From sequence record PZ386966.1: DNA of 64,000 nt; one strand, given 5' to 3'. The position numbers and the translations under genes are program-made. A model generated the notes under the pieces. That model searched no databases, was not told the origin of the DNA, and saw only the letters and a program-made list of their open reading frames with translations. The stretch comes from a phage. Positions 1-64,000 of this stretch are shown here, piece by piece. Numbering within the stretch: the first letter of the stretch is position 1; each line of letters starts with the position of its first letter.

Positions 1-1602
1 ATGGACTTAAATGCTGTTAAGCAGAAGCGAGTGGAAGATGTTAGGAAAGTCCTAGCTGGAGAGTTGGGGCTTTCTGATGAAGTAAAAGAAATTATCAAAT
101 CATTCGGTAAAGACCCCTCTAAATTCCTTCCAACTCAAATTCTGACTTTATTAAGATACACACCAGACCAAGTTCGCCTTATCTTTAAATTGATGACTGA
201 TAAGAACTATGTAGCTCCTCAGCCGGGTTCTCAAGAGGTCTTTTTAAACACTAATGCTGACTTGGTTCTCTATGGTGGTGCTGCTGGTGCTGGTAAGACT
301 GCTGCATTGTTAATGGACTCTTTAAGATTCATTGAAGACCCTAACTATAATGCTGTGTATTTCCGTCGAAACACAACACAGCTACAAGGTGGTTTATGGC
401 CTGCTGCAAAGAAACTATTTGGTAAGTTTGGTGGGATTCCTCACGAGCAGAAAATGACTATTACATTCCCTTCTGGGGCGACTATCAAGTTTACCTACCT
501 AGAACTTGAAAAGCACGCTGAAGGTCATCAGGGTATTGAATACTCAGCTATTTACTTTGACGAAGGTACGCACTTCTCTGCTTCACAGATTTCATACCTA
601 CAGACTCGTCTACGTTCTGGGGCTGAAGGTGATTCATACATGAAGATTTCTATGAACCCAGACAGAGACCATTTTATTTACGATTGGGTAGAGCCATTCT
701 TAGATGAAGAAGGTTACCCAGACCCTGAAAAGTGTGGTCGTATTCGTTGGTATGTAATGAATGATGGTGTTATGGTTTCTGATTGGGAGAGAGACAAGAT
801 TCTTGAAATGTTTCCTCTTGAGATTCCTCAAACATATACATTCATCTCTGGTACGATTGATGATAACCCAATTCTTGACTTCTTAGAACCTAAATATCGT
901 GGTAAGTTGGAAAACAACACCCCTGTAAACGTTGCAAGACTTCGTTTCGGTAACTGGAAGGCTCGTGCAGAAGGTTCAAACTATTGGCAAAGACAATGGT
1001 GTGAAATTGTTGATTCACTTCCAGAAGATGTATTCGATGTCAGAGCATGGGACTTAGCAGCAACTTTACCATCTGAGATTAACCCTAATCCAGACTGGAC
1101 AGCAGGTGTTAAGATGGGTAAATCTAAAAAAGACGGTTGCTATTATATCATTGATGTAGTAAGATTTAGAGATAGACCCTCTGGAGTCGAAACACAAATT
1201 AATTTGACTGCTGAAAGTGACGGTAAGCGAACTGGTATTTTTATCCCTCAAGACCCAGGCGCTGCTGGTAAATCCTACGCAACATCCCTCATCAGGAAAC
1301 TTGCCGAGAAAGGTTATCGAGCAAGGGCTAAACCAACAAATAAAGATAAAGTTACCCGATTTGCGGGGTTTTCTGCTGCTTCTGAAGCTGGACTTGTAAA
1401 AGTCTTGAGAGGTAGTTGGAACGAAGCTTACTTCCAAGAACTTGAAGGTTTTTGTGGTGATGGTAAAACTAAAGATGACCAAGTGGATGCTACCAGTGAT
1501 GCTTTCAACAGTCTTAACGAAGTTAAATTATTCAAGCCACCATCAATGGGTGCTCACACAGACTTAGTGAGAGGAAACCCATATGAGGGGCTTAGACGTT
1601 GA
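1..1602 (+). CDS. terminase large subunit
   Basis: Walker A-like 'YGGAAGAGKT' near N-terminus; first gene of the structural module, followed by portal. ORF starts at window position 1, so the N-terminus could be truncated. Confidence 0.7.
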   Translation: MDLNAVKQKRVEDVRKVLAGELGLSDEVKEIIKSFGKDPSKFLPTQILTLLRYTPDQVRLIFKLMTDKNYVAPQPGSQEVFLNTNADLVLYGGAAGAGKTAALLMDSLRFIEDPNYNAVYFRRNTTQLQGGLWPAAKKLFGKFGGIPHEQKMTITFPSGATIKFTYLELEKHAEGHQGIEYSAIYFDEGTHFSASQISYLQTRLRSGAEGDSYMKISMNPDRDHFIYDWVEPFLDEEGYPDPEKCGRIRWYVMNDGVMVSDWERDKILEMFPLEIPQTYTFISGTIDDNPILDFLEPKYRGKLENNTPVNVARLRFGNWKARAEGSNYWQRQWCEIVDSLPEDVFDVRAWDLAATLPSEINPNPDWTAGVKMGKSKKDGCYYIIDVVRFRDRPSGVETQINLTAESDGKRTGIFIPQDPGAAGKSYATSLIRKLAEKGYRARAKPTNKDKVTRFAGFSAASEAGLVKVLRGSWNEAYFQELEGFCGDGKTKDDQVDATSDAFNSLNEVKLFKPPSMGAHTDLVRGNPYEGLRR

Positions 1603-1609
1603 TAGCTAG

Positions 1610-3085
1610 GTGAGAAGAATGGCAGATATTACAGAAACACAAGAAAGCTTACCACCATTTAGAATGGGTGAAGTAGGTTCTTTGGGTCTGAAGGTTAAGA
1701 ATGGAAGAATCTATGAAGAACCTCGTCAGGCACTAAGGTTCCCTGAAAGTATTAAAACTTTCCAATTAATGATGCGTGACCCTGCTGTAGCAGCATCTGT
1801 AAATATTATTAAGATGTTTGTCAGAAAAGTCAACTGGAGATTCGTACCTCCAAAGGGAAAAGAGCAAGACCCTAAAATGCTTGAAAGAGCAGACTTCTTT
1901 AATTCTTTAATGGATGACATGGAGCATGATTGGGCAGATTTTATTAACTCTGTAATGTCATTCTGCACTTATGGGTTCTGTGTTAACGAAAAAGTTTATA
2001 AGAAACGTCAGGGTAAAAAAGGAAAGTACCAGTCAAAATTTGATGATGGTTTAATCGGGTGGGCTAAATTACCAATCAGAAACCAGTCAACACTTGATAA
2101 GTGGTATTTTGACGAAGACTTTAGAAAAGTTACTGGTGTTAGACAGAATCTGAGAAATGTTTCACATATTGCTGGAGCAATTAATCTTGGAGAAAGACCT
2201 CTAACAAGAAAGCTTCCACGAGCTAAATTTATGCTGTTTAAGTATGACGATGAATATGGAAATCCAGAAGGGCGTTCACCATTACTTAATGCTTATGTAC
2301 CGTGGAAATATAAAGTACAGATTGAAGAGTATGAAGCTGTTGGTGTTTCAAGAGACTTAGTAGGTATGCCAAAGATTGGTTTACCACCAGACTATCTGGA
2401 TGAAAATGCAGAGCCTGAAAAGAAAGCCTTCGTACAATACTGCAAAACTGTTGTTAATGATATGATTGCTAATGACAGAGCGGGTTTAATCTGGCCTAGA
2501 TATATCGACCCAGATACTAAAGAGGATATCTTTGAGTTCTCATTAGTTTCTAGACAGGGTGCTAAAGCATACGATACAGGTTCTATTATTGATAGATATT
2601 CCAAGCAGATTATGATGGCATTCATGTCAGATGTTCTTGCTATGGGTCAGTCAAAATATGGTTCATTCTCTCTTGCAGATTCTAAGACAAGCCTATTAGC
2701 AATGTCTGTAGATATTCTGCTGAAGCAAATTAAGAACGTAATTAACCGTGATTTAGTTGCACAGACTTACGCTCTTAATATGTGGGATGATGAAGAACAT
2801 GTACAAATCACATATGATGATATCGAAACTCCAGACCTTGAAGCAATTGGTTCTTATATTCAGAAGACTGTTGCAGTAGGTGCTTTGGAAGTTGACAAAG
2901 AGCTATCTAACAAACTTAGAGAGCATATTGGTCTTCCTCCTGCTGATGAGTCTCAGCCAGTATCTGAAAAGCTTTCTCCAAATAGCCAAAGCCGTTCAGG
3001 AGATGGTTATAAGACCGCTGGAGAAGGTACTGCAAAGACACCTTCAGCGAAAGACCCAAGCACAGCAAATAAGGCAAATAAATAA
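1610..3085 (+). CDS. portal protein
   Basis: 491 aa ORF immediately after terminase; position and size typical of portal; acidic/basic C-terminal tail. Confidence 0.5.
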   Translation: MRRMADITETQESLPPFRMGEVGSLGLKVKNGRIYEEPRQALRFPESIKTFQLMMRDPAVAASVNIIKMFVRKVNWRFVPPKGKEQDPKMLERADFFNSLMDDMEHDWADFINSVMSFCTYGFCVNEKVYKKRQGKKGKYQSKFDDGLIGWAKLPIRNQSTLDKWYFDEDFRKVTGVRQNLRNVSHIAGAINLGERPLTRKLPRAKFMLFKYDDEYGNPEGRSPLLNAYVPWKYKVQIEEYEAVGVSRDLVGMPKIGLPPDYLDENAEPEKKAFVQYCKTVVNDMIANDRAGLIWPRYIDPDTKEDIFEFSLVSRQGAKAYDTGSIIDRYSKQIMMAFMSDVLAMGQSKYGSFSLADSKTSLLAMSVDILLKQIKNVINRDLVAQTYALNMWDDEEHVQITYDDIETPDLEAIGSYIQKTVAVGALEVDKELSNKLREHIGLPPADESQPVSEKLSPNSQSRSGDGYKTAGEGTAKTPSAKDPSTANKANK

Positions 3086-3585
3086 TGGCTGAAGTTATCT
3101 CTATTTCAAATGCTACACGAGTGCATTCGTATAGGGGTGTTCTTATCATTACTGATAAGTTATCTGTAGAGGCTGGCTCAAGGGTCAGCCTTTCAGGTTA
3201 TGTTAGTGATGGTGGAACCTCTGACGTTTTCACTATTTGCAGGTTACTTGATGCACCAATGAGTGGAAAACCGTTTATTTCAGGAAATTGTAGTGAAATT
3301 GTTAAAATTCCATTTGACAGTTCATGCCTTTTGGGTGTAAAGTTATATAACTGCGAGAATAAACGTATCAATGTTAATAGCATTGAAGCCGCTTTCATTA
3401 CCCTCGATACTGCATTTCAATCTCCAATGACAGTTAATAAAGAAACAAACAGACTTGAATACATTTTTTCACAAAATGATTACAAAGTACTTGTCAAAGG
3501 CAAAGTATATGATATGATTGTAAATGTGGTAGATGAATCTGGTAACCATTCAACAGTCCTTAAACAAAAAGTAAGGTTTAATTAA
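3085..3585 (+). CDS. hypothetical protein (beta-rich, possible accessory capsid/Ig-like protein)
   Basis: Start overlaps portal stop (ATGA-type coupling); no catalytic motif recognised. Confidence 0.4.
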   Translation: MAEVISISNATRVHSYRGVLIITDKLSVEAGSRVSLSGYVSDGGTSDVFTICRLLDAPMSGKPFISGNCSEIVKIPFDSSCLLGVKLYNCENKRINVNSIEAAFITLDTAFQSPMTVNKETNRLEYIFSQNDYKVLVKGKVYDMIVNVVDESGNHSTVLKQKVRFN

Positions 3586-3917
3586 TGGGAACATTAACTA
3601 TTGATGGTAAGAATAAAATCCTCGCCACGCTAACCCCAACGACTATTATTTTACACAATGTAGACCCAACGGCAGACCCTACAGCAAATAAGGTTACTCA
3701 GCCAGTGGCTATTTATTTTTCTGAACCGGATAATGGCTTAATTGCCTCAGAAGACACAGTTAACATTACTGTTCCAGCTTCTGCAACGGTCTCACACTAT
3801 AGCTTGTGGGATGCTAACGATAAATGCGTGGCAACTGGTGCTCTTAGCAAACCTCAATTCTTTGCTGAAGAAGGTATCTATGTTATCTCTTCAGTCTCTG
3901 TAGATTTAAACAAATAG
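3585..3917 (+). CDS. hypothetical protein (beta-rich)
   Basis: Translationally coupled to the upstream ORF; no motif recognised. Confidence 0.4.
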   Translation: MGTLTIDGKNKILATLTPTTIILHNVDPTADPTANKVTQPVAIYFSEPDNGLIASEDTVNITVPASATVSHYSLWDANDKCVATGALSKPQFFAEEGIYVISSVSVDLNK

Positions 3918-3928
3918 GGTGAGTAAAA

Positions 3929-5275
3929 ATGAGTTCGAATATCTTCAGACTTGCTGATAGATTATTCAACCAACCTTTACTAGCCACTGAATCATTAGCT
4001 CACTCAGCAGCAACTTATGTGAATAACAGATTGCTGGGTGATGTCCAAGCAGCAGTAAACTTTGATAAACCTAAAGGTGAAGCAAGAAGTCTTTTAAAAG
4101 TAAAAGATGACATTGCTATTATCCCTATTATGGGTGGTTTAACCCATCGTATGACATTCATTGATGCAATGTGCACAGGTGGTTTAAGCTCTTATGAAGG
4201 TTTACGTAGAGGCTTTGACGAAGCTTTAGCAGATGAGTCAATCAAGACTATTGTTCTGCACATTGATTCTGGTGGTGGTGAAGCTTCAGGTTGCTTTGAA
4301 TTAGCACGTCACATCATGGCTTCAAGAGGCCAAAAGAAAATTATTGCTTATGTAGATGAGTTCGCTTGTTCCGCTGCATATGCTCTTGCATCTTCTGCTG
4401 AAGAAATTATTGCATCACCAGATGCAGATGTTGGTTCTATCGGTGTAATCATGGTTCATCAGGAATTAACTAAGGCATTTGAAAAGAATGGCGTAACAAT
4501 TAACGTCATCAAAGCTGGTGAGTTTAAAGGTATGGGTTCACCATTCCAAGCACTTTCAGAAGAAAGCAAAGAAAGACTTCAAAAGAGAATTAATGATACC
4601 TACGCAACCTTTACAGGTTTTGTAGCTGAATCTCGTAATCTCTCTGAAGAAGCTGTAAAGAATACTGAGGCGAATGTTTATTCTGCTCAGGAAGCTCTTG
4701 AACTTGGTTTAATTAACTCAATCATGTCTCAAGATGATTTCTTAAATTACTTACAAGGTTCTGAAGAGGCTCCTGTAAGTTTAAACGTTAACAATTCAGG
4801 TGAAGAAATGACTGAACAAGAAAAGCAAGAACTAGAAGCTTTGCGTCTTCAGGTTGCTCAAATGAAAGCTAAAGAACAGGAAGCTGCTTTGTCAGATTTG
4901 ACTAATAAGATTTCTGCTTCTGCTGAAGCTTTTGGATTTGATGCAAAAGAAGCTGCAACGACTATTTTAGGTGCTGGTCTTGACAACCCTCTGAGTGTTC
5001 TGTTTATGAATGCTATGGAAGGTGCTAACCAGAAACTTAATGAAACTATCGCGTCCCACGCTTCTGCAATGGAAGAAAAAGAATCAGAAATTACCAAGCT
5101 GAAAGAAACTGCTGGTGCTGTTCTTGAACATTCCAACGCTATGGAAGAAGTGGGTAATGACGGCGAAGCTGATTTAGTTGAAGAAGAAAAAGAACCAGCT
5201 AAGAATGCTTACGAAGACACCGCTGAACAACGCAAACTGGCTCTCCAGAATGCTCTAAAATCTCTTATCAAATAA
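3929..5275 (+). CDS. prohead protease (S49/ClpP-like) fused to coiled-coil scaffold-like C-terminus
   Basis: 'DSGGGEASG' and 'CSAAYALASS' resemble S49 (SppA/lambda gpC-type) motifs; C-terminal half is E/K/A-rich coiled-coil like a scaffolding domain; sits between portal and capsid genes. Confidence 0.6.
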   Translation: MSSNIFRLADRLFNQPLLATESLAHSAATYVNNRLLGDVQAAVNFDKPKGEARSLLKVKDDIAIIPIMGGLTHRMTFIDAMCTGGLSSYEGLRRGFDEALADESIKTIVLHIDSGGGEASGCFELARHIMASRGQKKIIAYVDEFACSAAYALASSAEEIIASPDADVGSIGVIMVHQELTKAFEKNGVTINVIKAGEFKGMGSPFQALSEESKERLQKRINDTYATFTGFVAESRNLSEEAVKNTEANVYSAQEALELGLINSIMSQDDFLNYLQGSEEAPVSLNVNNSGEEMTEQEKQELEALRLQVAQMKAKEQEAALSDLTNKISASAEAFGFDAKEAATTILGAGLDNPLSVLFMNAMEGANQKLNETIASHASAMEEKESEITKLKETAGAVLEHSNAMEEVGNDGEADLVEEEKEPAKNAYEDTAEQRKLALQNALKSLIK

Positions 5276-5286
5276 GGAACACAATA

Positions 5287-5664
5287 ATGGCATATCAAGG
5301 TTTTACTAAGTTAGGTAAAAGAGAACCTCTGAATGATATCATTCTTTGGGAACAGGTTACCCCAACAGGCCACTCTCGTAAAGAGTACACCCCACAGGCA
5401 TCTACAGAATATCGTGTAGGTGAGGTTCTGAAGGCAGACGGTACTAAAGTTACAGCAGGGCAAGAAGCTCAGGCTGATTCGGTATGTATCGTTAACTTCT
5501 ATGCAGACCTGCAACTGTCTTACCACGGTCAGTTGAAAGTTGTTGGTATTTACCGCGACGCAGAACTAAAAGACCTGCTTACTCTTGAGTCAGGTGTTGA
5601 TGCTGCCGCAGTCAAGACAGCTCTGGCTGCTAAAGGTATCGATTTCGTACCAACTGGCCTGTAA
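5287..5664 (+). CDS. hypothetical head protein (possible decoration protein)
   Basis: 125 aa ORF between protease/scaffold and major capsid gene; assignment by position only. Confidence 0.3.
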   Translation: MAYQGFTKLGKREPLNDIILWEQVTPTGHSRKEYTPQASTEYRVGEVLKADGTKVTAGQEAQADSVCIVNFYADLQLSYHGQLKVVGIYRDAELKDLLTLESGVDAAAVKTALAAKGIDFVPTGL

Positions 5665-5697
5665 TAACAATAATAAGACATTCTGGAGAATTTTACA

Positions 5698-6801
5698 ATG
5701 TTGACTAATTCTGAAAAAAGCAGATTTTTCCTTGCTGACCTGACTGGTGAAGTCCAGTCTATCCCAAATACTTATGGGTATATTTCCAACTTAGGTCTGT
5801 TCCGTTCAGCACCAATCACCCAAACTACTTTCCTTATGGATTTGACTGATTGGGATGTTAGCTTGCTTGATGCGGTAGACCGTGATAGCCGTAAAGCAGA
5901 GACTAGCGCACCTGAGCGTGTTCGTCAAATCAGCTTCCCAATGATGTACTTCAAAGAAGTTGAAAGCATTACTCCTGATGAAATTCAGGGTGTACGTCAG
6001 CCAGGCACTGCAAACGAACTGACTACCGAAGCTGTAGTACGTGCTAAGAAGCTGATGAAGATTCGTACCAAGTTCGATATTACTCGTGAGTTCCTGTTTA
6101 TGCAAGCTCTGAAGGGTAAAGTTGTTGATGCTCGTGGTACTCTGTATGCTGACCTGTACAAGCAGTTCGACGTTGAGAAGAAGACTGTTTACTTCGACCT
6201 TGACAACCCTAATGCTGACATCGACGCTTCTATTGAAGAACTGCGTATGCACATGGAAGACGAAGCTAAGACTGGCACTGTAATCAACGGTGAAGAAATT
6301 CACGTAGTTGTTGACCGTGTATTCTTCAGCAAGCTGACTAAACACCCTAAGATTCGTGATGCCTATCTTGCACAGCAGACCCCACTGGCTTGGCAACAGA
6401 TTACTGGTTCTCTGAGAACTGGTGGTACTGACGGCGTTCAGGCTCACATGAACACTTTCTACTACGGTGGTGTTAAGTTTGTCCAGTACAACGGTAAGTT
6501 CAAAGACAAGCGTGGTAAGGTTCATACTCTGGTGAGCATTGATGGTGCTGGTGCAGAGGTTGGTGTAGGACACGCTTTCCCTAACGTTTCTATGCTGGGT
6601 GAAGCAAACAACATCTTCGAAGTGGCTTATGGCCCATGCCCTAAGATGGGTTACGCAAATACACTTGGTCAGGAACTGTATGTATTCGAATACGAAAAAG
6701 ACCGTGATGAAGGTATTGACTTCGAAGCTCACTCTTACATGCTGCCATACTGTACTCGTCCTCAGTTGCTGGTAGACGTTCGTTCTGACGCTAAAGACTA
6801 A
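5698..6801 (+). CDS. major capsid protein
   Basis: 367 aa ORF directly after protease/scaffold; strong RBS context; size and position typical; recalled similarity to lambda gpE-type capsid proteins is unverified. Confidence 0.6.
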   Translation: MLTNSEKSRFFLADLTGEVQSIPNTYGYISNLGLFRSAPITQTTFLMDLTDWDVSLLDAVDRDSRKAETSAPERVRQISFPMMYFKEVESITPDEIQGVRQPGTANELTTEAVVRAKKLMKIRTKFDITREFLFMQALKGKVVDARGTLYADLYKQFDVEKKTVYFDLDNPNADIDASIEELRMHMEDEAKTGTVINGEEIHVVVDRVFFSKLTKHPKIRDAYLAQQTPLAWQQITGSLRTGGTDGVQAHMNTFYYGGVKFVQYNGKFKDKRGKVHTLVSIDGAGAEVGVGHAFPNVSMLGEANNIFEVAYGPCPKMGYANTLGQELYVFEYEKDRDEGIDFEAHSYMLPYCTRPQLLVDVRSDAKD

Positions 6802-6822
6802 TATTCTTAAGGAGGGTTATGA

Positions 6823-7272
6823 ATGTGTTATACAGGCGACCCAGCCAATAACCCTCTTGATAGAGTAAGAATCCTCTGCACAGACACCAATAATGACGAA
6901 ATTCTTATTGAACAGTCTGTGCTAGAGTGGTTCTACCTAGAATCTGGAAAGGATGAAAAGAAAGCAGCCATCAAAGCTCTTAAATATTTACTCTTTCAAG
7001 TAGCCAAGATGGGAGATGAGAAGGTTGGTGGTGTTTATTTACGTAACTCTTCCAGATTCAAGTCTCTGAAAGCTGTTTATGACGACCTTGTTAAAAGCTC
7101 TGTTTCAGGACTACCCTATGCAGGTGGTATTAATCAGTGTGATATTGACATGCGTCGTCAGAATCCTTGCTCTGTCAAGAAATACACAGAATATGGTGAT
7201 GCTGCCAGATACGAAGGCAGAGATTACTGCAACCGTGTTAATGGCGTATTTATTATCGAGCGAGATGAATAA
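6823..7272 (+). CDS. hypothetical structural protein
   Basis: Co-directional ORF with RBS 'aaggaggg' upstream; no motif. Confidence 0.4.
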   Translation: MCYTGDPANNPLDRVRILCTDTNNDEILIEQSVLEWFYLESGKDEKKAAIKALKYLLFQVAKMGDEKVGGVYLRNSSRFKSLKAVYDDLVKSSVSGLPYAGGINQCDIDMRRQNPCSVKKYTEYGDAARYEGRDYCNRVNGVFIIERDE

Positions 7273-7754
7273 TGGTTAAAAGGGTTATTCACCCCGCTAG
7301 AGCAAAATTAGTCGGGGCTATGAAGAACTTGCAAACGGCTAATGCTCAAGTTGGGTATTTTCAAGAACAAGGTCAACATAGCTCTGGTTTTTCTTATCCT
7401 GCTTTAATGTATTTACAAGAAGTTATTGGAATCCCTTCAGCTTCTGGTAAAGTATATCGTAGGTTGTTTGAAATCACTATGATGCTAAACAAACAGACCT
7501 TGTTAGAGCAGACTAAGAAGAATCTATATAAGCAACTTAGCAGTCTCAACACAGACCCTTCAAATACCTTAGAAGCATTTGCAAAGAATGCTCAAAAGGT
7601 AATTAAAAGAGGTTTTGGTAATTCTGCTATCCTCCCTCCTAACGCACCTTCCACAGTCAAGAAAAAAGGCTTTAATGCACCTCTTGTTGAGACAGGTGAC
7701 TTAAGGGATAGCCTTGCTTATAAAATTTCTACTAAGAAGGGTATTAAGAAATGA
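7272..7754 (+). CDS. hypothetical head-tail connector/completion protein
   Basis: Position between capsid and sheath genes; start overlaps upstream stop. Confidence 0.35.
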   Translation: MVKRVIHPARAKLVGAMKNLQTANAQVGYFQEQGQHSSGFSYPALMYLQEVIGIPSASGKVYRRLFEITMMLNKQTLLEQTKKNLYKQLSSLNTDPSNTLEAFAKNAQKVIKRGFGNSAILPPNAPSTVKKKGFNAPLVETGDLRDSLAYKISTKKGIKK

Positions 7755-8152
7755 GACTCTTAAACAGACACAGCTTTGTAGTAAAGCGTAAAGTCTCTGA
7801 AGACGGTTATTATAATGATGATGGTGATTGGGTAGCTTCACAAGATATTGTAGAGGTTAACTGTAAAGGTAATATCCAGCCATATATCAAAGGTTCTGTA
7901 AAGAATGGTACACAGATTGCTTTACCGGAAGGTATCAGGCTTACCGATACAAGAATCCTGTATACCACATATAAACTTAGAACTTCAGATGATGTAGAGT
8001 GGAATGAGTCTGATATTGTTATGATTGATGGTCATGAGTATGAAGTATTTATGACTATGGATTGGTCACAGCAATTAGCCCATACATCCCATTATGAATA
8101 TATCATTATTAGAAGGGATAAAATGAATGCAGTTAGAAACAGCAGAACTTGA
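7751..8152 (+). CDS. hypothetical head-tail joining protein
   Basis: Position; overlapping start (ATGA). Confidence 0.35.
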   Translation: MRLLNRHSFVVKRKVSEDGYYNDDGDWVASQDIVEVNCKGNIQPYIKGSVKNGTQIALPEGIRLTDTRILYTTYKLRTSDDVEWNESDIVMIDGHEYEVFMTMDWSQQLAHTSHYEYIIIRRDKMNAVRNSRT

Positions 8153-8726
8153 AAAAGGTCTAGTTAGAACCTTAGTGGGTGTTATTGGTCACAGATTAGC
8201 TCGTGATAAAAATAATAGGCCAAACGTAATTAGAGCTTACCCTTCTGATAACTCAAATGACAAAGGTTTAAAACCTGACCAGCCATTTATCACTGTATAT
8301 TGTCAAGATGCTGCAACACCTTATGGTTGGGTTCTTGATAAGTTTGTTGAGGATGATGTAGTTTGCTACAGAATTGCTTTTCAGATTCCAGTATTAATTA
8401 CGGTGAATGGTAAAGGTGCTCACAGTATTATGCTTGAGCTTAAACAACGATTAGAGATGAGTTCAGTCAGAGATTTAATCCTTGAAGAAACAGGAGCTAC
8501 AGTATTAGACACTGGAGCTATCCCGAATGACTATACTTATCTCAATACAGATTTCGAAAATTCTGCACCTCTTGTTGTAACTCTTGTAAAAAACTCAGTC
8601 CTGAAGGATGAACGTGGAAGTATTATTGAACGTGTCATTGTTGATGGTGAGTTGGTTTATGAAGAAGGACAAGAGCCACCAGAATATACTATCCATCTAG
8701 ATGTAGACTCCAAAGGGGTAAAATAA
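8127..8726 (+). CDS. hypothetical tail completion protein
   Basis: Position upstream of sheath gene. Confidence 0.35.
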   Translation: MQLETAELEKGLVRTLVGVIGHRLARDKNNRPNVIRAYPSDNSNDKGLKPDQPFITVYCQDAATPYGWVLDKFVEDDVVCYRIAFQIPVLITVNGKGAHSIMLELKQRLEMSSVRDLILEETGATVLDTGAIPNDYTYLNTDFENSAPLVVTLVKNSVLKDERGSIIERVIVDGELVYEEGQEPPEYTIHLDVDSKGVK

Positions 8727-10079
8727 ATGTGGAATCCAATTGTTAATGTAGATATTACATTGAACACCGCAGGAACTACAAGAGAAGGTTTTGGTTTGCC
8801 ACTATTCTTAGCTTCAACAGATAACTTTGAAGAAAGAGTGCGTGGTTACACTTCCTTAACTGAAGTTGCTGAAGATTTCGATGAGAATACTGCTGCATAT
8901 AAGGCTGCTAAACAACTTTGGAGTCAGACTCCTAAAGTAACTCAGCTTTATATTGGTAGACGCGCTATGCAGTACACTGTATCAATTCCTGATGCCGTTA
9001 CCGAAAGTACAGACTACTCAATTACTGTAGCTGCTGGCGGTGGAATTTCTCAACCATTCCAGTATACAGCACAAAGCTCAGATACTGCTGAGGTAGTTTT
9101 GCAACAGTTTAAAACACAGATTGAAGCTGACCCAACAATCAAAGATAAGGTTTCTGTGAACGTAACTGGTAGCAATGGTTCTGCCACAATGATTATTACC
9201 AAAGCTGGTGATAATGACTTTGTGAAAGTAACAACCACAGCACAGACTGTATATATTGCAAGTACAACTGCCGATACAGCATCAACTGCTCTGGCAGCTA
9301 TCGAAGCTTATTCTACCGACTGGTATTTCATTGCAGCAGAAGACAGAACTCAACAGTTTGTCTTAGCAATGGCTTCTGAGATTCAGGCTCGCAAGAAAAT
9401 CTTCTTTACAGCTAACTCTGATGTAACAGCCCTGCAAGGTACAGAATTAGCCAGTGCAAATGATGTTCCAGCACAGCTTGCTAAGAATATGTACACTCGT
9501 ACAGTTTGCTTGTGGCATCACGCAGCAGCAGAAGATTACCCAGAGATGGCATACATTGCTTATGGTGCTCCGTATGATGCAGGTTCAATTGCTTGGGGGA
9601 ATGCTCAGCTAACTGGTGTGGCAGCTTCTCTACAACCATCTAATCAGAGACCTCTGACAAGTATTCAGAAGTCTGCTTTAGATGCACGTCACTGTAACTT
9701 TATTGACCTTGATGGTGGTGTTCCAGTGGTTCGTAGAGGGATTACTTCTGGTGGGGAATGGATTGATATCGTCCGTGGTGTTGACTGGTTAGAATCAGAC
9801 CTGAAAACTTCTCTGAGAGACTTGCTAATTAACCAGAAGGGTGGTAAGATTACTTATGATGATACTGGTATTACCCGTATTCGTCAAGTCATTGAAACCT
9901 CTCTGCAAAGAGCAGTCAACAGAAACTTCCTGTCATCTTACACAGTTAATGTTCCTAAAGCCTCTCAAGTTGCTTTAGCAGACAAGAAAGCTCGTATCCT
10001 GAAAGACGTTACCTTCGCAGGTATCTTAGCAGGGGCTATCTTGGATGTTGACTTGAAAGGTACAGTGGCTTACGAATAA
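8727..10079 (+). CDS. tail sheath protein
   Basis: 450 aa ORF followed by a ~150 aa ORF, two small ORFs and the tape measure gene: the canonical sheath-tube-chaperone-TMP order of contractile tails. Confidence 0.5.
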   Translation: MWNPIVNVDITLNTAGTTREGFGLPLFLASTDNFEERVRGYTSLTEVAEDFDENTAAYKAAKQLWSQTPKVTQLYIGRRAMQYTVSIPDAVTESTDYSITVAAGGGISQPFQYTAQSSDTAEVVLQQFKTQIEADPTIKDKVSVNVTGSNGSATMIITKAGDNDFVKVTTTAQTVYIASTTADTASTALAAIEAYSTDWYFIAAEDRTQQFVLAMASEIQARKKIFFTANSDVTALQGTELASANDVPAQLAKNMYTRTVCLWHHAAAEDYPEMAYIAYGAPYDAGSIAWGNAQLTGVAASLQPSNQRPLTSIQKSALDARHCNFIDLDGGVPVVRRGITSGGEWIDIVRGVDWLESDLKTSLRDLLINQKGGKITYDDTGITRIRQVIETSLQRAVNRNFLSSYTVNVPKASQVALADKKARILKDVTFAGILAGAILDVDLKGTVAYE

Positions 10080-10094
10080 TAGAGGTAAATTGGA

Positions 10095-10541
10095 ATGGCT
10101 ATGTATCAGCAATATTCCCCTAAAGACGTTGTATGTAGCTGGAATGGTATTGCCATTGAAGGCTTTGCCCCAGACTCATTCTTACGTCTACAGAGAACAT
10201 CACCACTAGTAACACCAGTTGTTGGTGCAGGTGGTCAGGTTGCTCTGACAAGAAATGCAGACAAGACAGGTACTATTGAGATTGAGTTAATGCAGACCTC
10301 TCTCTCTAACCAGATGCTTTCTGCAATTCAAGCTAAACAAGACAATATGGAACTTGAAGAAGATATCTCTTCTAACTTCGTAATCTACGACCCATCAGGC
10401 TCTGTTCTGGCAACTGGTATTAACGCTTGGTTGCAGGAGTTACCACAGATTGAACTTGGTCGTGACCAGAACTCTAAAACTTGGATTTTTGGTTGTGAGA
10501 AGTTAGACTACACTTCTACAATTCCAGCGTCAAGTGTTTAA
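10095..10541 (+). CDS. tail tube protein
   Basis: 148 aa ORF after sheath, followed by a strong terminator as is typical of highly expressed sheath/tube pairs. Confidence 0.5.
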   Translation: MAMYQQYSPKDVVCSWNGIAIEGFAPDSFLRLQRTSPLVTPVVGAGGQVALTRNADKTGTIEIELMQTSLSNQMLSAIQAKQDNMELEEDISSNFVIYDPSGSVLATGINAWLQELPQIELGRDQNSKTWIFGCEKLDYTSTIPASSV

Positions 10542-10553
10542 TAAATCCTATAA

Positions 10554-10588
10554 GGGGGAGACTTTAAAAGGTCTTCCCCTTTTTTGTT
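10554..10588 (+). terminator. rho-independent terminator
   Basis: Hairpin 'ggggagac...gtcttcccc' followed by 'ttttttgtttctttt'. Confidence 0.6.
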
Positions 10589-10614
10589 TCTTTTAAAAGT
10601 ATTAAGGAATCACA

Positions 10615-11013
10615 ATGAAAACAGAATCTAGAGTAATTAATGGTAAGAAAGTAAATATCGTTCTGCTTGGGGCAAGAGATGGTATTAAGATGTCTATGAA
10701 GTTGGGTAAAATTGTTGTTCCAACTTTTGCACAGATGCTGTCAAGTCTGACTGACAAGGGTAAGAAAGAAGCTCCGACGGTTCCATTTAAAGAACTTGTT
10801 GAAGCTTGTTTTGACAGAATTGAAGAAATTAACCTTGAAGAGATGGCTACCTTATTATTTCAAGGGGCAACTGTTGACGACTTCCCACTTAATATTGATA
10901 CGTACTTCCAAGCAAACTACGGTGAGTTTATTGATTACTTAGCATTTGCGCTGGAGGCAAACTTCGGAAGTTTTTTCGAAGCAAGCATTTTCAAAAGCCT
11001 AACTTCTCAGTAA
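10615..11013 (+). CDS. tail assembly chaperone (position-based)
   Basis: Small ORF between tube and tape measure genes. Confidence 0.35.
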   Translation: MKTESRVINGKKVNIVLLGARDGIKMSMKLGKIVVPTFAQMLSSLTDKGKKEAPTVPFKELVEACFDRIEEINLEEMATLLFQGATVDDFPLNIDTYFQANYGEFIDYLAFALEANFGSFFEASIFKSLTSQ

Positions 11014-11015
11014 AC

Positions 11016-11254
11016 ATGGGTAACACTCTACAGACACCACTAACTGATGCTGCTGTAGAGGCAACCTATGAAGAAGCAGACGAGATGAAATTTGTGCTTG
11101 CTATTTATGGTATGGAAGGGTGTAAAGAAACACTTGACCAACTCTTTGCTATGACATTCTCTGATTTATTATCATTGAGACAATTTCTTGAGATTCAGAG
11201 GTCGTATAAAGAGGAAATTGCTTACAACGAACTTAGAAGAGCAGGAAAAATGTA

Positions 11255-11255
<1 letters not shown>
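11016..11255 (+). CDS. hypothetical protein (possible second chaperone ORF)
   Basis: 79 aa ORF directly upstream of the tape measure gene; no overlap with the previous ORF, so no frameshift is inferred. Confidence 0.3.
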
Positions 11256-19253
<7,998 letters not shown>

Positions 19254-19255
19254 TA

Positions 19256-20422
19256 ATGGCAGTAGGTGAAATTCAAATTAGTGCCTTGCCTCAAGCAGCC
19301 TTACCAATTGACCTTAGTGATATCTTCCATCTTAAGCAGGGTATTGAGGATAAGAGATGTACTCTTGAGCAATTACTTGCTCCACACTCAAGCCTAAGAA
19401 ATAACCCCCACGGTGTTACTAAAACACAGATTGGTTTAGATAATGTTATTAATGCTCTTCAGTTAGTTGCTGCAAATAACTTATCAGACATTACTAATGT
19501 TGATGAGGCAAGAGCAAATCTACAGATTATGTCTTCAGAAGAGGTTAATAGCCTTATTCAACAGCATATTAATGATAAGAGTAATCCACACAATACAACT
19601 AAAGCACAGGTTGGTTTAAGTAATGTTCAGAACTGGACAACATCCAACCTTTATAATGAAGATGCAGATAAGTACGCTACAGCAAGAGCAGTAAATAACT
19701 TGTACAAGGCTGTTCAGGCTTCTTATCCAGTAGGTACTATCCATCTCTCTATGAATCCTGCAAACCCCTCTACATATTTAATTTGTGGAGGTACTTGGGA
19801 GTTAGTTTCAAGAGGAAGAGCACTTGTAGGTTATGATAGTGCTTCTAGGCCAGTTGGTAGTAACTTTGGCTCAAGTAGTATTAGCTTATCTAGTAACAAC
19901 CTACCATCACATAGCCATTCAATCTATCTAACTGGTGGTGGGCATACTCATGGTGCTACTATTACTATTGATGGCTTTGATTACGGCAATAAGAGCACAA
20001 ACAGTTTCGATTATGGAACAAAGACCACTAATAGCACTGGTGCTCACACCCACTCAGTGAGTGGTTCAACAAATACCACAGGTAATCACACACATACTGT
20101 AGGTGGTCGTTACGGAGGTGACTCTATTGGTGGTAAACAACGTGTTCAGGTCTCAGGGACTGCTCAGGTTTCCAGTGTAGCTGGTGACCACTCACACACT
20201 ATTAGCGGTTCAACAAATACCACAGGCAATCACCAACACACTGTTGCAATTGGTGCTCACACGCATACTGTTGCAATTGGTGCTCATACCCATAAAGGCA
20301 CAGTAACTTTGCAGTCATCTGAGCATACTCACTCAGGTACTACAGGCACTACAGGTGCTGGTCAAGCATTTAGCGTTGAACAACCATCCTTTGTGGTTTA
20401 TGTATGGCAAAGAACCGCTTAA
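19256..20422 (+). CDS. tail fibre protein with fibre repeats, collar domain and His-x-His C-terminal module
   Basis: Repeats 'NPHGVTKTQIGLDNV' and 'NPHNTTKAQVGLSNV' (phage fibre repeat type); collar-like 'YPVGTIHLSMNPANPSTYLICGGTWEL'; C-terminus full of HTH/HSH triads. Confidence 0.65.
   Translation: MAVGEIQISALPQAALPIDLSDIFHLKQGIEDKRCTLEQLLAPHSSLRNNPHGVTKTQIGLDNVINALQLVAANNLSDITNVDEARANLQIMSSEEVNSLIQQHINDKSNPHNTTKAQVGLSNVQNWTTSNLYNEDADKYATARAVNNLYKAVQASYPVGTIHLSMNPANPSTYLICGGTWELVSRGRALVGYDSASRPVGSNFGSSSISLSSNNLPSHSHSIYLTGGGHTHGATITIDGFDYGNKSTNSFDYGTKTTNSTGAHTHSVSGSTNTTGNHTHTVGGRYGGDSIGGKQRVQVSGTAQVSSVAGDHSHTISGSTNTTGNHQHTVAIGAHTHTVAIGAHTHKGTVTLQSSEHTHSGTTGTTGAGQAFSVEQPSFVVYVWQRTA
20240..20293 (+). 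repeat. 27-bp perfect-frame tandem duplication inside tail fibre gene
   Basis: 'actgttgcaattggtgctcacacgcat' followed by 'actgttgcaattggtgctcatacccat', encoding TVAIGAHTH twice. Confidence 0.8.
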
Positions 20423-20472
20423 AAATTCTTTTACAGGGGGCTGTATAGCCCTCTTTCTAGAGGACAAAAATA

Positions 20473-22809
20473 ATGGCAGATTACAAGTTGAGTGAATTAA
20501 ACTCAATCGATACAATCCGTTCAGATGACCTTCTTCATGTCAGGGTTAAAAAGAGACCTGAAATGCTGGGTGATGAAGACCGTCGAATGACCTATCAAGA
20601 TTTCTTAGCATCTTTTAAGCTTGAAAGATTTGTTCAGATTGCTGGTAGTACTATGACTGGTGACTTAGGGATTGTTAAGTTACTTTATGGTGGTAAGGCA
20701 GTATTTGACCCAACAGGTTCTTCTGAGATTACTATGGGGGATGTTTTAAAGACTTTTAAACTTAATGCAAATGGTCTTAAACTAACTATTGCAGATGCTT
20801 CAAGGTCAGCAACTGTTTATCATACTCTGAATAAGCCAAGTCCTAATGAGCTTGGTATGAGAACTAATGAAGAGAATGACGCAAGATATGCAAGACTTGC
20901 TGTCACAAACACATTCTCTGGGACTCAGCAAATTCAAGGTGATGCTAACTTACTTCGCCTTAGAAACCAAAATGCAAATAATGCACAATATATTGAAGGT
21001 GTAGACCTAGATGGTTCGGCTAGATGGTGGGTCGGTATTGGTCGCAATGGCGGTGATACAGTAAACCTGTATAACAACAAATACGACTCAGCCTTGACTG
21101 TTGCAAGTAATATTTCTGTTAATAAATCTTTAGTAATCACTGGTCAAGTCCAACCCTCTGATTTCTCTAACTTAGATGCTAGATACTTTACTCAGACAGT
21201 TGCTAATCAGAGATTTGCACAGTTAGCTGGGGATAACACTTTTACAGGTGCTAATACTTTCACTAACCTTGTTGTTAAGAAGAACGCTAATGCTCTTACT
21301 TTGCAGAATACTGATGCAAGTACACCACTTTACATTCTCGGTAAGAAGTCTGATGGAACAAATAAATGGTATGTTGGTACAGATTCTGAAGATACACGTC
21401 TAAACATTTATAACTACCTTACAGGTTCGCAGGTTTCACTAGGTACAACTATTGGTATCAATAAAACCGTGCAAATCACTGGGCAGGTTCAACCCTCAGA
21501 TTTCTCTAACATTGACTCTAGATATATTCCGGCAGCAACATTAAGTACAATTGCAAGAACTAATGCTACCAACACATTCTCTGCACGACAAGTTATTAAC
21601 TCTGATGGTGAAGCTCTTGCGCTAAGAGCAAAGACTACCTCGTCATTGTTCATTAGAGGTCTTGCTTCTGATGGAACTAATAAATGGTATGTCGGTAATG
21701 GTGGTGCTAATGACGACTTAAGTCTGTTTAACTTCAAAACAGGTAAATATATTTCCGTTAGTTCATCAATCGTCATGAATGCCACTTTAGCAATCACTGG
21801 ACAGGTTCAACCCTCAGATTGGTCTAACTTAGATGCCAGATATTTTACCCAATCAGCAGCTAATCAGAAATTTATGTATGCAGGCTCTACAGGAACAGCT
21901 AGTGAAGTAGGTGATAACAAAGGTGTCGCTTGGAATGCTAAAACTGGTCTGTATAATGTTACAAGGTCTAATGGAGGTTCAACACTACTTGTTTTCCAAA
22001 TGTATCAGGGTTCAAGTTCTACTCCTTCTGCTCAATTAAAATTCGACTACAGGAATGGGGGATTTTGGTACAGGTCATCAAGGGACGGCTTTGGTTTTGA
22101 AGAGGGCTACACACAGATTTATACAGAAAAGTATAAACCAACCCCTTCAGCTATCGGTGCATACACTAAAGCAGAAACTGACCAGAAGATTGCACAGGCA
22201 GTAAGTGACTCTACAGACCTTAATAAAATCTATCCAGTAGGTATTGTAACGTGGTTTAACAGTAACGTTAACCCTAATACAGCACTTCCTGGGTTAACTT
22301 GGACGTACCTGAACAATGGTGTAGGTAGGACAATCAGGGTTGCAGCAGCTAATGGTTCAGATGTTGCTACAACTGGAGGTTCAGATTCTGTTACGTTAGC
22401 AGTTGGAAACTTACCTTCACACACTCATAGTTTCTCTGCGACAACCTCCAGCTTTGACTACGGTACTAAAACCACTAACACTACTGGTGCTCACACCCAC
22501 TCAGTGAGTGGTTCTACTAACAACACTGGTGCTCATACACATACAGTTGGTGGTCGTTATGGTGGTGACTCTATCGGTGGTAAACAACGTGTTCAGGTAT
22601 CAGGTACTAATCAGGTATCTAGCTCTGCTGGTGACCACTCACACACTGTATCTGGTACTGCTGCCTCTAACGGAAACCATGCTCACACAGTTGGTATTGG
22701 TGCTCACAGCCATACAGTGAGTGGTAACACTGGAGGTACAGGTTCTGGTTCAGCATTTAGTGTAACTAACCAGTTCTATAAGCTGATGGCTTGGGTAAGA
22801 ACTGCTTAA
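20473..22809 (+). CDS. long tail fibre protein with triplicated internal domain and His-x-His C-terminal module
   Basis: Three ~110 aa repeats each ending 'ITGQVQPSD(F/W)SN(L/I)D(A/S)RY'; collar-like 'YPVGIVTWFNSNVNPNTALPGLTWTYL'; C-terminal ~90 aa about 80% identical to the C-terminus of 19256-20422. Confidence 0.65.
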   Translation: MADYKLSELNSIDTIRSDDLLHVRVKKRPEMLGDEDRRMTYQDFLASFKLERFVQIAGSTMTGDLGIVKLLYGGKAVFDPTGSSEITMGDVLKTFKLNANGLKLTIADASRSATVYHTLNKPSPNELGMRTNEENDARYARLAVTNTFSGTQQIQGDANLLRLRNQNANNAQYIEGVDLDGSARWWVGIGRNGGDTVNLYNNKYDSALTVASNISVNKSLVITGQVQPSDFSNLDARYFTQTVANQRFAQLAGDNTFTGANTFTNLVVKKNANALTLQNTDASTPLYILGKKSDGTNKWYVGTDSEDTRLNIYNYLTGSQVSLGTTIGINKTVQITGQVQPSDFSNIDSRYIPAATLSTIARTNATNTFSARQVINSDGEALALRAKTTSSLFIRGLASDGTNKWYVGNGGANDDLSLFNFKTGKYISVSSSIVMNATLAITGQVQPSDWSNLDARYFTQSAANQKFMYAGSTGTASEVGDNKGVAWNAKTGLYNVTRSNGGSTLLVFQMYQGSSSTPSAQLKFDYRNGGFWYRSSRDGFGFEEGYTQIYTEKYKPTPSAIGAYTKAETDQKIAQAVSDSTDLNKIYPVGIVTWFNSNVNPNTALPGLTWTYLNNGVGRTIRVAAANGSDVATTGGSDSVTLAVGNLPSHTHSFSATTSSFDYGTKTTNTTGAHTHSVSGSTNNTGAHTHTVGGRYGGDSIGGKQRVQVSGTNQVSSSAGDHSHTVSGTAASNGNHAHTVGIGAHSHTVSGNTGGTGSGSAFSVTNQFYKLMAWVRTA
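20940..21850 (+). repeat. three in-frame ~330-bp direct repeats within fibre gene
   Basis: DNA motif 'atcactgg.caggt.caaccctc.gatt..tctaac' recurs near 21136, 21475 and 21793; coordinates approximate. Confidence 0.6.
22454..22725 (+). repeat. shared His-rich fibre-tip module (copy 2; copy 1 at about 20006-20300)
   Basis: Near-identical DNA and protein ('FDYGTKTTN.TGAHTHSVSGSTN.TG.HTHTVGGRYGGDSIGGKQRVQVSGT.QVSS.AGDHSHT') in both fibre genes. Confidence 0.75.
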
Positions 22810-22816
22810 TCCCTTG

Positions 22817-22845
22817 TTGACTGATTGTTAAGATGGTGTTAATAT
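22817..22845 (+). promoter_or_regulatory. sigma70-like promoter candidate
   Basis: 'ttgact' then 17 bp then 'taatat', followed by inverted repeat aagatggtg/caccatctt (22834-22875). Confidence 0.35.
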
Positions 22846-22888
22846 TCTTTATGGGTATTCTCACCATCTTGGCTGATGAGGTGATTAA

Positions 22889-23086
22889 ATGCCTACAATC
22901 CTAGCAATTCTCCTAAAAAATCTAGGTAGTTTCTTCTGGAAACTCATTTTATCCCTTCTGAGTGAATACATGATTGAGAAAGTGTTCTTTAGGCTTGCAA
23001 GATACCTTGCGAGTAAAACAGACACACCTATTGATGATGAGTTCGTAGATAACTTAGAAAAAGCTTTTAAGGGGGAGAATAAATGA
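22889..23086 (+). CDS. small membrane protein (holin-like candidate)
   Basis: 65 aa with hydrophobic N-terminal segment; sits after the tail fibre genes. Confidence 0.3.
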   Translation: MPTILAILLKNLGSFFWKLILSLLSEYMIEKVFFRLARYLASKTDTPIDDEFVDNLEKAFKGENK

Positions 23087-23454
23087 AGTGGCTAGAGGAA
23101 GCTTTTAAAAATAATATTGGTGCAATTGTAGTTGGTATTTTTAGTGTTATTGGGATGTATACCACCATGCAAGTTTCGGATGGTAAACAAGAAGTGTCTA
23201 TCACAACAAAGTTACAACAGCTAGATAATTATTCCAAAAGCAATTATTCAGCTATTCGTGATTTACAGTCTGATATGAGGCTGCTTCAGCTAGGGATGGA
23301 GAACCAGAAAGTCCAGTTAGAGAATGTTAAGGGAGAGAACGCAAAACTTACTAAGACTCTTGATAAATTCTCTGATAGTGTGAACAATCTGGCTCAATCA
23401 GTATCAGCCCTCCAAGCTATTACTGAAAAGAACACAAAGAATACTGAAAAATAA
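23083..23454 (+). CDS. membrane-anchored coiled-coil protein
   Basis: N-terminal TM helix 'IGAIVVGIFSVIGMY' then Q/L-rich coiled coil. Confidence 0.4.
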   Translation: MKWLEEAFKNNIGAIVVGIFSVIGMYTTMQVSDGKQEVSITTKLQQLDNYSKSNYSAIRDLQSDMRLLQLGMENQKVQLENVKGENAKLTKTLDKFSDSVNNLAQSVSALQAITEKNTKNTEK

Positions 23455-23462
23455 AATTTTAA

Positions 23463-23490
23463 GGCTCCTTTTTACGGGAGCCTTTTTGTT
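23463..23490. terminator. bidirectional rho-independent terminator
   Basis: Hairpin 'ggctcc ttttta cgggagcc' plus T-run, between convergent gene blocks. Confidence 0.6.
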
Positions 23491-23491
23491 T

Positions 23492-24391
23492 CTACTTGCC
23501 TACTGACAAAGGTGCTTCAATCTTTCCTGCATGTTGGTAGTTACTAATTCCACCGATAAAGTCACTTGCGGTAAGATGTTTCAGGTCACTTAAAGTATTA
23601 AGTTGTAGACCAATCTCAAAAGTTGGTGCATGGAACTCTTCATTGTTCATCAGTTCATAAACCTGCTTCATATGATTCTGATAAATCTGAGTATCCCCAA
23701 AGACACCTATCAAGTACCGTGGAGTGTATCCAGTCATCTTACAAAGAACTTCCAGAATAAAACCATAAGATGCAATATTAAACGGAAGTCCTAAAAAGGT
23801 GTCTACTGAACGCTGATACCACTGTAAGTCAACTTCACCCTCGTTAGTAATATAAATCTGAAACAGAACATGGCAAGGTGCTAGAGCCATTGAGTTTGCT
23901 GCAATATCTGCTGCATTCCAAGCATTCACAAGCATGTAACGGTCTGTGATATCACCCTTCATCTTCGTTACTAAGGTCTCTAGCTGGTCTACAACACAAC
24001 CGTTATGACCTTCAAAGTTTCTCCACTGAACTCCGTAGATTCTTCCACCTGCATCTTCTAACCAATCTTGTTCAGAAGAATAGTTAGAGCTTAACCAACG
24101 TTTAAAATCATCTGACCAGATAGTCCAGCGTTCCCCATCATTTTCATCCCAAGTGCGATAACGGAGTTCGCCAAGTTTATTCTCACCATTCAGGAACCAT
24201 AAAGCTTCCCCAATAACTTGCCGTGTAAACACCTGTTTAGATGTTAAGAGTGGGAAACCAGTACGCATATCAAAACGAAACTTAGGTGGAGCAAATGCAG
24301 AGATAACATCTCCAGTTCGTGTAGTACGCAGTTCACCGACTGATAAAACATGGTTCAGGATATTTTTGTAACTTGTATCTGCTTGTGACAT
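23492..24391 (-). CDS. thyA: thymidylate synthase
   Basis: 'ALAPCHVLFQIY' (active-site PCH), 'YQRSVDTFLGLPFNIASY', 'GDTQIYQNHM', 'YGVQWR'; Asn in 'PFNIA' indicates dUMP specificity. Confidence 0.8.
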   Translation of the reverse strand: MSQADTSYKNILNHVLSVGELRTTRTGDVISAFAPPKFRFDMRTGFPLLTSKQVFTRQVIGEALWFLNGENKLGELRYRTWDENDGERWTIWSDDFKRWLSSNYSSEQDWLEDAGGRIYGVQWRNFEGHNGCVVDQLETLVTKMKGDITDRYMLVNAWNAADIAANSMALAPCHVLFQIYITNEGEVDLQWYQRSVDTFLGLPFNIASYGFILEVLCKMTGYTPRYLIGVFGDTQIYQNHMKQVYELMNNEEFHAPTFEIGLQLNTLSDLKHLTASDFIGGISNYQHAGKIEAPLSVGK

Positions 24392-24392
24392 A

Positions 24393-24938
24393 TCAAAAGT
24401 GTCCTTTTACTTGTGGAACATAAATTTCAAAAGTTGCTTTACCATCCTCTGATGGTTTTGACTGTACCTTTGTAAATACACGGTTATCATACAGCTTCTC
24501 AAAGAAGTTTTCAAAAGGTAAATGCACAGTGACCTCTTCAGTAACTTTATGGAAAACAGTATGGAACACTACATCAGCATACGGTAAAGCATCGACAAGG
24601 ACACCTGCACCACCAATTACAAAGACATCTTCATCAATAGAGTTATCAAGATACTTCAAAAATGCTCCAAATGACTCTTTACTGGCTTTAGCATACATTA
24701 CATCATCTTTGCCAAAGTCTATGCCTAAGTATGGTACAGAATTTGTTAAGATGAGGTTTGCACGTTCTGGTAAAGGCTTACACCCCAGAGTCTTGAAAGT
24801 CTCATTACCCATCACTACTAAGTTATTTTTAGTGAGTTTCTTAAACTCTTGCATGTCCTGTTTATGTCGAGGCCACGGCATACCAGTTGGAGTACCAAAC
24901 TCCCCATTTTCACCACTTGCAAAGATTAATTTAATCAT
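24393..24938 (-). CDS. frd: dihydrofolate reductase
   Basis: 'MPWPRH', 'VVMGNETFKTLG', 'PLPERANLILT', 'VIGGAGV' match DHFR motifs; adjacent to thyA. Confidence 0.6.
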   Translation of the reverse strand: MIKLIFASGENGEFGTPTGMPWPRHKQDMQEFKKLTKNNLVVMGNETFKTLGCKPLPERANLILTNSVPYLGIDFGKDDVMYAKASKESFGAFLKYLDNSIDEDVFVIGGAGVLVDALPYADVVFHTVFHKVTEEVTVHLPFENFFEKLYDNRVFTKVQSKPSEDGKATFEIYVPQVKGHF

Positions 24939-25195
24939 TTTGTAAATCCTTTCTTAATGAACCAGTTGACGACACTCTTCACAACTTTACTACGATGGTA
25001 GATAAAATGTGGAGATGGTTGGTATGAACCATAAGCCCAGAAAGCGATAATTTCATTACACCCTGTGCATCGGGTACTTTCTTCAGCAATATGACCGTTG
25101 ACTATTTCACTTACCTCACCTTGTAAGTCTGTACACCCACAATGTGGACATCGGATAGGTGTTCCATCAGACTCATAGCAGTGTTCAATTTTCAT
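24935..25195 (-). CDS. zinc-ribbon protein
   Basis: 'CPHCGC...CTGCNE' four-Cys arrangement. Confidence 0.4.
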   Translation of the reverse strand: MKIEHCYESDGTPIRCPHCGCTDLQGEVSEIVNGHIAEESTRCTGCNEIIAFWAYGSYQPSPHFIYHRSKVVKSVVNWFIKKGFTK

Positions 25196-25711
25196 TTATT
25201 TAACCTCAAAAACTGGCTCAAGAGCCAATATAAAGTCTACACAGTCATCTTCTTCATCCAGAATACCATCAAAGTTCTTAGGAACGAAGTCGAAGAGGCT
25301 CATAACAAAACAGTCAGAAGTGACCCTGATAGTCCCTCCAATGTTCTCTACAGTCAACACTGTACGACTTTCTTTTACCTCCCTCAGAAGATTACTCACA
25401 AAGTCATCTAAGAAGTACTTCATCAGTGACTTAAAACCTTTAGGGTAATCTGTACCAGAGTATGTTTCAATCTGAGGTACAAGCTTAACATTTATACTAG
25501 TCTTTGTTAAGAATGCACTAGAGAACATACTATCAGGTAGCTTACAAACAGTCTTTCCAGTACCTTCATGTTCAATCTCAACAAAACCAGCTTCGTCGCC
25601 ACATGTGACTATTTTAAAAGATGCTTCATTCTCATGCTGCGAAGCCATAAACTTTTTGAGCATCACTTTAAGGAAATCTGCATGAGCATCTTGTAAGAAG
25701 ATATCAATCAT
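25196..25711 (-). CDS. hypothetical early protein (acidic)
   Basis: 171 aa ORF in leftward operon; no motif. Confidence 0.4.
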   Translation of the reverse strand: MIDIFLQDAHADFLKVMLKKFMASQHENEASFKIVTCGDEAGFVEIEHEGTGKTVCKLPDSMFSSAFLTKTSINVKLVPQIETYSGTDYPKGFKSLMKYFLDDFVSNLLREVKESRTVLTVENIGGTIRVTSDCFVMSLFDFVPKNFDGILDEEDDCVDFILALEPVFEVK

Positions 25712-25724
25712 AGTTAATCACCTA

Positions 25725-26084
25725 TTATGGGAACAGACACTTAATGTCATCGTTTTTGAAAACGAAACTTGTGTAGTTATGACCATCAACATCCAGCCAA
25801 ACAGCCTGAACATCTACACCATCAAGATTTTGGTAAAGCTCTTTGATGAAGTGGTCTTTTACAATCTGACTGCTAGTTGTTTCCAACTTAATGTTAGAGA
25901 TTGCTGAACCTACAGCCATATAGCCCATGACACGTTTCTTCTCAGTATGCTTAATCTTACCATCTTTGTAAGCCATAATGAGATTGGAAAGAATCTTTAC
26001 ACCATAATACTTCTCAAGGTGAGTAGGTACACCATAAAAGCCTAATGCAAAGTTTTCAGAGTGGATAATGTTTTCACGTTTCAT
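25725..26084 (-). CDS. hypothetical early protein
   Basis: 119 aa ORF; no motif. Confidence 0.4.
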   Translation of the reverse strand: MKRENIIHSENFALGFYGVPTHLEKYYGVKILSNLIMAYKDGKIKHTEKKRVMGYMAVGSAISNIKLETTSSQIVKDHFIKELYQNLDGVDVQAVWLDVDGHNYTSFVFKNDDIKCLFP

Positions 26085-26085
26085 A

Positions 26086-26415
26086 TTAATCTGCCAACCT
26101 TAAATTGAAATTAACACCAAATTTTTCACATACTTCCAACATATACTCAAGGGAGACGTTACCAGTGAGGTGGATTATGTTGGATACACGAGCCTGAGAG
26201 ATACCACAAATTTTAGCAACTTGCTCTTGAGAAAGACCTCTGGATTTAATCTCTCTCTTAAAACGATGTGCAACGAAGTCTCTCATTTCGTCTACATCCA
26301 TTGGACAAATATAACTCTCCATTTCAGCCTCTCTATCAGCCTCCCAATCATCTTGTGGGGCATAAGGGTCAAAGACCTCATTCATCTTTCTTCTTCCGTT
26401 TGCGTGAAGTGTCAA
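26086..26415 (-). CDS. Xre-family helix-turn-helix protein
   Basis: 'LSQEQVAKICGISQARVSNIIHLTGNVSLEYM' is a classic HTH_XRE pattern; acidic N-terminus. Confidence 0.5.
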   Translation of the reverse strand: MTLHANGRRKMNEVFDPYAPQDDWEADREAEMESYICPMDVDEMRDFVAHRFKREIKSRGLSQEQVAKICGISQARVSNIIHLTGNVSLEYMLEVCEKFGVNFNLRLAD

Positions 26416-26590
26416 TCAATGAATCTATGTTTGTAGCCCTAACCTTTTCACGTTCATCGTTAAGATAATCATCAAGAGCCTTTTCAATCTGTGAATCATC
26501 TTGACAGATAACTGTAAAGATTGTAAAGCCGTCTGTATCATCAATTATCTTACCATAACCGCTTCTGGGATGTAACTTTTTAAGAGCCAT
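26378..26590 (-). CDS. hypothetical protein
   Basis: 70 aa ORF overlapping the start of the HTH gene; weak. Confidence 0.25.
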   Translation of the reverse strand: MALKKLHPRSGYGKIIDDTDGFTIFTVICQDDSQIEKALDDYLNDEREKVRATNIDSLIDTSRKRKKKDE

Positions 26591-26591
26591 A

Positions 26592-26975
26592 TCAAATACC
26601 TGTGCAACTTCTGTTTTCTAAGAAATACTCAACACCATACATAGCTTTTTGCATCAAATCTTCTTTAAACTGGATACGGTGGTTGAGCATAGCCTGTACA
26701 TCAATATCATCACGGTGTTTCTCTTTAATATTTGCAGATTGCAGGAAATACTCTGCAAGAACGTGATACTGATAGTCAGTTACCTTATCAGTCATCTCTG
26801 TCAAAGATTCTTCAGAGATTGGTTTAAGTAGCTCACCATTAGCTAGAGCAACACCTTTTACAATCTGGCAAGTGTCTTCTGGAACACCTGATAAGTCCAC
26901 ATTTGGGAGTTCTGTTGCATTGACTGGTAAATTCATTGCCATAACCATTGCAGCAGCTAATAAAATCTTTTTCAT
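26592..26975 (-). CDS. secreted/periplasmic protein
   Basis: N-terminal signal peptide 'MKKILLAAAMVMAMNLPVNA'. Confidence 0.45.
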   Translation of the reverse strand: MKKILLAAAMVMAMNLPVNATELPNVDLSGVPEDTCQIVKGVALANGELLKPISEESLTEMTDKVTDYQYHVLAEYFLQSANIKEKHRDDIDVQAMLNHRIQFKEDLMQKAMYGVEYFLENRSCTGI

Positions 26976-27259
26976 AATGACCTCAAAGTTATATTGAATT
27001 TTGTATCACATTGAGTATAAAAATAAGCTATAACACCTGACTTGTCAACAGACTTTATAGCTTATTTGGCAGATTTTTTATAAGGCTACTACCATCCTTC
27101 CATACCAGACTACACCATGCCAGACCAGACTTCACATCACCTTACCGTGCAATACATCACTTGAAAACCCTCTTAGAAGACTCTTAAGTGATGTTGGTGA
27201 GTACCCGTTGGTTTATGCTGCTCAGTATACTCACCAAATTTTCTATGTCAACAACTTTA

Positions 27260-27403
27260 TATAAAAGTCCTGATAACTATATGCGTTACAAAACAGAAGA
27301 TTGTGAACAAGACACCCATTGCAAAGGATGTGTTCAAAAGCTTACTTGCAACGTATGACAATACAAAGACAACCAGTATAAATAGAATGACTGTACTGAA
27401 CAT
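27260..27403 (-). CDS. small two-helix membrane protein (not in ORF track, 47 aa)
   Basis: ATG at 27403 directly after ligase stop; translation 'MFSTVILFILVVFVLSYVASKLLNTSFAMGVLFTIFCFVTHIVIRTFI' is strongly hydrophobic. Confidence 0.3.
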
Positions 27404-27406
27404 AGT

Positions 27407-28543
27407 TTACTCATAATCCCTAATAACTAGCCCTACAGGAAACTGTAAAGAACCTTTACGAGTCATCTTCTGGAACTGAACAGTTAAAGGTTTCCCGATA
27501 AACTCTTCAGGATGTTCAGCAAGATACTGTTTCTTCTCGTGTGTAGTTTTCCATGAAACATCTACAAAGACGTTAGGAAGAGTCTCTACAACGAACTTAC
27601 CATGACCACGCTTATCGGTCTTTACACCAGTCACTTTAAACTCTTCAGTGTGCATCTTCTTGTGCTTAATCAAGAAGTATGAACGGTGACAACACTCATA
27701 GAAGGAGTCTTCAGAGATTGAACGGTACATTGCACCTTCAAACTTAACTTCAACCCACTTATCATGAGCTTCATCAAACTCTTCCCAAGAATTTACACGA
27801 CGAGACTTAACAGGGACAACTTTACAGCCGTCTCTAAAGTCATTCAATGGTGAAGTCTCAATAATATCTCTACGCTCAGGCCACGGCTTAGTGCTGTCAC
27901 AGATATCGTACCAGTAGAACTGGAGTAGATGTCGGTCTGGATTGTCTTCATTTTTAATCATGGAGACAATATCTTCTAAGTCCCACCCATGAGCATAAAT
28001 CTCTCCATCAAATTCATCAACGTCTTTATGGAGCCTCAACATAGTCATAATGTCAGGTGTTAGCTCAGTAGGTATTTTATAAACAGTATTCTCACGAGAA
28101 TAAGCCGTGAAACTAACTGAATCATCACCTCTTGAAATTCTACAACGTACACCATCAAGTTTTGGTTGAGCATCAGCAGGGAACTTCAGATACTTTGCAT
28201 GACTAACCTTTGCAGCATCATGAGCAAGCTGTACACCTACCTTCTCAGTACTCTGTGCAGACTCTTTTGTGTAAGCATAACCTTTACGGTCAACTTGCTT
28301 TTTATACTTAGCAGCAACTTCAAAGAGAGCTTGCTGTTCAGCGTTACGCTCATTCTTTTTACCGATGTTTTTAGGTTCTGCTGTGTACTCTTCAAACATC
28401 ATCTTGCCATTTTCTTTACCGTAGGTTGTAATAACTTTGTCACCTACAGCCACACATGACCAGACATTGAAAGAGCCATCTTTATTTTGTTTGTATAGAA
28501 TTGTCATTTTATTCCTCTGAGTGATACCAAGTATTGCAAGCAT
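27407..28543 (-). CDS. ATP-dependent DNA ligase
   Basis: Adenylation motif I 'KLDGVRC' (KxDGxR); size 378 aa typical of T7/T4-type ligases. Confidence 0.6.
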   Translation of the reverse strand: MLAILGITQRNKMTILYKQNKDGSFNVWSCVAVGDKVITTYGKENGKMMFEEYTAEPKNIGKKNERNAEQQALFEVAAKYKKQVDRKGYAYTKESAQSTEKVGVQLAHDAAKVSHAKYLKFPADAQPKLDGVRCRISRGDDSVSFTAYSRENTVYKIPTELTPDIMTMLRLHKDVDEFDGEIYAHGWDLEDIVSMIKNEDNPDRHLLQFYWYDICDSTKPWPERRDIIETSPLNDFRDGCKVVPVKSRRVNSWEEFDEAHDKWVEVKFEGAMYRSISEDSFYECCHRSYFLIKHKKMHTEEFKVTGVKTDKRGHGKFVVETLPNVFVDVSWKTTHEKKQYLAEHPEEFIGKPLTVQFQKMTRKGSLQFPVGLVIRDYE

Positions 28544-28700
28544 TACATGCGTAAAGCTCTAAGTCATTTTTATCAGGTTTATGAAAGCAGTTTGCTCCGC
28601 AGTGGCAACGAAACGGCTTTCCACCAACTGTCAGGGTGAAGGATTGAACCTTTCCATCAGGAGTTCGTACAGCATTTTTATGCTTATCTTCTTTGTTCAT
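28509..28700 (-). CDS. small zinc-binding protein
   Basis: 'CHCG...C...CNAC' Cys/His cluster. Confidence 0.35.
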   Translation of the reverse strand: MNKEDKHKNAVRTPDGKVQSFTLTVGGKPFRCHCGANCFHKPDKNDLELYACNACNTWYHSEE

Positions 28701-29002
28701 TTTCTCTTACCACCAATCTCTACGTCAACCACTTGAACATCACCAGCAACATCAAACTTATGAATGATGCTTTCCACAGTGTAAGTCCAACCATCAATGC
28801 GAACTAACTCACCTTCTCGTGGGACGATTGGATTACGTTGAGCTACAGTTGTAGTGGAGTGAACAACATCATAACAATAGATATAGTTTACTAATACTTC
28901 CATCGTGAAAACCTCACTCAATAACCGTGGTATGTGATTGACCATTTTTGCCATAGCTATAAGATGTTGTTGTTTGAGAGTTTGGACATCTGACAACAAC
29001 AA
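28697..29002 (-). CDS. hypothetical protein
   Basis: 101 aa ORF; N-terminus overlaps lipoprotein ORF, so the true start may be an internal Met. Confidence 0.3.
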   Translation of the reverse strand: MLLSDVQTLKQQHLIAMAKMVNHIPRLLSEVFTMEVLVNYIYCYDVVHSTTTVAQRNPIVPREGELVRIDGWTYTVESIIHKFDVAGDVQVVDVEIGGKRK

Positions 29003-29171
29003 TATCCCTGCTTATAGCGTCACCATTGAGTTTGTAGATTTTGCAGTCTTGCATCTCTGGAGGTAGGCTGTAAGAAGCATCTTTGTTTTCATAAGAAGGG
29101 TTGCAGCCAGCCAGAAAAATTACTCCAAGTGCAACCATTACTTTCACATGGCTCTTAATCTTATTGTTCAC
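28914..29171 (-). CDS. lipoprotein
   Basis: Signal peptide with lipobox 'FLAGC' ('MVALGVIFLAGCNPS'). Confidence 0.45.
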   Translation of the reverse strand: MNNKIKSHVKVMVALGVIFLAGCNPSYENKDASYSLPPEMQDCKIYKLNGDAISRDIVVVRCPNSQTTTSYSYGKNGQSHTTVIE

Positions 29172-29303
29172 GATAGTCTACCTCTCTGTATGTTTTTAAA
29201 TAGTGAGTGATGAGTTCTGGTAATTCACTACGTTTAACGTTTGAACGAAGAAGTGTCCAGTCAAAACCTTTACCAACCCTTCCCCAGAGACTGTACAGTT
29301 TCT

Positions 29304-29537
29304 TCATATCAACTCCAGAATATTAATACGTTCGCCCTTAAGAACTCCAGTACGGTCTCTTGCAATCTTGCCGTCAACAATAAGGATATGTGCAGCCCTT
29401 AAAGAGTCACCATTAAAACCTTTTACGAACTTGCTAGGCATCACTACAATGGACATCTCCTGAATCAACTCTGGAGTATAGCAATTATCGTGAAGTTGCT
29501 GAATAACGTCTGCAAGTGTCATTTTTGATGTCTCCAA
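29304..29537 (-). CDS. hypothetical protein
   Basis: 77 aa ORF in leftward operon. Confidence 0.3.
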   Translation of the reverse strand: METSKMTLADVIQQLHDNCYTPELIQEMSIVVMPSKFVKGFNGDSLRAAHILIVDGKIARDRTGVLKGERINILELI

Positions 29538-29728
29538 TACTCAATGTCAATAAGTTCTTGTGCAATGCTTTTCAGATTACCTTTCAAGAAAACCTTCTCA
29601 GAACCTGAAAGAGATGAATTGTCAATTAACCTGTTCATTCTCTCAAACAACTTCTGCTTACGGTTCTTAATAGTTTCCTTTGAAGCACCTTTCATCATCG
29701 CTGCATGGGTTCTTCCACGGTGGCTCAT
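29519..29728 (-). CDS. hypothetical basic protein
   Basis: 69 aa ORF. Confidence 0.3.
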   Translation of the reverse strand: MSHRGRTHAAMMKGASKETIKNRKQKLFERMNRLIDNSSLSGSEKVFLKGNLKSIAQELIDIEYWRHQK

Positions 29729-29789
29729 AAGTCCTCCTATATAAGATATAGTATAAGGTACTCTTCCATGAGCACCTTGTCAATACTAA

Positions 29790-30349
29790 TCAGTGTACCT
29801 CAAGCCAATTCTTACCAACTTTACCAGTACCAGTTACAAGCGTTTCCTCCTTAAGTCCTAAGTTTCTTGATGCCTGACCATACATCCAGTCAATCACTGC
29901 TTTAACATCTTGTGTCATCTCTTCTGGGCACTCCCAACTATTCTCATCGTGGTATGCTAGAAGCAATCTAGCACCAATGGCTGGTTTTCGACCATTCAGC
30001 TTTGTAAGACCCTCTTCACAAGTTCTTCTACAAGCGAGGTTGATAGCTTCATTCTGAACCTGACTTTCCGAACCCATGAGCAAGTAATTTAAAAGTTTGT
30101 GCGGAGATTTACACCACAACCATGCACCTGCTACCTTTACAAAACCACCCTTAGATATTGCAGCAGTCTTACCAAACACCTCTTCAAGAGCCTTCTTAGT
30201 GGCTTTGAAGTCTGCTTCCAAATTATCTATCAACTTTTTAATCTTAGGAAGGCGTACAAAGTAAGTTTGCTTAGTTAAAGCACCTTCTTCGGTTGTTGAT
30301 GCTTTAATCGTCTTGGCAAACTTCTCATCACCTGCCCCAAACAATACAT
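29790..30349 (-). CDS. DNA polymerase family A, C-terminal exon (exon 2)
   Basis: Track ORF begins at a TTG, not ATG; frame opens right after an in-frame TGA; N-terminus 'LFGAGDEKFAKT' completes Pol A motif B (T7 'YGAGDEK'); 'LLLAYHDENSWECPEE' is motif C (HDE). Confidence 0.6.
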
Positions 30350-31154
30350 CTGGTCAATACACTCGCAAGGTGTACCAGTTCTCTTATGAACTTCTCCGCA
30401 TTTCTACGGAGTGTCGGACTATATCACGTAGTAGTAATACTACCGTTGCACTTGGGAATGGTCATTAGCTTACCAACCTACTCTACTCAGTTCATACATT
30501 AAGTATGCTTTTCGATAGTCTCTGAACGTTTCTCTGTTAGGAATCTCTATAATCATGTTATTTACTCAGGTAGTCAATTGCCCTTTGCATATTATCAACG
30601 CTATCTGCAAGTAACCCTAAAGCCCTATTGCAATTGTGGCACAACATACCTCTTACTTTTCCGGTTTTGTGGTCATGGTCAACGACAAGTTTAGCTTTAT
30701 GCCGTGAACTATTCATGATAAAACCTTCACCGCCACAAATTTGACATTTGTAATCACAGTTGCGAAGTAGGTTTTCAACCTCTTCTCTTTCTAAACCATA
30801 TGTTCTCAGGTAGTAATTCTTAACTCTACCTTTCTCTCCGCAATGTGAAGAACAATAAACTTGCCTTGCTGTTCTAGGCATGAACACCTTCTCACAGCTA
30901 GGACATTTCTTAGTAAGAACCCTATGTTCTGCTCTTCTGTCAAATTTTAATACGCAACTTCTGCACCGTTTTTGATTGTATTGGTATGGTTTAAACTCTG
31001 CACCACACTCAGTACACAATCTTTCTTTGTAACCTGCCATTGTCTCTCTCCTTTGCTTTAGGAGTCCTAACAGAGACTTCGCTGCTGATTACCATATCTT
31101 TACAGACTTAGGCTTCCAGCAATTCACAACGTTTTACATGCGCCACTGACGCAT
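30350..31154 (-). mobile_element. group I intron (IA-like) interrupting the DNA polymerase gene, with HEG in P6 region
   Basis: Minus-strand conserved elements in canonical order: P-like 'aattgctggaagcc' (31111-31124), Q-like 'aatcagcagc' (31081-31090), R 'gttcagagacta' (30516-30527), S 'gatatagtcc' (30416-30425). Proposed 5' splice after a U and 3' splice after a G restore an in-frame motif B. Exact boundaries inferred. Confidence 0.6.
30558..31040 (-). CDS. intron-encoded endonuclease VII-like (HNH-type) homing endonuclease
   Basis: 'VVDHDHKTGKVRGMLCHNCNRALG' matches the T4 endo VII catalytic motif; N-terminal CxxC zinc ribbons; lies between the two polymerase exons. Confidence 0.6.
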   Translation of the reverse strand: MAGYKERLCTECGAEFKPYQYNQKRCRSCVLKFDRRAEHRVLTKKCPSCEKVFMPRTARQVYCSSHCGEKGRVKNYYLRTYGLEREEVENLLRNCDYKCQICGGEGFIMNSSRHKAKLVVDHDHKTGKVRGMLCHNCNRALGLLADSVDNMQRAIDYLSK

Positions 31155-33324
31155 AAATGCCATTTTTGGCTTTCTTACGACCTTTGCTAATTTCTTGAAG
31201 AAGATTTGTATCCTGAGTGGCTCGACAGGTCAAGATGTCTTCCTCTTTATTAAGGCTGAAGTAAATACTATTTAAAGTATGCGCATCAGTTCCTGAGTAC
31301 ACCACGTACAAGTCATTTTCCGAATCATAATGCAAATACTTGTCAATCTCTGGGTTTAGATACTGGTCAAAATGTTTGCAATAGTATCTGCCATCATCTT
31401 GTTTGACAAACTCAACCTCTTCTTTACCCTCTGTTACTGCTTTAGTGAACTCTTTATCACCCATAAAGTTACACAGCAGTACAAGTTGCGCGCTATTCAT
31501 ATCTGCTGAAACAATATTAGTTCCCTCTTCACAAGTCCACACCTCCCTCATAGGTGCTCCATAGACAGCAGCACCAGACGGTACGTTTACAATACCATAT
31601 TGTGTCATACGTCCAGTTGAAGTACCAAACACCATTGCACCAGCACTAAGGCGACCATCAGGACGAATCTGGTTCAACCATCCTTTTTCATCATCCTTTG
31701 AGTTCTCAATAGTTCTGCGTCGGTGCATCAAAGTGTAGTACTTAGCAATCTTCTGTCCAAGCTCACCTTCAATCGTATCATAAGATGATTCAGTAAGTTT
31801 TGGTGAAGTACGAATTAAGCAAGGTTCAAGTAAGTCTGTGTACTTCTTAACAGACCAGTTATGCTCAATGTACTGGACACCTTCATGTTCAACATAGCTC
31901 AAGCCACAACGCTCAACCATCTCATCCCATTTAGGATGCTTGGTAATCATCTTTTTGTTGTCTTTGAAACGACAAACCTTAACAGGACGACCATCAGAGT
32001 CTTTCTTATAGTTCCAGTCATCAGGAATCCAACCAACTGATTTCAAGTAGTCCTTCACAACAGCCACCTGAGTCATTCGAGAAACTTCAAACTCAATTGG
32101 TGTATATGGTGCATCAATCAAACCTGTGTAGCGACTTGACTCAAGTCCAAAGTGGTTAACAACATGACTGTTATAGTACTTCACAGTTTTAACTGTTTTT
32201 ACTGGCTTCCAGTCTTTGCATTTCTTACCAATCTTTGCATTCAACTCGTTGCAAATTGCACGAGCATCCTTCATTGCTACAAAACCTTCCTTGTACTCTT
32301 CGCCAGTTACAGTGTTGGTTGGTGTATAGCAATTCCGCTTTTCAATGTTAAAAATCTTTGTAGTTGGCTTACCAAATGGCTTGATTTCATATGTCTGCAT
32401 CTCACCGTTACGTACCTGCTGACGATACTTTGTCTTAGGGTACTTGGTAATTCTTTTCAGTCCATCTGCATGACCAAACGCTTCAACATACTCATTCCAA
32501 GCTTTTGCAAACTCTTCTCCAGTGACTTTACCTTTGGTCTTAATAGTTGGTGGAAGGTGTGGTTCAACTTCTGAAGCAAGCTCATTAGTCAACTTGTCAA
32601 GTTCCTTTACATGGAACTCCATAAGCTCTTTATCAGCTTTCCAACCATTGATAGCCTGTTGACTCATCCAGAAAGATGTCTCTTTAGCTCGCATATAGGT
32701 TTCATAAGTGTCTATGCCACACTTCTTTAACTTGAGATATTCATTATCCAGTGCGCGTTTAGTTTTGGCGTTAATACGGATATCTTCTACAACACGAGTG
32801 AAGATTTCTGCATTCCACACACCCCAATGTTCAATCTCTGGTTTACGGACACCAACACGAGCACCCCATGCTGCCAAGCCATGAGCACCTTTATAGCCTT
32901 TTGGAGTTGGTCTATCCATCCACTGAACACGAGACTGGATAAGAGAGTCCTGAAAGAAATTACTCCACGGCTTACATTTTGGATTATCGAAGTTCCACAA
33001 ATCAGGTGCAATATGATTGAAAACCCACCAGTCATACCCCAGACCATTATGGATACAAAGCCGTTTTGCCTTTAACGCAAACTCAATACCTTCACGTAAA
33101 CCACCCTTAATGTACTTGGTATACTTGTGACCGAGGATAGGCTCATCTGTAAAGACCCATACAGGTGGCTCCTCATCGTCAGATTTATAGTCTGCGAAAG
33201 CCATGACGTGGACTTTAGTGAACTCAAGGAGTAAACCATCAGTTTCTGTATCACCAACTAAGTGTAAGTTTTTAAAATCTACGTTTTCCATTTGTACTCC
33301 CTCTAATTCGTTAACCCCATACAT
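31155..33324 (-). CDS. DNA polymerase family A, N-terminal exon (exon 1; uninterrupted ORF runs to 31108)
   Basis: Exo I-like 'DTETDGL', motif A-like 'VSADMNSAQLVLL', start of motif B 'RKKAKNGIY'; ORF then continues into intron sequence and stops. Confidence 0.65.
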
Positions 33325-33350
33325 TACTGCAAAAAATTATAAAAAGCAAG

Positions 33351-33380
33351 TTGACAATGTACTTGACAAGGTGTTAATCT
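33351..33380 (+). promoter_or_regulatory. promoter candidate in divergent control region
   Basis: Two 'ttgaca' copies (33351, 33363) with a weak -10 'ttaatc' 17 bp downstream of the first. Confidence 0.3.
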
Positions 33381-33462
33381 TTGCGAAGTGGGTTTTTACT
33401 TAAAAGGTTACTTAACAGTTTAACTATACAGACACTTTAAAACTCTTAAAAGATTATTTAAT

Positions 33463-33503
33463 AGCTTTTAAAAAGCTTTAAAGTATAACGTATAGAATAC
33501 GTT
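33463..33503. promoter_or_regulatory. two palindromic operator-like sites
   Basis: 'agctttt a aaaagct' (33463-33477) and 'aacgtat aga atacgtt' (33487-33503) in the AT-rich gap between divergent operons. Confidence 0.4.
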
Positions 33504-33547
33504 AAGATAAAAGATTAAAACTTAATAGTTACTTAAAAGAGGCTTAC

Positions 33548-33970
33548 ATGCAGAAAATGTTTGTTCACCCAGACATAGCTGACTTTGTTAGGGCTTTGCA
33601 GAAGTTGGAAGAACTTGACATTGCTGCTCAACGGGAATATGCTCACCATCACAGGAGAATGGTTGATATACAACATGAAATAGAGTTGTCTGAAAACTAC
33701 GAAGATGACTTAAAATGCTCTGTATTTGAGCATATGAAAGATGTTGCTACAGCTAGACGTAAAGCTAAAGATACGGTTGCTTTACTAGATTCTCTTAAAA
33801 AGAGGTTGCAAAGTGGTACAGACCTGTGTAGTCTAGCGTCACTGATTAACGATGTTGAAACTTCTTGGGATAGACATTACTATCCACGTTCTGAAAAGAC
33901 GCTTGACTTTTCTTCATCTGAAAACTTAAAATGTTCTAGAAAGAAACTTAACCAACTGAGAGAGAAATAA
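33548..33970 (+). CDS. hypothetical protein
   Basis: First ORF of rightward operon; no motif. Confidence 0.4.
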   Translation: MQKMFVHPDIADFVRALQKLEELDIAAQREYAHHHRRMVDIQHEIELSENYEDDLKCSVFEHMKDVATARRKAKDTVALLDSLKKRLQSGTDLCSLASLINDVETSWDRHYYPRSEKTLDFSSSENLKCSRKKLNQLREK

Positions 33971-33971
33971 T

Positions 33972-34784
33972 ATGAATACTACTGTAGACCAAATGCTTAA
34001 AGAAAAAGGTATTGACGAAGCATTCTTAATCAATGCCGTAGAAAGCATGGCTATGATTCTTCGTGGAAACAACTATACAGAACAGTTTATTCCTGAGAGT
34101 TACAACTTACCTAAAGATAAGTCTGATAACGGTGCTTTTGCAGAACAGGTTAACATGATGTTGACAGACCATGCACTAGCTCTTGCATCTATCGCTGTTG
34201 GTGTTGATGCACTTGCTGAGTTCATTTTTTATGAAATGCAGAAGAATGACTATATCAGGATGTCAGACGAAAATAAGGAACTGTTGCTGACTCAGGATAC
34301 TGATTCCCTTATTGATACAATCATTGCATCAACAAGTGCTGTTATGGCTGCTCTTGAGAAGCGCATGGAAGAGAAGCTGTCACGATATGAAAAGCTTGAT
34401 TGGGGTGTAGAAGAGTTAACCCCACGAATCAAAGAGATTATCCAGCAAACTAAAGAGTCTTTAGAAGAAGCTGTGAAAGATGATTCTGTAGCTAATGTAG
34501 AACCACTACAGGTGAAAGTTGCTCTGATGATTCCAGCTATTTCTACAATGATGAATATCGTTGCACTAATCCAACTTTCTCAGATGTTGGGGGCAAGCAT
34601 TGAGTTCATTGAGGAGATGACTGGTGGTGTCAGTATGCAAGCAATCAATGATGTTTTGGTAAACATTGGCGCTTCAATCATTGAAGAGAAGCTACGTATT
34701 AATTTTGGTGATGATTTTGTGAAGCAAGTCTCAGCTATGGCTGAAAAAGAGCAATCACAGATTACTAGTGAACAACTGCACTAA
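33972..34784 (+). CDS. hypothetical protein
   Basis: 270 aa; no motif. Confidence 0.4.
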   Translation: MNTTVDQMLKEKGIDEAFLINAVESMAMILRGNNYTEQFIPESYNLPKDKSDNGAFAEQVNMMLTDHALALASIAVGVDALAEFIFYEMQKNDYIRMSDENKELLLTQDTDSLIDTIIASTSAVMAALEKRMEEKLSRYEKLDWGVEELTPRIKEIIQQTKESLEEAVKDDSVANVEPLQVKVALMIPAISTMMNIVALIQLSQMLGASIEFIEEMTGGVSMQAINDVLVNIGASIIEEKLRINFGDDFVKQVSAMAEKEQSQITSEQLH

Positions 34785-34801
34785 GTCTTTATAAATCTTA
34801 C

Positions 34802-34826
34802 AAGCCTCCTTAGTTGGGGGCTTTTT
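34802..34826 (+). terminator. rho-independent terminator candidate
   Basis: Hairpin 'aagcctcc ttagtt gggggctt' plus 'tttt'. Confidence 0.4.
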
Positions 34827-34845
34827 AGTAATTAAGGTAGAAAGA

Positions 34846-35589
34846 ATGAGTAAAATTATCGCATTTACTGGAAAGGCACGTTCTGGAAAAGACACCTCAT
34901 GCTCTATTGTGAAGGATATCTTAGAAGATGAGTACGGTTACAACGTTGCGGTGATGGCTTTTGCAGACAATCTTAAACTCTCTGCATCAAAGATATTTGA
35001 CCTGACTTGGAATGACCTGTACGGTGAAACTAAAGAGACACCACAAGTCTTTGACTTATCATACTATAAACTCATGCCTAAAGTTACGGAAGCTATGGAG
35101 TTCACCTTCAAAGATGAACGTTATCATATGGACTTTAAACTCTTGTCAGAGTTGACTGGGCGATTAATCATGGAACTTAAGAAGGTCGCTAAACCGACTC
35201 TATTAACGCGTCTAGGACTCAGTGAGAAGTATAAATTCTCTTCAAGACAAATCCAACAGATTTGGGGAACTGAAGTTGTCCGTAAAGTCATGGGTGACAG
35301 GTTCTGGTCTAAAGACCTTGAGAAACGAATGGTTAGATTCTTTGATGTTTGCTCACTTAGAAATGAAGAAGGTGTTGTTTTAATCAGTGACTTAAGGTTT
35401 GATTCTGAAGCTGAGTGGCTGAGCAGATTTGCACACCAAACTATTGAAGTAAAAAGAGACAATGCGGATAAGATTTCATCACACGTTTCAGAAAACGGTA
35501 TTTCCACCAAATATGAGCGTGACATTATTCATAATAATGGTACTCTTGCAGACCTTGAAAGCAAGCTAAGAGCTATCCTGAAAATTTAA
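34846..35589 (+). CDS. deoxynucleoside monophosphate kinase
   Basis: P-loop 'FTGKARSGKDT' at N-terminus as in T4 gp1 ('LSGVKRSGKDT'); similar length. Confidence 0.55.
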   Translation: MSKIIAFTGKARSGKDTSCSIVKDILEDEYGYNVAVMAFADNLKLSASKIFDLTWNDLYGETKETPQVFDLSYYKLMPKVTEAMEFTFKDERYHMDFKLLSELTGRLIMELKKVAKPTLLTRLGLSEKYKFSSRQIQQIWGTEVVRKVMGDRFWSKDLEKRMVRFFDVCSLRNEEGVVLISDLRFDSEAEWLSRFAHQTIEVKRDNADKISSHVSENGISTKYERDIIHNNGTLADLESKLRAILKI

Positions 35590-35597
35590 AAGAGAGA

Positions 35598-35798
35598 ATG
35601 AAGATGAGAGTAAAAGATAATTTCAAAGTTATTGACCATCGTTTAGTGGAACTCTCATCTCTTTCCAATGAGGTAATGATTGAACGCCTTAAGAGAGTTG
35701 AATCACGAAGGAAAGAGATTGCAGATGAAATTCATGAACTGGACAAGATTGAAAATGGATTGAAGGCAGAACTACAACGAAGAGGTGCTAATGTCTAA
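35598..35798 (+). CDS. hypothetical coiled-coil protein
   Basis: 66 aa ORF. Confidence 0.3.
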   Translation: MKMRVKDNFKVIDHRLVELSSLSNEVMIERLKRVESRRKEIADEIHELDKIENGLKAELQRRGANV

Positions 35799-37776
35799 AG
35801 GTCGTAAATTGAAAGAGGCTGGTCAGTTTATTGGTCATTGTGCATGTCCACGTTGTGGCTCATCAGATGCTGGTTCAATCTACCATCATGATGATGATTC
35901 TTATTCGATGACTTGCTTTAGTTGTAATAAAGGTTTCCCAGAGTGGGATTTTGATAAAGGACAAATCGTGAGCACTTATTCTACTGGTTCAGATAATAAA
36001 AACCGTACTTTCCGTGGAATGGATTTAGATGACGTAAAAGAAAACCTAGAAGCAATGGACTTGAAAGACAGGAAGATTCCTGCAAAAGTCCTTGAACGTT
36101 TAGGCATCAAGGTTGACATTGATAGTGACGGTGAAATTGACGCACATTTCTACCCAACTTACAAACGCAATGAAGATGGCAAACTAGAACATGTTGGCTA
36201 CCGTGTTCGTCACCGTTACCCAGAAGACCATCCAAAAGAACACCTACGTGGTAAGTTAAAAGACTTTTCAGGTGGTGTTGGAGATATCAAAGGTGAACTG
36301 GCAATGTTCGGTTCATGGATTGCTCCAGAAGGTGGCAACCGTCTATTCATCTGGGAAGGTGAGATGGAATGTGCTACAGCAATCTACATGACTTCTCTGG
36401 CAATTAAAGATAAGTCTCGTCGTAAGAATTACTGTCACGTATCTGTTCCATCAGGTGCAAACATTAAGTCTATCAAAGACAACTATCAGTACATCACATC
36501 ATTTGATGAGATTTACTTGTGCTTTGATAACGATGAAGCAGGTGCTAAAGCTACCAAAGAGGCTGCTGGTATCCTACCTATTGAGAAGGTTCGTTTATTC
36601 CAGTATCCAGAGGGTGTAAAAGACCTTAATGAATGGTGGACAAAGTTCTATAAAGAGAAAGATACAGTTCTGGAAGGATTTAAGCAGCGTATCTACAATG
36701 CACCTCGTTACTGTCCTGCTGGTATCAAGAACTTCGCAGATGGTTTTGAGGCAATGAAGAATCGTGGTCAGATTCCATTGATTCCTTTCCCAGAATCTTT
36801 CGGAGATTTGAACAGACTGACTTATGGTGGTTATGGTCTAGGTGAGATTACAACTCTGGCAGCACCATCTTCAGTGGGTAAATCAGCATACACTCGTGAA
36901 ATGATTTACACAGCTTGGAAAGATACCGATTACAATATTGGTGTAATTCCTGTAGAAGATACCTATGAAGAGTTGATGGAGATGCTCTGTGCAATCCACC
37001 TGAGCAAGCAGATTTCTGAGATTCCTTATGACGAACGTGATTGGGATGAATTGAAGGAAGCACATGCAGAACTGTCTAAAGGTCGTCGTATCCACATCGT
37101 TGACCATCAAGGTGCAATTGACCAAGATAACCTGCTGGAATTTGTTGACTATCTTGTTAATAGTTTAGACTGTAAGATTATTATTCTTGACCCTATTACG
37201 TTGGCTCTGTCACGTTCAGATACGGATGAAGAGGAAGTTTTGTCTGAACTATTGCGTCGTTGCAAACGCTACCAGTATGCACAGGTAAACGTCTGCCACG
37301 TTCGTAAGAGCGCAGGTGGTCAGAAGGCTAACTCTGAAGGTGGGGATATCTCTGAAGAGGATATTAAAGGCTCTGGTGCGTATTTCCAGATTTCTATGAA
37401 CAACATTCTGTTAATGCGTAACAAGGTTGACCCAGACCCTGTTAAGAAAAACTTGACAAAAATCAAGTTAACTAAATGCCGTCGTCATGGCAAGTCAACG
37501 GGTATTGCTGGTCATACTTGGTACAATCCAGATACAGGACGTCTCATTAAAGCATCTGGTTGTGGAGTTGATATTGATGGTGCAGCAGAGAATATTCGCC
37601 AACAGTTTGGCATTGGTGAAGCTGAAGACCATTACGATGACTCTTTGCCACATTATGAGGATGAAGTGTTTGACCGTGAGACTGGTGAAGTCTATACTGA
37701 AGAGCAGCGTCAAAGCTCAACGATTCCACCTGTATTAAGTGAGGATGCAGATGACTGCCCATTCGAAACTGAGTGA
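35785..37776 (+). CDS. primase-helicase (T7 gp4-like)
   Basis: N-terminal zinc finger 'CPRCGSSD...CFSCNKG', TOPRIM-like 'LCFDNDEAGAKAT', helicase Walker A 'APSSVGKSAYT' and Walker B-like 'IIILDPI'. Confidence 0.7.
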   Translation: MLMSKGRKLKEAGQFIGHCACPRCGSSDAGSIYHHDDDSYSMTCFSCNKGFPEWDFDKGQIVSTYSTGSDNKNRTFRGMDLDDVKENLEAMDLKDRKIPAKVLERLGIKVDIDSDGEIDAHFYPTYKRNEDGKLEHVGYRVRHRYPEDHPKEHLRGKLKDFSGGVGDIKGELAMFGSWIAPEGGNRLFIWEGEMECATAIYMTSLAIKDKSRRKNYCHVSVPSGANIKSIKDNYQYITSFDEIYLCFDNDEAGAKATKEAAGILPIEKVRLFQYPEGVKDLNEWWTKFYKEKDTVLEGFKQRIYNAPRYCPAGIKNFADGFEAMKNRGQIPLIPFPESFGDLNRLTYGGYGLGEITTLAAPSSVGKSAYTREMIYTAWKDTDYNIGVIPVEDTYEELMEMLCAIHLSKQISEIPYDERDWDELKEAHAELSKGRRIHIVDHQGAIDQDNLLEFVDYLVNSLDCKIIILDPITLALSRSDTDEEEVLSELLRRCKRYQYAQVNVCHVRKSAGGQKANSEGGDISEEDIKGSGAYFQISMNNILLMRNKVDPDPVKKNLTKIKLTKCRRHGKSTGIAGHTWYNPDTGRLIKASGCGVDIDGAAENIRQQFGIGEAEDHYDDSLPHYEDEVFDRETGEVYTEEQRQSSTIPPVLSEDADDCPFETE

Positions 37777-37846
37777 TAGTTATAAAAGAGAGGGGTTCAC
37801 ACCCTTCTTTGAAGAAAAAAGTTTAAATAAATTTCAGGAAGAGTGT

Positions 37847-37875
37847 TTGACAAAGATTGATAGGTTCTATAGAAT
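37847..37875 (+). promoter_or_regulatory. sigma70-like promoter (TTGACA-N17-TAGAAT)
   Basis: 'ttgaca' 37847-37852, 17-bp spacer, 'tagaat' 37870-37875. Confidence 0.45.
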
Positions 37876-38028
37876 GCTCTACATGAAATGTGATGGAGGC
37901 ATTGAGGTAGAAGAAAAGTTCCATCACAGTATTATCACAGTCACTATTACTATACCTCAGCATAATATTGGTTGGCTGTTTATAATGAAAGAAAATGTGT
38001 TTGAATATCAAGTATATCGGAGAATATC

Positions 38029-38178
38029 ATGAAACACTCTAAAGCATTTGAAAAAGTTTTTGGGGATTCCTTAAAAGCCACTGCTGGAAAACCAGCAAAA
38101 TACTATGAAGAAAAACGTGTAAGAACTGGAAAAACTGCACGTAAAGCAGCCTCTAAAGATAAGCACAACTTCCAGTAA
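38029..38178 (+). CDS. small basic protein (49 aa, not in ORF track)
   Basis: ATG preceded by 'ggaga' RBS; translation 'MKHSKAFEKVFGDSLKATAGKPAKYYEEKRVRTGKTARKAASKDKHNFQ'; downstream of the promoter at 37847. Confidence 0.35.
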   Translation: MKHSKAFEKVFGDSLKATAGKPAKYYEEKRVRTGKTARKAASKDKHNFQ

Positions 38179-38185
38179 TTAGCAT

Positions 38186-38214
38186 TTGACAATAGAGTAT
38201 CAACAAATTAGAAT
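38186..38214 (+). promoter_or_regulatory. sigma70-like promoter (TTGACA-N17-TAGAAT)
   Basis: 'ttgaca' 38186-38191, 17-bp spacer, 'tagaat' 38209-38214; upstream of SSB-like gene. Confidence 0.45.
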
Positions 38215-38250
38215 TGGTACTCTTCATAAATTGAGATAGAGGTTTAAATA

Positions 38251-39108
38251 ATGTCTAAAGTTGTTAAAATGAAAGCTCCGGTAGAGAAGTACAACGGTAC
38301 TGAACGTCAAACTCTGCGTTACCTGCTGAAAGATGTCTGGTTTTATTACCTGAACACTTCACCACGTCCGGGCAAAGGTAAATCTATTGACAAGAAATTC
38401 CCAGGAAAAGATTGTAACTACAGCGTGTCAATTCTGGCAGAAGACGGTAACAAGCTCTTTAAAGAGTTTACTAAGTCTAAGAAGAACCCAGAAGGTTGGG
38501 ATAAAGTTACTACTGAAGCAGTTGATGCAGATGACTTCGAAGAGAAGTTTGGTTGCAAACCACCTTTTGAAGCAGACACTTACTACATCTTGAAAGTAAG
38601 TCGTGCAGCAGCTTATAAAGATGGTGCTGTATGGACAGCTAAACAGTCATTCCCTGTTATGCTTATTGAAGAAGTAAATGGTAAGCGTGTAGCTGTTAAA
38701 CAGCCGATGAAGAAAATTAAAGCTCAAGCATCTGATAAACATGAAGATGACAAGAACTATGATGTAATTCATCCAGATATTGCAGTTGGTAACGGTTCTT
38801 TTGGTAGTGTGATTCTTTCTACTCACTTCTACACTTTTGAGAACAATGTTCTGACAAAACCTATTCAGGAACAGTTTATCATTGATACTCTTGTACCTTA
38901 CACTGGTGGTAACGGTGCTAACGGCGAACCTGAACTGGATGAAGACGAACTGGCTATGCTTGGTCTTGATGGTGTCGAAGATAACGGTGAAATCACTGAA
39001 GAAGACGCAACAGACCATAAATCTTCGAATGAGTCTGATGATGGTGATGATGAAGATTTGCCAGACCCAGATGACGAAGAAGATGAAGACTTCGATACAG
39101 AAGACTAA
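38251..39108 (+). CDS. single-stranded DNA-binding protein (T7 gp2.5-like)
   Basis: Strongly acidic C-terminal tail ending 'DEEDEDFDTED'; position next to primase-helicase and exonuclease. Confidence 0.45.
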   Translation: MSKVVKMKAPVEKYNGTERQTLRYLLKDVWFYYLNTSPRPGKGKSIDKKFPGKDCNYSVSILAEDGNKLFKEFTKSKKNPEGWDKVTTEAVDADDFEEKFGCKPPFEADTYYILKVSRAAAYKDGAVWTAKQSFPVMLIEEVNGKRVAVKQPMKKIKAQASDKHEDDKNYDVIHPDIAVGNGSFGSVILSTHFYTFENNVLTKPIQEQFIIDTLVPYTGGNGANGEPELDEDELAMLGLDGVEDNGEITEEDATDHKSSNESDDGDDEDLPDPDDEEDEDFDTED

Positions 39109-39126
39109 TCTCTAAAAGTTACTTTA

Positions 39127-39155
39127 AAGCCCTGTACTTAGTATGGGGCTTTTTC
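39127..39155 (+). terminator. rho-independent terminator candidate
   Basis: Hairpin 'aagccct...ggggctt' followed by 'tttt'. Confidence 0.4.
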
Positions 39156-39170
39156 ATATGGAGAGCCATA

Positions 39171-40217
39171 ATGGAGAAGTACACATTAACAAAACTTCCC
39201 GATTCAGTTACACATGTTTTTATTGACTCTGACAGTATTGCCTATAAAGGTGCTTGTGTAGTTGAGAAAGCAAAATATAAATATGTCAATAAACTCACAG
39301 CAGAAGAATCTGAACCATTTGATAATGCGAAAGATGCTGCAAGATGGTTAGCAGACCAGAGAATCCTTGTGGAAGAACTTGGCCTGACATTTGATGAAGA
39401 TGAATGGGAAAGACAAACTTGGAAAGAAGCTAAGAGTGAAAAAGAAGCTATCATGGCTACTCAACAGGTGCTTCAGGAATGGCTTAAGGTGGTTGGTAAA
39501 GAGAGAACTTGGGTAGGTTATTTAACAGAGAAAGGTGTGCATAAACATAAAGACATTAAAGGTCTTGAGCACCAATATCAAGGGAACCGTAAAGATGCTG
39601 TCACACCAACACACTTAGTCGCTTGTCGTGAATATCTTCTGTCAAGACCAGAGTTCAAATTGATTCTTGATGGATTTGAAGCTGACTCTATCGTTATCGC
39701 TAAAGCTGAAAAGATGGGAAAAAAGGCTGCCTTAATGAGTATTGATAAAGACCTTCGCCAAGCTGAAGGTACTTACTGCATTGATATGACCTATGAAAAA
39801 TCACCTTTAATTTTCATTGCTGATAACAACGTTGGTGAAATTTGGGATTGTCCAATAAAATCGACACCAAAAACTAAGAAGACAGTTGGTGTAGGTTTTA
39901 AATTTCTTTGTTATCAAGCTGTGGCTGGTGATAATGCGGATAATTACTTTGGTTTAAAGGGTGTTGGCAAAGCTGCTGTGATGAAGGCTCTTGAAGGGAA
40001 AACAACTTACAAAGAGTGCCTTGATGCAATTTACGAGCTATATGCTAAGAAAGACTCCTACACTTATGTATCATGGGATGGTCAAACAATTACCAGAACA
40101 CCTTTAGAATTAATGCAGCAACACTTTTTCTTAGCTTATCAGGAAAGAAATAAGAAAGACGATTTTACTTTTGATAAGTATGGGTGGACACCAAATGTTA
40201 ACTCAACAAACTCTTAA
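39171..40217 (+). CDS. 5'-3' exonuclease / flap endonuclease
   Basis: H3TH-like 'VAGDNADNYFGLKGVGKAAVMKAL'; acidic N-terminal 'FIDSDSIAYK'. Confidence 0.55.
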   Translation: MEKYTLTKLPDSVTHVFIDSDSIAYKGACVVEKAKYKYVNKLTAEESEPFDNAKDAARWLADQRILVEELGLTFDEDEWERQTWKEAKSEKEAIMATQQVLQEWLKVVGKERTWVGYLTEKGVHKHKDIKGLEHQYQGNRKDAVTPTHLVACREYLLSRPEFKLILDGFEADSIVIAKAEKMGKKAALMSIDKDLRQAEGTYCIDMTYEKSPLIFIADNNVGEIWDCPIKSTPKTKKTVGVGFKFLCYQAVAGDNADNYFGLKGVGKAAVMKALEGKTTYKECLDAIYELYAKKDSYTYVSWDGQTITRTPLELMQQHFFLAYQERNKKDDFTFDKYGWTPNVNSTNS

Positions 40218-40695
40218 AGAGTACCTGCGCTATGACCCCGAAACAGGGGTCTTTACTTGGTTAGTTGATAGAAAAGGTAAGGCCAAAGCTGGCTCAGTAG
40301 CAGGTTTGAAACACCATAGCGGTTATATCTATATAAAACTCTTCGGGAAAAGATACGCAGCACACAGACTGGCATTCTTGTATATGAAAGGATACCTCCC
40401 AAAATTTGTTGACCATAAGAATGGTATCAGGCACGACAACTGGTTCGACAATTTGAGAGAGTGTAGCAGGTCAGACAATAACTGTAATGCAGTCAAAAGA
40501 AGAGATAATAAATCTGGTGTGAAGGGTGTATATTACCACAAGCAAAGGGGTAGATGGGCTGCACAAGTCAAGCATAATAAAGTTTGCTATCATCTAGGTT
40601 TATTTGACTCTATCGCTGAGGCTGAATCAGTTGTCAAAAAGAAAAGAGAAGAACTCCATAGAGAGTTTACAAATCACGGAGAAGCTTATGAATGA
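40171..40695 (+). CDS. HNH homing endonuclease with AP2 DNA-binding domain
   Basis: 'YDPETGVFTW' N-terminal motif, HNH_3-like 'VDHKNGIRHDNWFDNLRECSRSDN', AP2-like 'SGVKGVYYHKQRGRWAAQV'; overlaps end of exonuclease gene. Confidence 0.6.
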   Translation: MISMGGHQMLTQQTLKEYLRYDPETGVFTWLVDRKGKAKAGSVAGLKHHSGYIYIKLFGKRYAAHRLAFLYMKGYLPKFVDHKNGIRHDNWFDNLRECSRSDNNCNAVKRRDNKSGVKGVYYHKQRGRWAAQVKHNKVCYHLGLFDSIAEAESVVKKKREELHREFTNHGEAYE

Positions 40696-41192
40696 TTAAA
40701 GTTAAAGGTTTTGGGAGTTGTCCAACTTATGGACATTGGGTTTCACTATGTGGTGAAGTTGACCCAGCAAAGCACTTTGGTTTTGTCTACCTAGTGTACT
40801 GCAAAAAGACTGGACAGTACTATTTGGGTAAGAAACAGCTTAATAGCGTAACCAAAAGAAAAGTTGCTGGCAAGACTCGGAAGAAGATAGTCACTAAGGA
40901 AAGTGATTGGATGACTTACGAGACTTCTTCTGAGTATATTAAAAAAGATATTGAGAGCTTTGGAAAAGAATTTTTTGACTTTTACATTATCCAAACCTAC
41001 TACACAAAAGGTGGTCTAGTTTATGGTGAAGCAAACCTTCAACATAAGTTCGATGTGATGACAAAAAGGATTGACTCGAAGCTCAGACTCTTCTACAATG
41101 CCAATATTGCAGCAATTAAGTTTATTACTAAAGAAACTTATGAAGATGCTGAAAAAAGAATCCATAAGGTAATGAAAGCAAATCGTGCTTGA
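40692..41192 (+). CDS. GIY-YIG-like nuclease (putative)
   Basis: 'FGFVYLVYCKKTGQYYLGKK' resembles the GIY...YIG core; remainder not recognisably conserved. Confidence 0.3.
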   Translation: MIKVKGFGSCPTYGHWVSLCGEVDPAKHFGFVYLVYCKKTGQYYLGKKQLNSVTKRKVAGKTRKKIVTKESDWMTYETSSEYIKKDIESFGKEFFDFYIIQTYYTKGGLVYGEANLQHKFDVMTKRIDSKLRLFYNANIAAIKFITKETYEDAEKRIHKVMKANRA

Positions 41193-41198
41193 TAACTA

Positions 41199-41462
41199 TT
41201 GAGAGAGAATAAAATGTTTAACAAAAGTAAAGCTGTGAGTCATGTAGCAAAAGTTGACAGCAAGATTGAAGAACTTGAGCGCATCCTTGCAAATGCTAGA
41301 GAGTCAATAATTAAAGAAGTTGAAGCTGTTGAGTCTCAAATGCAGCACCTAATGCTTAAGCGTCAAGAGCTACGTGAGCATCTAGAATATATTGAAACAC
41401 GAGAGCTAAAGGTTAACAAATATTTTAAGGAGTCCGAATGTTTAACTCAAGAGAATCAGTAA
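41199..41462 (+). CDS. hypothetical coiled-coil protein
   Basis: 87 aa. Confidence 0.3.
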   Translation: MRENKMFNKSKAVSHVAKVDSKIEELERILANARESIIKEVEAVESQMQHLMLKRQELREHLEYIETRELKVNKYFKESECLTQENQ

Positions 41463-42193
41463 AAAACTGGAACCTTCGTTGTGGAAACACTCAAAAGCAA
41501 CCTTACAGTAATGAGTATTGGGAATCTTTAAAATCTCAATCTCTGTGTATGCTTGAAGAAGCAAAAGAGCTTGTAAAAGCAATTGAAGAGAAAGACCCCA
41601 TTGAGACACTGGATGCTCAGGCAGATTTGCAATATGTTCTTGACGGCTTGATTTATCTGTCACAACATGACCATAACGGTGCTATGAAAGCTGTTTGCCA
41701 TAATAATGACCTGAAGTACACAGATGACTATGAAGAAGCTTTAAAACGTCTTGCAGACATTGAAAAGCGTACTGGTCAAGAGTGTATTATCAGAATGTCA
41801 GTAGTTGATGGTAAAGAGTGGTATGCTATTGTTCGTGCAGCCGATGGGAAGATTATGAAGCAATCAAATCTCCCTAAAGTACAGCTTGGTGAATACATTG
41901 TAGAACTTGAAAGCCAAGAACTTTTTGTGGTAGTATCTGAGACATGCGTTATCTGCAAAGGTATTGTAGGTAGCTTAAAGGATTTGGGTGTAGATGGTTT
42001 TGTAGAAGTTAATCCAATTACCTCTAAAGCAGATAAAGACTTCTGTAAAGAGAATGGACTATGGATTGCAGATATTGTCTACTATGATGGTGAGCAGTTC
42101 CATGTAACCTCATACCCGAAACTGAATTATGATGCTAATAACCTGAAGTGCTGGTTAAAAGGGGTTGGTTATAATGGATTCACAGAACATTAA
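41438..42193 (+). CDS. MazG/HisE-like all-alpha NTP pyrophosphohydrolase domain protein
   Basis: 'LCMLEEAKELVKAIEE...LDAQADLQYVLDGLIYL' resembles the EExxE / A-D-L-L-Y helix pair of MazG-type NTP-PPases; C-terminal 150 aa unknown. Confidence 0.35.
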   Translation: MFNSRESVKNWNLRCGNTQKQPYSNEYWESLKSQSLCMLEEAKELVKAIEEKDPIETLDAQADLQYVLDGLIYLSQHDHNGAMKAVCHNNDLKYTDDYEEALKRLADIEKRTGQECIIRMSVVDGKEWYAIVRAADGKIMKQSNLPKVQLGEYIVELESQELFVVVSETCVICKGIVGSLKDLGVDGFVEVNPITSKADKDFCKENGLWIADIVYYDGEQFHVTSYPKLNYDANNLKCWLKGVGYNGFTEH

Positions 42194-42497
42194 TAAAGAG
42201 GGTGTGGCTCAGAAGAGCCACTTCTCAAACTACAATATTTCTATGACGGTGTTTATGAATGACCCGTTACTTGAAAAGTATGGTGAGACTCCAGATACAC
42301 TTCTGGATAATGAACAAGTTTTAAAAGCAGTCCTGTACAAATACGGGATTGACATTGAGAAAGAGTATTCTTTTGAAATATGCCAACACAGGAATACTTT
42401 TGGTAAAGTTGTGATGGCTCCACTTTTTATGGGTGTAGAAAGGACTGACTACGGTTGGTTATATCTAAAAAGAAACTTGGAGAAATACCGTGTCTAA
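42165..42497 (+). CDS. hypothetical protein
   Basis: 110 aa. Confidence 0.3.
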   Translation: MVIMDSQNINKEGVAQKSHFSNYNISMTVFMNDPLLEKYGETPDTLLDNEQVLKAVLYKYGIDIEKEYSFEICQHRNTFGKVVMAPLFMGVERTDYGWLYLKRNLEKYRV

Positions 42498-42828
42498 AGC
42501 AAAAAAGCTATCTTATGATGACATTATCTCAGGTGTTAAGTTAGGTGTTGACAGCATCGGACAAGACGTTAAGCACGGAGACACAGTTATGTACTGTGAT
42601 GACCGAAGAGGGAGAAGTGCAATCTTGTTTGGAAGAATTGTTTGCAAGATGCGAGGTAATTACGTTGTTGCAGACATGGATGTGAACGTTACACAAAAAC
42701 TTGAAACAATTACGGATAATAATACATCATCATGGTTCTCCCTGAACTGTATGCACACTTCTTCAGTCACAAAAGTAAGTGATAAGTTTTACGATATGTG
42801 GCAGAATGAGCAAATTTTCAAGATTTAA
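42490..42828 (+). CDS. hypothetical protein
   Basis: 112 aa. Confidence 0.3.
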   Translation: MSKAKKLSYDDIISGVKLGVDSIGQDVKHGDTVMYCDDRRGRSAILFGRIVCKMRGNYVVADMDVNVTQKLETITDNNTSSWFSLNCMHTSSVTKVSDKFYDMWQNEQIFKI

Positions 42829-42834
42829 ACTAGG

Positions 42835-42857
42835 GAGCCTCTTCGGAGGCTCTTTTC
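42835..42857 (+). terminator. rho-independent terminator (UUCG tetraloop)
   Basis: 'gagcctc ttcg gaggctc' plus 'ttttc'. Confidence 0.55.
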
Positions 42858-42874
42858 ATCTGTAGGATTCGAAA

Positions 42875-45109
42875 ATGATTAAGACAATTAAAAAATCAAA
42901 TGGTACAGTAGTAAGCTTTGACCCAGAAAGACCGAATAAGTGGGCGTCATGGGCAGATAAACATGGAATTATCTGGTCAGAAGTCACTATGGAAGCTGTG
43001 AAACGTGTTTATGAAGGATGCACCACAAAAGAGATGCACCAAGCCATGATTGATGTTTGTGTTGATAAACAAACTCAAGAGTACTCAGAGATGGCTGGAC
43101 GGCTACTTTTGGGTATCATCTACAAAGAAGCCTTTGGAGGCTTTACTAAGGTTCCTACGCTGGTTACCTTTGTTAAAAATATGGAGAGAGCAGGACTTTG
43201 GGAGAAGATGGATTATTCACAGGAAGAGCTTGAATACCTGCAAGGTTACATCGTACACTCAAAAGATATCTCTTACGGTTATGCAGTCTTGAAACAGTTC
43301 AGAGACAAGTATGGTATCCGTGATATTAAAACTGGAAGACTTTTTGAGTCACCACAGTTTATGTTTATGGGTATGGCTATGAAAGCCTTTGAGAAGCAAC
43401 CAAAGCACCGTAGACTGCAAGATGTTATCAAGCTGTACACTTACCTGTCTGACCTGAAGATTAATGCTCCTACACCTTATTTAAACGGTTTAAGAGCCAC
43501 CAAGTCAGGCTATGCGTCATGCTGTTTGATTAAGGCAAATGATACTGCTGAGTCCCTCGGTATTGCTGCAAAGGTTGCTTATGATATGACCACAAAGCAA
43601 GCTGGTATTGGTATGCTGATGGAGACACGTACCATTGGTGATGGTATCCGTCAAAATACGATTGAGCACATGGGTAAACTACCTTATTACAAGCTTGTAC
43701 GCTCATCTGTAGAGGCAAACAAACAGAAGAGTCGTGGTGGTTCAGCTAATAACTTCTACACTGCTCTAGACCCGCAGATTGAAGATTTACTGCGTTTGAA
43801 GCACCCTACAACGGTTCCTTCTAAACGTATTAATGAGATGGACTACTCATTCGGCACAAACGATTATTTCTGGCAGTGTGTTCAGTATGATACAGATTGG
43901 TTGCTATTCTCTTACAAAGATGCACCAAAACTCTATGACATGTTCTACACAGCATCTGCTGATGAGTTTGCTATGGCAGTTGGTCACGCAGTACATTCAG
44001 GAGTTAAGCACAGACGAGTCAAGGCTCGTGAAATTGCTAAGCTGTTTATTCAGCAGCGTTATGCTACAGGTCGTGTGTATCCATTCTTCACTAACAATGC
44101 AAACACACATACACCATTTAAAGAGCCTTTGAAGATGTCAAATCTTTGTATGGAAATTGTGTTGCCAGTGTATGGTTTTGAGAAAGAGACAGACCTTTAC
44201 AGAGATGATGCTGTGAAAGAGGATGGTGAGGTGGCTCTTTGCTTCCTAGCTAGTTTGGTTGCAGGGAGAATTTCAGAAGATGAATACGCTGACGTTGCTT
44301 ATTATGCTCTTGCAATGGTTGACTCCGTTATTGACCTTATGGATTATCCGTATCCGTCGATGCGTAACCATGTTCAGAAGCGTCGTTCTGTTGGGATTGG
44401 CCTTACAAATGTGGCTCATTACCTTGCGAAGAACTATGTGAACTACTCTTCACGAGCAGGTAAGACGAAGCTTCATGAACTTGCAGAGATGCACTCTTAC
44501 TATCTGCATGAAGCCTCTCTGAGACTGGCTAAAGAGCGTGGTGTTCCAGAATACATGAAGTTCACTAAGTATCCTGAAGGCTGGGTTCCTCCAAAGACAG
44601 CTAACAAGAAAATTGATGAAAAGCATGATGCAAAACTACGATATGATTGGGATGACTTAGCACAACGTATCAAAGAAAATGGTGGAATCCGAAACTCTGT
44701 ATTAGAAGCTTACATGCCTAATGAGAGTTCTTCACTAGCAACTAATACGACAAATGGCTTGTATCCAATTCGTGACTTTATTTTAACTAAAAAGTCTGCA
44801 ACTGGTAACGTACTGTTTATTGTTCCAGATTATGAAGAGTTGAAGTATGTCTATGAAATTGCTTGGGATATTGACACCTTTGATATGATTGATTGTTATG
44901 CAATTGTTCAAAAGTTCACTGGTCAAGCTATCTCTTCAGACTTCTATGTTGACTATGCAAAGTCTAAGAAGGTATCATTGTCTCAAGCTTTGAAGTACAT
45001 GATTTATGCCAACTCGGTAGGTATGAAAACCATGTACTACCTTAACAGTCGCATTGGTGTAGGTAAATCTGCACTGCAAGATGCTTATTGCGAGGGTTGT
45101 GGTGTTTAG
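42875..45109 (+). CDS. nrdA: ribonucleotide reductase class I large subunit
   Basis: 744 aa; catalytic 'NLCMEIVL' (N-C-E triad region); C-terminal Cys pair 'CEGCGV'; followed by nrdB. Confidence 0.75.
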   Translation: MIKTIKKSNGTVVSFDPERPNKWASWADKHGIIWSEVTMEAVKRVYEGCTTKEMHQAMIDVCVDKQTQEYSEMAGRLLLGIIYKEAFGGFTKVPTLVTFVKNMERAGLWEKMDYSQEELEYLQGYIVHSKDISYGYAVLKQFRDKYGIRDIKTGRLFESPQFMFMGMAMKAFEKQPKHRRLQDVIKLYTYLSDLKINAPTPYLNGLRATKSGYASCCLIKANDTAESLGIAAKVAYDMTTKQAGIGMLMETRTIGDGIRQNTIEHMGKLPYYKLVRSSVEANKQKSRGGSANNFYTALDPQIEDLLRLKHPTTVPSKRINEMDYSFGTNDYFWQCVQYDTDWLLFSYKDAPKLYDMFYTASADEFAMAVGHAVHSGVKHRRVKAREIAKLFIQQRYATGRVYPFFTNNANTHTPFKEPLKMSNLCMEIVLPVYGFEKETDLYRDDAVKEDGEVALCFLASLVAGRISEDEYADVAYYALAMVDSVIDLMDYPYPSMRNHVQKRRSVGIGLTNVAHYLAKNYVNYSSRAGKTKLHELAEMHSYYLHEASLRLAKERGVPEYMKFTKYPEGWVPPKTANKKIDEKHDAKLRYDWDDLAQRIKENGGIRNSVLEAYMPNESSSLATNTTNGLYPIRDFILTKKSATGNVLFIVPDYEELKYVYEIAWDIDTFDMIDCYAIVQKFTGQAISSDFYVDYAKSKKVSLSQALKYMIYANSVGMKTMYYLNSRIGVGKSALQDAYCEGCGV

Positions 45110-45422
45110 TTTTAACAACTATGAGGGTCGTAAAAGACCCTCTAAAAATAACTTTGGAGAGACCATGAAAGATTTAATAGAAAAACATGAGCGACCTATA
45201 TACTTGCTCCACAAGCCTCGGAAAACGATGTACTATGTGAGTAGCACAGACATGATGATAAAACAAAATGATGACTCATGGGTTGCTGGTATCTCTTACA
45301 TCTCTACAGCAGATGGTAAAATCTACGCAAGACCTTATGAGATGTTTAACAAAGAAAATTGGGAAGTTTTAGACAGAAAACAAGCCTTAGAAATGATAAA
45401 GAAAGGAGAAATCACGCTATGA
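45081..45422 (+). CDS. hypothetical protein
   Basis: 113 aa ORF between nrdA and nrdB. Confidence 0.3.
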   Translation: MLIARVVVFSFNNYEGRKRPSKNNFGETMKDLIEKHERPIYLLHKPRKTMYYVSSTDMMIKQNDDSWVAGISYISTADGKIYARPYEMFNKENWEVLDRKQALEMIKKGEITL

Positions 45423-46492
45423 TTAACCAGCACCCAATCTTTTTAGGTGGTGAGAGAAAAACTTTTGACTCACTTAATAAGCACTACCCAAAAATCTTTG
45501 AACTTTATAAACAACAAAAAGCACAAGATTGGTCAGAAGATGAGTTCCCTTTTGAACAATCACGTCTTGATTTTGAGAGTGTCCCAGCATCAATGTCAGG
45601 TGTAATGCTTGAGATTCTTAAGTGGCAATGGGAAGCAGATACTCAAGTTGCTAAGAGCTTGGCATTTGCCTTTGCACCCTTTATCTCTGATGACATTTAT
45701 GCAACTGCAATTATGAAGCAGTCTGAGATTGAAAACCTACATGCTCTTACTTACTCGGAGATTGTAAGACAATGTATTAAAAACCCTGAAACAATCTTAG
45801 ATGAGATTAACCAGAATGTTGCTGTGCAAGACCGATTAAAAACTGTGAATCGTGTTCTTGAAGAATTACTGGATGAAGGGATAAACTACCGACTGAGTTA
45901 TGTCCGTGATTCACTTCTGGACAAAGACCCTTTACACTTCCATAAAGTGATTCTGAAAGGTCTATTTGCAGTGACTGCACTGGAGGGTATATCTTTTATG
46001 GCATCCTTTGCATGTACTTTTGCACTTGATGCTCAAGATAAATTTCAGGGTATTGCTCAAGCTGTCCAGAAGATTATGCTTGATGAAATCCTTCACACTA
46101 AAATTGATATTGAAGTTTTAAAAGAAACTTTAAGAGATGATGCGTGGCAGAAAGCTTTTCAACAAATTCTTCCAGAGATTAAAGTAATCTTAGATGAAGT
46201 AGTTGAAAGTGAAGAGAAATGGTCGTATTATATCTTCTCCGAAGGACGTGCTGTAGTTGGCTTAAATACAAAGCTTCTTCATGAGTGGGTTTACTATAAT
46301 GCTGCCCCACTGTATGATATGTTTGGCATTCCCAGAGATTTTGTAGCTCCTAAAGAACCACCTTTGAAGTACATGATTAAGAAGATGGAAATTGATAAAG
46401 AGCAGAATGCTAATCAGGAGCAACAGAACGGTGCGTACCTATTGAATACTGTTGTAGATGATTTGAATAGTGGATTTTTAGAGGTTCCTTAA
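45419..46492 (+). CDS. nrdB: ribonucleotide reductase class I small subunit
   Basis: Ferritin-like di-iron protein; start set at internal Met 'MINQHPIF' (ATGA overlap with upstream stop) rather than the track's 45359. Confidence 0.6.
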   Translation: MINQHPIFLGGERKTFDSLNKHYPKIFELYKQQKAQDWSEDEFPFEQSRLDFESVPASMSGVMLEILKWQWEADTQVAKSLAFAFAPFISDDIYATAIMKQSEIENLHALTYSEIVRQCIKNPETILDEINQNVAVQDRLKTVNRVLEELLDEGINYRLSYVRDSLLDKDPLHFHKVILKGLFAVTALEGISFMASFACTFALDAQDKFQGIAQAVQKIMLDEILHTKIDIEVLKETLRDDAWQKAFQQILPEIKVILDEVVESEEKWSYYIFSEGRAVVGLNTKLLHEWVYYNAAPLYDMFGIPRDFVAPKEPPLKYMIKKMEIDKEQNANQEQQNGAYLLNTVVDDLNSGFLEVP

Positions 46493-46734
46493 TGACTTAT
46501 GTAATTTACTCCAAAACTGGATGCCCTCAGTGTGAGACTGCAAAGAATTTCGCAAAAGTTCGTGGTATTGACCATGTTGTGAGAATGTTAGGGCAGGACT
46601 ATGAACTATCAGACCTGATGGATATTGCACAGATGCCAGTTCGTCAGATGCCATTCATCATGAAAACCGATGGACAAAACCTAAAACCTGTTGGGACGCT
46701 ACAGAATTTTATGGCAGAGGTGAATAATGCTTAA
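46492..46734 (+). CDS. glutaredoxin/NrdH-like redoxin
   Basis: 'CPQC' active site in an ~80 aa protein directly after nrdB. Confidence 0.55.
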   Translation: MTYVIYSKTGCPQCETAKNFAKVRGIDHVVRMLGQDYELSDLMDIAQMPVRQMPFIMKTDGQNLKPVGTLQNFMAEVNNA

Positions 46735-46933
46735 ACGCATTTGGGAAGGTTTGGTTGTTGATGCACCAGCTATTGTGATTGGTATGCTTATTGTTAACCT
46801 ATTTACTGACTTTGAACAAGGTTCATTGTTTGGAGCCATGTTACTATGGGTTATCTTCGAAATATTAGAGATACAGTTAGGTATCACTGAAAAACTAAGA
46901 GAACTCTTTGCGAAGTTTTCTAAAAAGATTTAA
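46727..46933 (+). CDS. small membrane protein
   Basis: 68 aa, two hydrophobic segments. Confidence 0.3.
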   Translation: MLKRIWEGLVVDAPAIVIGMLIVNLFTDFEQGSLFGAMLLWVIFEILEIQLGITEKLRELFAKFSKKI

Positions 46934-46940
46934 AATGAAA

Positions 46941-46962
46941 GGGTCTCTTCGGAGACCTTTTT
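46941..46962 (+). terminator. rho-independent terminator (UUCG tetraloop)
   Basis: 'ggtctc ttcg gagacc' plus 'ttttt'. Confidence 0.55.
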
Positions 46963-46981
46963 AGCATGTAAAGGGGAAATA

Positions 46982-49126
46982 ATGAACAAAGTACAGATTA
47001 TTAAAAAGAATGGCTCACTCGAAGAACCTGATATCAAAAAAGTTTTAGCAGCAGTCACAAAGTCAGCTAATAGGATTGGGTATAAAGAACTCCCACCAGA
47101 TGTTACTCAAGCTCTTGAGTCAGCATTTATGAGGATTCTGGTAAAGTCCACTAAGCAGAATAATTTGCTAATTTCTGTAAACGATATTCACAGTATTGTT
47201 GAGGGTGCTTTGGCAGAAGTCAATCACGAAATTTATGAGTCTTACTCAACATACAGAAATTACCGTAAAGAAGTTGCTCAAAATTGGGATGAACTCTACC
47301 AGAAGACCAGAGATACACTCTTCTTAGGTGACAGAGAGAATGCTAACTTTGACAGCAGTTTAATTTCTACAAAAGGTTCAATTATTCGTGGTTACCTGAC
47401 TAAAGAAATCTTTAAACAGTACCATTTAACACCAGAGGAACTTGAAGCCATTGAAAAAGGGTTTATCTATATCCATGATTTAAGAGACCTAATTTTTGGT
47501 GGTATCAACTGTTGCCTGTTTGACATTGGTAAAGTACTGAAAGGTGGCTTTGAAATGTCTGGCATTGAATATTGTGAACCAAAGTCTGTGCTATCAGCCT
47601 TACAGGTTATTGGTGATGTAGTTCTTTCAGCAACTGCACAGCAATTTGGTGGCTTTACTTTAGCAGAGATTGATAAGGTACTTGTACCGTATGCTAAGAA
47701 GTCTCTACGCTATCATGCTGAGAAAGCAGCATCTTATGGTATTCCTAAAGAACATTACCACAATTATGTCATGGAGCAGCTACAGATTGAACTGACTCAA
47801 GGTTTCCAGTCACTTGAAATGAAACTAAACACTGTACCTTGTAGCCGTGGGGATTTTGCATTCACAACTTTGACATTCGGGTTACTTGACTCAGATATGT
47901 CCAATGAAGATAACCGACTACAATACATGATTGCAAGTACTCTCCTAGATGTTCGTATGAATGGACAAGGTAAGAGTAAGAAACCTGTTGTATTCCCTAA
48001 ACTGGTTTATATTTATGACCAGAAGAGACATAATGAGAATATCTGTCAAGGACACCTGTACAGTAAAGCCATTGAGTGTTGCTCTAAAGCAATGTATCCA
48101 GATTTCTTAAGTGTATCTGGTCATGGTGCTGTAGCAGAGGCTTTTGAGCGTTCTGGTAAGGTTATTTCACCGATGGGTTGTAGAGCCTTCTTATCTCCAT
48201 ATTTTAACGAGAGTGGAGAAGAGTTCTATGTTGGTCGTGCTAATATTGGTGCTGTATCTTTGAACTTACCAATGATTTATCAGCACGCCAAAGAGAATGG
48301 ATTAGATTTCTGGAAAGAGCTTGATAAGTACCTAGAAATGATTCGCAGCTTCCACAAGAAACGTTACGAAATGATTGCTAATATACCAGCAAGTTCTAAC
48401 CCTCTTGCATTCACACAAGGTGGTCTGTACAAAGGGAATAAGAAACCTACTGACAGGGTTGGTTGGGATATCGTGAAGTCCTTCACAGCTTCTTTTGGGG
48501 TTACTGCGCTTGATGAGCTATCTGTTCTTGCTGAAGGTAAACGACTTCATGAAGTTGGAAGCTGTAGTTTTGCATACGATGTTCTGGAATACATCAACAT
48601 GAAAACTGAAGAGTTTAAAAATGAAGACGGCTTCTTATATGCAGTCTATGGTACTCCAGCAGAATCACTTTGTGGAACTCAGCTAAAACAGTTCAGAGAT
48701 ATGTTTGGCGTTATCAAAGGTGTTTCTGATAAGGAATACTTTACAAACAGCTTCCATATGAATGTTGCAGCAGACATCTCACCATTTGAGAAGCAAGACT
48801 TAGAAGAACCATTCTTCCATATCTGTAGAGGTGGTAGAATCCAGTATGTAAGAGTAGCTAACCCAGAAAACTTATCAGCACTTAAAAGTTGTATTACGAG
48901 AGGTATGTTGAAAGGTTTCTATCAGGGACTTAACTTTGACTTAGCAATCTGTGAACATTGTGGTAACAGACCAAAGGCTGATGTTGAAGAATGTGAGGTT
49001 TGCCATTCACACGACATCTCTGTGATTAACAGGGTGTGCGGATATCTTGGGTGGACTAAGATTAAAGGTGAATCCCGAATGAATGATGCAAAAATCGCTG
49101 AGATTCGTGACAGAGTTTCTATGTAA
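46982..49126 (+). CDS. nrdD: anaerobic ribonucleoside-triphosphate reductase (class III)
   Basis: C-terminal glycyl-radical motif 'RVCGYLG' and zinc ribbon 'CEHCGNRPKADVEECEVCHS'. Confidence 0.8.
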   Translation: MNKVQIIKKNGSLEEPDIKKVLAAVTKSANRIGYKELPPDVTQALESAFMRILVKSTKQNNLLISVNDIHSIVEGALAEVNHEIYESYSTYRNYRKEVAQNWDELYQKTRDTLFLGDRENANFDSSLISTKGSIIRGYLTKEIFKQYHLTPEELEAIEKGFIYIHDLRDLIFGGINCCLFDIGKVLKGGFEMSGIEYCEPKSVLSALQVIGDVVLSATAQQFGGFTLAEIDKVLVPYAKKSLRYHAEKAASYGIPKEHYHNYVMEQLQIELTQGFQSLEMKLNTVPCSRGDFAFTTLTFGLLDSDMSNEDNRLQYMIASTLLDVRMNGQGKSKKPVVFPKLVYIYDQKRHNENICQGHLYSKAIECCSKAMYPDFLSVSGHGAVAEAFERSGKVISPMGCRAFLSPYFNESGEEFYVGRANIGAVSLNLPMIYQHAKENGLDFWKELDKYLEMIRSFHKKRYEMIANIPASSNPLAFTQGGLYKGNKKPTDRVGWDIVKSFTASFGVTALDELSVLAEGKRLHEVGSCSFAYDVLEYINMKTEEFKNEDGFLYAVYGTPAESLCGTQLKQFRDMFGVIKGVSDKEYFTNSFHMNVAADISPFEKQDLEEPFFHICRGGRIQYVRVANPENLSALKSCITRGMLKGFYQGLNFDLAICEHCGNRPKADVEECEVCHSHDISVINRVCGYLGWTKIKGESRMNDAKIAEIRDRVSM

Positions 49127-49136
49127 AACTTGACAT

Positions 49137-49175
49137 GGTGGTGTGAGTCTTGATAGGCTTACACCACCTTTTTTA
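49137..49175 (+). terminator. rho-independent terminator
   Basis: 'ggtggtgtgag...cttacaccacc' plus 'tttttt'. Confidence 0.55.
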
Positions 49176-49280
49176 TTGGATGTTAGATATGGCAGAGAAC
49201 ATCATTGGCCTATTCATAGGCTCTGTCTTACTAGGGTTCTTTTTAGGACTCTCTTATTGTGAATTAAGAGGCAAGCTAAA

Positions 49281-49481
49281 ATGTTTAAAATATCAAAAAC
49301 GTTGATATACATACTACACATAGTAATCTTCTTCTTTGGTGTTAGTGTTATGGTGTGGGGTTTCTCAGACCCACAATGGAGTTTCTCATATCATGGTCAG
49401 ATGGATTTATGGTCATGCTTCAAACCATTTTTAGGGTTAGCTATAGCATTCAGTGCATTACCAACTAAGGTGAAATTATGA
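49281..49481 (+). CDS. small membrane protein
   Basis: 66 aa, hydrophobic helices. Confidence 0.3.
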   Translation: MFKISKTLIYILHIVIFFFGVSVMVWGFSDPQWSFSYHGQMDLWSCFKPFLGLAIAFSALPTKVKL

Positions 49482-49873
49482 TTAAGTTGAGCCAAAAACA
49501 GTTAGAGTGGATTAAAGATTATGCCTCAGAGTGTGGCTCTTGCAAAAAGAATCACGTAAGATACTCAACATTCCACACGGTCTTCACATTGTATATTGGT
49601 GACAATGTTCTAAGTGATTCTGTAGAAGATAGTGTAGCATTACCTAATGAATTACTTGATAAACTAGCTGTAGTCACTGGAACTTGGTCTGAAGAAGACG
49701 GTCATGAATTATCTGACGATGTTGTCTTCTACACCCTTGAAAACATCATGAATCCAGAGTACATTATGCTAATGACTTGCGCACAAGATTGTGTACCATT
49801 ACAAAACTTTATTAAAGAGCACTGTGAAGAGTTTATTACTAAACAGGTTCCTTGTCAGGTGGTGTTTGAATGA
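49478..49873 (+). CDS. hypothetical protein
   Basis: 131 aa; Cys-containing. Confidence 0.3.
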   Translation: MIKLSQKQLEWIKDYASECGSCKKNHVRYSTFHTVFTLYIGDNVLSDSVEDSVALPNELLDKLAVVTGTWSEEDGHELSDDVVFYTLENIMNPEYIMLMTCAQDCVPLQNFIKEHCEEFITKQVPCQVVFE

Positions 49874-50169
49874 GTAAAACAATTCGAAGAAAAGGTTTAA
49901 AGAACGTTCATGGACTTTATGAGTGGAGAAATGAGGTACGGAACAGAGAAAACGCTTCAGATGTCTACTTCCATTCTGATATGATGTCCAGAAAAGGTGG
50001 CTCTTATGACTTTACAAGTCAGCCTTGTAGAGAGATTAAGCAGGCTACTAAACGTCTTACAAGAACACAAATCAGTCAGCTTTCTAAGACATCCTTCTTA
50101 GATGAAGATTTTGACATTGACAGCAAGTCTCCAAAGAAAGCTGCTCAGAGCACTTATATGTATTGGTGA
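49870..50169 (+). CDS. hypothetical protein
   Basis: 99 aa. Confidence 0.3.
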   Translation: MSKTIRRKGLKNVHGLYEWRNEVRNRENASDVYFHSDMMSRKGGSYDFTSQPCREIKQATKRLTRTQISQLSKTSFLDEDFDIDSKSPKKAAQSTYMYW

Positions 50170-50178
50170 GGTAACTAG

Positions 50179-50664
50179 ATGAATTACATGGAGATTCGAC
50201 CTTTTGATACAGCTAATGGTGAAGGGGTTCGTGTAAGCCTCTTCGTAGCTGGCTGTAAACATCACTGTGAAGGCTGCTTTAACAGGGAGTCTTGGAAGTT
50301 TAATGCTGGTAAAGTGTTCACTTACGCAAACCTCTACGGCATCATTAGGTTAATGGATGATGAGGCCATCAGTGGGTTGTCAATACTTGGTGGGGAGCCT
50401 CTGGATGATAGAAATATTCAAGAGGTGACCGACATATGCAAACGTATTAAAACCATTTACCCAGAAAAATCTATCTGGCTCTGGACAGGTTTTCAGTTAC
50501 ACGAAAAAATTCACCTAGATGTGATGAAATATGTTGACGTGGTGATTGATGGTAAGTATGATTCATCTAAACCAACAGTTAAACCATATCGTGGTTCTGA
50601 TAACCAAAACCTCTGGAGAAAAGAGTATGGGTGGCAAGGCGATTGTCAATGGCGAGCAGAATGA
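50179..50664 (+). CDS. nrdG: anaerobic RNR activating protein (radical SAM)
   Basis: 'CKHHCEGCFN' CxxxCxxC radical-SAM cluster motif near N-terminus; 161 aa. Confidence 0.75.
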   Translation: MNYMEIRPFDTANGEGVRVSLFVAGCKHHCEGCFNRESWKFNAGKVFTYANLYGIIRLMDDEAISGLSILGGEPLDDRNIQEVTDICKRIKTIYPEKSIWLWTGFQLHEKIHLDVMKYVDVVIDGKYDSSKPTVKPYRGSDNQNLWRKEYGWQGDCQWRAE

Positions 50665-50902
50665 TTATTCTGGTAAGTGGACTTACGACATCAACAAGTT
50701 AGATGCTTGGATGATTTATACGAGAGAAAAATTTGGTTCACGTTCATTATGTGCTCTTGCAACGATTGTAAAGAATGTCACGTTTGTCATTCATGAATCA
50801 GATAAGTTTGGAGACTTCTACAGGGTTCAAAATATCAGAGAAGGTATCACCCCAATAGGTATCACTGAAGAAGAACTTCATAAGTTCTGTATTAAACTTT
50901 AA
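50627..50902 (+). CDS. hypothetical protein
   Basis: Track ORF 50546-50902 trimmed to internal Met 'MGGKAIV' to limit overlap with nrdG. Confidence 0.3.
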   Translation: MGGKAIVNGEQNDYSGKWTYDINKLDAWMIYTREKFGSRSLCALATIVKNVTFVIHESDKFGDFYRVQNIREGITPIGITEEELHKFCIKL

Positions 50903-50917
50903 TGAGAGAGGCTAAAA

Positions 50918-51184
50918 ATGGGAATTTTAGGTAATATGAAAGCTGGCTTCTTGAAGGCACTGACAAAAGCAGTAGCAATTGTTTCTATGACTGGAAAGCA
51001 AGTTGGTGTAGATGCTTCAGCAGTTGCACAGGTTCTTGCAAGCCAAATAGAACAGCAGCCTTACATCCACGTTGGACGTGGTAAAGGTGGTAAGAAGCAG
51101 GCTCATCGTAAATCTGGTGCAGCAGCAATTAAACGTGCAGCTAAGAAAGCTCGTAACCGTAAACGTAACAAGAAGGCTAAATAA
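50918..51184 (+). CDS. small protein with highly basic C-terminal tail
   Basis: C-terminus 'HRKSGAAAIKRAAKKARNRKRNKKAK'. Confidence 0.35.
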   Translation: MGILGNMKAGFLKALTKAVAIVSMTGKQVGVDASAVAQVLASQIEQQPYIHVGRGKGGKKQAHRKSGAAAIKRAAKKARNRKRNKKAK

Positions 51185-51186
51185 TC

Positions 51187-51507
51187 ATGAGCAAAGTTTA
51201 TAACACTCGTAAATTGCAGATTTTCGTACTGTGCCAGTTTATGGCTAAAGAGTATAACTACTACTACTGTGGTACAGGGTTCATTAGTGACGATGATGGC
51301 TCATATCTACCATTCAAAGAAGCTGTAAAACTCTTCAATGAAGAGGAAAGCTCTAAGAAAGATATCGAAAAGGTCAAGCTAACCTATAGCAAGAAAGATA
51401 AGAAGATTATCTGCCTAGATAACTTTGTAAAAGTTACTGGAGAAGCAAAAGAGTTTATGGATGAGAGTGAGATTTCATTCACAAGCATCTTGAAAGTAGC
51501 TCAGTAA
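51187..51507 (+). CDS. hypothetical protein
   Basis: 106 aa. Confidence 0.3.
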   Translation: MSKVYNTRKLQIFVLCQFMAKEYNYYYCGTGFISDDDGSYLPFKEAVKLFNEEESSKKDIEKVKLTYSKKDKKIICLDNFVKVTGEAKEFMDESEISFTSILKVAQ

Positions 51508-51520
51508 ACAGATACTATAA

Positions 51521-51548
51521 GGGAACTGTAAAGGTTCCCTTTTTATTT
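51521..51548 (+). terminator. rho-independent terminator
   Basis: 'gggaac tgtaaag gttccc' plus 'tttttatttt'. Confidence 0.55.
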
Positions 51549-51558
51549 TGGAGATGAT

Positions 51559-52074
51559 ATGTATCTGTCAAATCTAAAACGTTCTGCTGCAATGACAGTA
51601 TTAAGACTCAGCTTTGAGGAACGTCAAGAGTTCATTGACTCCCACCAATACGACCCTTCTAACTCCAATCACATGATTCTATGGAATCGTGACAGCACTC
51701 GTGAGAGAGCACTATTCCGCTACTACCCACATTACACCATAGATAACCTGTATGAATGTTTTGTTGTGAAGAACACCATTACAGTACTCAATAAACTTTG
51801 CAGATACACAGGTAGTCAATCCTTCACATTAGGACACCACAAACCTGTTACAAAGGGTGGTGAGCATCACTGTGCAAACTGGTTTATCCAGACTAAACTT
51901 GATAACCAGAAGCAAGGAGATAACCTTCTAAGCACACCTAAGATGACCTATGAAGAGCAAGAGAAATATATCAAAAATAATATGCCAGATGTGCTTGACA
52001 ACAACTATACAGATTTGGCAATATCTCTCCTGTTGAAGTTCGAGACAGTTTATAGGGCAACTTATAATGGCTAA
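51559..52074 (+). CDS. HNH-like nuclease (putative)
   Basis: 'LGHHKPVTKGGEHHCANWFIQTKLDNQKQGDN' resembles an HNH core (HH...GG...N...N..K). Confidence 0.3.
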   Translation: MYLSNLKRSAAMTVLRLSFEERQEFIDSHQYDPSNSNHMILWNRDSTRERALFRYYPHYTIDNLYECFVVKNTITVLNKLCRYTGSQSFTLGHHKPVTKGGEHHCANWFIQTKLDNQKQGDNLLSTPKMTYEEQEKYIKNNMPDVLDNNYTDLAISLLLKFETVYRATYNG

Positions 52075-52345
52075 AGAAAAGTGGGAAATTTTACCATTAG
52101 TCAGTGAAGGTGGTAATGGTTGTGAAATGTATATGATACGGGGTCATGTTCCAGAACCAATTGCACTTGAGATGGTAAACAACTTTACAGATGGTTCATA
52201 CAAAGATTTAGGGGAACCAACTGTCAAGCAACAATGGGTTAAACCTGTACCAGACAGCACAGGTAACTGTAGTGTACTTTACCACGTTGTAGACCCTGTA
52301 AAATGCAAATCTGCAATGGCAGTAACAAACGTAACTTTTGATTGA
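52067..52345 (+). CDS. hypothetical protein
   Basis: 92 aa. Confidence 0.3.
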   Translation: MAKEKWEILPLVSEGGNGCEMYMIRGHVPEPIALEMVNNFTDGSYKDLGEPTVKQQWVKPVPDSTGNCSVLYHVVDPVKCKSAMAVTNVTFD

Positions 52346-53238
52346 GAGAGAAAACTATGAAAACTGTTATTGAAGCCGTCGTCACAGCACAAGAGAAATT
52401 CTTCCACACAGAAAAATTTAATATCATTCAATTCCCATCTGGAGAAATTGGTGGAAACTTCTCTGAAGATTTTGTTAAGTTTACTGAACGTAATGCTGGT
52501 AAGATTGACAATGTTATACTCACTGTGCAGGGGTATGACAAAGATACACTGTTTGCATTAGCTTTGGCTAAGGATGCCGTTGACAGTCTTGTTCCCCAGA
52601 AATCAGCGATGAAAACCGTTGTTTTCGGATACTTACCAAATGCTCGATATGACCGTCATATGTTCAAAGGTGATTCAGCAGCACTGAAAGTTTTTGCCAA
52701 CCTCGTTAATGCAATGGGTTTTGATGCAGTATGTGCTCTTGACCCTCACAGTAATGTTGCAGAAAACTTATTTAAGTGCTTTCAGAGCATGAAGCAAAAA
52801 GATGTTGCAGCACACTTTGCAAGTGACCCACGCATTGATTTCTTGGTAGCACCAGATGCAGGTGCAGCTAAGAAGACTGAAGATGCCGCTAAAGAGGTAG
52901 ATAAACCCTATATCACAATGTCTAAGGTTCGCAATCTTAAGACTGGAGAAATCACTGGTATGCGAGTCCTTGACGATGTTGATTTGACCGATAAAACTGT
53001 CATGATTCTTGATGATATCTGTGATGGTGGTCGAACCTTCGTGGAGGCAGCTAAACACCTACGTGAAGCAGGTGCAAAACGTGTGGAACTCTATGTAACT
53101 CATGGTATTTTCTCTAAAGGTGTTGAAAGCTTACTTGACAACGGTATTGACCATATCTACACTACAAACTCTTTAGGTGAAGCTAAAGACCGTGGCTTAA
53201 CACATTATGGCCAAGTTACTGTAGCAACCATTGATTAA
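52342..53238 (+). CDS. ribose-phosphate pyrophosphokinase (Prs)-like protein; candidate Adps of NARP1
   Basis: Phosphoribosyltransferase-type binding loop 'VMILDDICDGGRTF' and Prs-like C-terminal domain; 298 aa; directly upstream of the NAMPT-like gene. Confidence 0.6.
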   Translation: MREKTMKTVIEAVVTAQEKFFHTEKFNIIQFPSGEIGGNFSEDFVKFTERNAGKIDNVILTVQGYDKDTLFALALAKDAVDSLVPQKSAMKTVVFGYLPNARYDRHMFKGDSAALKVFANLVNAMGFDAVCALDPHSNVAENLFKCFQSMKQKDVAAHFASDPRIDFLVAPDAGAAKKTEDAAKEVDKPYITMSKVRNLKTGEITGMRVLDDVDLTDKTVMILDDICDGGRTFVEAAKHLREAGAKRVELYVTHGIFSKGVESLLDNGIDHIYTTNSLGEAKDRGLTHYGQVTVATID

Positions 53239-53246
53239 AACTTATA

Positions 53247-53267
53247 GGGGCTTAAAAGCCCCATTTT
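53247..53267 (+). terminator. weak terminator/attenuator hairpin
   Basis: 'ggggcttaaaagcccc' then 'atttt'. Confidence 0.35.
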
Positions 53268-53282
53268 GAGAGAGATTAAAAG

Positions 53283-55064
53283 ATGACTAAATCACTTTAT
53301 GCAGTACCAGCAGGTCTTAATGCAGATGCTTACAAGGCATCACATATATATCAGTATCCAGATGCTACGCAATATCTTATGTTGAACCTGACACCACGTA
53401 GTGACAAATGGTTTAACAGCCCCTTAGCAATTGATGGTGTGGTGGCTTTTGGTATTCAACGTTTTGTTAAAGATTACTTGATAGACCACTGGAACGCAAC
53501 TTTCTTTGAGCGTGATAAAAAAGAAGCAGTTGACGAAATCTTAGAAGTCATGAATGGTGTTCTGGGTAAAGATGCTATCGGTCGAGAGCATTGGGAAGCA
53601 CTTCACGACTTAGGTTATCTACCAGTTGAAGTATACGCTGTAGAAGAAGGCACAGTTGTCCCTATGCGTGTTCCGATGATTGTTTTCCAGAACACTGTTT
53701 CAGGTTTCCATTGGGTAGCAGGTTATCTGGAAGATGCTTTCTCTGCTGAGATTTGGAAGGCTTGTACCATTGCAACTATTGCATTGCACTACAAACGTAT
53801 CTGTAAGAAGTGGGCTGACCTTACTTGTGACAACGACTTGCATTTACCTTATCAGTGCCATGACTTTGCTATGCGTGGTATGTCCGGCTTTACTGATGAC
53901 GCATTTAACGCTGTAGGCCACTTAACCAGCTTTAAAGGAACTGATAGCTTTCCTGCTGTGTATACGGCTAAACGAATCTATGGACAGTCCTACCCAATCT
54001 CTGATATTGGTAGTTCTGTACCAGCCACTGAGCACTCTGTAATGTGTGCAAACATTGCTTGGGAAGGTGGTAATGAATTGATTGAAGAAGAAAGACGCTT
54101 CAAAGGTGAGTTGCAAACCTTCCGTCGCTTCTTAACAGAGACTTACCCGACTGGTATTGCAAGTATTGTTTCAGATACTTATAACTTCTGGAGAACTGTG
54201 TCAGAAATCTTACCAGCACTTCGTAAAGAAATTATGGAACGTGATGGTAAACTGGTAATTCGTCCTGACTCTGGAGACCCTGTACACATTGTCACAGGTT
54301 ATAAAGCAATCCACTTAGAGTGTGCTAAAAAGGCTTATTATGAGCACCTAAGCAAGCTGGAAGCCAGCGACACAATGTTGAATGCTGTTCTGAACATGAA
54401 GCTTGAAAACATCAACTATGGTATTGCTGGATGGCTACTGTCAGAAGGCTACGAAATGGTTGTTGACAGAGAAGACTTTGAAGCTGCTGATACGGTGATG
54501 TTGAAAGATGCTTATATGGTTGGTTCTGCAAACGTTGTAACACGCCCTGTAGCGGAGATTGATGGAGCTATTAAGACACTGTACAACATCTTTGGGGGAA
54601 CTATTAACTCTAAAGGGTTTAAGGTACTGGATGAGCATATCGGTCTTATCTATGGCGACTCTATCACGCTGGAACGTGCAAACGAAATCCTGAAGCGTCT
54701 GTATGAAATGGGTTTTGCAAGCTCTAACGTAGTGTTTGGTGTAGGCTCTTACACTTACCAGTACATGACTCGTGACACCTTTGCATTTGCTGTCAAAGCA
54801 ACTCTTGCAAGCATTGGTGGTAAAGAGATTATGCTTGCAAAAGACCCTAAAACAGATAGTGGTGTTAAGAAATCTGCTTTTGGTGGTGTAGCACCTATGT
54901 GGGACGGTGATAAGCTGAAAGCTGTAGATGGCTATGGGTTCCAGAGTTTTGCAGATGTACTTGACCACCCAGCTTGTGCCTTACGTTTAGTCTTTAGTGA
55001 CTCTGAGCAGTTCGGTTACACAACTCTTGGTGATATTCGAAATAATATTGACAAGCAGCTTTAA
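53283..55064 (+). CDS. nicotinamide phosphoribosyltransferase (NAMPT/NadV)-like protein; candidate Namat of NARP1
   Basis: N-terminal 'NADAYKASHIYQYPDAT' matches the NAMPT 'DSYKVTHYKQYP' signature; 593 aa. Confidence 0.7.
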   Translation: MTKSLYAVPAGLNADAYKASHIYQYPDATQYLMLNLTPRSDKWFNSPLAIDGVVAFGIQRFVKDYLIDHWNATFFERDKKEAVDEILEVMNGVLGKDAIGREHWEALHDLGYLPVEVYAVEEGTVVPMRVPMIVFQNTVSGFHWVAGYLEDAFSAEIWKACTIATIALHYKRICKKWADLTCDNDLHLPYQCHDFAMRGMSGFTDDAFNAVGHLTSFKGTDSFPAVYTAKRIYGQSYPISDIGSSVPATEHSVMCANIAWEGGNELIEEERRFKGELQTFRRFLTETYPTGIASIVSDTYNFWRTVSEILPALRKEIMERDGKLVIRPDSGDPVHIVTGYKAIHLECAKKAYYEHLSKLEASDTMLNAVLNMKLENINYGIAGWLLSEGYEMVVDREDFEAADTVMLKDAYMVGSANVVTRPVAEIDGAIKTLYNIFGGTINSKGFKVLDEHIGLIYGDSITLERANEILKRLYEMGFASSNVVFGVGSYTYQYMTRDTFAFAVKATLASIGGKEIMLAKDPKTDSGVKKSAFGGVAPMWDGDKLKAVDGYGFQSFADVLDHPACALRLVFSDSEQFGYTTLGDIRNNIDKQL

Positions 55065-55077
55065 AAGTATATGATAA

Positions 55078-55101
55078 GAGGCTCCTACGGGAGCCTTTTT
55101 A
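55078..55101 (+). terminator. rho-independent terminator
   Basis: 'ggctcc tacg ggagcc' plus 'ttttt'. Confidence 0.6.
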
Positions 55102-55117
55102 ATTTCTGGAGAATGCT

Positions 55118-55462
55118 ATGGACAACCTTTCCATATGGTTTAACAATAAACCTGTACAACCGAAATACTTACAAGTTGCCTATACAGACATCCTTAAAGT
55201 TCTCGGTAAAGAAAAGTTTGAAAAGTTTTGTGAAGGTATCTACAATCACCACTGCCAATTTGCTACAAAAGAAGGTATGTTTGTCATAGAACAGTTCTTT
55301 GGCAGAGACCCAGATGACTCCGAAGAGATTAGCTTTGTAATGAAATACATGATAGAGTATATTGAAAATCGTGGATTCGAAGTTAATCCTGAATTTTATG
55401 AGCATGAGGGTGTACCTTTAGCAAAAGGTTTCGATGGCATACTCATTAACTGGACTTGGTGA
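55118..55462 (+). CDS. hypothetical protein
   Basis: 114 aa. Confidence 0.3.
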   Translation: MDNLSIWFNNKPVQPKYLQVAYTDILKVLGKEKFEKFCEGIYNHHCQFATKEGMFVIEQFFGRDPDDSEEISFVMKYMIEYIENRGFEVNPEFYEHEGVPLAKGFDGILINWTW

Positions 55463-55803
55463 AAACTATGAAAATCAAAGAGATGAACATCAACATTATC
55501 TTAGAAGAACGTTGGGAAAACATTAAGAAGCCTGAAGGTGGTAAAAAGTTCCTTAACAAAATTTTAGTAGCAGCTAAAGAAGAACTGACTGGCAAGATTG
55601 CAGCAGCAATCACAATAAAAGTCTGTGTAAAAGGTCTTCCACAACATCACCAATTTGCACTTGACGAGTTTAAAGAAAGCTTCTACAATCCAAACAAACA
55701 GATGCTTGAAAGTAACTTTGCAGTATCTACAAGTATCGTCCATGACAGAAGCTTTATCCTTTACAAGAATATGAGAGGTGAGTCATGCAAGCATATTGGA
55801 TAG
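55456..55803 (+). CDS. hypothetical protein
   Basis: 115 aa. Confidence 0.3.
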   Translation: MVKTMKIKEMNINIILEERWENIKKPEGGKKFLNKILVAAKEELTGKIAAAITIKVCVKGLPQHHQFALDEFKESFYNPNKQMLESNFAVSTSIVHDRSFILYKNMRGESCKHIG

Positions 55804-55961
55804 AAATTTTACTATCACTTGGTAGTGTAGCAGTGTTTGTTTACCTTCTTTGCAAGTACTATGCAGAGTACAAGAAGTGTGACTACTGCAATGGGGAAGG
55901 GTATACAAGGGCAGGTTGTTGCCCTATGTGTGGTGGTTCTGGTAAAATGTTTAATAAGTGA
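55785..55961 (+). CDS. small membrane-anchored DnaJ-type zinc-finger protein (58 aa, not in ORF track)
   Basis: Hand translation 'MQAYWIEILLSLGSVAVFVYLLCKYYAEYKKCDYCNGEGYTRAGCCPMCGGSGKMFNK': TM helix plus CxxCxGxG ... CxxCxGxG. Confidence 0.3.
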   Translation: MQAYWIEILLSLGSVAVFVYLLCKYYAEYKKCDYCNGEGYTRAGCCPMCGGSGKMFNK

Positions 55962-55989
55962 TTTAACAGTAAACTAAGAGGAAAGTATT

Positions 55990-58356
55990 ATGCGCATGGT
56001 AAACGACCACGCAGAAGTGATTAAGAGTTCAACTTCTTTGGAGACATCTCAAGCACAGATTACAATGACACCTGAAATGTTCAGCCTTTTGAGTTCAGGT
56101 GTATACACATTCAAAGAAAGGGCAGTGATTCGTGAACTGTCATGTAACGCAGTAGATGCTCAAAAAGAAGCTGGAAAAGAGAACATCCCATTCCATGTGC
56201 ATTTACCTACTCGATTTGAGCCTTACTTTGAAGTCCGTGACTTTGGAACTGGTTTAACCCATGACAAAGTAATGAGTTTGTATCTGAACTATGGGGCTTC
56301 TACGAAGAATGACTCCAATGATTACATTGGTGCAATGGGTATCGGCTCAAAATCCCCATTTGCAATTGCTCAGTCATTCACAGTATCTAGCTATGTTGAT
56401 GGTGTTGTTAATAAGTACTCTGTTTACCTTGAGAATGGTATCCCTCAAGTAACTAAGCTTACTACCAACCCAACAAATGAACCCAATGGTTTAGCTGTAC
56501 GTGTAGCAGTTGCTGACCATCGTATTTCAAAGTTCTTTGAAGAGGCTGGTCATGTATACTCATACTTTGCTGTAAAACCAGAAAGTAACATTGTATATGA
56601 TGATGTATTAGCAGATATGAATGTCATTGCCCGTGAAGAGGGTGTTTATGATGCTATGATTCATAAGCAAAGCTGGCGTTCTAGTGGCAACAGGACAGAG
56701 TTTAATGTGGTGATGGGTAATATTTCCTACCCAGTGAACATGGAAGCATTACTTGGTGATGATTTCTTCAAAGTCTTGCCAGAGTTTTTCCGTAGGAGCG
56801 TAGACCTTGTAAACATCTACATGCCTATTGGTTCAGTGGCTATTGCAGCTTCTCGTGAAGCATTGCAGATGAATGACACGACAAAAAATGTTATCATCGA
56901 GGCTACTAAAAAGATAACTGAAGCCATTACAAAGGATGTTATCAAGAAAGTTAACAGTCAACCTACACTCATGGATGCTGCACAGGCTTATGCTGAGTTA
57001 CGTTTAAACTCACGAGAGATGTTTAATGCTGTGTGTCCAAAGCTAGAGTGGGGTGGTGTTAAGCTTGATTCTCTGGAAGAAGAATTACTAAACATTCGTC
57101 GTGGGATTATCTACGCAGAAGACGGCTCAGTCATTTATGAACGTGACGGTAAAGGTAATATTAAGGTTGATAGGAACGGGAATAATATCCCCAAAGTAGA
57201 TTACCTATACAATCCAGTTGCTTATGTCAAGTTCAACTCTTTGGAGAGTAAGATTCGTGCAACATCGCTTTCCTACACTCAAGAGGCGAGTATGTTCAAT
57301 ATCTTTGGCGCAATGCGTAAAAGTCAAATTGAACAGTTTTTGTTTGTTATAAACGACCGTCGCAATAAAAATGGTACTGAGAAGACTGTAGGCCGCAATC
57401 AGATTCTGCGTGGTGCATGTCGAGACTACGCTAACGAGTCAAGCCTGTTCCACAGATACAATGGTATTGTGTTTGTATTCTCGACTGAAAAAGAGTTAGA
57501 TGATTTAATCAACCTACATAAACTTGATAAAAGTTTGTTAAAGATTGTGAAGATGTCTGATAAGGAGCACCATTATCAGCGTAAAGAAGCTGTGAGGGGT
57601 GTTGTAAAACTCTGGAAAGCTGTTCCATCAGAAACTAAAGCTTCATACACAGAGGTGTCAGAAGACCTAGATACAATTGAAGAACCCCAGCTTTATATCA
57701 AGGCAGTAGGCGACACAGTTGATGGTGAATGTTTTTGCTCATCCCCAGAAGATGTAGCTAAAACAATTGCTAATGTTATAGGAAAAACAGTCTATGTTTT
57801 CCGAAAAGCAAATTGGAAAAAGATACCAGAAGACTGGATTGGAGTAGATGAGAAGCTATTGAATGACAGCTTAACTGATGTTCACTGGATTAATCATAAC
57901 AGGTATATGACACGTATCTATATGAATGGTGTCCTTGACCTTACAAGTAGTTGGATTATTGCCAGAAACTTTACGTTTAATAACAAGAAGATTTCTCGCG
58001 GGTATTGCTATTCACGAGATACAAACAAAACCATCTTCTTAGAAGGTAATGAGAATGCTGTTGAGGCAATGTTTGGTAAGATTCAGTATGTGGCTGCACC
58101 GTTTGCATACACTTACACTACCAGTGTTCTTCAGGATTTGAAGTCATGCCTTGACAATGATACAAAACTGTACAAAAAGATTAAGAAAGCGGGTGACCGC
58201 ATGGTTATTAAACTGACAAACTACCTTTCAAAAAGAAAACAAGAAAACTTCTTGCTTTCCCATTTAGATTGGAATAAAGTGTCACCCATCGAAGTGAGTA
58301 AGTTCTTAGGCTTTGATGTGAAGTGTGTTCCAGAAGGAACTACAGTTTACGATTAA
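55990..58356 (+). CDS. rIIA: rIIA protein (GHKL-type ATPase)
   Basis: 'RAVIRELSCNAVDA', 'RDFGTGL', 'NDYIGAMGIGSKSPF' align with recalled T4 rIIA 'RAVVRELITNMIDA', 'RDFGPGM', 'NDFIGGFGLGSKSPF'. Confidence 0.75.
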   Translation: MRMVNDHAEVIKSSTSLETSQAQITMTPEMFSLLSSGVYTFKERAVIRELSCNAVDAQKEAGKENIPFHVHLPTRFEPYFEVRDFGTGLTHDKVMSLYLNYGASTKNDSNDYIGAMGIGSKSPFAIAQSFTVSSYVDGVVNKYSVYLENGIPQVTKLTTNPTNEPNGLAVRVAVADHRISKFFEEAGHVYSYFAVKPESNIVYDDVLADMNVIAREEGVYDAMIHKQSWRSSGNRTEFNVVMGNISYPVNMEALLGDDFFKVLPEFFRRSVDLVNIYMPIGSVAIAASREALQMNDTTKNVIIEATKKITEAITKDVIKKVNSQPTLMDAAQAYAELRLNSREMFNAVCPKLEWGGVKLDSLEEELLNIRRGIIYAEDGSVIYERDGKGNIKVDRNGNNIPKVDYLYNPVAYVKFNSLESKIRATSLSYTQEASMFNIFGAMRKSQIEQFLFVINDRRNKNGTEKTVGRNQILRGACRDYANESSLFHRYNGIVFVFSTEKELDDLINLHKLDKSLLKIVKMSDKEHHYQRKEAVRGVVKLWKAVPSETKASYTEVSEDLDTIEEPQLYIKAVGDTVDGECFCSSPEDVAKTIANVIGKTVYVFRKANWKKIPEDWIGVDEKLLNDSLTDVHWINHNRYMTRIYMNGVLDLTSSWIIARNFTFNNKKISRGYCYSRDTNKTIFLEGNENAVEAMFGKIQYVAAPFAYTYTTSVLQDLKSCLDNDTKLYKKIKKAGDRMVIKLTNYLSKRKQENFLLSHLDWNKVSPIEVSKFLGFDVKCVPEGTTVYD

Positions 58357-58361
58357 AGTGT

Positions 58362-58391
58362 TTGACAAGGGGCTTTGAAGCCCCTTAGAAT
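58362..58391 (+). promoter_or_regulatory. sigma70-like promoter with hairpin in the spacer
   Basis: 'ttgaca' 58362-58367, 18-bp spacer formed by hairpin 'aaggggctttgaagcccctt', 'tagaat' 58386-58391; upstream of rIIB. Confidence 0.4.
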
Positions 58392-58435
58392 AGCCTCACA
58401 AAATGATTTATTAACTAACAAGAGAGAGTAATAAG

Positions 58436-59545
58436 ATGACTACTAAAACTAAAGCACAGATTGACGCAGAAATTTACAAACTGGTTAAAGAGGGTAAGCT
58501 GACTAAAACAGCTATTGCACAGAAATTTAACACCTCAACCCGTTCAGTCGGTCGTGCTGTAGAGCGTCATGAAGCAACCTTAAAAGGTAAGAAAAAGGTA
58601 GCTTCTAAACCAGCTACGAAGACTTTGAAGCAAGTTGCTAAATCAGTTAAAAAGAAAGCTGGAAAACCAGTTGAAAATGTTGTTAAAGAGACTGTACAAA
58701 AGGCTCCGGTAAATAAACTACACGAAGCTATGCAGAATGGTAACCAGATTGAGTATATGATTACTGGCGATTCTGTTATCATGACTTTCGGTGCAGATTC
58801 TGAAATCATTGAATCTACCCATCCGAACTATAAAGAAATCGTAATGGCTGTTGTATCCGGTGAGTATAAGAAAGCTTTCGAACTGATGAACATTCGTAAG
58901 TCTATCGAAAACTTCACTCAGGGTGCTATCACAATCAAAGGTGACAAGCTATTCTACGGTGCTGTTGAGATGCGTTCTACTCTGGTTGACCGTATTCTTC
59001 ACATGATGAAGACTGGAGATAAAGGTTTTGAACGCCTTGTGATGTTCTTCGAAAAACTGATGGAAAACCCATCTAAAGACTCTGTAGAACAACTTTGGGG
59101 CTTCGTATCTCACCTTGATGTTGAAATTGATGAAGAAGGTTACATCATTGGTTGGAAGAAAGTATCTACTCGTGAAGGCAAGCTGGTTGACTCCCACACC
59201 TACAGAGTACCTAATGATTTGGGTAACATTGTAGAAATGCCACGTTGGATGGTTGATAATAACCGTAACGTGACTTGCTCTCAAGGTCTTCATGTTGGTG
59301 CTTGGGATTATGTTCGTTGCTTCTCAGGTGATACAATCCTGAAGGTTCGTGTCCATCCACGAGACGTTGTATCCGTACCAACTGATTACAATGATATGAA
59401 GATGCGCTCGTCTCGTTATGAAGTTGCAGCAATCGTTGATAATCAACGTAAAGTGCTGAAAGCATGGGATGGCAAGACTGAAGCTTTGCATGTCATCGTT
59501 GGCACTGCTGGTGAACTCATCTCTCAACGTAAACGTGAAATCTAA
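58436..59545 (+). CDS. rIIB: rIIB protein
   Basis: C-terminal 'KVRVHPRDVVSVPTDYNDMKMRSSRYEV' aligns with recalled T4 rIIB 'KVKVHPRDVVSIPIDYNDAKMRTCQYEV'; immediately follows rIIA. Confidence 0.75.
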   Translation: MTTKTKAQIDAEIYKLVKEGKLTKTAIAQKFNTSTRSVGRAVERHEATLKGKKKVASKPATKTLKQVAKSVKKKAGKPVENVVKETVQKAPVNKLHEAMQNGNQIEYMITGDSVIMTFGADSEIIESTHPNYKEIVMAVVSGEYKKAFELMNIRKSIENFTQGAITIKGDKLFYGAVEMRSTLVDRILHMMKTGDKGFERLVMFFEKLMENPSKDSVEQLWGFVSHLDVEIDEEGYIIGWKKVSTREGKLVDSHTYRVPNDLGNIVEMPRWMVDNNRNVTCSQGLHVGAWDYVRCFSGDTILKVRVHPRDVVSVPTDYNDMKMRSSRYEVAAIVDNQRKVLKAWDGKTEALHVIVGTAGELISQRKREI

Positions 59546-59562
59546 TAAGTAATTTCTTAAAA

Positions 59563-59586
59563 GGCTGCTTCGGCGGCCTTTTTTAT
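59563..59586 (+). terminator. rho-independent terminator (UUCG tetraloop)
   Basis: 'ggctgc ttcg gcggcc' plus 'ttttttattt'. Confidence 0.6.
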
Positions 59587-59614
59587 TTGTATTTTGTGCA
59601 GAGTGCTGTATAAT
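59587..59614 (+). promoter_or_regulatory. promoter candidate
   Basis: 'tttgta' then 16 bp then 'tataat' (59609-59614); contains 'tgtgcag' motif. Confidence 0.35.
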
Positions 59615-59645
59615 TGTTGTCACGATAAACTAAACAGGAGAACCA

Positions 59646-60194
59646 ATGAAGAAATTGATTCTAGGTTTGTGCTTAATGTTTACAGCACACTTATCTTATG
59701 CAGTTGACTGCCCAGAGCTATCAATTAGCCAAAAAGTAAACATGTTAAAAGCTTACCAGTATGGTGAGAATAACATGGGTAAAGGTTGGGGTATCACTCT
59801 AGCTGCTATAGCCTTACAAGAGTCAGAGTTAGGTCTGAAGGTAGAGAATAAAAAGACACATGATTATGGTATTTTCCAGAATCACTTGAAGACTGTTGTA
59901 AAGCGTAACAAAATTAGTCCTAATGTGGCTAAAAAGAAACTCTTAAGAGACTTTGACTATGCTGCAAAGGAAACGCACAAAGAACTTGAATTTTGGACAA
60001 AGGTGCATGGTCAGCCAAAGTCAAAGAAAACTTTACAAAAAGTTTTAGCATCATATAATGCTGGGTATTCGTACAGAATCCCTAAAGCTAAAAAATATTC
60101 TCAAGATGTCTATAACAACATGAAAGTTATCGCTCAATGTGAATTTGCAACAAACATTTCTAAGGTAAATCATGAAAAAATTAAGAAAGTCTGA
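59646..60194 (+). CDS. secreted lytic transglycosylase-like protein (endolysin candidate)
   Basis: Signal peptide 'MKKLILGLCLMFTAHLSYA'; SLT-like 'ALQESELGL...YGIFQNH'. Confidence 0.45.
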   Translation: MKKLILGLCLMFTAHLSYAVDCPELSISQKVNMLKAYQYGENNMGKGWGITLAAIALQESELGLKVENKKTHDYGIFQNHLKTVVKRNKISPNVAKKKLLRDFDYAAKETHKELEFWTKVHGQPKSKKTLQKVLASYNAGYSYRIPKAKKYSQDVYNNMKVIAQCEFATNISKVNHEKIKKV

Positions 60195-60867
60195 TGAAGT
60201 ACTGTGTCATGCTTATGACTTACATCCTCATGAGTTAGGTCTTGATTCCTGTGTATGGACTCCAGAACAGTGTAGGGATTTTGAAGACACTGCAAGAGAA
60301 GTTGTATGTTCACTTGAAGAGTTTCACACATCAGAGCCAATTGTGAATGTTGTAGATAAAGAGACTGGACAAACTATAGGGGTAAGTCGTGATAGTTTAG
60401 TCATAGTCAATAAAGACCTTGTAGAAAAAGGTAACCTCATCTTAGCAGATATTGATGGTGTTCTTACAAATTTTAATCACGAAGATTGCTCAACGGAATT
60501 GACTGATGGGTCATTCTCACAGTACACTAATCTTCTTGACTCTGTAAGAGCAAAACCAACGTATGTTTTTAGTATTATTGATGCAATTGCTAATCATGCT
60601 GCCATTGGACTCTTGACAGCGAGAGGTGAATCTCAGAGAATACCTACTGAGATGTTTTTAAGGCATAACATAGAGCATGACTACATGCTTTTTATGCGTG
60701 GTTTTGGAACTAACTCTATAAGTGCAGAAAGTTTGAAAGTGAGGATGATTCAATCTTGCATTCTGCCTTACTTTAATATAGTATGTTTTATAGAAGATAC
60801 AGAGAAGAATGTGCAGAAGGTGAACAGAATCCTTCCACACATTAAAACCATGTTAGTTAAACATTGA
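60172..60867 (+). CDS. HAD-superfamily phosphatase domain protein
   Basis: HAD motif I 'LADIDGVLT', motif II 'GLLTARG', motif IV-like 'FIEDTEKN'; N-terminal ~95 aa unassigned. Confidence 0.45.
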   Translation: MKKLRKSDEVLCHAYDLHPHELGLDSCVWTPEQCRDFEDTAREVVCSLEEFHTSEPIVNVVDKETGQTIGVSRDSLVIVNKDLVEKGNLILADIDGVLTNFNHEDCSTELTDGSFSQYTNLLDSVRAKPTYVFSIIDAIANHAAIGLLTARGESQRIPTEMFLRHNIEHDYMLFMRGFGTNSISAESLKVRMIQSCILPYFNIVCFIEDTEKNVQKVNRILPHIKTMLVKH

Positions 60868-60877
60868 GAGAAAACTT

Positions 60878-61342
60878 ATGAACAATATCATTACGGTAGC
60901 ACTGGACGATACGGTAAACAAATCGGCAGTAGTTCGTAAAATGATTCAAGGTAACTTTGAAGGTAAAATTTTTCGTGCTGTTAATGTAAAAGCTGATGGC
61001 AGCATTCGTGAATATCGTGCATTGTTGAATGTTAAAAAACACGTAAAAGGTGCTGGTTCAACGACTGCACACAAAGAAAACCTGATGACTATCTATGATA
61101 TGGGTAAGGCTTCAGAGTTAGGTGCTGAAGGTATCGTTAAAGAAGGTGCTCCGTATCGCTCTTTCAATCTGGAAACTACTCTTATGCTTTCCTTTACAAG
61201 TGGTTCTAAAACAATCACTTACCTCTTTACTGATGCTGCAACGGTATCTGCTATTAAGGATAGCACTGTCAAAGCTGGCGTAGTTGCTGCTGCAAAAGCT
61301 TCTTCGATGGCTGCGAATATCCTTGCTAAAGTCCTCGGTTAA
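60878..61342 (+). CDS. hypothetical protein
   Basis: 154 aa. Confidence 0.35.
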   Translation: MNNIITVALDDTVNKSAVVRKMIQGNFEGKIFRAVNVKADGSIREYRALLNVKKHVKGAGSTTAHKENLMTIYDMGKASELGAEGIVKEGAPYRSFNLETTLMLSFTSGSKTITYLFTDAATVSAIKDSTVKAGVVAAAKASSMAANILAKVLG

Positions 61343-61354
61343 GGTTAAGATACA

Positions 61355-61376
61355 GGCTCCTTCGGGAGCCTTTTTC
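61355..61376 (+). terminator. rho-independent terminator (UUCG tetraloop)
   Basis: 'ggctcc ttcg ggagcc' plus 'tttttcattt'. Confidence 0.6.
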
Positions 61377-61394
61377 ATTTCAGGAGATTGTTAA

Positions 61395-61742
61395 ATGACA
61401 TTTAAAGAGTTCTGTCAAGCTACTTTCATAATTGTTTTCTTAGTTGGGGCAGGTGTCTGGGGGGGATACTCTTACAGAGACTACCAAGTTGCTGAAACTG
61501 AGCTAAACAATCAAAAGCTCATAAGTGTTGCTAAAGATGCTTATCAGGAAGGTTTAGTCACACTCAGCACCAATTACAAAAATGATTTGAAAGATGTGCT
61601 TGCTAAGAATAAGCATACAAAAGAGGTACTAACATATGAAAAAACTAAGCCAGAGTTTTATAATGTTTGTGTTACTGATAACTATGTCAGGGTGTTCAAC
61701 GAACAAAGTGAGCAGTACATTCAAAAACTCCCAAGTAAGTGA
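61395..61742 (+). CDS. i-spanin-like protein (Rz-like)
   Basis: N-terminal TM helix 'FIIVFLVGAGVWGG' followed by coiled-coil-prone periplasmic region. Confidence 0.4.
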   Translation: MTFKEFCQATFIIVFLVGAGVWGGYSYRDYQVAETELNNQKLISVAKDAYQEGLVTLSTNYKNDLKDVLAKNKHTKEVLTYEKTKPEFYNVCVTDNYVRVFNEQSEQYIQKLPSK

Positions 61743-61905
61743 GAGTGATAAGTACACTCAAGAGGAATCACGGTATATCATCAAAGGCAACACAGGCAGT
61801 GATGTAGCAGCAGCCCTTGAGTTCTATCGTGACGGCTTTTACCAGTGCACAATCAAAGCTAACAACCTTATTGACATGATTTTATTAGGGAATAAGCAGC
61901 AATGA
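61636..61905 (+). CDS. o-spanin-like lipoprotein (Rz1-like), overlapping upstream gene
   Basis: Lipobox 'LITMSGC'; begins inside the previous ORF in another frame and extends beyond it; longer and less Pro-rich than typical Rz1. Confidence 0.35.
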   Translation: MKKLSQSFIMFVLLITMSGCSTNKVSSTFKNSQVSESDKYTQEESRYIIKGNTGSDVAAALEFYRDGFYQCTIKANNLIDMILLGNKQQ

Positions 61906-62171
61906 CAGAGAATGAAGATACTTTTTACGTAGAAGGGTACTTACTGTTACCGCGACCAAAAGAAACTTATATGCGAATTGACTTCATACCAACCATTATG
62001 GATAATGTGATGTGTCATATCTTTATGCATGGTGTCACAGCACAGCTTAAGCATGTTGGTAAAGACTGCAAAATAAAGGTTGACACTCATCCAGAAATCA
62101 AAGAGAATCACTACACATGGTTCTTACCAGATTCTAAAGAAATCTTAGCAGTTCTTAAAACGAGGAAGTAA
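61902..62171 (+). CDS. hypothetical protein
   Basis: 89 aa. Confidence 0.3.
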   Translation: MTENEDTFYVEGYLLLPRPKETYMRIDFIPTIMDNVMCHIFMHGVTAQLKHVGKDCKIKVDTHPEIKENHYTWFLPDSKEILAVLKTRK

Positions 62172-62173
62172 CT

Positions 62174-62500
62174 ATGCAGATTAATGGAAGAGACTTTGTA
62201 GCCGTTTACTACGAGAAAGATAAAGAAGTTGGCGTAGCTCAAGTATCTTATGGTAATGGTAAGTTGTTGTATGGGACAATCGCAGTAGTCGGAACAAGAA
62301 GTGATACAAAAACTTTTAAAGACTGTGTTGACCTTCTTGAAGAATCCATCCATAATCATTGGTGTCTGATATGGATGACTGACAACGAAGTGATAGAACG
62401 CTTCAAAAAGATTGGTATCAACATTGATAGTATTGAGCATGTTGACTTATATGAGCTAACTGAGAAGGTAAACTATGAAAGTAATACTAGCCAGAGATAA
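62174..62500 (+). CDS. hypothetical protein
   Basis: 108 aa. Confidence 0.3.
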   Translation: MQINGRDFVAVYYEKDKEVGVAQVSYGNGKLLYGTIAVVGTRSDTKTFKDCVDLLEESIHNHWCLIWMTDNEVIERFKKIGINIDSIEHVDLYELTEKVNYESNTSQR

Positions 62501-62702
62501 AAAGACACGGAAAATTATCCGGTCAGCAGTATTCATTGGAAGAAATGAAGTGATTCCTTTTACAGCAAATGATGTGATAGTCTACAGGAAAAAATTAGCA
62601 TTCAGTTATTGCTTACGTGGCTTCATCTCCCAACCGTTGGAAGACTTTAAAAGCCGTTGTGGTAAAGGTATCATCATTCAAGAGGCAATTATTCATGGCT
62701 GA
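62475..62702 (+). CDS. hypothetical protein
   Basis: 75 aa. Confidence 0.25.
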   Translation: MKVILARDKKTRKIIRSAVFIGRNEVIPFTANDVIVYRKKLAFSYCLRGFISQPLEDFKSRCGKGIIIQEAIIHG

Positions 62703-62895
62703 TTTCTGCAAGAAGTGTGCAATAGAACATTTTGGTGTTGATACAGGGGACTTGAAAGGTCTCTTCACCAAAGAAGAGTTTGAAGCTGGTTCAGCTATGC
62801 CAGTTATCTGTGAAGGTTGTGGTGCAGGTTATGTAGACCATGAAGGTAACCGTGTAAAACCATCCGAAGATATGCAACGTTGGGAGCATTATTAG
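62617..62895 (+). CDS. small zinc-binding protein
   Basis: 'CKKCAIEH...CEGCGAGY'; overlaps previous ORF, so one of the two may be spurious. Confidence 0.3.
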   Translation: MASSPNRWKTLKAVVVKVSSFKRQLFMADFCKKCAIEHFGVDTGDLKGLFTKEEFEAGSAMPVICEGCGAGYVDHEGNRVKPSEDMQRWEHY

Positions 62896-62896
62896 T

Positions 62897-63682
62897 ATGG
62901 GTATTGTAAAAATCATCAATGGTGATATCTTTGCAGCATTTGATAAAGGTAAGTTTGACGTCATCGGTCACGGTTGCAACTGTATGAACCTAATGGGTGC
63001 AGGTATCGCTGATAAGATTTCTAAACTTTACCCAAAAGCATATGAGACCGATACAGAAGTTTATCTATATGCAGGCGGTATAGGTCACAAACCCTGTGAA
63101 AATTTACTGGGTAATTTCTCCGTAGCACGTTTAAAACAAGGCCGTATAGCTAACCTTTACACTCAGCTTAAGACTGGTAAAGATGCTCGATATAGTGCTT
63201 TAGAGTCATCTTTGAAACAGCTTAACAGATACTGTGAAGTCAATCAGTTGAAGAAAGTCGGGTTACCTATGATTGGTGCAGGTATCGGTGGGCTAGACCC
63301 CCAAGCCGTCACAGTTATCATCAATCAGGTGATGAAGAGTGTAGATGTGTATCTGTATGTCTATGAAGGAGAGATGTACCACAAGTTACACTCAGGTTGG
63401 GAGAACTACTGTGAACCAGAATACTTTGCAGGTGTAGCAGTGTTCACGGATAATGCAGTTACCCTCTTCAGACGAAGAAAAGGTAAGATACATCAAAGTA
63501 ACCCTCCGGTTGAAAAGATGTCTCTAAGTAACGCTCTAGTTACCCACCTGTCGAAGAGCAATCACAGAATTGCAGTAACATTTGGCAGTGATGCAGATAC
63601 TTACATCTATGCAAGAACTGATGAGGATATCGAGACAGTTTTCTCTTCGCCGGAAGTTACCTTCTTAGACGCAAAGAACTAA
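62897..63682 (+). CDS. macro-domain (ADP-ribose-binding/processing) protein
   Basis: 'INGDIF...DVIGHGCNCMNLMGAGIADKI' and 'ALESSLKQ...VGLPMIGAGIGGLDPQAV' follow the macro-domain pattern (GDI..DAIVNAAN..GGGV ... SIAFP.IGTG..G.P); ~100 aa C-terminal extension. Confidence 0.5.
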   Translation: MGIVKIINGDIFAAFDKGKFDVIGHGCNCMNLMGAGIADKISKLYPKAYETDTEVYLYAGGIGHKPCENLLGNFSVARLKQGRIANLYTQLKTGKDARYSALESSLKQLNRYCEVNQLKKVGLPMIGAGIGGLDPQAVTVIINQVMKSVDVYLYVYEGEMYHKLHSGWENYCEPEYFAGVAVFTDNAVTLFRRRKGKIHQSNPPVEKMSLSNALVTHLSKSNHRIAVTFGSDADTYIYARTDEDIETVFSSPEVTFLDAKN

Positions 63683-63763
63683 GAAACTCTGTAGAATATT
63701 CACAAGAGACTAAGCCTTTCTTATCTGGTAAATTTTTCAGGTAAGGAGGGCTTTTTTATTTCA

Positions 63764-64000
63764 GGATTGTGCAGGTAGAGTTCTGTAGAGAAATCTGTAG
63801 AGAAAATTTTGAACTCCAAAGAGAAAATTCATTTTCAAACTGTGCAGGTAATCTCCAAAGAGCTTTTTCATTTTCAAAACGTGCAGACCCCACTCAGGTC
63901 GGGCAAGAAAAATCATTTGAGAATTGTGCAGGTAGGTTTTTATAGACAGCCAGACCAACCCCTCTCCCCCTCTTACTCCCCCTCTCCCAAAGAGTCAAGA
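63764..64000. repeat. iteron-like direct repeat array plus polypyrimidine tract, running off the window edge
   Basis: 'tgtgcaggta' at 63768, 63841, 63925 (variant 'cgtgcag' at 63880); ~37-bp units 'ctccaaagag...cattttcaaa..tgtgcaggta' at 63814 and 63853; 'tctgtagag' twice; 'tccccctct' twice (63965, 63977). Confidence 0.7.

What the first reader, a model, noticed from the sequence alone, without database searches (positions are those of the whole stretch)
63683..64000. Iteron-like direct repeat array and a C-rich polypyrimidine tract at the right edge
After the last ORF the sequence becomes a patchwork of short direct repeats: 'tgtgcaggta' three times, two ~37-bp units 'ctccaaagag..cattttcaaa..tgtgcaggta', 'tctgtagag' twice, then an unusual C-rich run 'aacccctctccccctcttactccccctctccc' with 'tccccctct' repeated. 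The last bases 'ctcccaaagag' look like the start of another unit, so the array probably continues beyond the window. Such arrays are typical of replication origins, packaging/terminal repeat regions or clustered regulator sites. A 'tgtgcag' motif also appears at 59596 near a promoter candidate.
Basis: seen in the sequence. Interest (0 to 1): 0.5.

Follow-up and report, generated by a model that had tools for sequence, protein, structure and literature searches.

The report
Conserved non-coding repeat array, Felix-O1-like phage
The repeats are real: they are a non-coding array of four copies of one DNA motif, found at one locus per genome and kept in every Felix-O1-like phage examined, most likely a protein docking site such as a replication origin or regulatory site, and they are not the genome's terminal repeat.

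Summary
The window comes from a Felix O1-like phage (Felixounavirus). The region 63683-64000 is the first ~320 bp of a ~520-bp intergenic region that follows the macro-domain gene.

They resolve into four same-orientation units, ancestrally five. Each unit has an invariant two-part core, TCATTT-N7-GTGCA, preceded by an A5 or T5 run.

- The motif occurs at this locus only in the ~86-kb genome, apart from one variant copy at 59583-59600.
- Units keep their number and position in Felixounavirus, Mooglevirus and Suspvirus. Four tandem units (37-39 bp period) occur in Erwinia Kolesnikvirus phages, and at least five in a new divergent lineage.
- The array does not continue past the window edge.
- It is not coding: unit spacings break the reading frame between lineages.
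- It shows no RNA-structure signal.
- It is not the terminal repeat, which lies 4.5-6.4 kb downstream.

The C-rich tract is the window's only G-quadruplex/i-motif-type sequence and a perfect pyrimidine mirror repeat. One Felixounavirus subclade has replaced it with unrelated sequence.

Best reading: a DNA-level protein-binding array, most likely an iteron-type replication origin (about 0.35). An operator array is a close rival. I found no description of it in the searched papers. Interest is moderate.

The parts
63712..63753 (+). Rho-independent terminator of the rIIA...macro-domain gene run. Its T-run (63754-63758) doubles as the T5 run of unit 1.
   Evidence: 17-pair stem followed by a T-run. 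The same feature is found in heid and M7, and is annotated as a terminator in wV8, ASO1A and KhF records.
63756..63777 (+). Unit 1: TTATTT-CAGGATT-GTGCA-GGTA. This window has T where relatives have C at core position 2.
   Evidence: The position is conserved in 28 relatives.
63782..63805 (+). Perfect 12-nt tandem TCTGTAGAGAAA x2. It occupies the slot where Kolesnikvirus phages carry a full unit, so it is probably a degenerated fifth unit.
   Evidence: Tandem Repeats Finder, 100% match. (Erwinia phage M7 has units at 37/37/39 spacing where Felix-like phages have 73/39/45).
63814..63850 (+). Unit 2: CTCCAAAGAG-AAAAT-TCATTT-TCAAACT-GTGCA-GGTA (core at 63829-63846).
63853..63889 (+). Unit 3: CTCCAAAGAG-CTTTT-TCATTT-TCAAAAC-GTGCA-GACC (core at 63868-63885).
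63898..63934 (+). Unit 4: GTCGGGCAAG-AAAAA-TCATTT-GAGAATT-GTGCA-GGTA (core at 63913-63930).
63959..63988 (.). C-rich pyrimidine tract. It is a perfect mirror repeat, CCCTCTCCCCCTC-TTA-CTCCCCCTCTCCC (63960-63988), and the minus strand fits the canonical G-quadruplex pattern.
   Evidence: The core CCCCTCTTACTCCCC is kept in Felixounavirus, Mooglevirus and Suspvirus but is replaced in the VpaE1/AYO145A subclade.
63990..64000 (+). Start of a conserved ~100-bp non-repeat block that runs past the window edge to an AT-rich stretch and the sigma70-type promoter (TTGACT-17-TAGTAT) of the first small early gene.
59583..59600 (+). Outlying single copy of the motif (TTATTT-GTATTTT-GTGCA) directly after the rIIB terminator. 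It overlaps the -35/spacer region of a promoter whose TATAAT starts at 59609.
   Evidence: Moogle keeps TTATTT and GTGCAGG with a different N7. This could still be a chance match; about one such site per genome is expected for the relaxed pattern.

Best explanation
The region is a DNA-level protein-binding array. Four same-orientation sites (ancestrally five) sit on 37-45-bp centres. Each site has an invariant two-part core, TCATTT-N7-GTGCA, and is preceded by an A5 or T5 tract. The array lies in a non-coding gap between the terminator of the rII...macro-domain gene run and the promoter of the block of small early genes. I take it most likely to be the iteron part of the phage's replication origin. 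In that model a sequence-specific protein, probably phage-encoded and not identified here, loads cooperatively on the units. The downstream pyrimidine mirror repeat, the AT-rich stretch and the adjacent promoter would then provide the site of helix distortion or priming. What is shown: the anatomy, the restriction to one locus per genome, conservation across the subfamily, and the absence of coding, RNA-structure and terminal-repeat signals. What is inferred: that a protein binds, that it is an initiator, and any role of the C-rich tract.
For: The motif is confined to one locus in the whole ~86-kb genome. It is the only non-coding local repeat family in the window.

Across 44 units from 12 genomes, TCATTT and GTGCA are invariant (2.0 bits per position), while the N7 spacer and the inter-unit sequence vary. 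The preceding run can be either A5 or T5, which points to a duplex-shape property rather than a strand-specific RNA signal.

The number and positions of units are fixed in 28 relatives. They are kept in Mooglevirus, Suspvirus and Kolesnikvirus, and in a divergent 88-kb lineage (L184). In L184 at least five units are followed by about 150 bp of 80-88% AT sequence full of TTAACA repeats.

Nucleotide identity between Felix-like and Moogle-like arrays (70.7-75.9%) equals that of the adjacent protein-coding gene (72.6%). In all three lineages tested the least stable 50-mer lies downstream of the array.

Two dissimilar half-sites about 12 bp apart match how monomeric iteron-binding initiators contact two successive major grooves. 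That point rests on my own knowledge of Rep/iteron systems.
Against: No initiator-type gene was found. The flanking genes are a macro-domain protein and small proteins of unknown function. The replisome is T7 gp4-like (Toprim plus DnaB_C primase-helicase, family A polymerase), a type that in T7 starts from promoters without iterons (my own knowledge).

GC skew shows no inflection at the array. The only cumulative-skew minimum coincides with the AT-rich divergent region between the polymerase and primase operons at 33325-33547, which is a rival origin candidate.

Unit spacing varies by 2 bp between genera (39 against 41), so strict helical phasing is not kept. In Felix-like phages the AT-rich stretch lies about 150 bp from the last unit and doubles as the upstream region of a promoter. 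An outlying copy overlaps a promoter, which fits a transcription regulator at least as well.
Confidence: 0.35

Rival explanations
1. Operator or regulatory array. A phage or host transcription factor binds the units and controls the switch at the head of the early-gene block, for example early shut-off or insulation from read-through. The same factor would also act at the promoter downstream of rIIB.
For: The array sits exactly between a terminator and the first early promoter. The single outlying copy at 59583-59600 overlaps the -35/spacer region of a promoter with a perfect TATAAT, and Moogle keeps it with a changed spacer. An inverted half-unit lies about 70 bp upstream of the early promoter. 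The genome encodes an Xre-type helix-turn-helix regulator at 26086-26412. Felix O1 RT-PCR places the genes on either side in partly different temporal classes (PMC3185647, Table 3).
Against: The nearest unit is about 185 bp upstream of the early promoter's -35 element. The other early promoters in the block carry no copy of the motif. Xre-type dimers usually bind inverted repeats, not direct two-part sites (my own knowledge). The outlying copy could be a chance match.
Confidence: 0.27
2. DNA-entry checkpoint or boundary element, like the phage T5 injection stop signal. The array would mark the inner border of the genome end that enters first and carries the early host-takeover genes.
For: The array lies 5.9-7.6% of genome length from the right physical end, at the inner border of a block of small early genes. 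The T5 signal lies 7.9% from the left end, is a non-coding repeat region better conserved than the nearby genes, and carries DnaA boxes (bioRxiv 10.1101/866236). Kolesnikvirus and L184 units end in TGTGCATAG, CGTGCATAA or CGTGGATAG, which match the DnaA box at 7-8 of 9 positions.
Against: I found no report of two-step injection in Felix O1-like phages, and which end enters first is unknown. Felix-, Moogle- and Susp-type units (TGTGCAGGT) match the DnaA box at only 6 of 9 positions. There are no box pairs 3 bp apart and no large inverted repeats of the T5 kind. The T5 DnaA model is itself a hypothesis.
Confidence: 0.07
3. RNA-level element. The region would be transcribed as a non-coding RNA, or the C-rich tract would act as a Rho loading site that backs up the intrinsic terminator.
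For: RT-PCR for 'ORF14', which overlies the array, gave a product that peaked at 25 min in Felix O1. That assay is not strand-specific (PMC3185647, Table 3). The plus-strand RNA across 63950-63990 would be C-rich, G-poor and untranslated, which is what Rho prefers (my own knowledge).
Against: There is no Rfam match. Folding energies are no better than shuffles on either strand (z = -0.17 and +1.65). Conservation lies in fixed blocks with no compensatory changes. The interchange of A5 and T5 runs argues for a duplex property. The C tract is replaced by G-rich sequence in one subclade. No sigma70-type promoter or second terminator was found inside the region.
Confidence: 0.1
4. A small protein-coding gene, as annotated in some records: Felix O1 ORF14 and wV8 gp013 on the plus strand, and 50-130-aa ORFs on the minus strand in Moogle, Pr103Blw, EcoM2 and SB18.
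For: Open frames exist on both strands, and several annotation pipelines call them.
Against: Unit spacings of 73/39/45, 75/41/45 and 37/37/39 shift the frame between lineages. The ORFs differ in strand, frame, start codon and extent from genome to genome. The plus-strand GTG start has no ribosome-binding site. The invariant bases ignore codon position.
Confidence: 0.03
5. Terminal repeat, packaging (pac) site, or a repeat patch without function.
For: Several assemblies break at or just after the C-rich tract.
Against: The direct terminal repeat maps elsewhere, at Pr103Blw 1-581 and 87841-88421, Felix O1 12771-13339 and L013 5497-6087, and has no match in the window. The contig breaks are explained by a hard-to-assemble tract or by the start of a variable region. 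Conservation across at least four genera excludes neutral junk.
Confidence: 0.03

Closest known systems
Iteron-type replication origins (lambda ori, P1 oriR, Rep-iteron plasmids, lactococcal phage origins). The comparison rests on my own knowledge.
   Same: There are several same-orientation ~18-22-bp sites at one locus, in non-coding DNA, with an easily melted AT-rich stretch and a promoter nearby. The site is two-part, as for initiators with two DNA-binding domains.
   Different: No cognate initiator gene was found. The period of 37-45 bp is about twice that of classical iterons. DnaA-box similarity is good only in Kolesnikvirus and L184. No replication function has been tested. A C-rich mirror repeat separates the units from the AT-rich part.
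Phage T5 injection stop signal region (Davison, bioRxiv 10.1101/866236)
   Same: Both are conserved non-coding repeat regions at the inner border of an end-proximal early-gene block, 6-8% of genome length from a physical end. Both are conserved as well as or better than the neighbouring genes. DnaA-box-like elements occur in some lineages.
   Different: The T5 region is about 1.2 kb, dominated by inverted repeats and palindromes, and has paired DnaA boxes 3 bp apart. Here there are 4-5 direct units, no such pairs, and no evidence of two-step entry.
H-DNA / G-quadruplex / i-motif-forming polypurine-polypyrimidine tracts (own knowledge)
   Same: The tract is a perfect 13-nt-arm homopyrimidine mirror repeat with a 3-nt centre, and the minus strand reads G3-N3-G5-N7-G5-N3-G4.
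   Different: Only the sequence pattern was tested. The tract is dispensable in one natural subclade, and no structure formation has been shown.

Membership tests
Iteron-type replication origin | Three or more direct repeats of ~17-22 bp in the same orientation at one locus | tested here: met
   Four units with an 18-bp core, all on the plus strand, at a single locus.
Iteron-type replication origin | Adjacent AT-rich DNA-unwinding element | tested here: inconclusive
   The least stable 50-mer lies downstream of the array in three lineages, and L184 has about 150 bp at 80-88% AT. In Felix-like phages, however, it sits about 150 bp away and coincides with the upstream region of a promoter.
Iteron-type replication origin | Cognate initiator (Rep-type) gene in the genome, usually next to the iterons | tested here: not met
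   Pfam and PHROGs searches of the flanking genes find only a macro domain and families of unknown function. The replisome genes are T7 gp4-like with no Rep family. Only selected genes were scanned.
Iteron-type replication origin | Supports initiation of replication | not testable with these tools
   This needs marker-frequency analysis or a plasmid replication assay. GC skew is uninformative or negative here.
Direct terminal repeat / packaging site | The sequence lies at, and is duplicated at, the physical genome ends | tested here: not met
   The terminal repeat maps 4.5-6.4 kb downstream and is absent from the window. PMC8303462 reports the PhageTerm result for Pr103Blw; PMC4837284 reports Bal31 mapping of a 608-bp repeat in UAB_Phi87 but its position was not compared here.
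T5-type injection stop signal | Paired DnaA boxes 3 bp apart within large inverted repeats | tested here: not met
   There are no such pairs. Felix-type units match the DnaA box at 6 of 9 positions. Only weak inverted repeats were found.
T5-type injection stop signal | Located at the inner border of the first-entering ~8% of the genome, with two-step DNA transfer | not testable with these tools
   The position is compatible, at 5.9-7.6% from the right end. The entry order and any pause are unknown.
Structured non-coding RNA | Match to a known family, or stable conserved secondary structure with covariation | tested here: not met
   Rfam gives nothing near threshold. Folding z-scores are -0.17 and +1.65. 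Conservation is block-wise. No formal pair-by-pair covariation count was run.
Protein-coding gene (Felix O1 ORF14 / wV8 gp013) | Reading frame and extent conserved among relatives | tested here: not met
   Indels and unit spacings shift the frame, and the ORFs are inconsistent between lineages.

The most novel reading that the evidence does not exclude
The array is a DNA-entry checkpoint or boundary for the end-proximal early-gene block of a contractile-tailed phage. That would be a counterpart of the T5 injection stop signal, which is known only in T5-like siphoviruses. The ancestral units may have been bound by host DnaA.
Probability: 0.07. Interest if true: 0.75.

Novelty: new member of a known kind. 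Interest (0 to 1): 0.4.

Why it matters
How Felix O1-like phages start replication and time their early genes is unknown, although these phages are widely used for Salmonella typing, biocontrol and therapy. The Felix O1 genome paper says temporal regulation is not understood (PMC3185647). This array is the one conserved single-locus non-coding repeat element in the genome, so it gives a concrete 180-bp target for finding the origin or the early-gene switch and the protein that binds it. It also corrects spurious gene calls over the repeats (ORF14, gp013 and several minus-strand 'hypothetical proteins'). Finally, it flags a C-rich tract where some assemblies break.

Tried and rejected
- **Rfam:** a scan of the full intergenic region at E <= 10 gave only far-sub-threshold noise.
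- **RNA folding:** neither strand folds better than shuffles.
- **Single-unit pattern in IMG/VR:** a 15-base pattern returned mostly random contigs and was useless.
- **Two-unit pattern in IMG/VR:** it found only Ounavirinae, chance coding repeats such as tail-fibre-like SFANGA repeats, and one new lineage, L184.
- **Two-unit pattern in 185,579 bacterial and archaeal genomes:** 37 hits, none in Enterobacterales by record title, so no plasmid or prophage with a known Rep emerged. I did not inspect these hits individually.
- **Macro protein's C-terminal domain as the binder:** there is no Pfam or PDB match. The domain is missing in L184, which still has the array, so I dropped the idea.
- **DnaA boxes:** they fit only Kolesnikvirus and L184. 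The 5' half, TCATTT, keeps the wrong positions to be a DnaA box.
- **Other promoter and regulator motifs:** by eye I saw no convincing sigma54, sigmaE, CRP, LexA, IHF, Fur, ArgR or marbox match (comparison from memory). The sigma70 scanner found no promoter inside the array on either strand in Felix-like or Moogle-like phages. In M7 it flagged one weak minus-strand match (9 of 12) that overlaps the array.
- **Leftward promoter across the C tract (TTGACT-17-TAAGAG):** it lacks the -7 T and failed the scanner.
- **Literature:** the PhageMaP study of the Felixounavirus Bas63 reports no intergenic result for that phage. I found no paper describing this array or an Ounavirinae origin.

Full report
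**Identity and context**

A megablast of window 63000-64000 matches 211 phage records. Of these, 209 match over at least 80% of the query, at 90-97% identity for nearly all. All are Felix O1-like phages of Escherichia, Salmonella and Shigella. In annotated relatives, the ORF at 62897-63682 is the macro-domain 'phosphatase' gene. It is the last gene of a plus-strand run that includes rIIA and rIIB. A gap of about 500 bp follows, and then a series of small genes, each with its own promoter and terminator. The finding at 63683-64000 is the first ~320 bp of that gap.

**Observation check**

- TGTGCAGGTA is exact at 63768, 63841 and 63925 and nowhere else in the window.
- The 34-nt units at 63814, 63853 and 63898 are 82% and 68% identical, with spacings of 39 and 45.
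- TCTGTAGAGAAA is a perfect two-copy tandem at 63782-63805.
- The C-rich tract is the only canonical four-run C/G pattern in the 64 kb. Its 21 C in 32 nt equals the largest value seen in 200 shuffles.
- A whole-window scan for local direct repeats finds only this family outside coding sequence.

The prediction that the array continues beyond the window fails. In heid, Felix O1 and 26 other relatives the tract is followed by a conserved non-repeat block. After that come an AT-rich stretch, a sigma70-type promoter (TTGACT-17-TAGTAT) and the next gene.

**Anatomy**

A rho-independent terminator at 63712-63753 runs straight into unit 1. I aligned 44 units from 12 genomes, which gave the real repeat. 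It consists of:
- a purine-rich block (CTCCAAAGAG or GGTCGGGCAAG);
- a run of five A or five T;
- the invariant hexamer TCATTT;
- seven variable bases;
- the invariant pentamer GTGCA, followed by GGTA in Felix-, Moogle- and Susp-type phages and by TAG in Kolesnikvirus.

In the window the cores lie at 63756, 63829, 63868 and 63913.

Start-to-start spacings are 73/39/45 in Felixounavirus, 75/41/45 in Mooglevirus and Suspvirus, and 37/37/39 in Erwinia Kolesnikvirus. The 73-75-bp gap therefore holds a decayed fifth unit, now the TCTGTAGAGAAA tandem.

The core pattern occurs nowhere else in the window, nor in the remaining 22.5 kb of a close relative's genome. With the relaxed pattern ATTT-N7-GTGCA the whole genome has five sites: the four units and one at 59585-59600.

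**Conservation**

The intergenic region matches 289 phage records, including Citrobacter, Shigella and Erwinia phages. The gene order macro gene, array, small early genes holds in Felixounavirus, Mooglevirus, Suspvirus and Kolesnikvirus.

Between Felix-like and Moogle-like phages the array is 70.7-75.9% identical, against 72.6% for the adjacent macro gene. The conserved bases fall in fixed blocks separated by freely varying spacers.

A natural variant (EcoM2, VpaE1_ev035) has a different macro allele, a different terminator and a replaced unit 2. It still keeps units 1, 3 and 4 at 75/45 spacing.

A two-unit pattern scan of IMG/VR recovered only Ounavirinae, chance coding repeats and one divergent 88-kb contig, L184. 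That contig has a macro-only protein, at least five units of the GTGCATAG/GTGGATAG type, and then about 150 bp of 80-88% AT sequence full of TTAACA repeats. The same scan of 185,579 bacterial and archaeal genomes gave 37 hits, none in Enterobacterales by record title. I did not inspect those hits individually.

**What it is not**

It is not coding. The unit spacings are not multiples of three across lineages. Indels of 2 and 4 nt separate the genera. The open frames on both strands differ in frame, start codon and extent from genome to genome. This covers Felix O1 ORF14, wV8 gp013 and the minus-strand 'hypothetical proteins' called in Moogle, Pr103Blw, EcoM2 and SB18.

It is not a recognisable RNA. 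There is no Rfam match, and neither strand folds better than shuffled sequence (z = -0.17 and +1.65). The interchange of A5 and T5 runs is a property of the duplex, not of one strand.

It is not the terminal repeat. PhageTerm placed a 581-bp direct terminal repeat at the ends of Pr103Blw (PMC8303462). Bal31 mapping and sequencing showed a 608-bp terminal repeat in UAB_Phi87 (PMC4837284). The Pr103Blw repeat sequence maps to Felix O1 12771-13339 and to L013 5497-6087. It sits at both ends of a second record, PP886228, and has no match in the window. The array is therefore 4.5-6.4 kb inside the right physical end.

**The C-rich tract**

Positions 63960-63988 form a perfect homopyrimidine mirror repeat, with 13-nt arms and a TTA centre. 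The minus strand fits the G3+N1-7 quadruplex pattern.

The core CCCCTCTTACTCCCC is kept in three genera. A Felixounavirus subclade (VpaE1, AYO145A and others) has an unrelated, G-rich segment in its place. VpaE1_ev035 carries a palindromic insertion and a partial duplication inside the tract. The tract is therefore not indispensable.

Its role is open. Candidates are triplex or quadruplex formation, R-loop stabilisation, a Rho loading site on the plus-strand RNA, or a protein site.

One metagenomic contig ends inside the tract. The Andreotti record ends just before it with a fold-back artefact. Other assemblies stop within ~30-190 bp after it.

**Mechanism**

The well-supported statement is that this is a DNA-level, sequence-specific protein-binding array at one locus. 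I favour an iteron-type origin, with confidence 0.35. The reasons are:
- its restriction to one locus in the genome;
- the same-orientation two-part sites;
- the nearby easily melted AT-rich DNA and promoter;
- the iteron-plus-AT-repeat layout in L184.

Against this reading:
- No initiator gene was found, and the replisome is T7 gp4-like.
- GC skew has no inflection here. Its only minimum lies at the AT-rich divergent polymerase/primase region, 33325-33547.

The main rival is an operator array (0.27). It is supported by the array's position between a terminator and the first early promoter. It is also supported by the outlying copy at 59583-59600, which overlaps a promoter and is kept in Moogle with a changed spacer.

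A T5-like DNA-entry stop signal is a low-probability but interesting reading (0.07). The array lies 5.9-7.6% of genome length from the right end, at the inner border of the end-proximal early genes. In T5 the figure is 7.9% (bioRxiv 10.1101/866236). The defining paired DnaA boxes and large inverted repeats are absent.

Felix O1 RT-PCR detected RNA over 'ORF14', peaking at 25 min (PMC3185647, Table 3). The region is therefore transcribed at least by read-through, but this does not discriminate between the models.

**Novelty and verdict**

The Felix O1 genome paper lists other direct repeats and states that temporal regulation is unknown. wV8 annotates only a different repeat near the downstream promoter. 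Searches for Ounavirinae or Felixounavirus together with iterons or replication origins found no description of this array.

I class it as a new member of a known kind, namely an iteron-like cis-acting array, with its function still to be shown. Interest is moderate at 0.4. It gives a precise handle on an open question for a much-used phage group, but its form is not surprising.

Noticed in passing
window 59583-59600 (promoter TATAAT at 59609-59614): A single extra copy of the array motif (terminator, T-run, TTATTT-N7-GTGCAG) sits directly after the rIIB terminator and overlaps a promoter. It is identical in close relatives, and Moogle keeps it with a different N7. It is absent from the equivalent gap in Erwinia phage M7.
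   Followed up: partly
L136 2540-2583; L006 (Andreotti MN850610) 1-40; also L138, L148, L155, KhF1, FSL SP-010: Independent assemblies end inside the C-rich tract or within ~30-190 bp after it. The Andreotti record ends just before it with a 15-nt fold-back copy of unit 3. This suggests the tract is hard to sequence or assemble, or that a variable region starts there.
   Followed up: partly
L135, L149, L151, L156, L160 (aligned to window 63936-63990); L163 1600-1650: One Felixounavirus subclade replaces the C-rich tract with an unrelated G-rich segment (GGTGGGTGCAGGTGGGGATGTCGCC...) that contains an extra GTGCAGGT. The VpaE1_ev035 record has a palindromic insertion (GTCTCTAGAGAC) and a partial duplication inside the tract.
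   Followed up: partly
L184 463-1169 (minus strand), contig IMGVR_UViG_3300045988_063805: A divergent 88-kb Ounavirinae-like lineage has a macro-only protein of 148 aa (no C-terminal domain) with a Dam-like methyltransferase gene next to it. Its array has at least five units in two clusters, then about 150 bp of AT-rich TTAACA repeats. There are also three CATTATG repeats just after the macro gene.
   Followed up: partly
window 33325-33547: An AT-rich divergent intergenic region lies between the family A DNA polymerase gene (minus strand) and the primase-helicase operon (plus strand). It coincides with the only cumulative GC-skew minimum in the window and is an alternative origin candidate.
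   Followed up: no
L013 5497-6087 and 5881-5965 (outside the window): The direct terminal repeat of relatives lies in non-coding DNA between the converging gene blocks. It contains its own short repeats (AACTTGTTAGCTCTTGTTAGT x2). A further pair (AGGTTGTTAAGAGGGCTTGTTA) lies just beyond it at 6433-6590. These could be terminase recognition sites.
   Followed up: no
L003 5590-5640; L001 5400-5460 (downstream of the window): The small early genes are separated by cassettes in which a promoter overlaps a GC-rich stem-loop (TTTACA-GGGGCTTA...TAAGCCCC). This is the 57-bp repeat noted in the Felix O1 paper, and it recalls the promoter-stem-loop cassettes of T4-like phages. Gene content between cassettes differs among relatives.
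   Followed up: no
window 62993-63011 and 63272-63290: GTGCAGGTA also occurs twice inside the macro-domain gene, where it encodes Gly-Ala-Gly-Ile in two glycine-rich loops. The TCATTT half of the array motif is absent at both sites, so I take this as a coding coincidence.
   Followed up: yes
L003 5019-5040 (about 30-50 bp beyond the window edge): The conserved block after the C tract contains an inverted, partial copy of the left half of a unit (TTGAAAAATAATTCTTGA, 73% complementary to CAAAGAGAAAATTCATTTTCAA). It is almost unchanged between Felix-like and Moogle-like phages.
   Followed up: no
window 20037-20283: Direct repeats of 64 nt and 27 nt lie within coding sequence (ORF 20473-22809 starts just downstream). 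They match the repeats the Felix O1 paper reports in genes 76 and 77.
   Followed up: no
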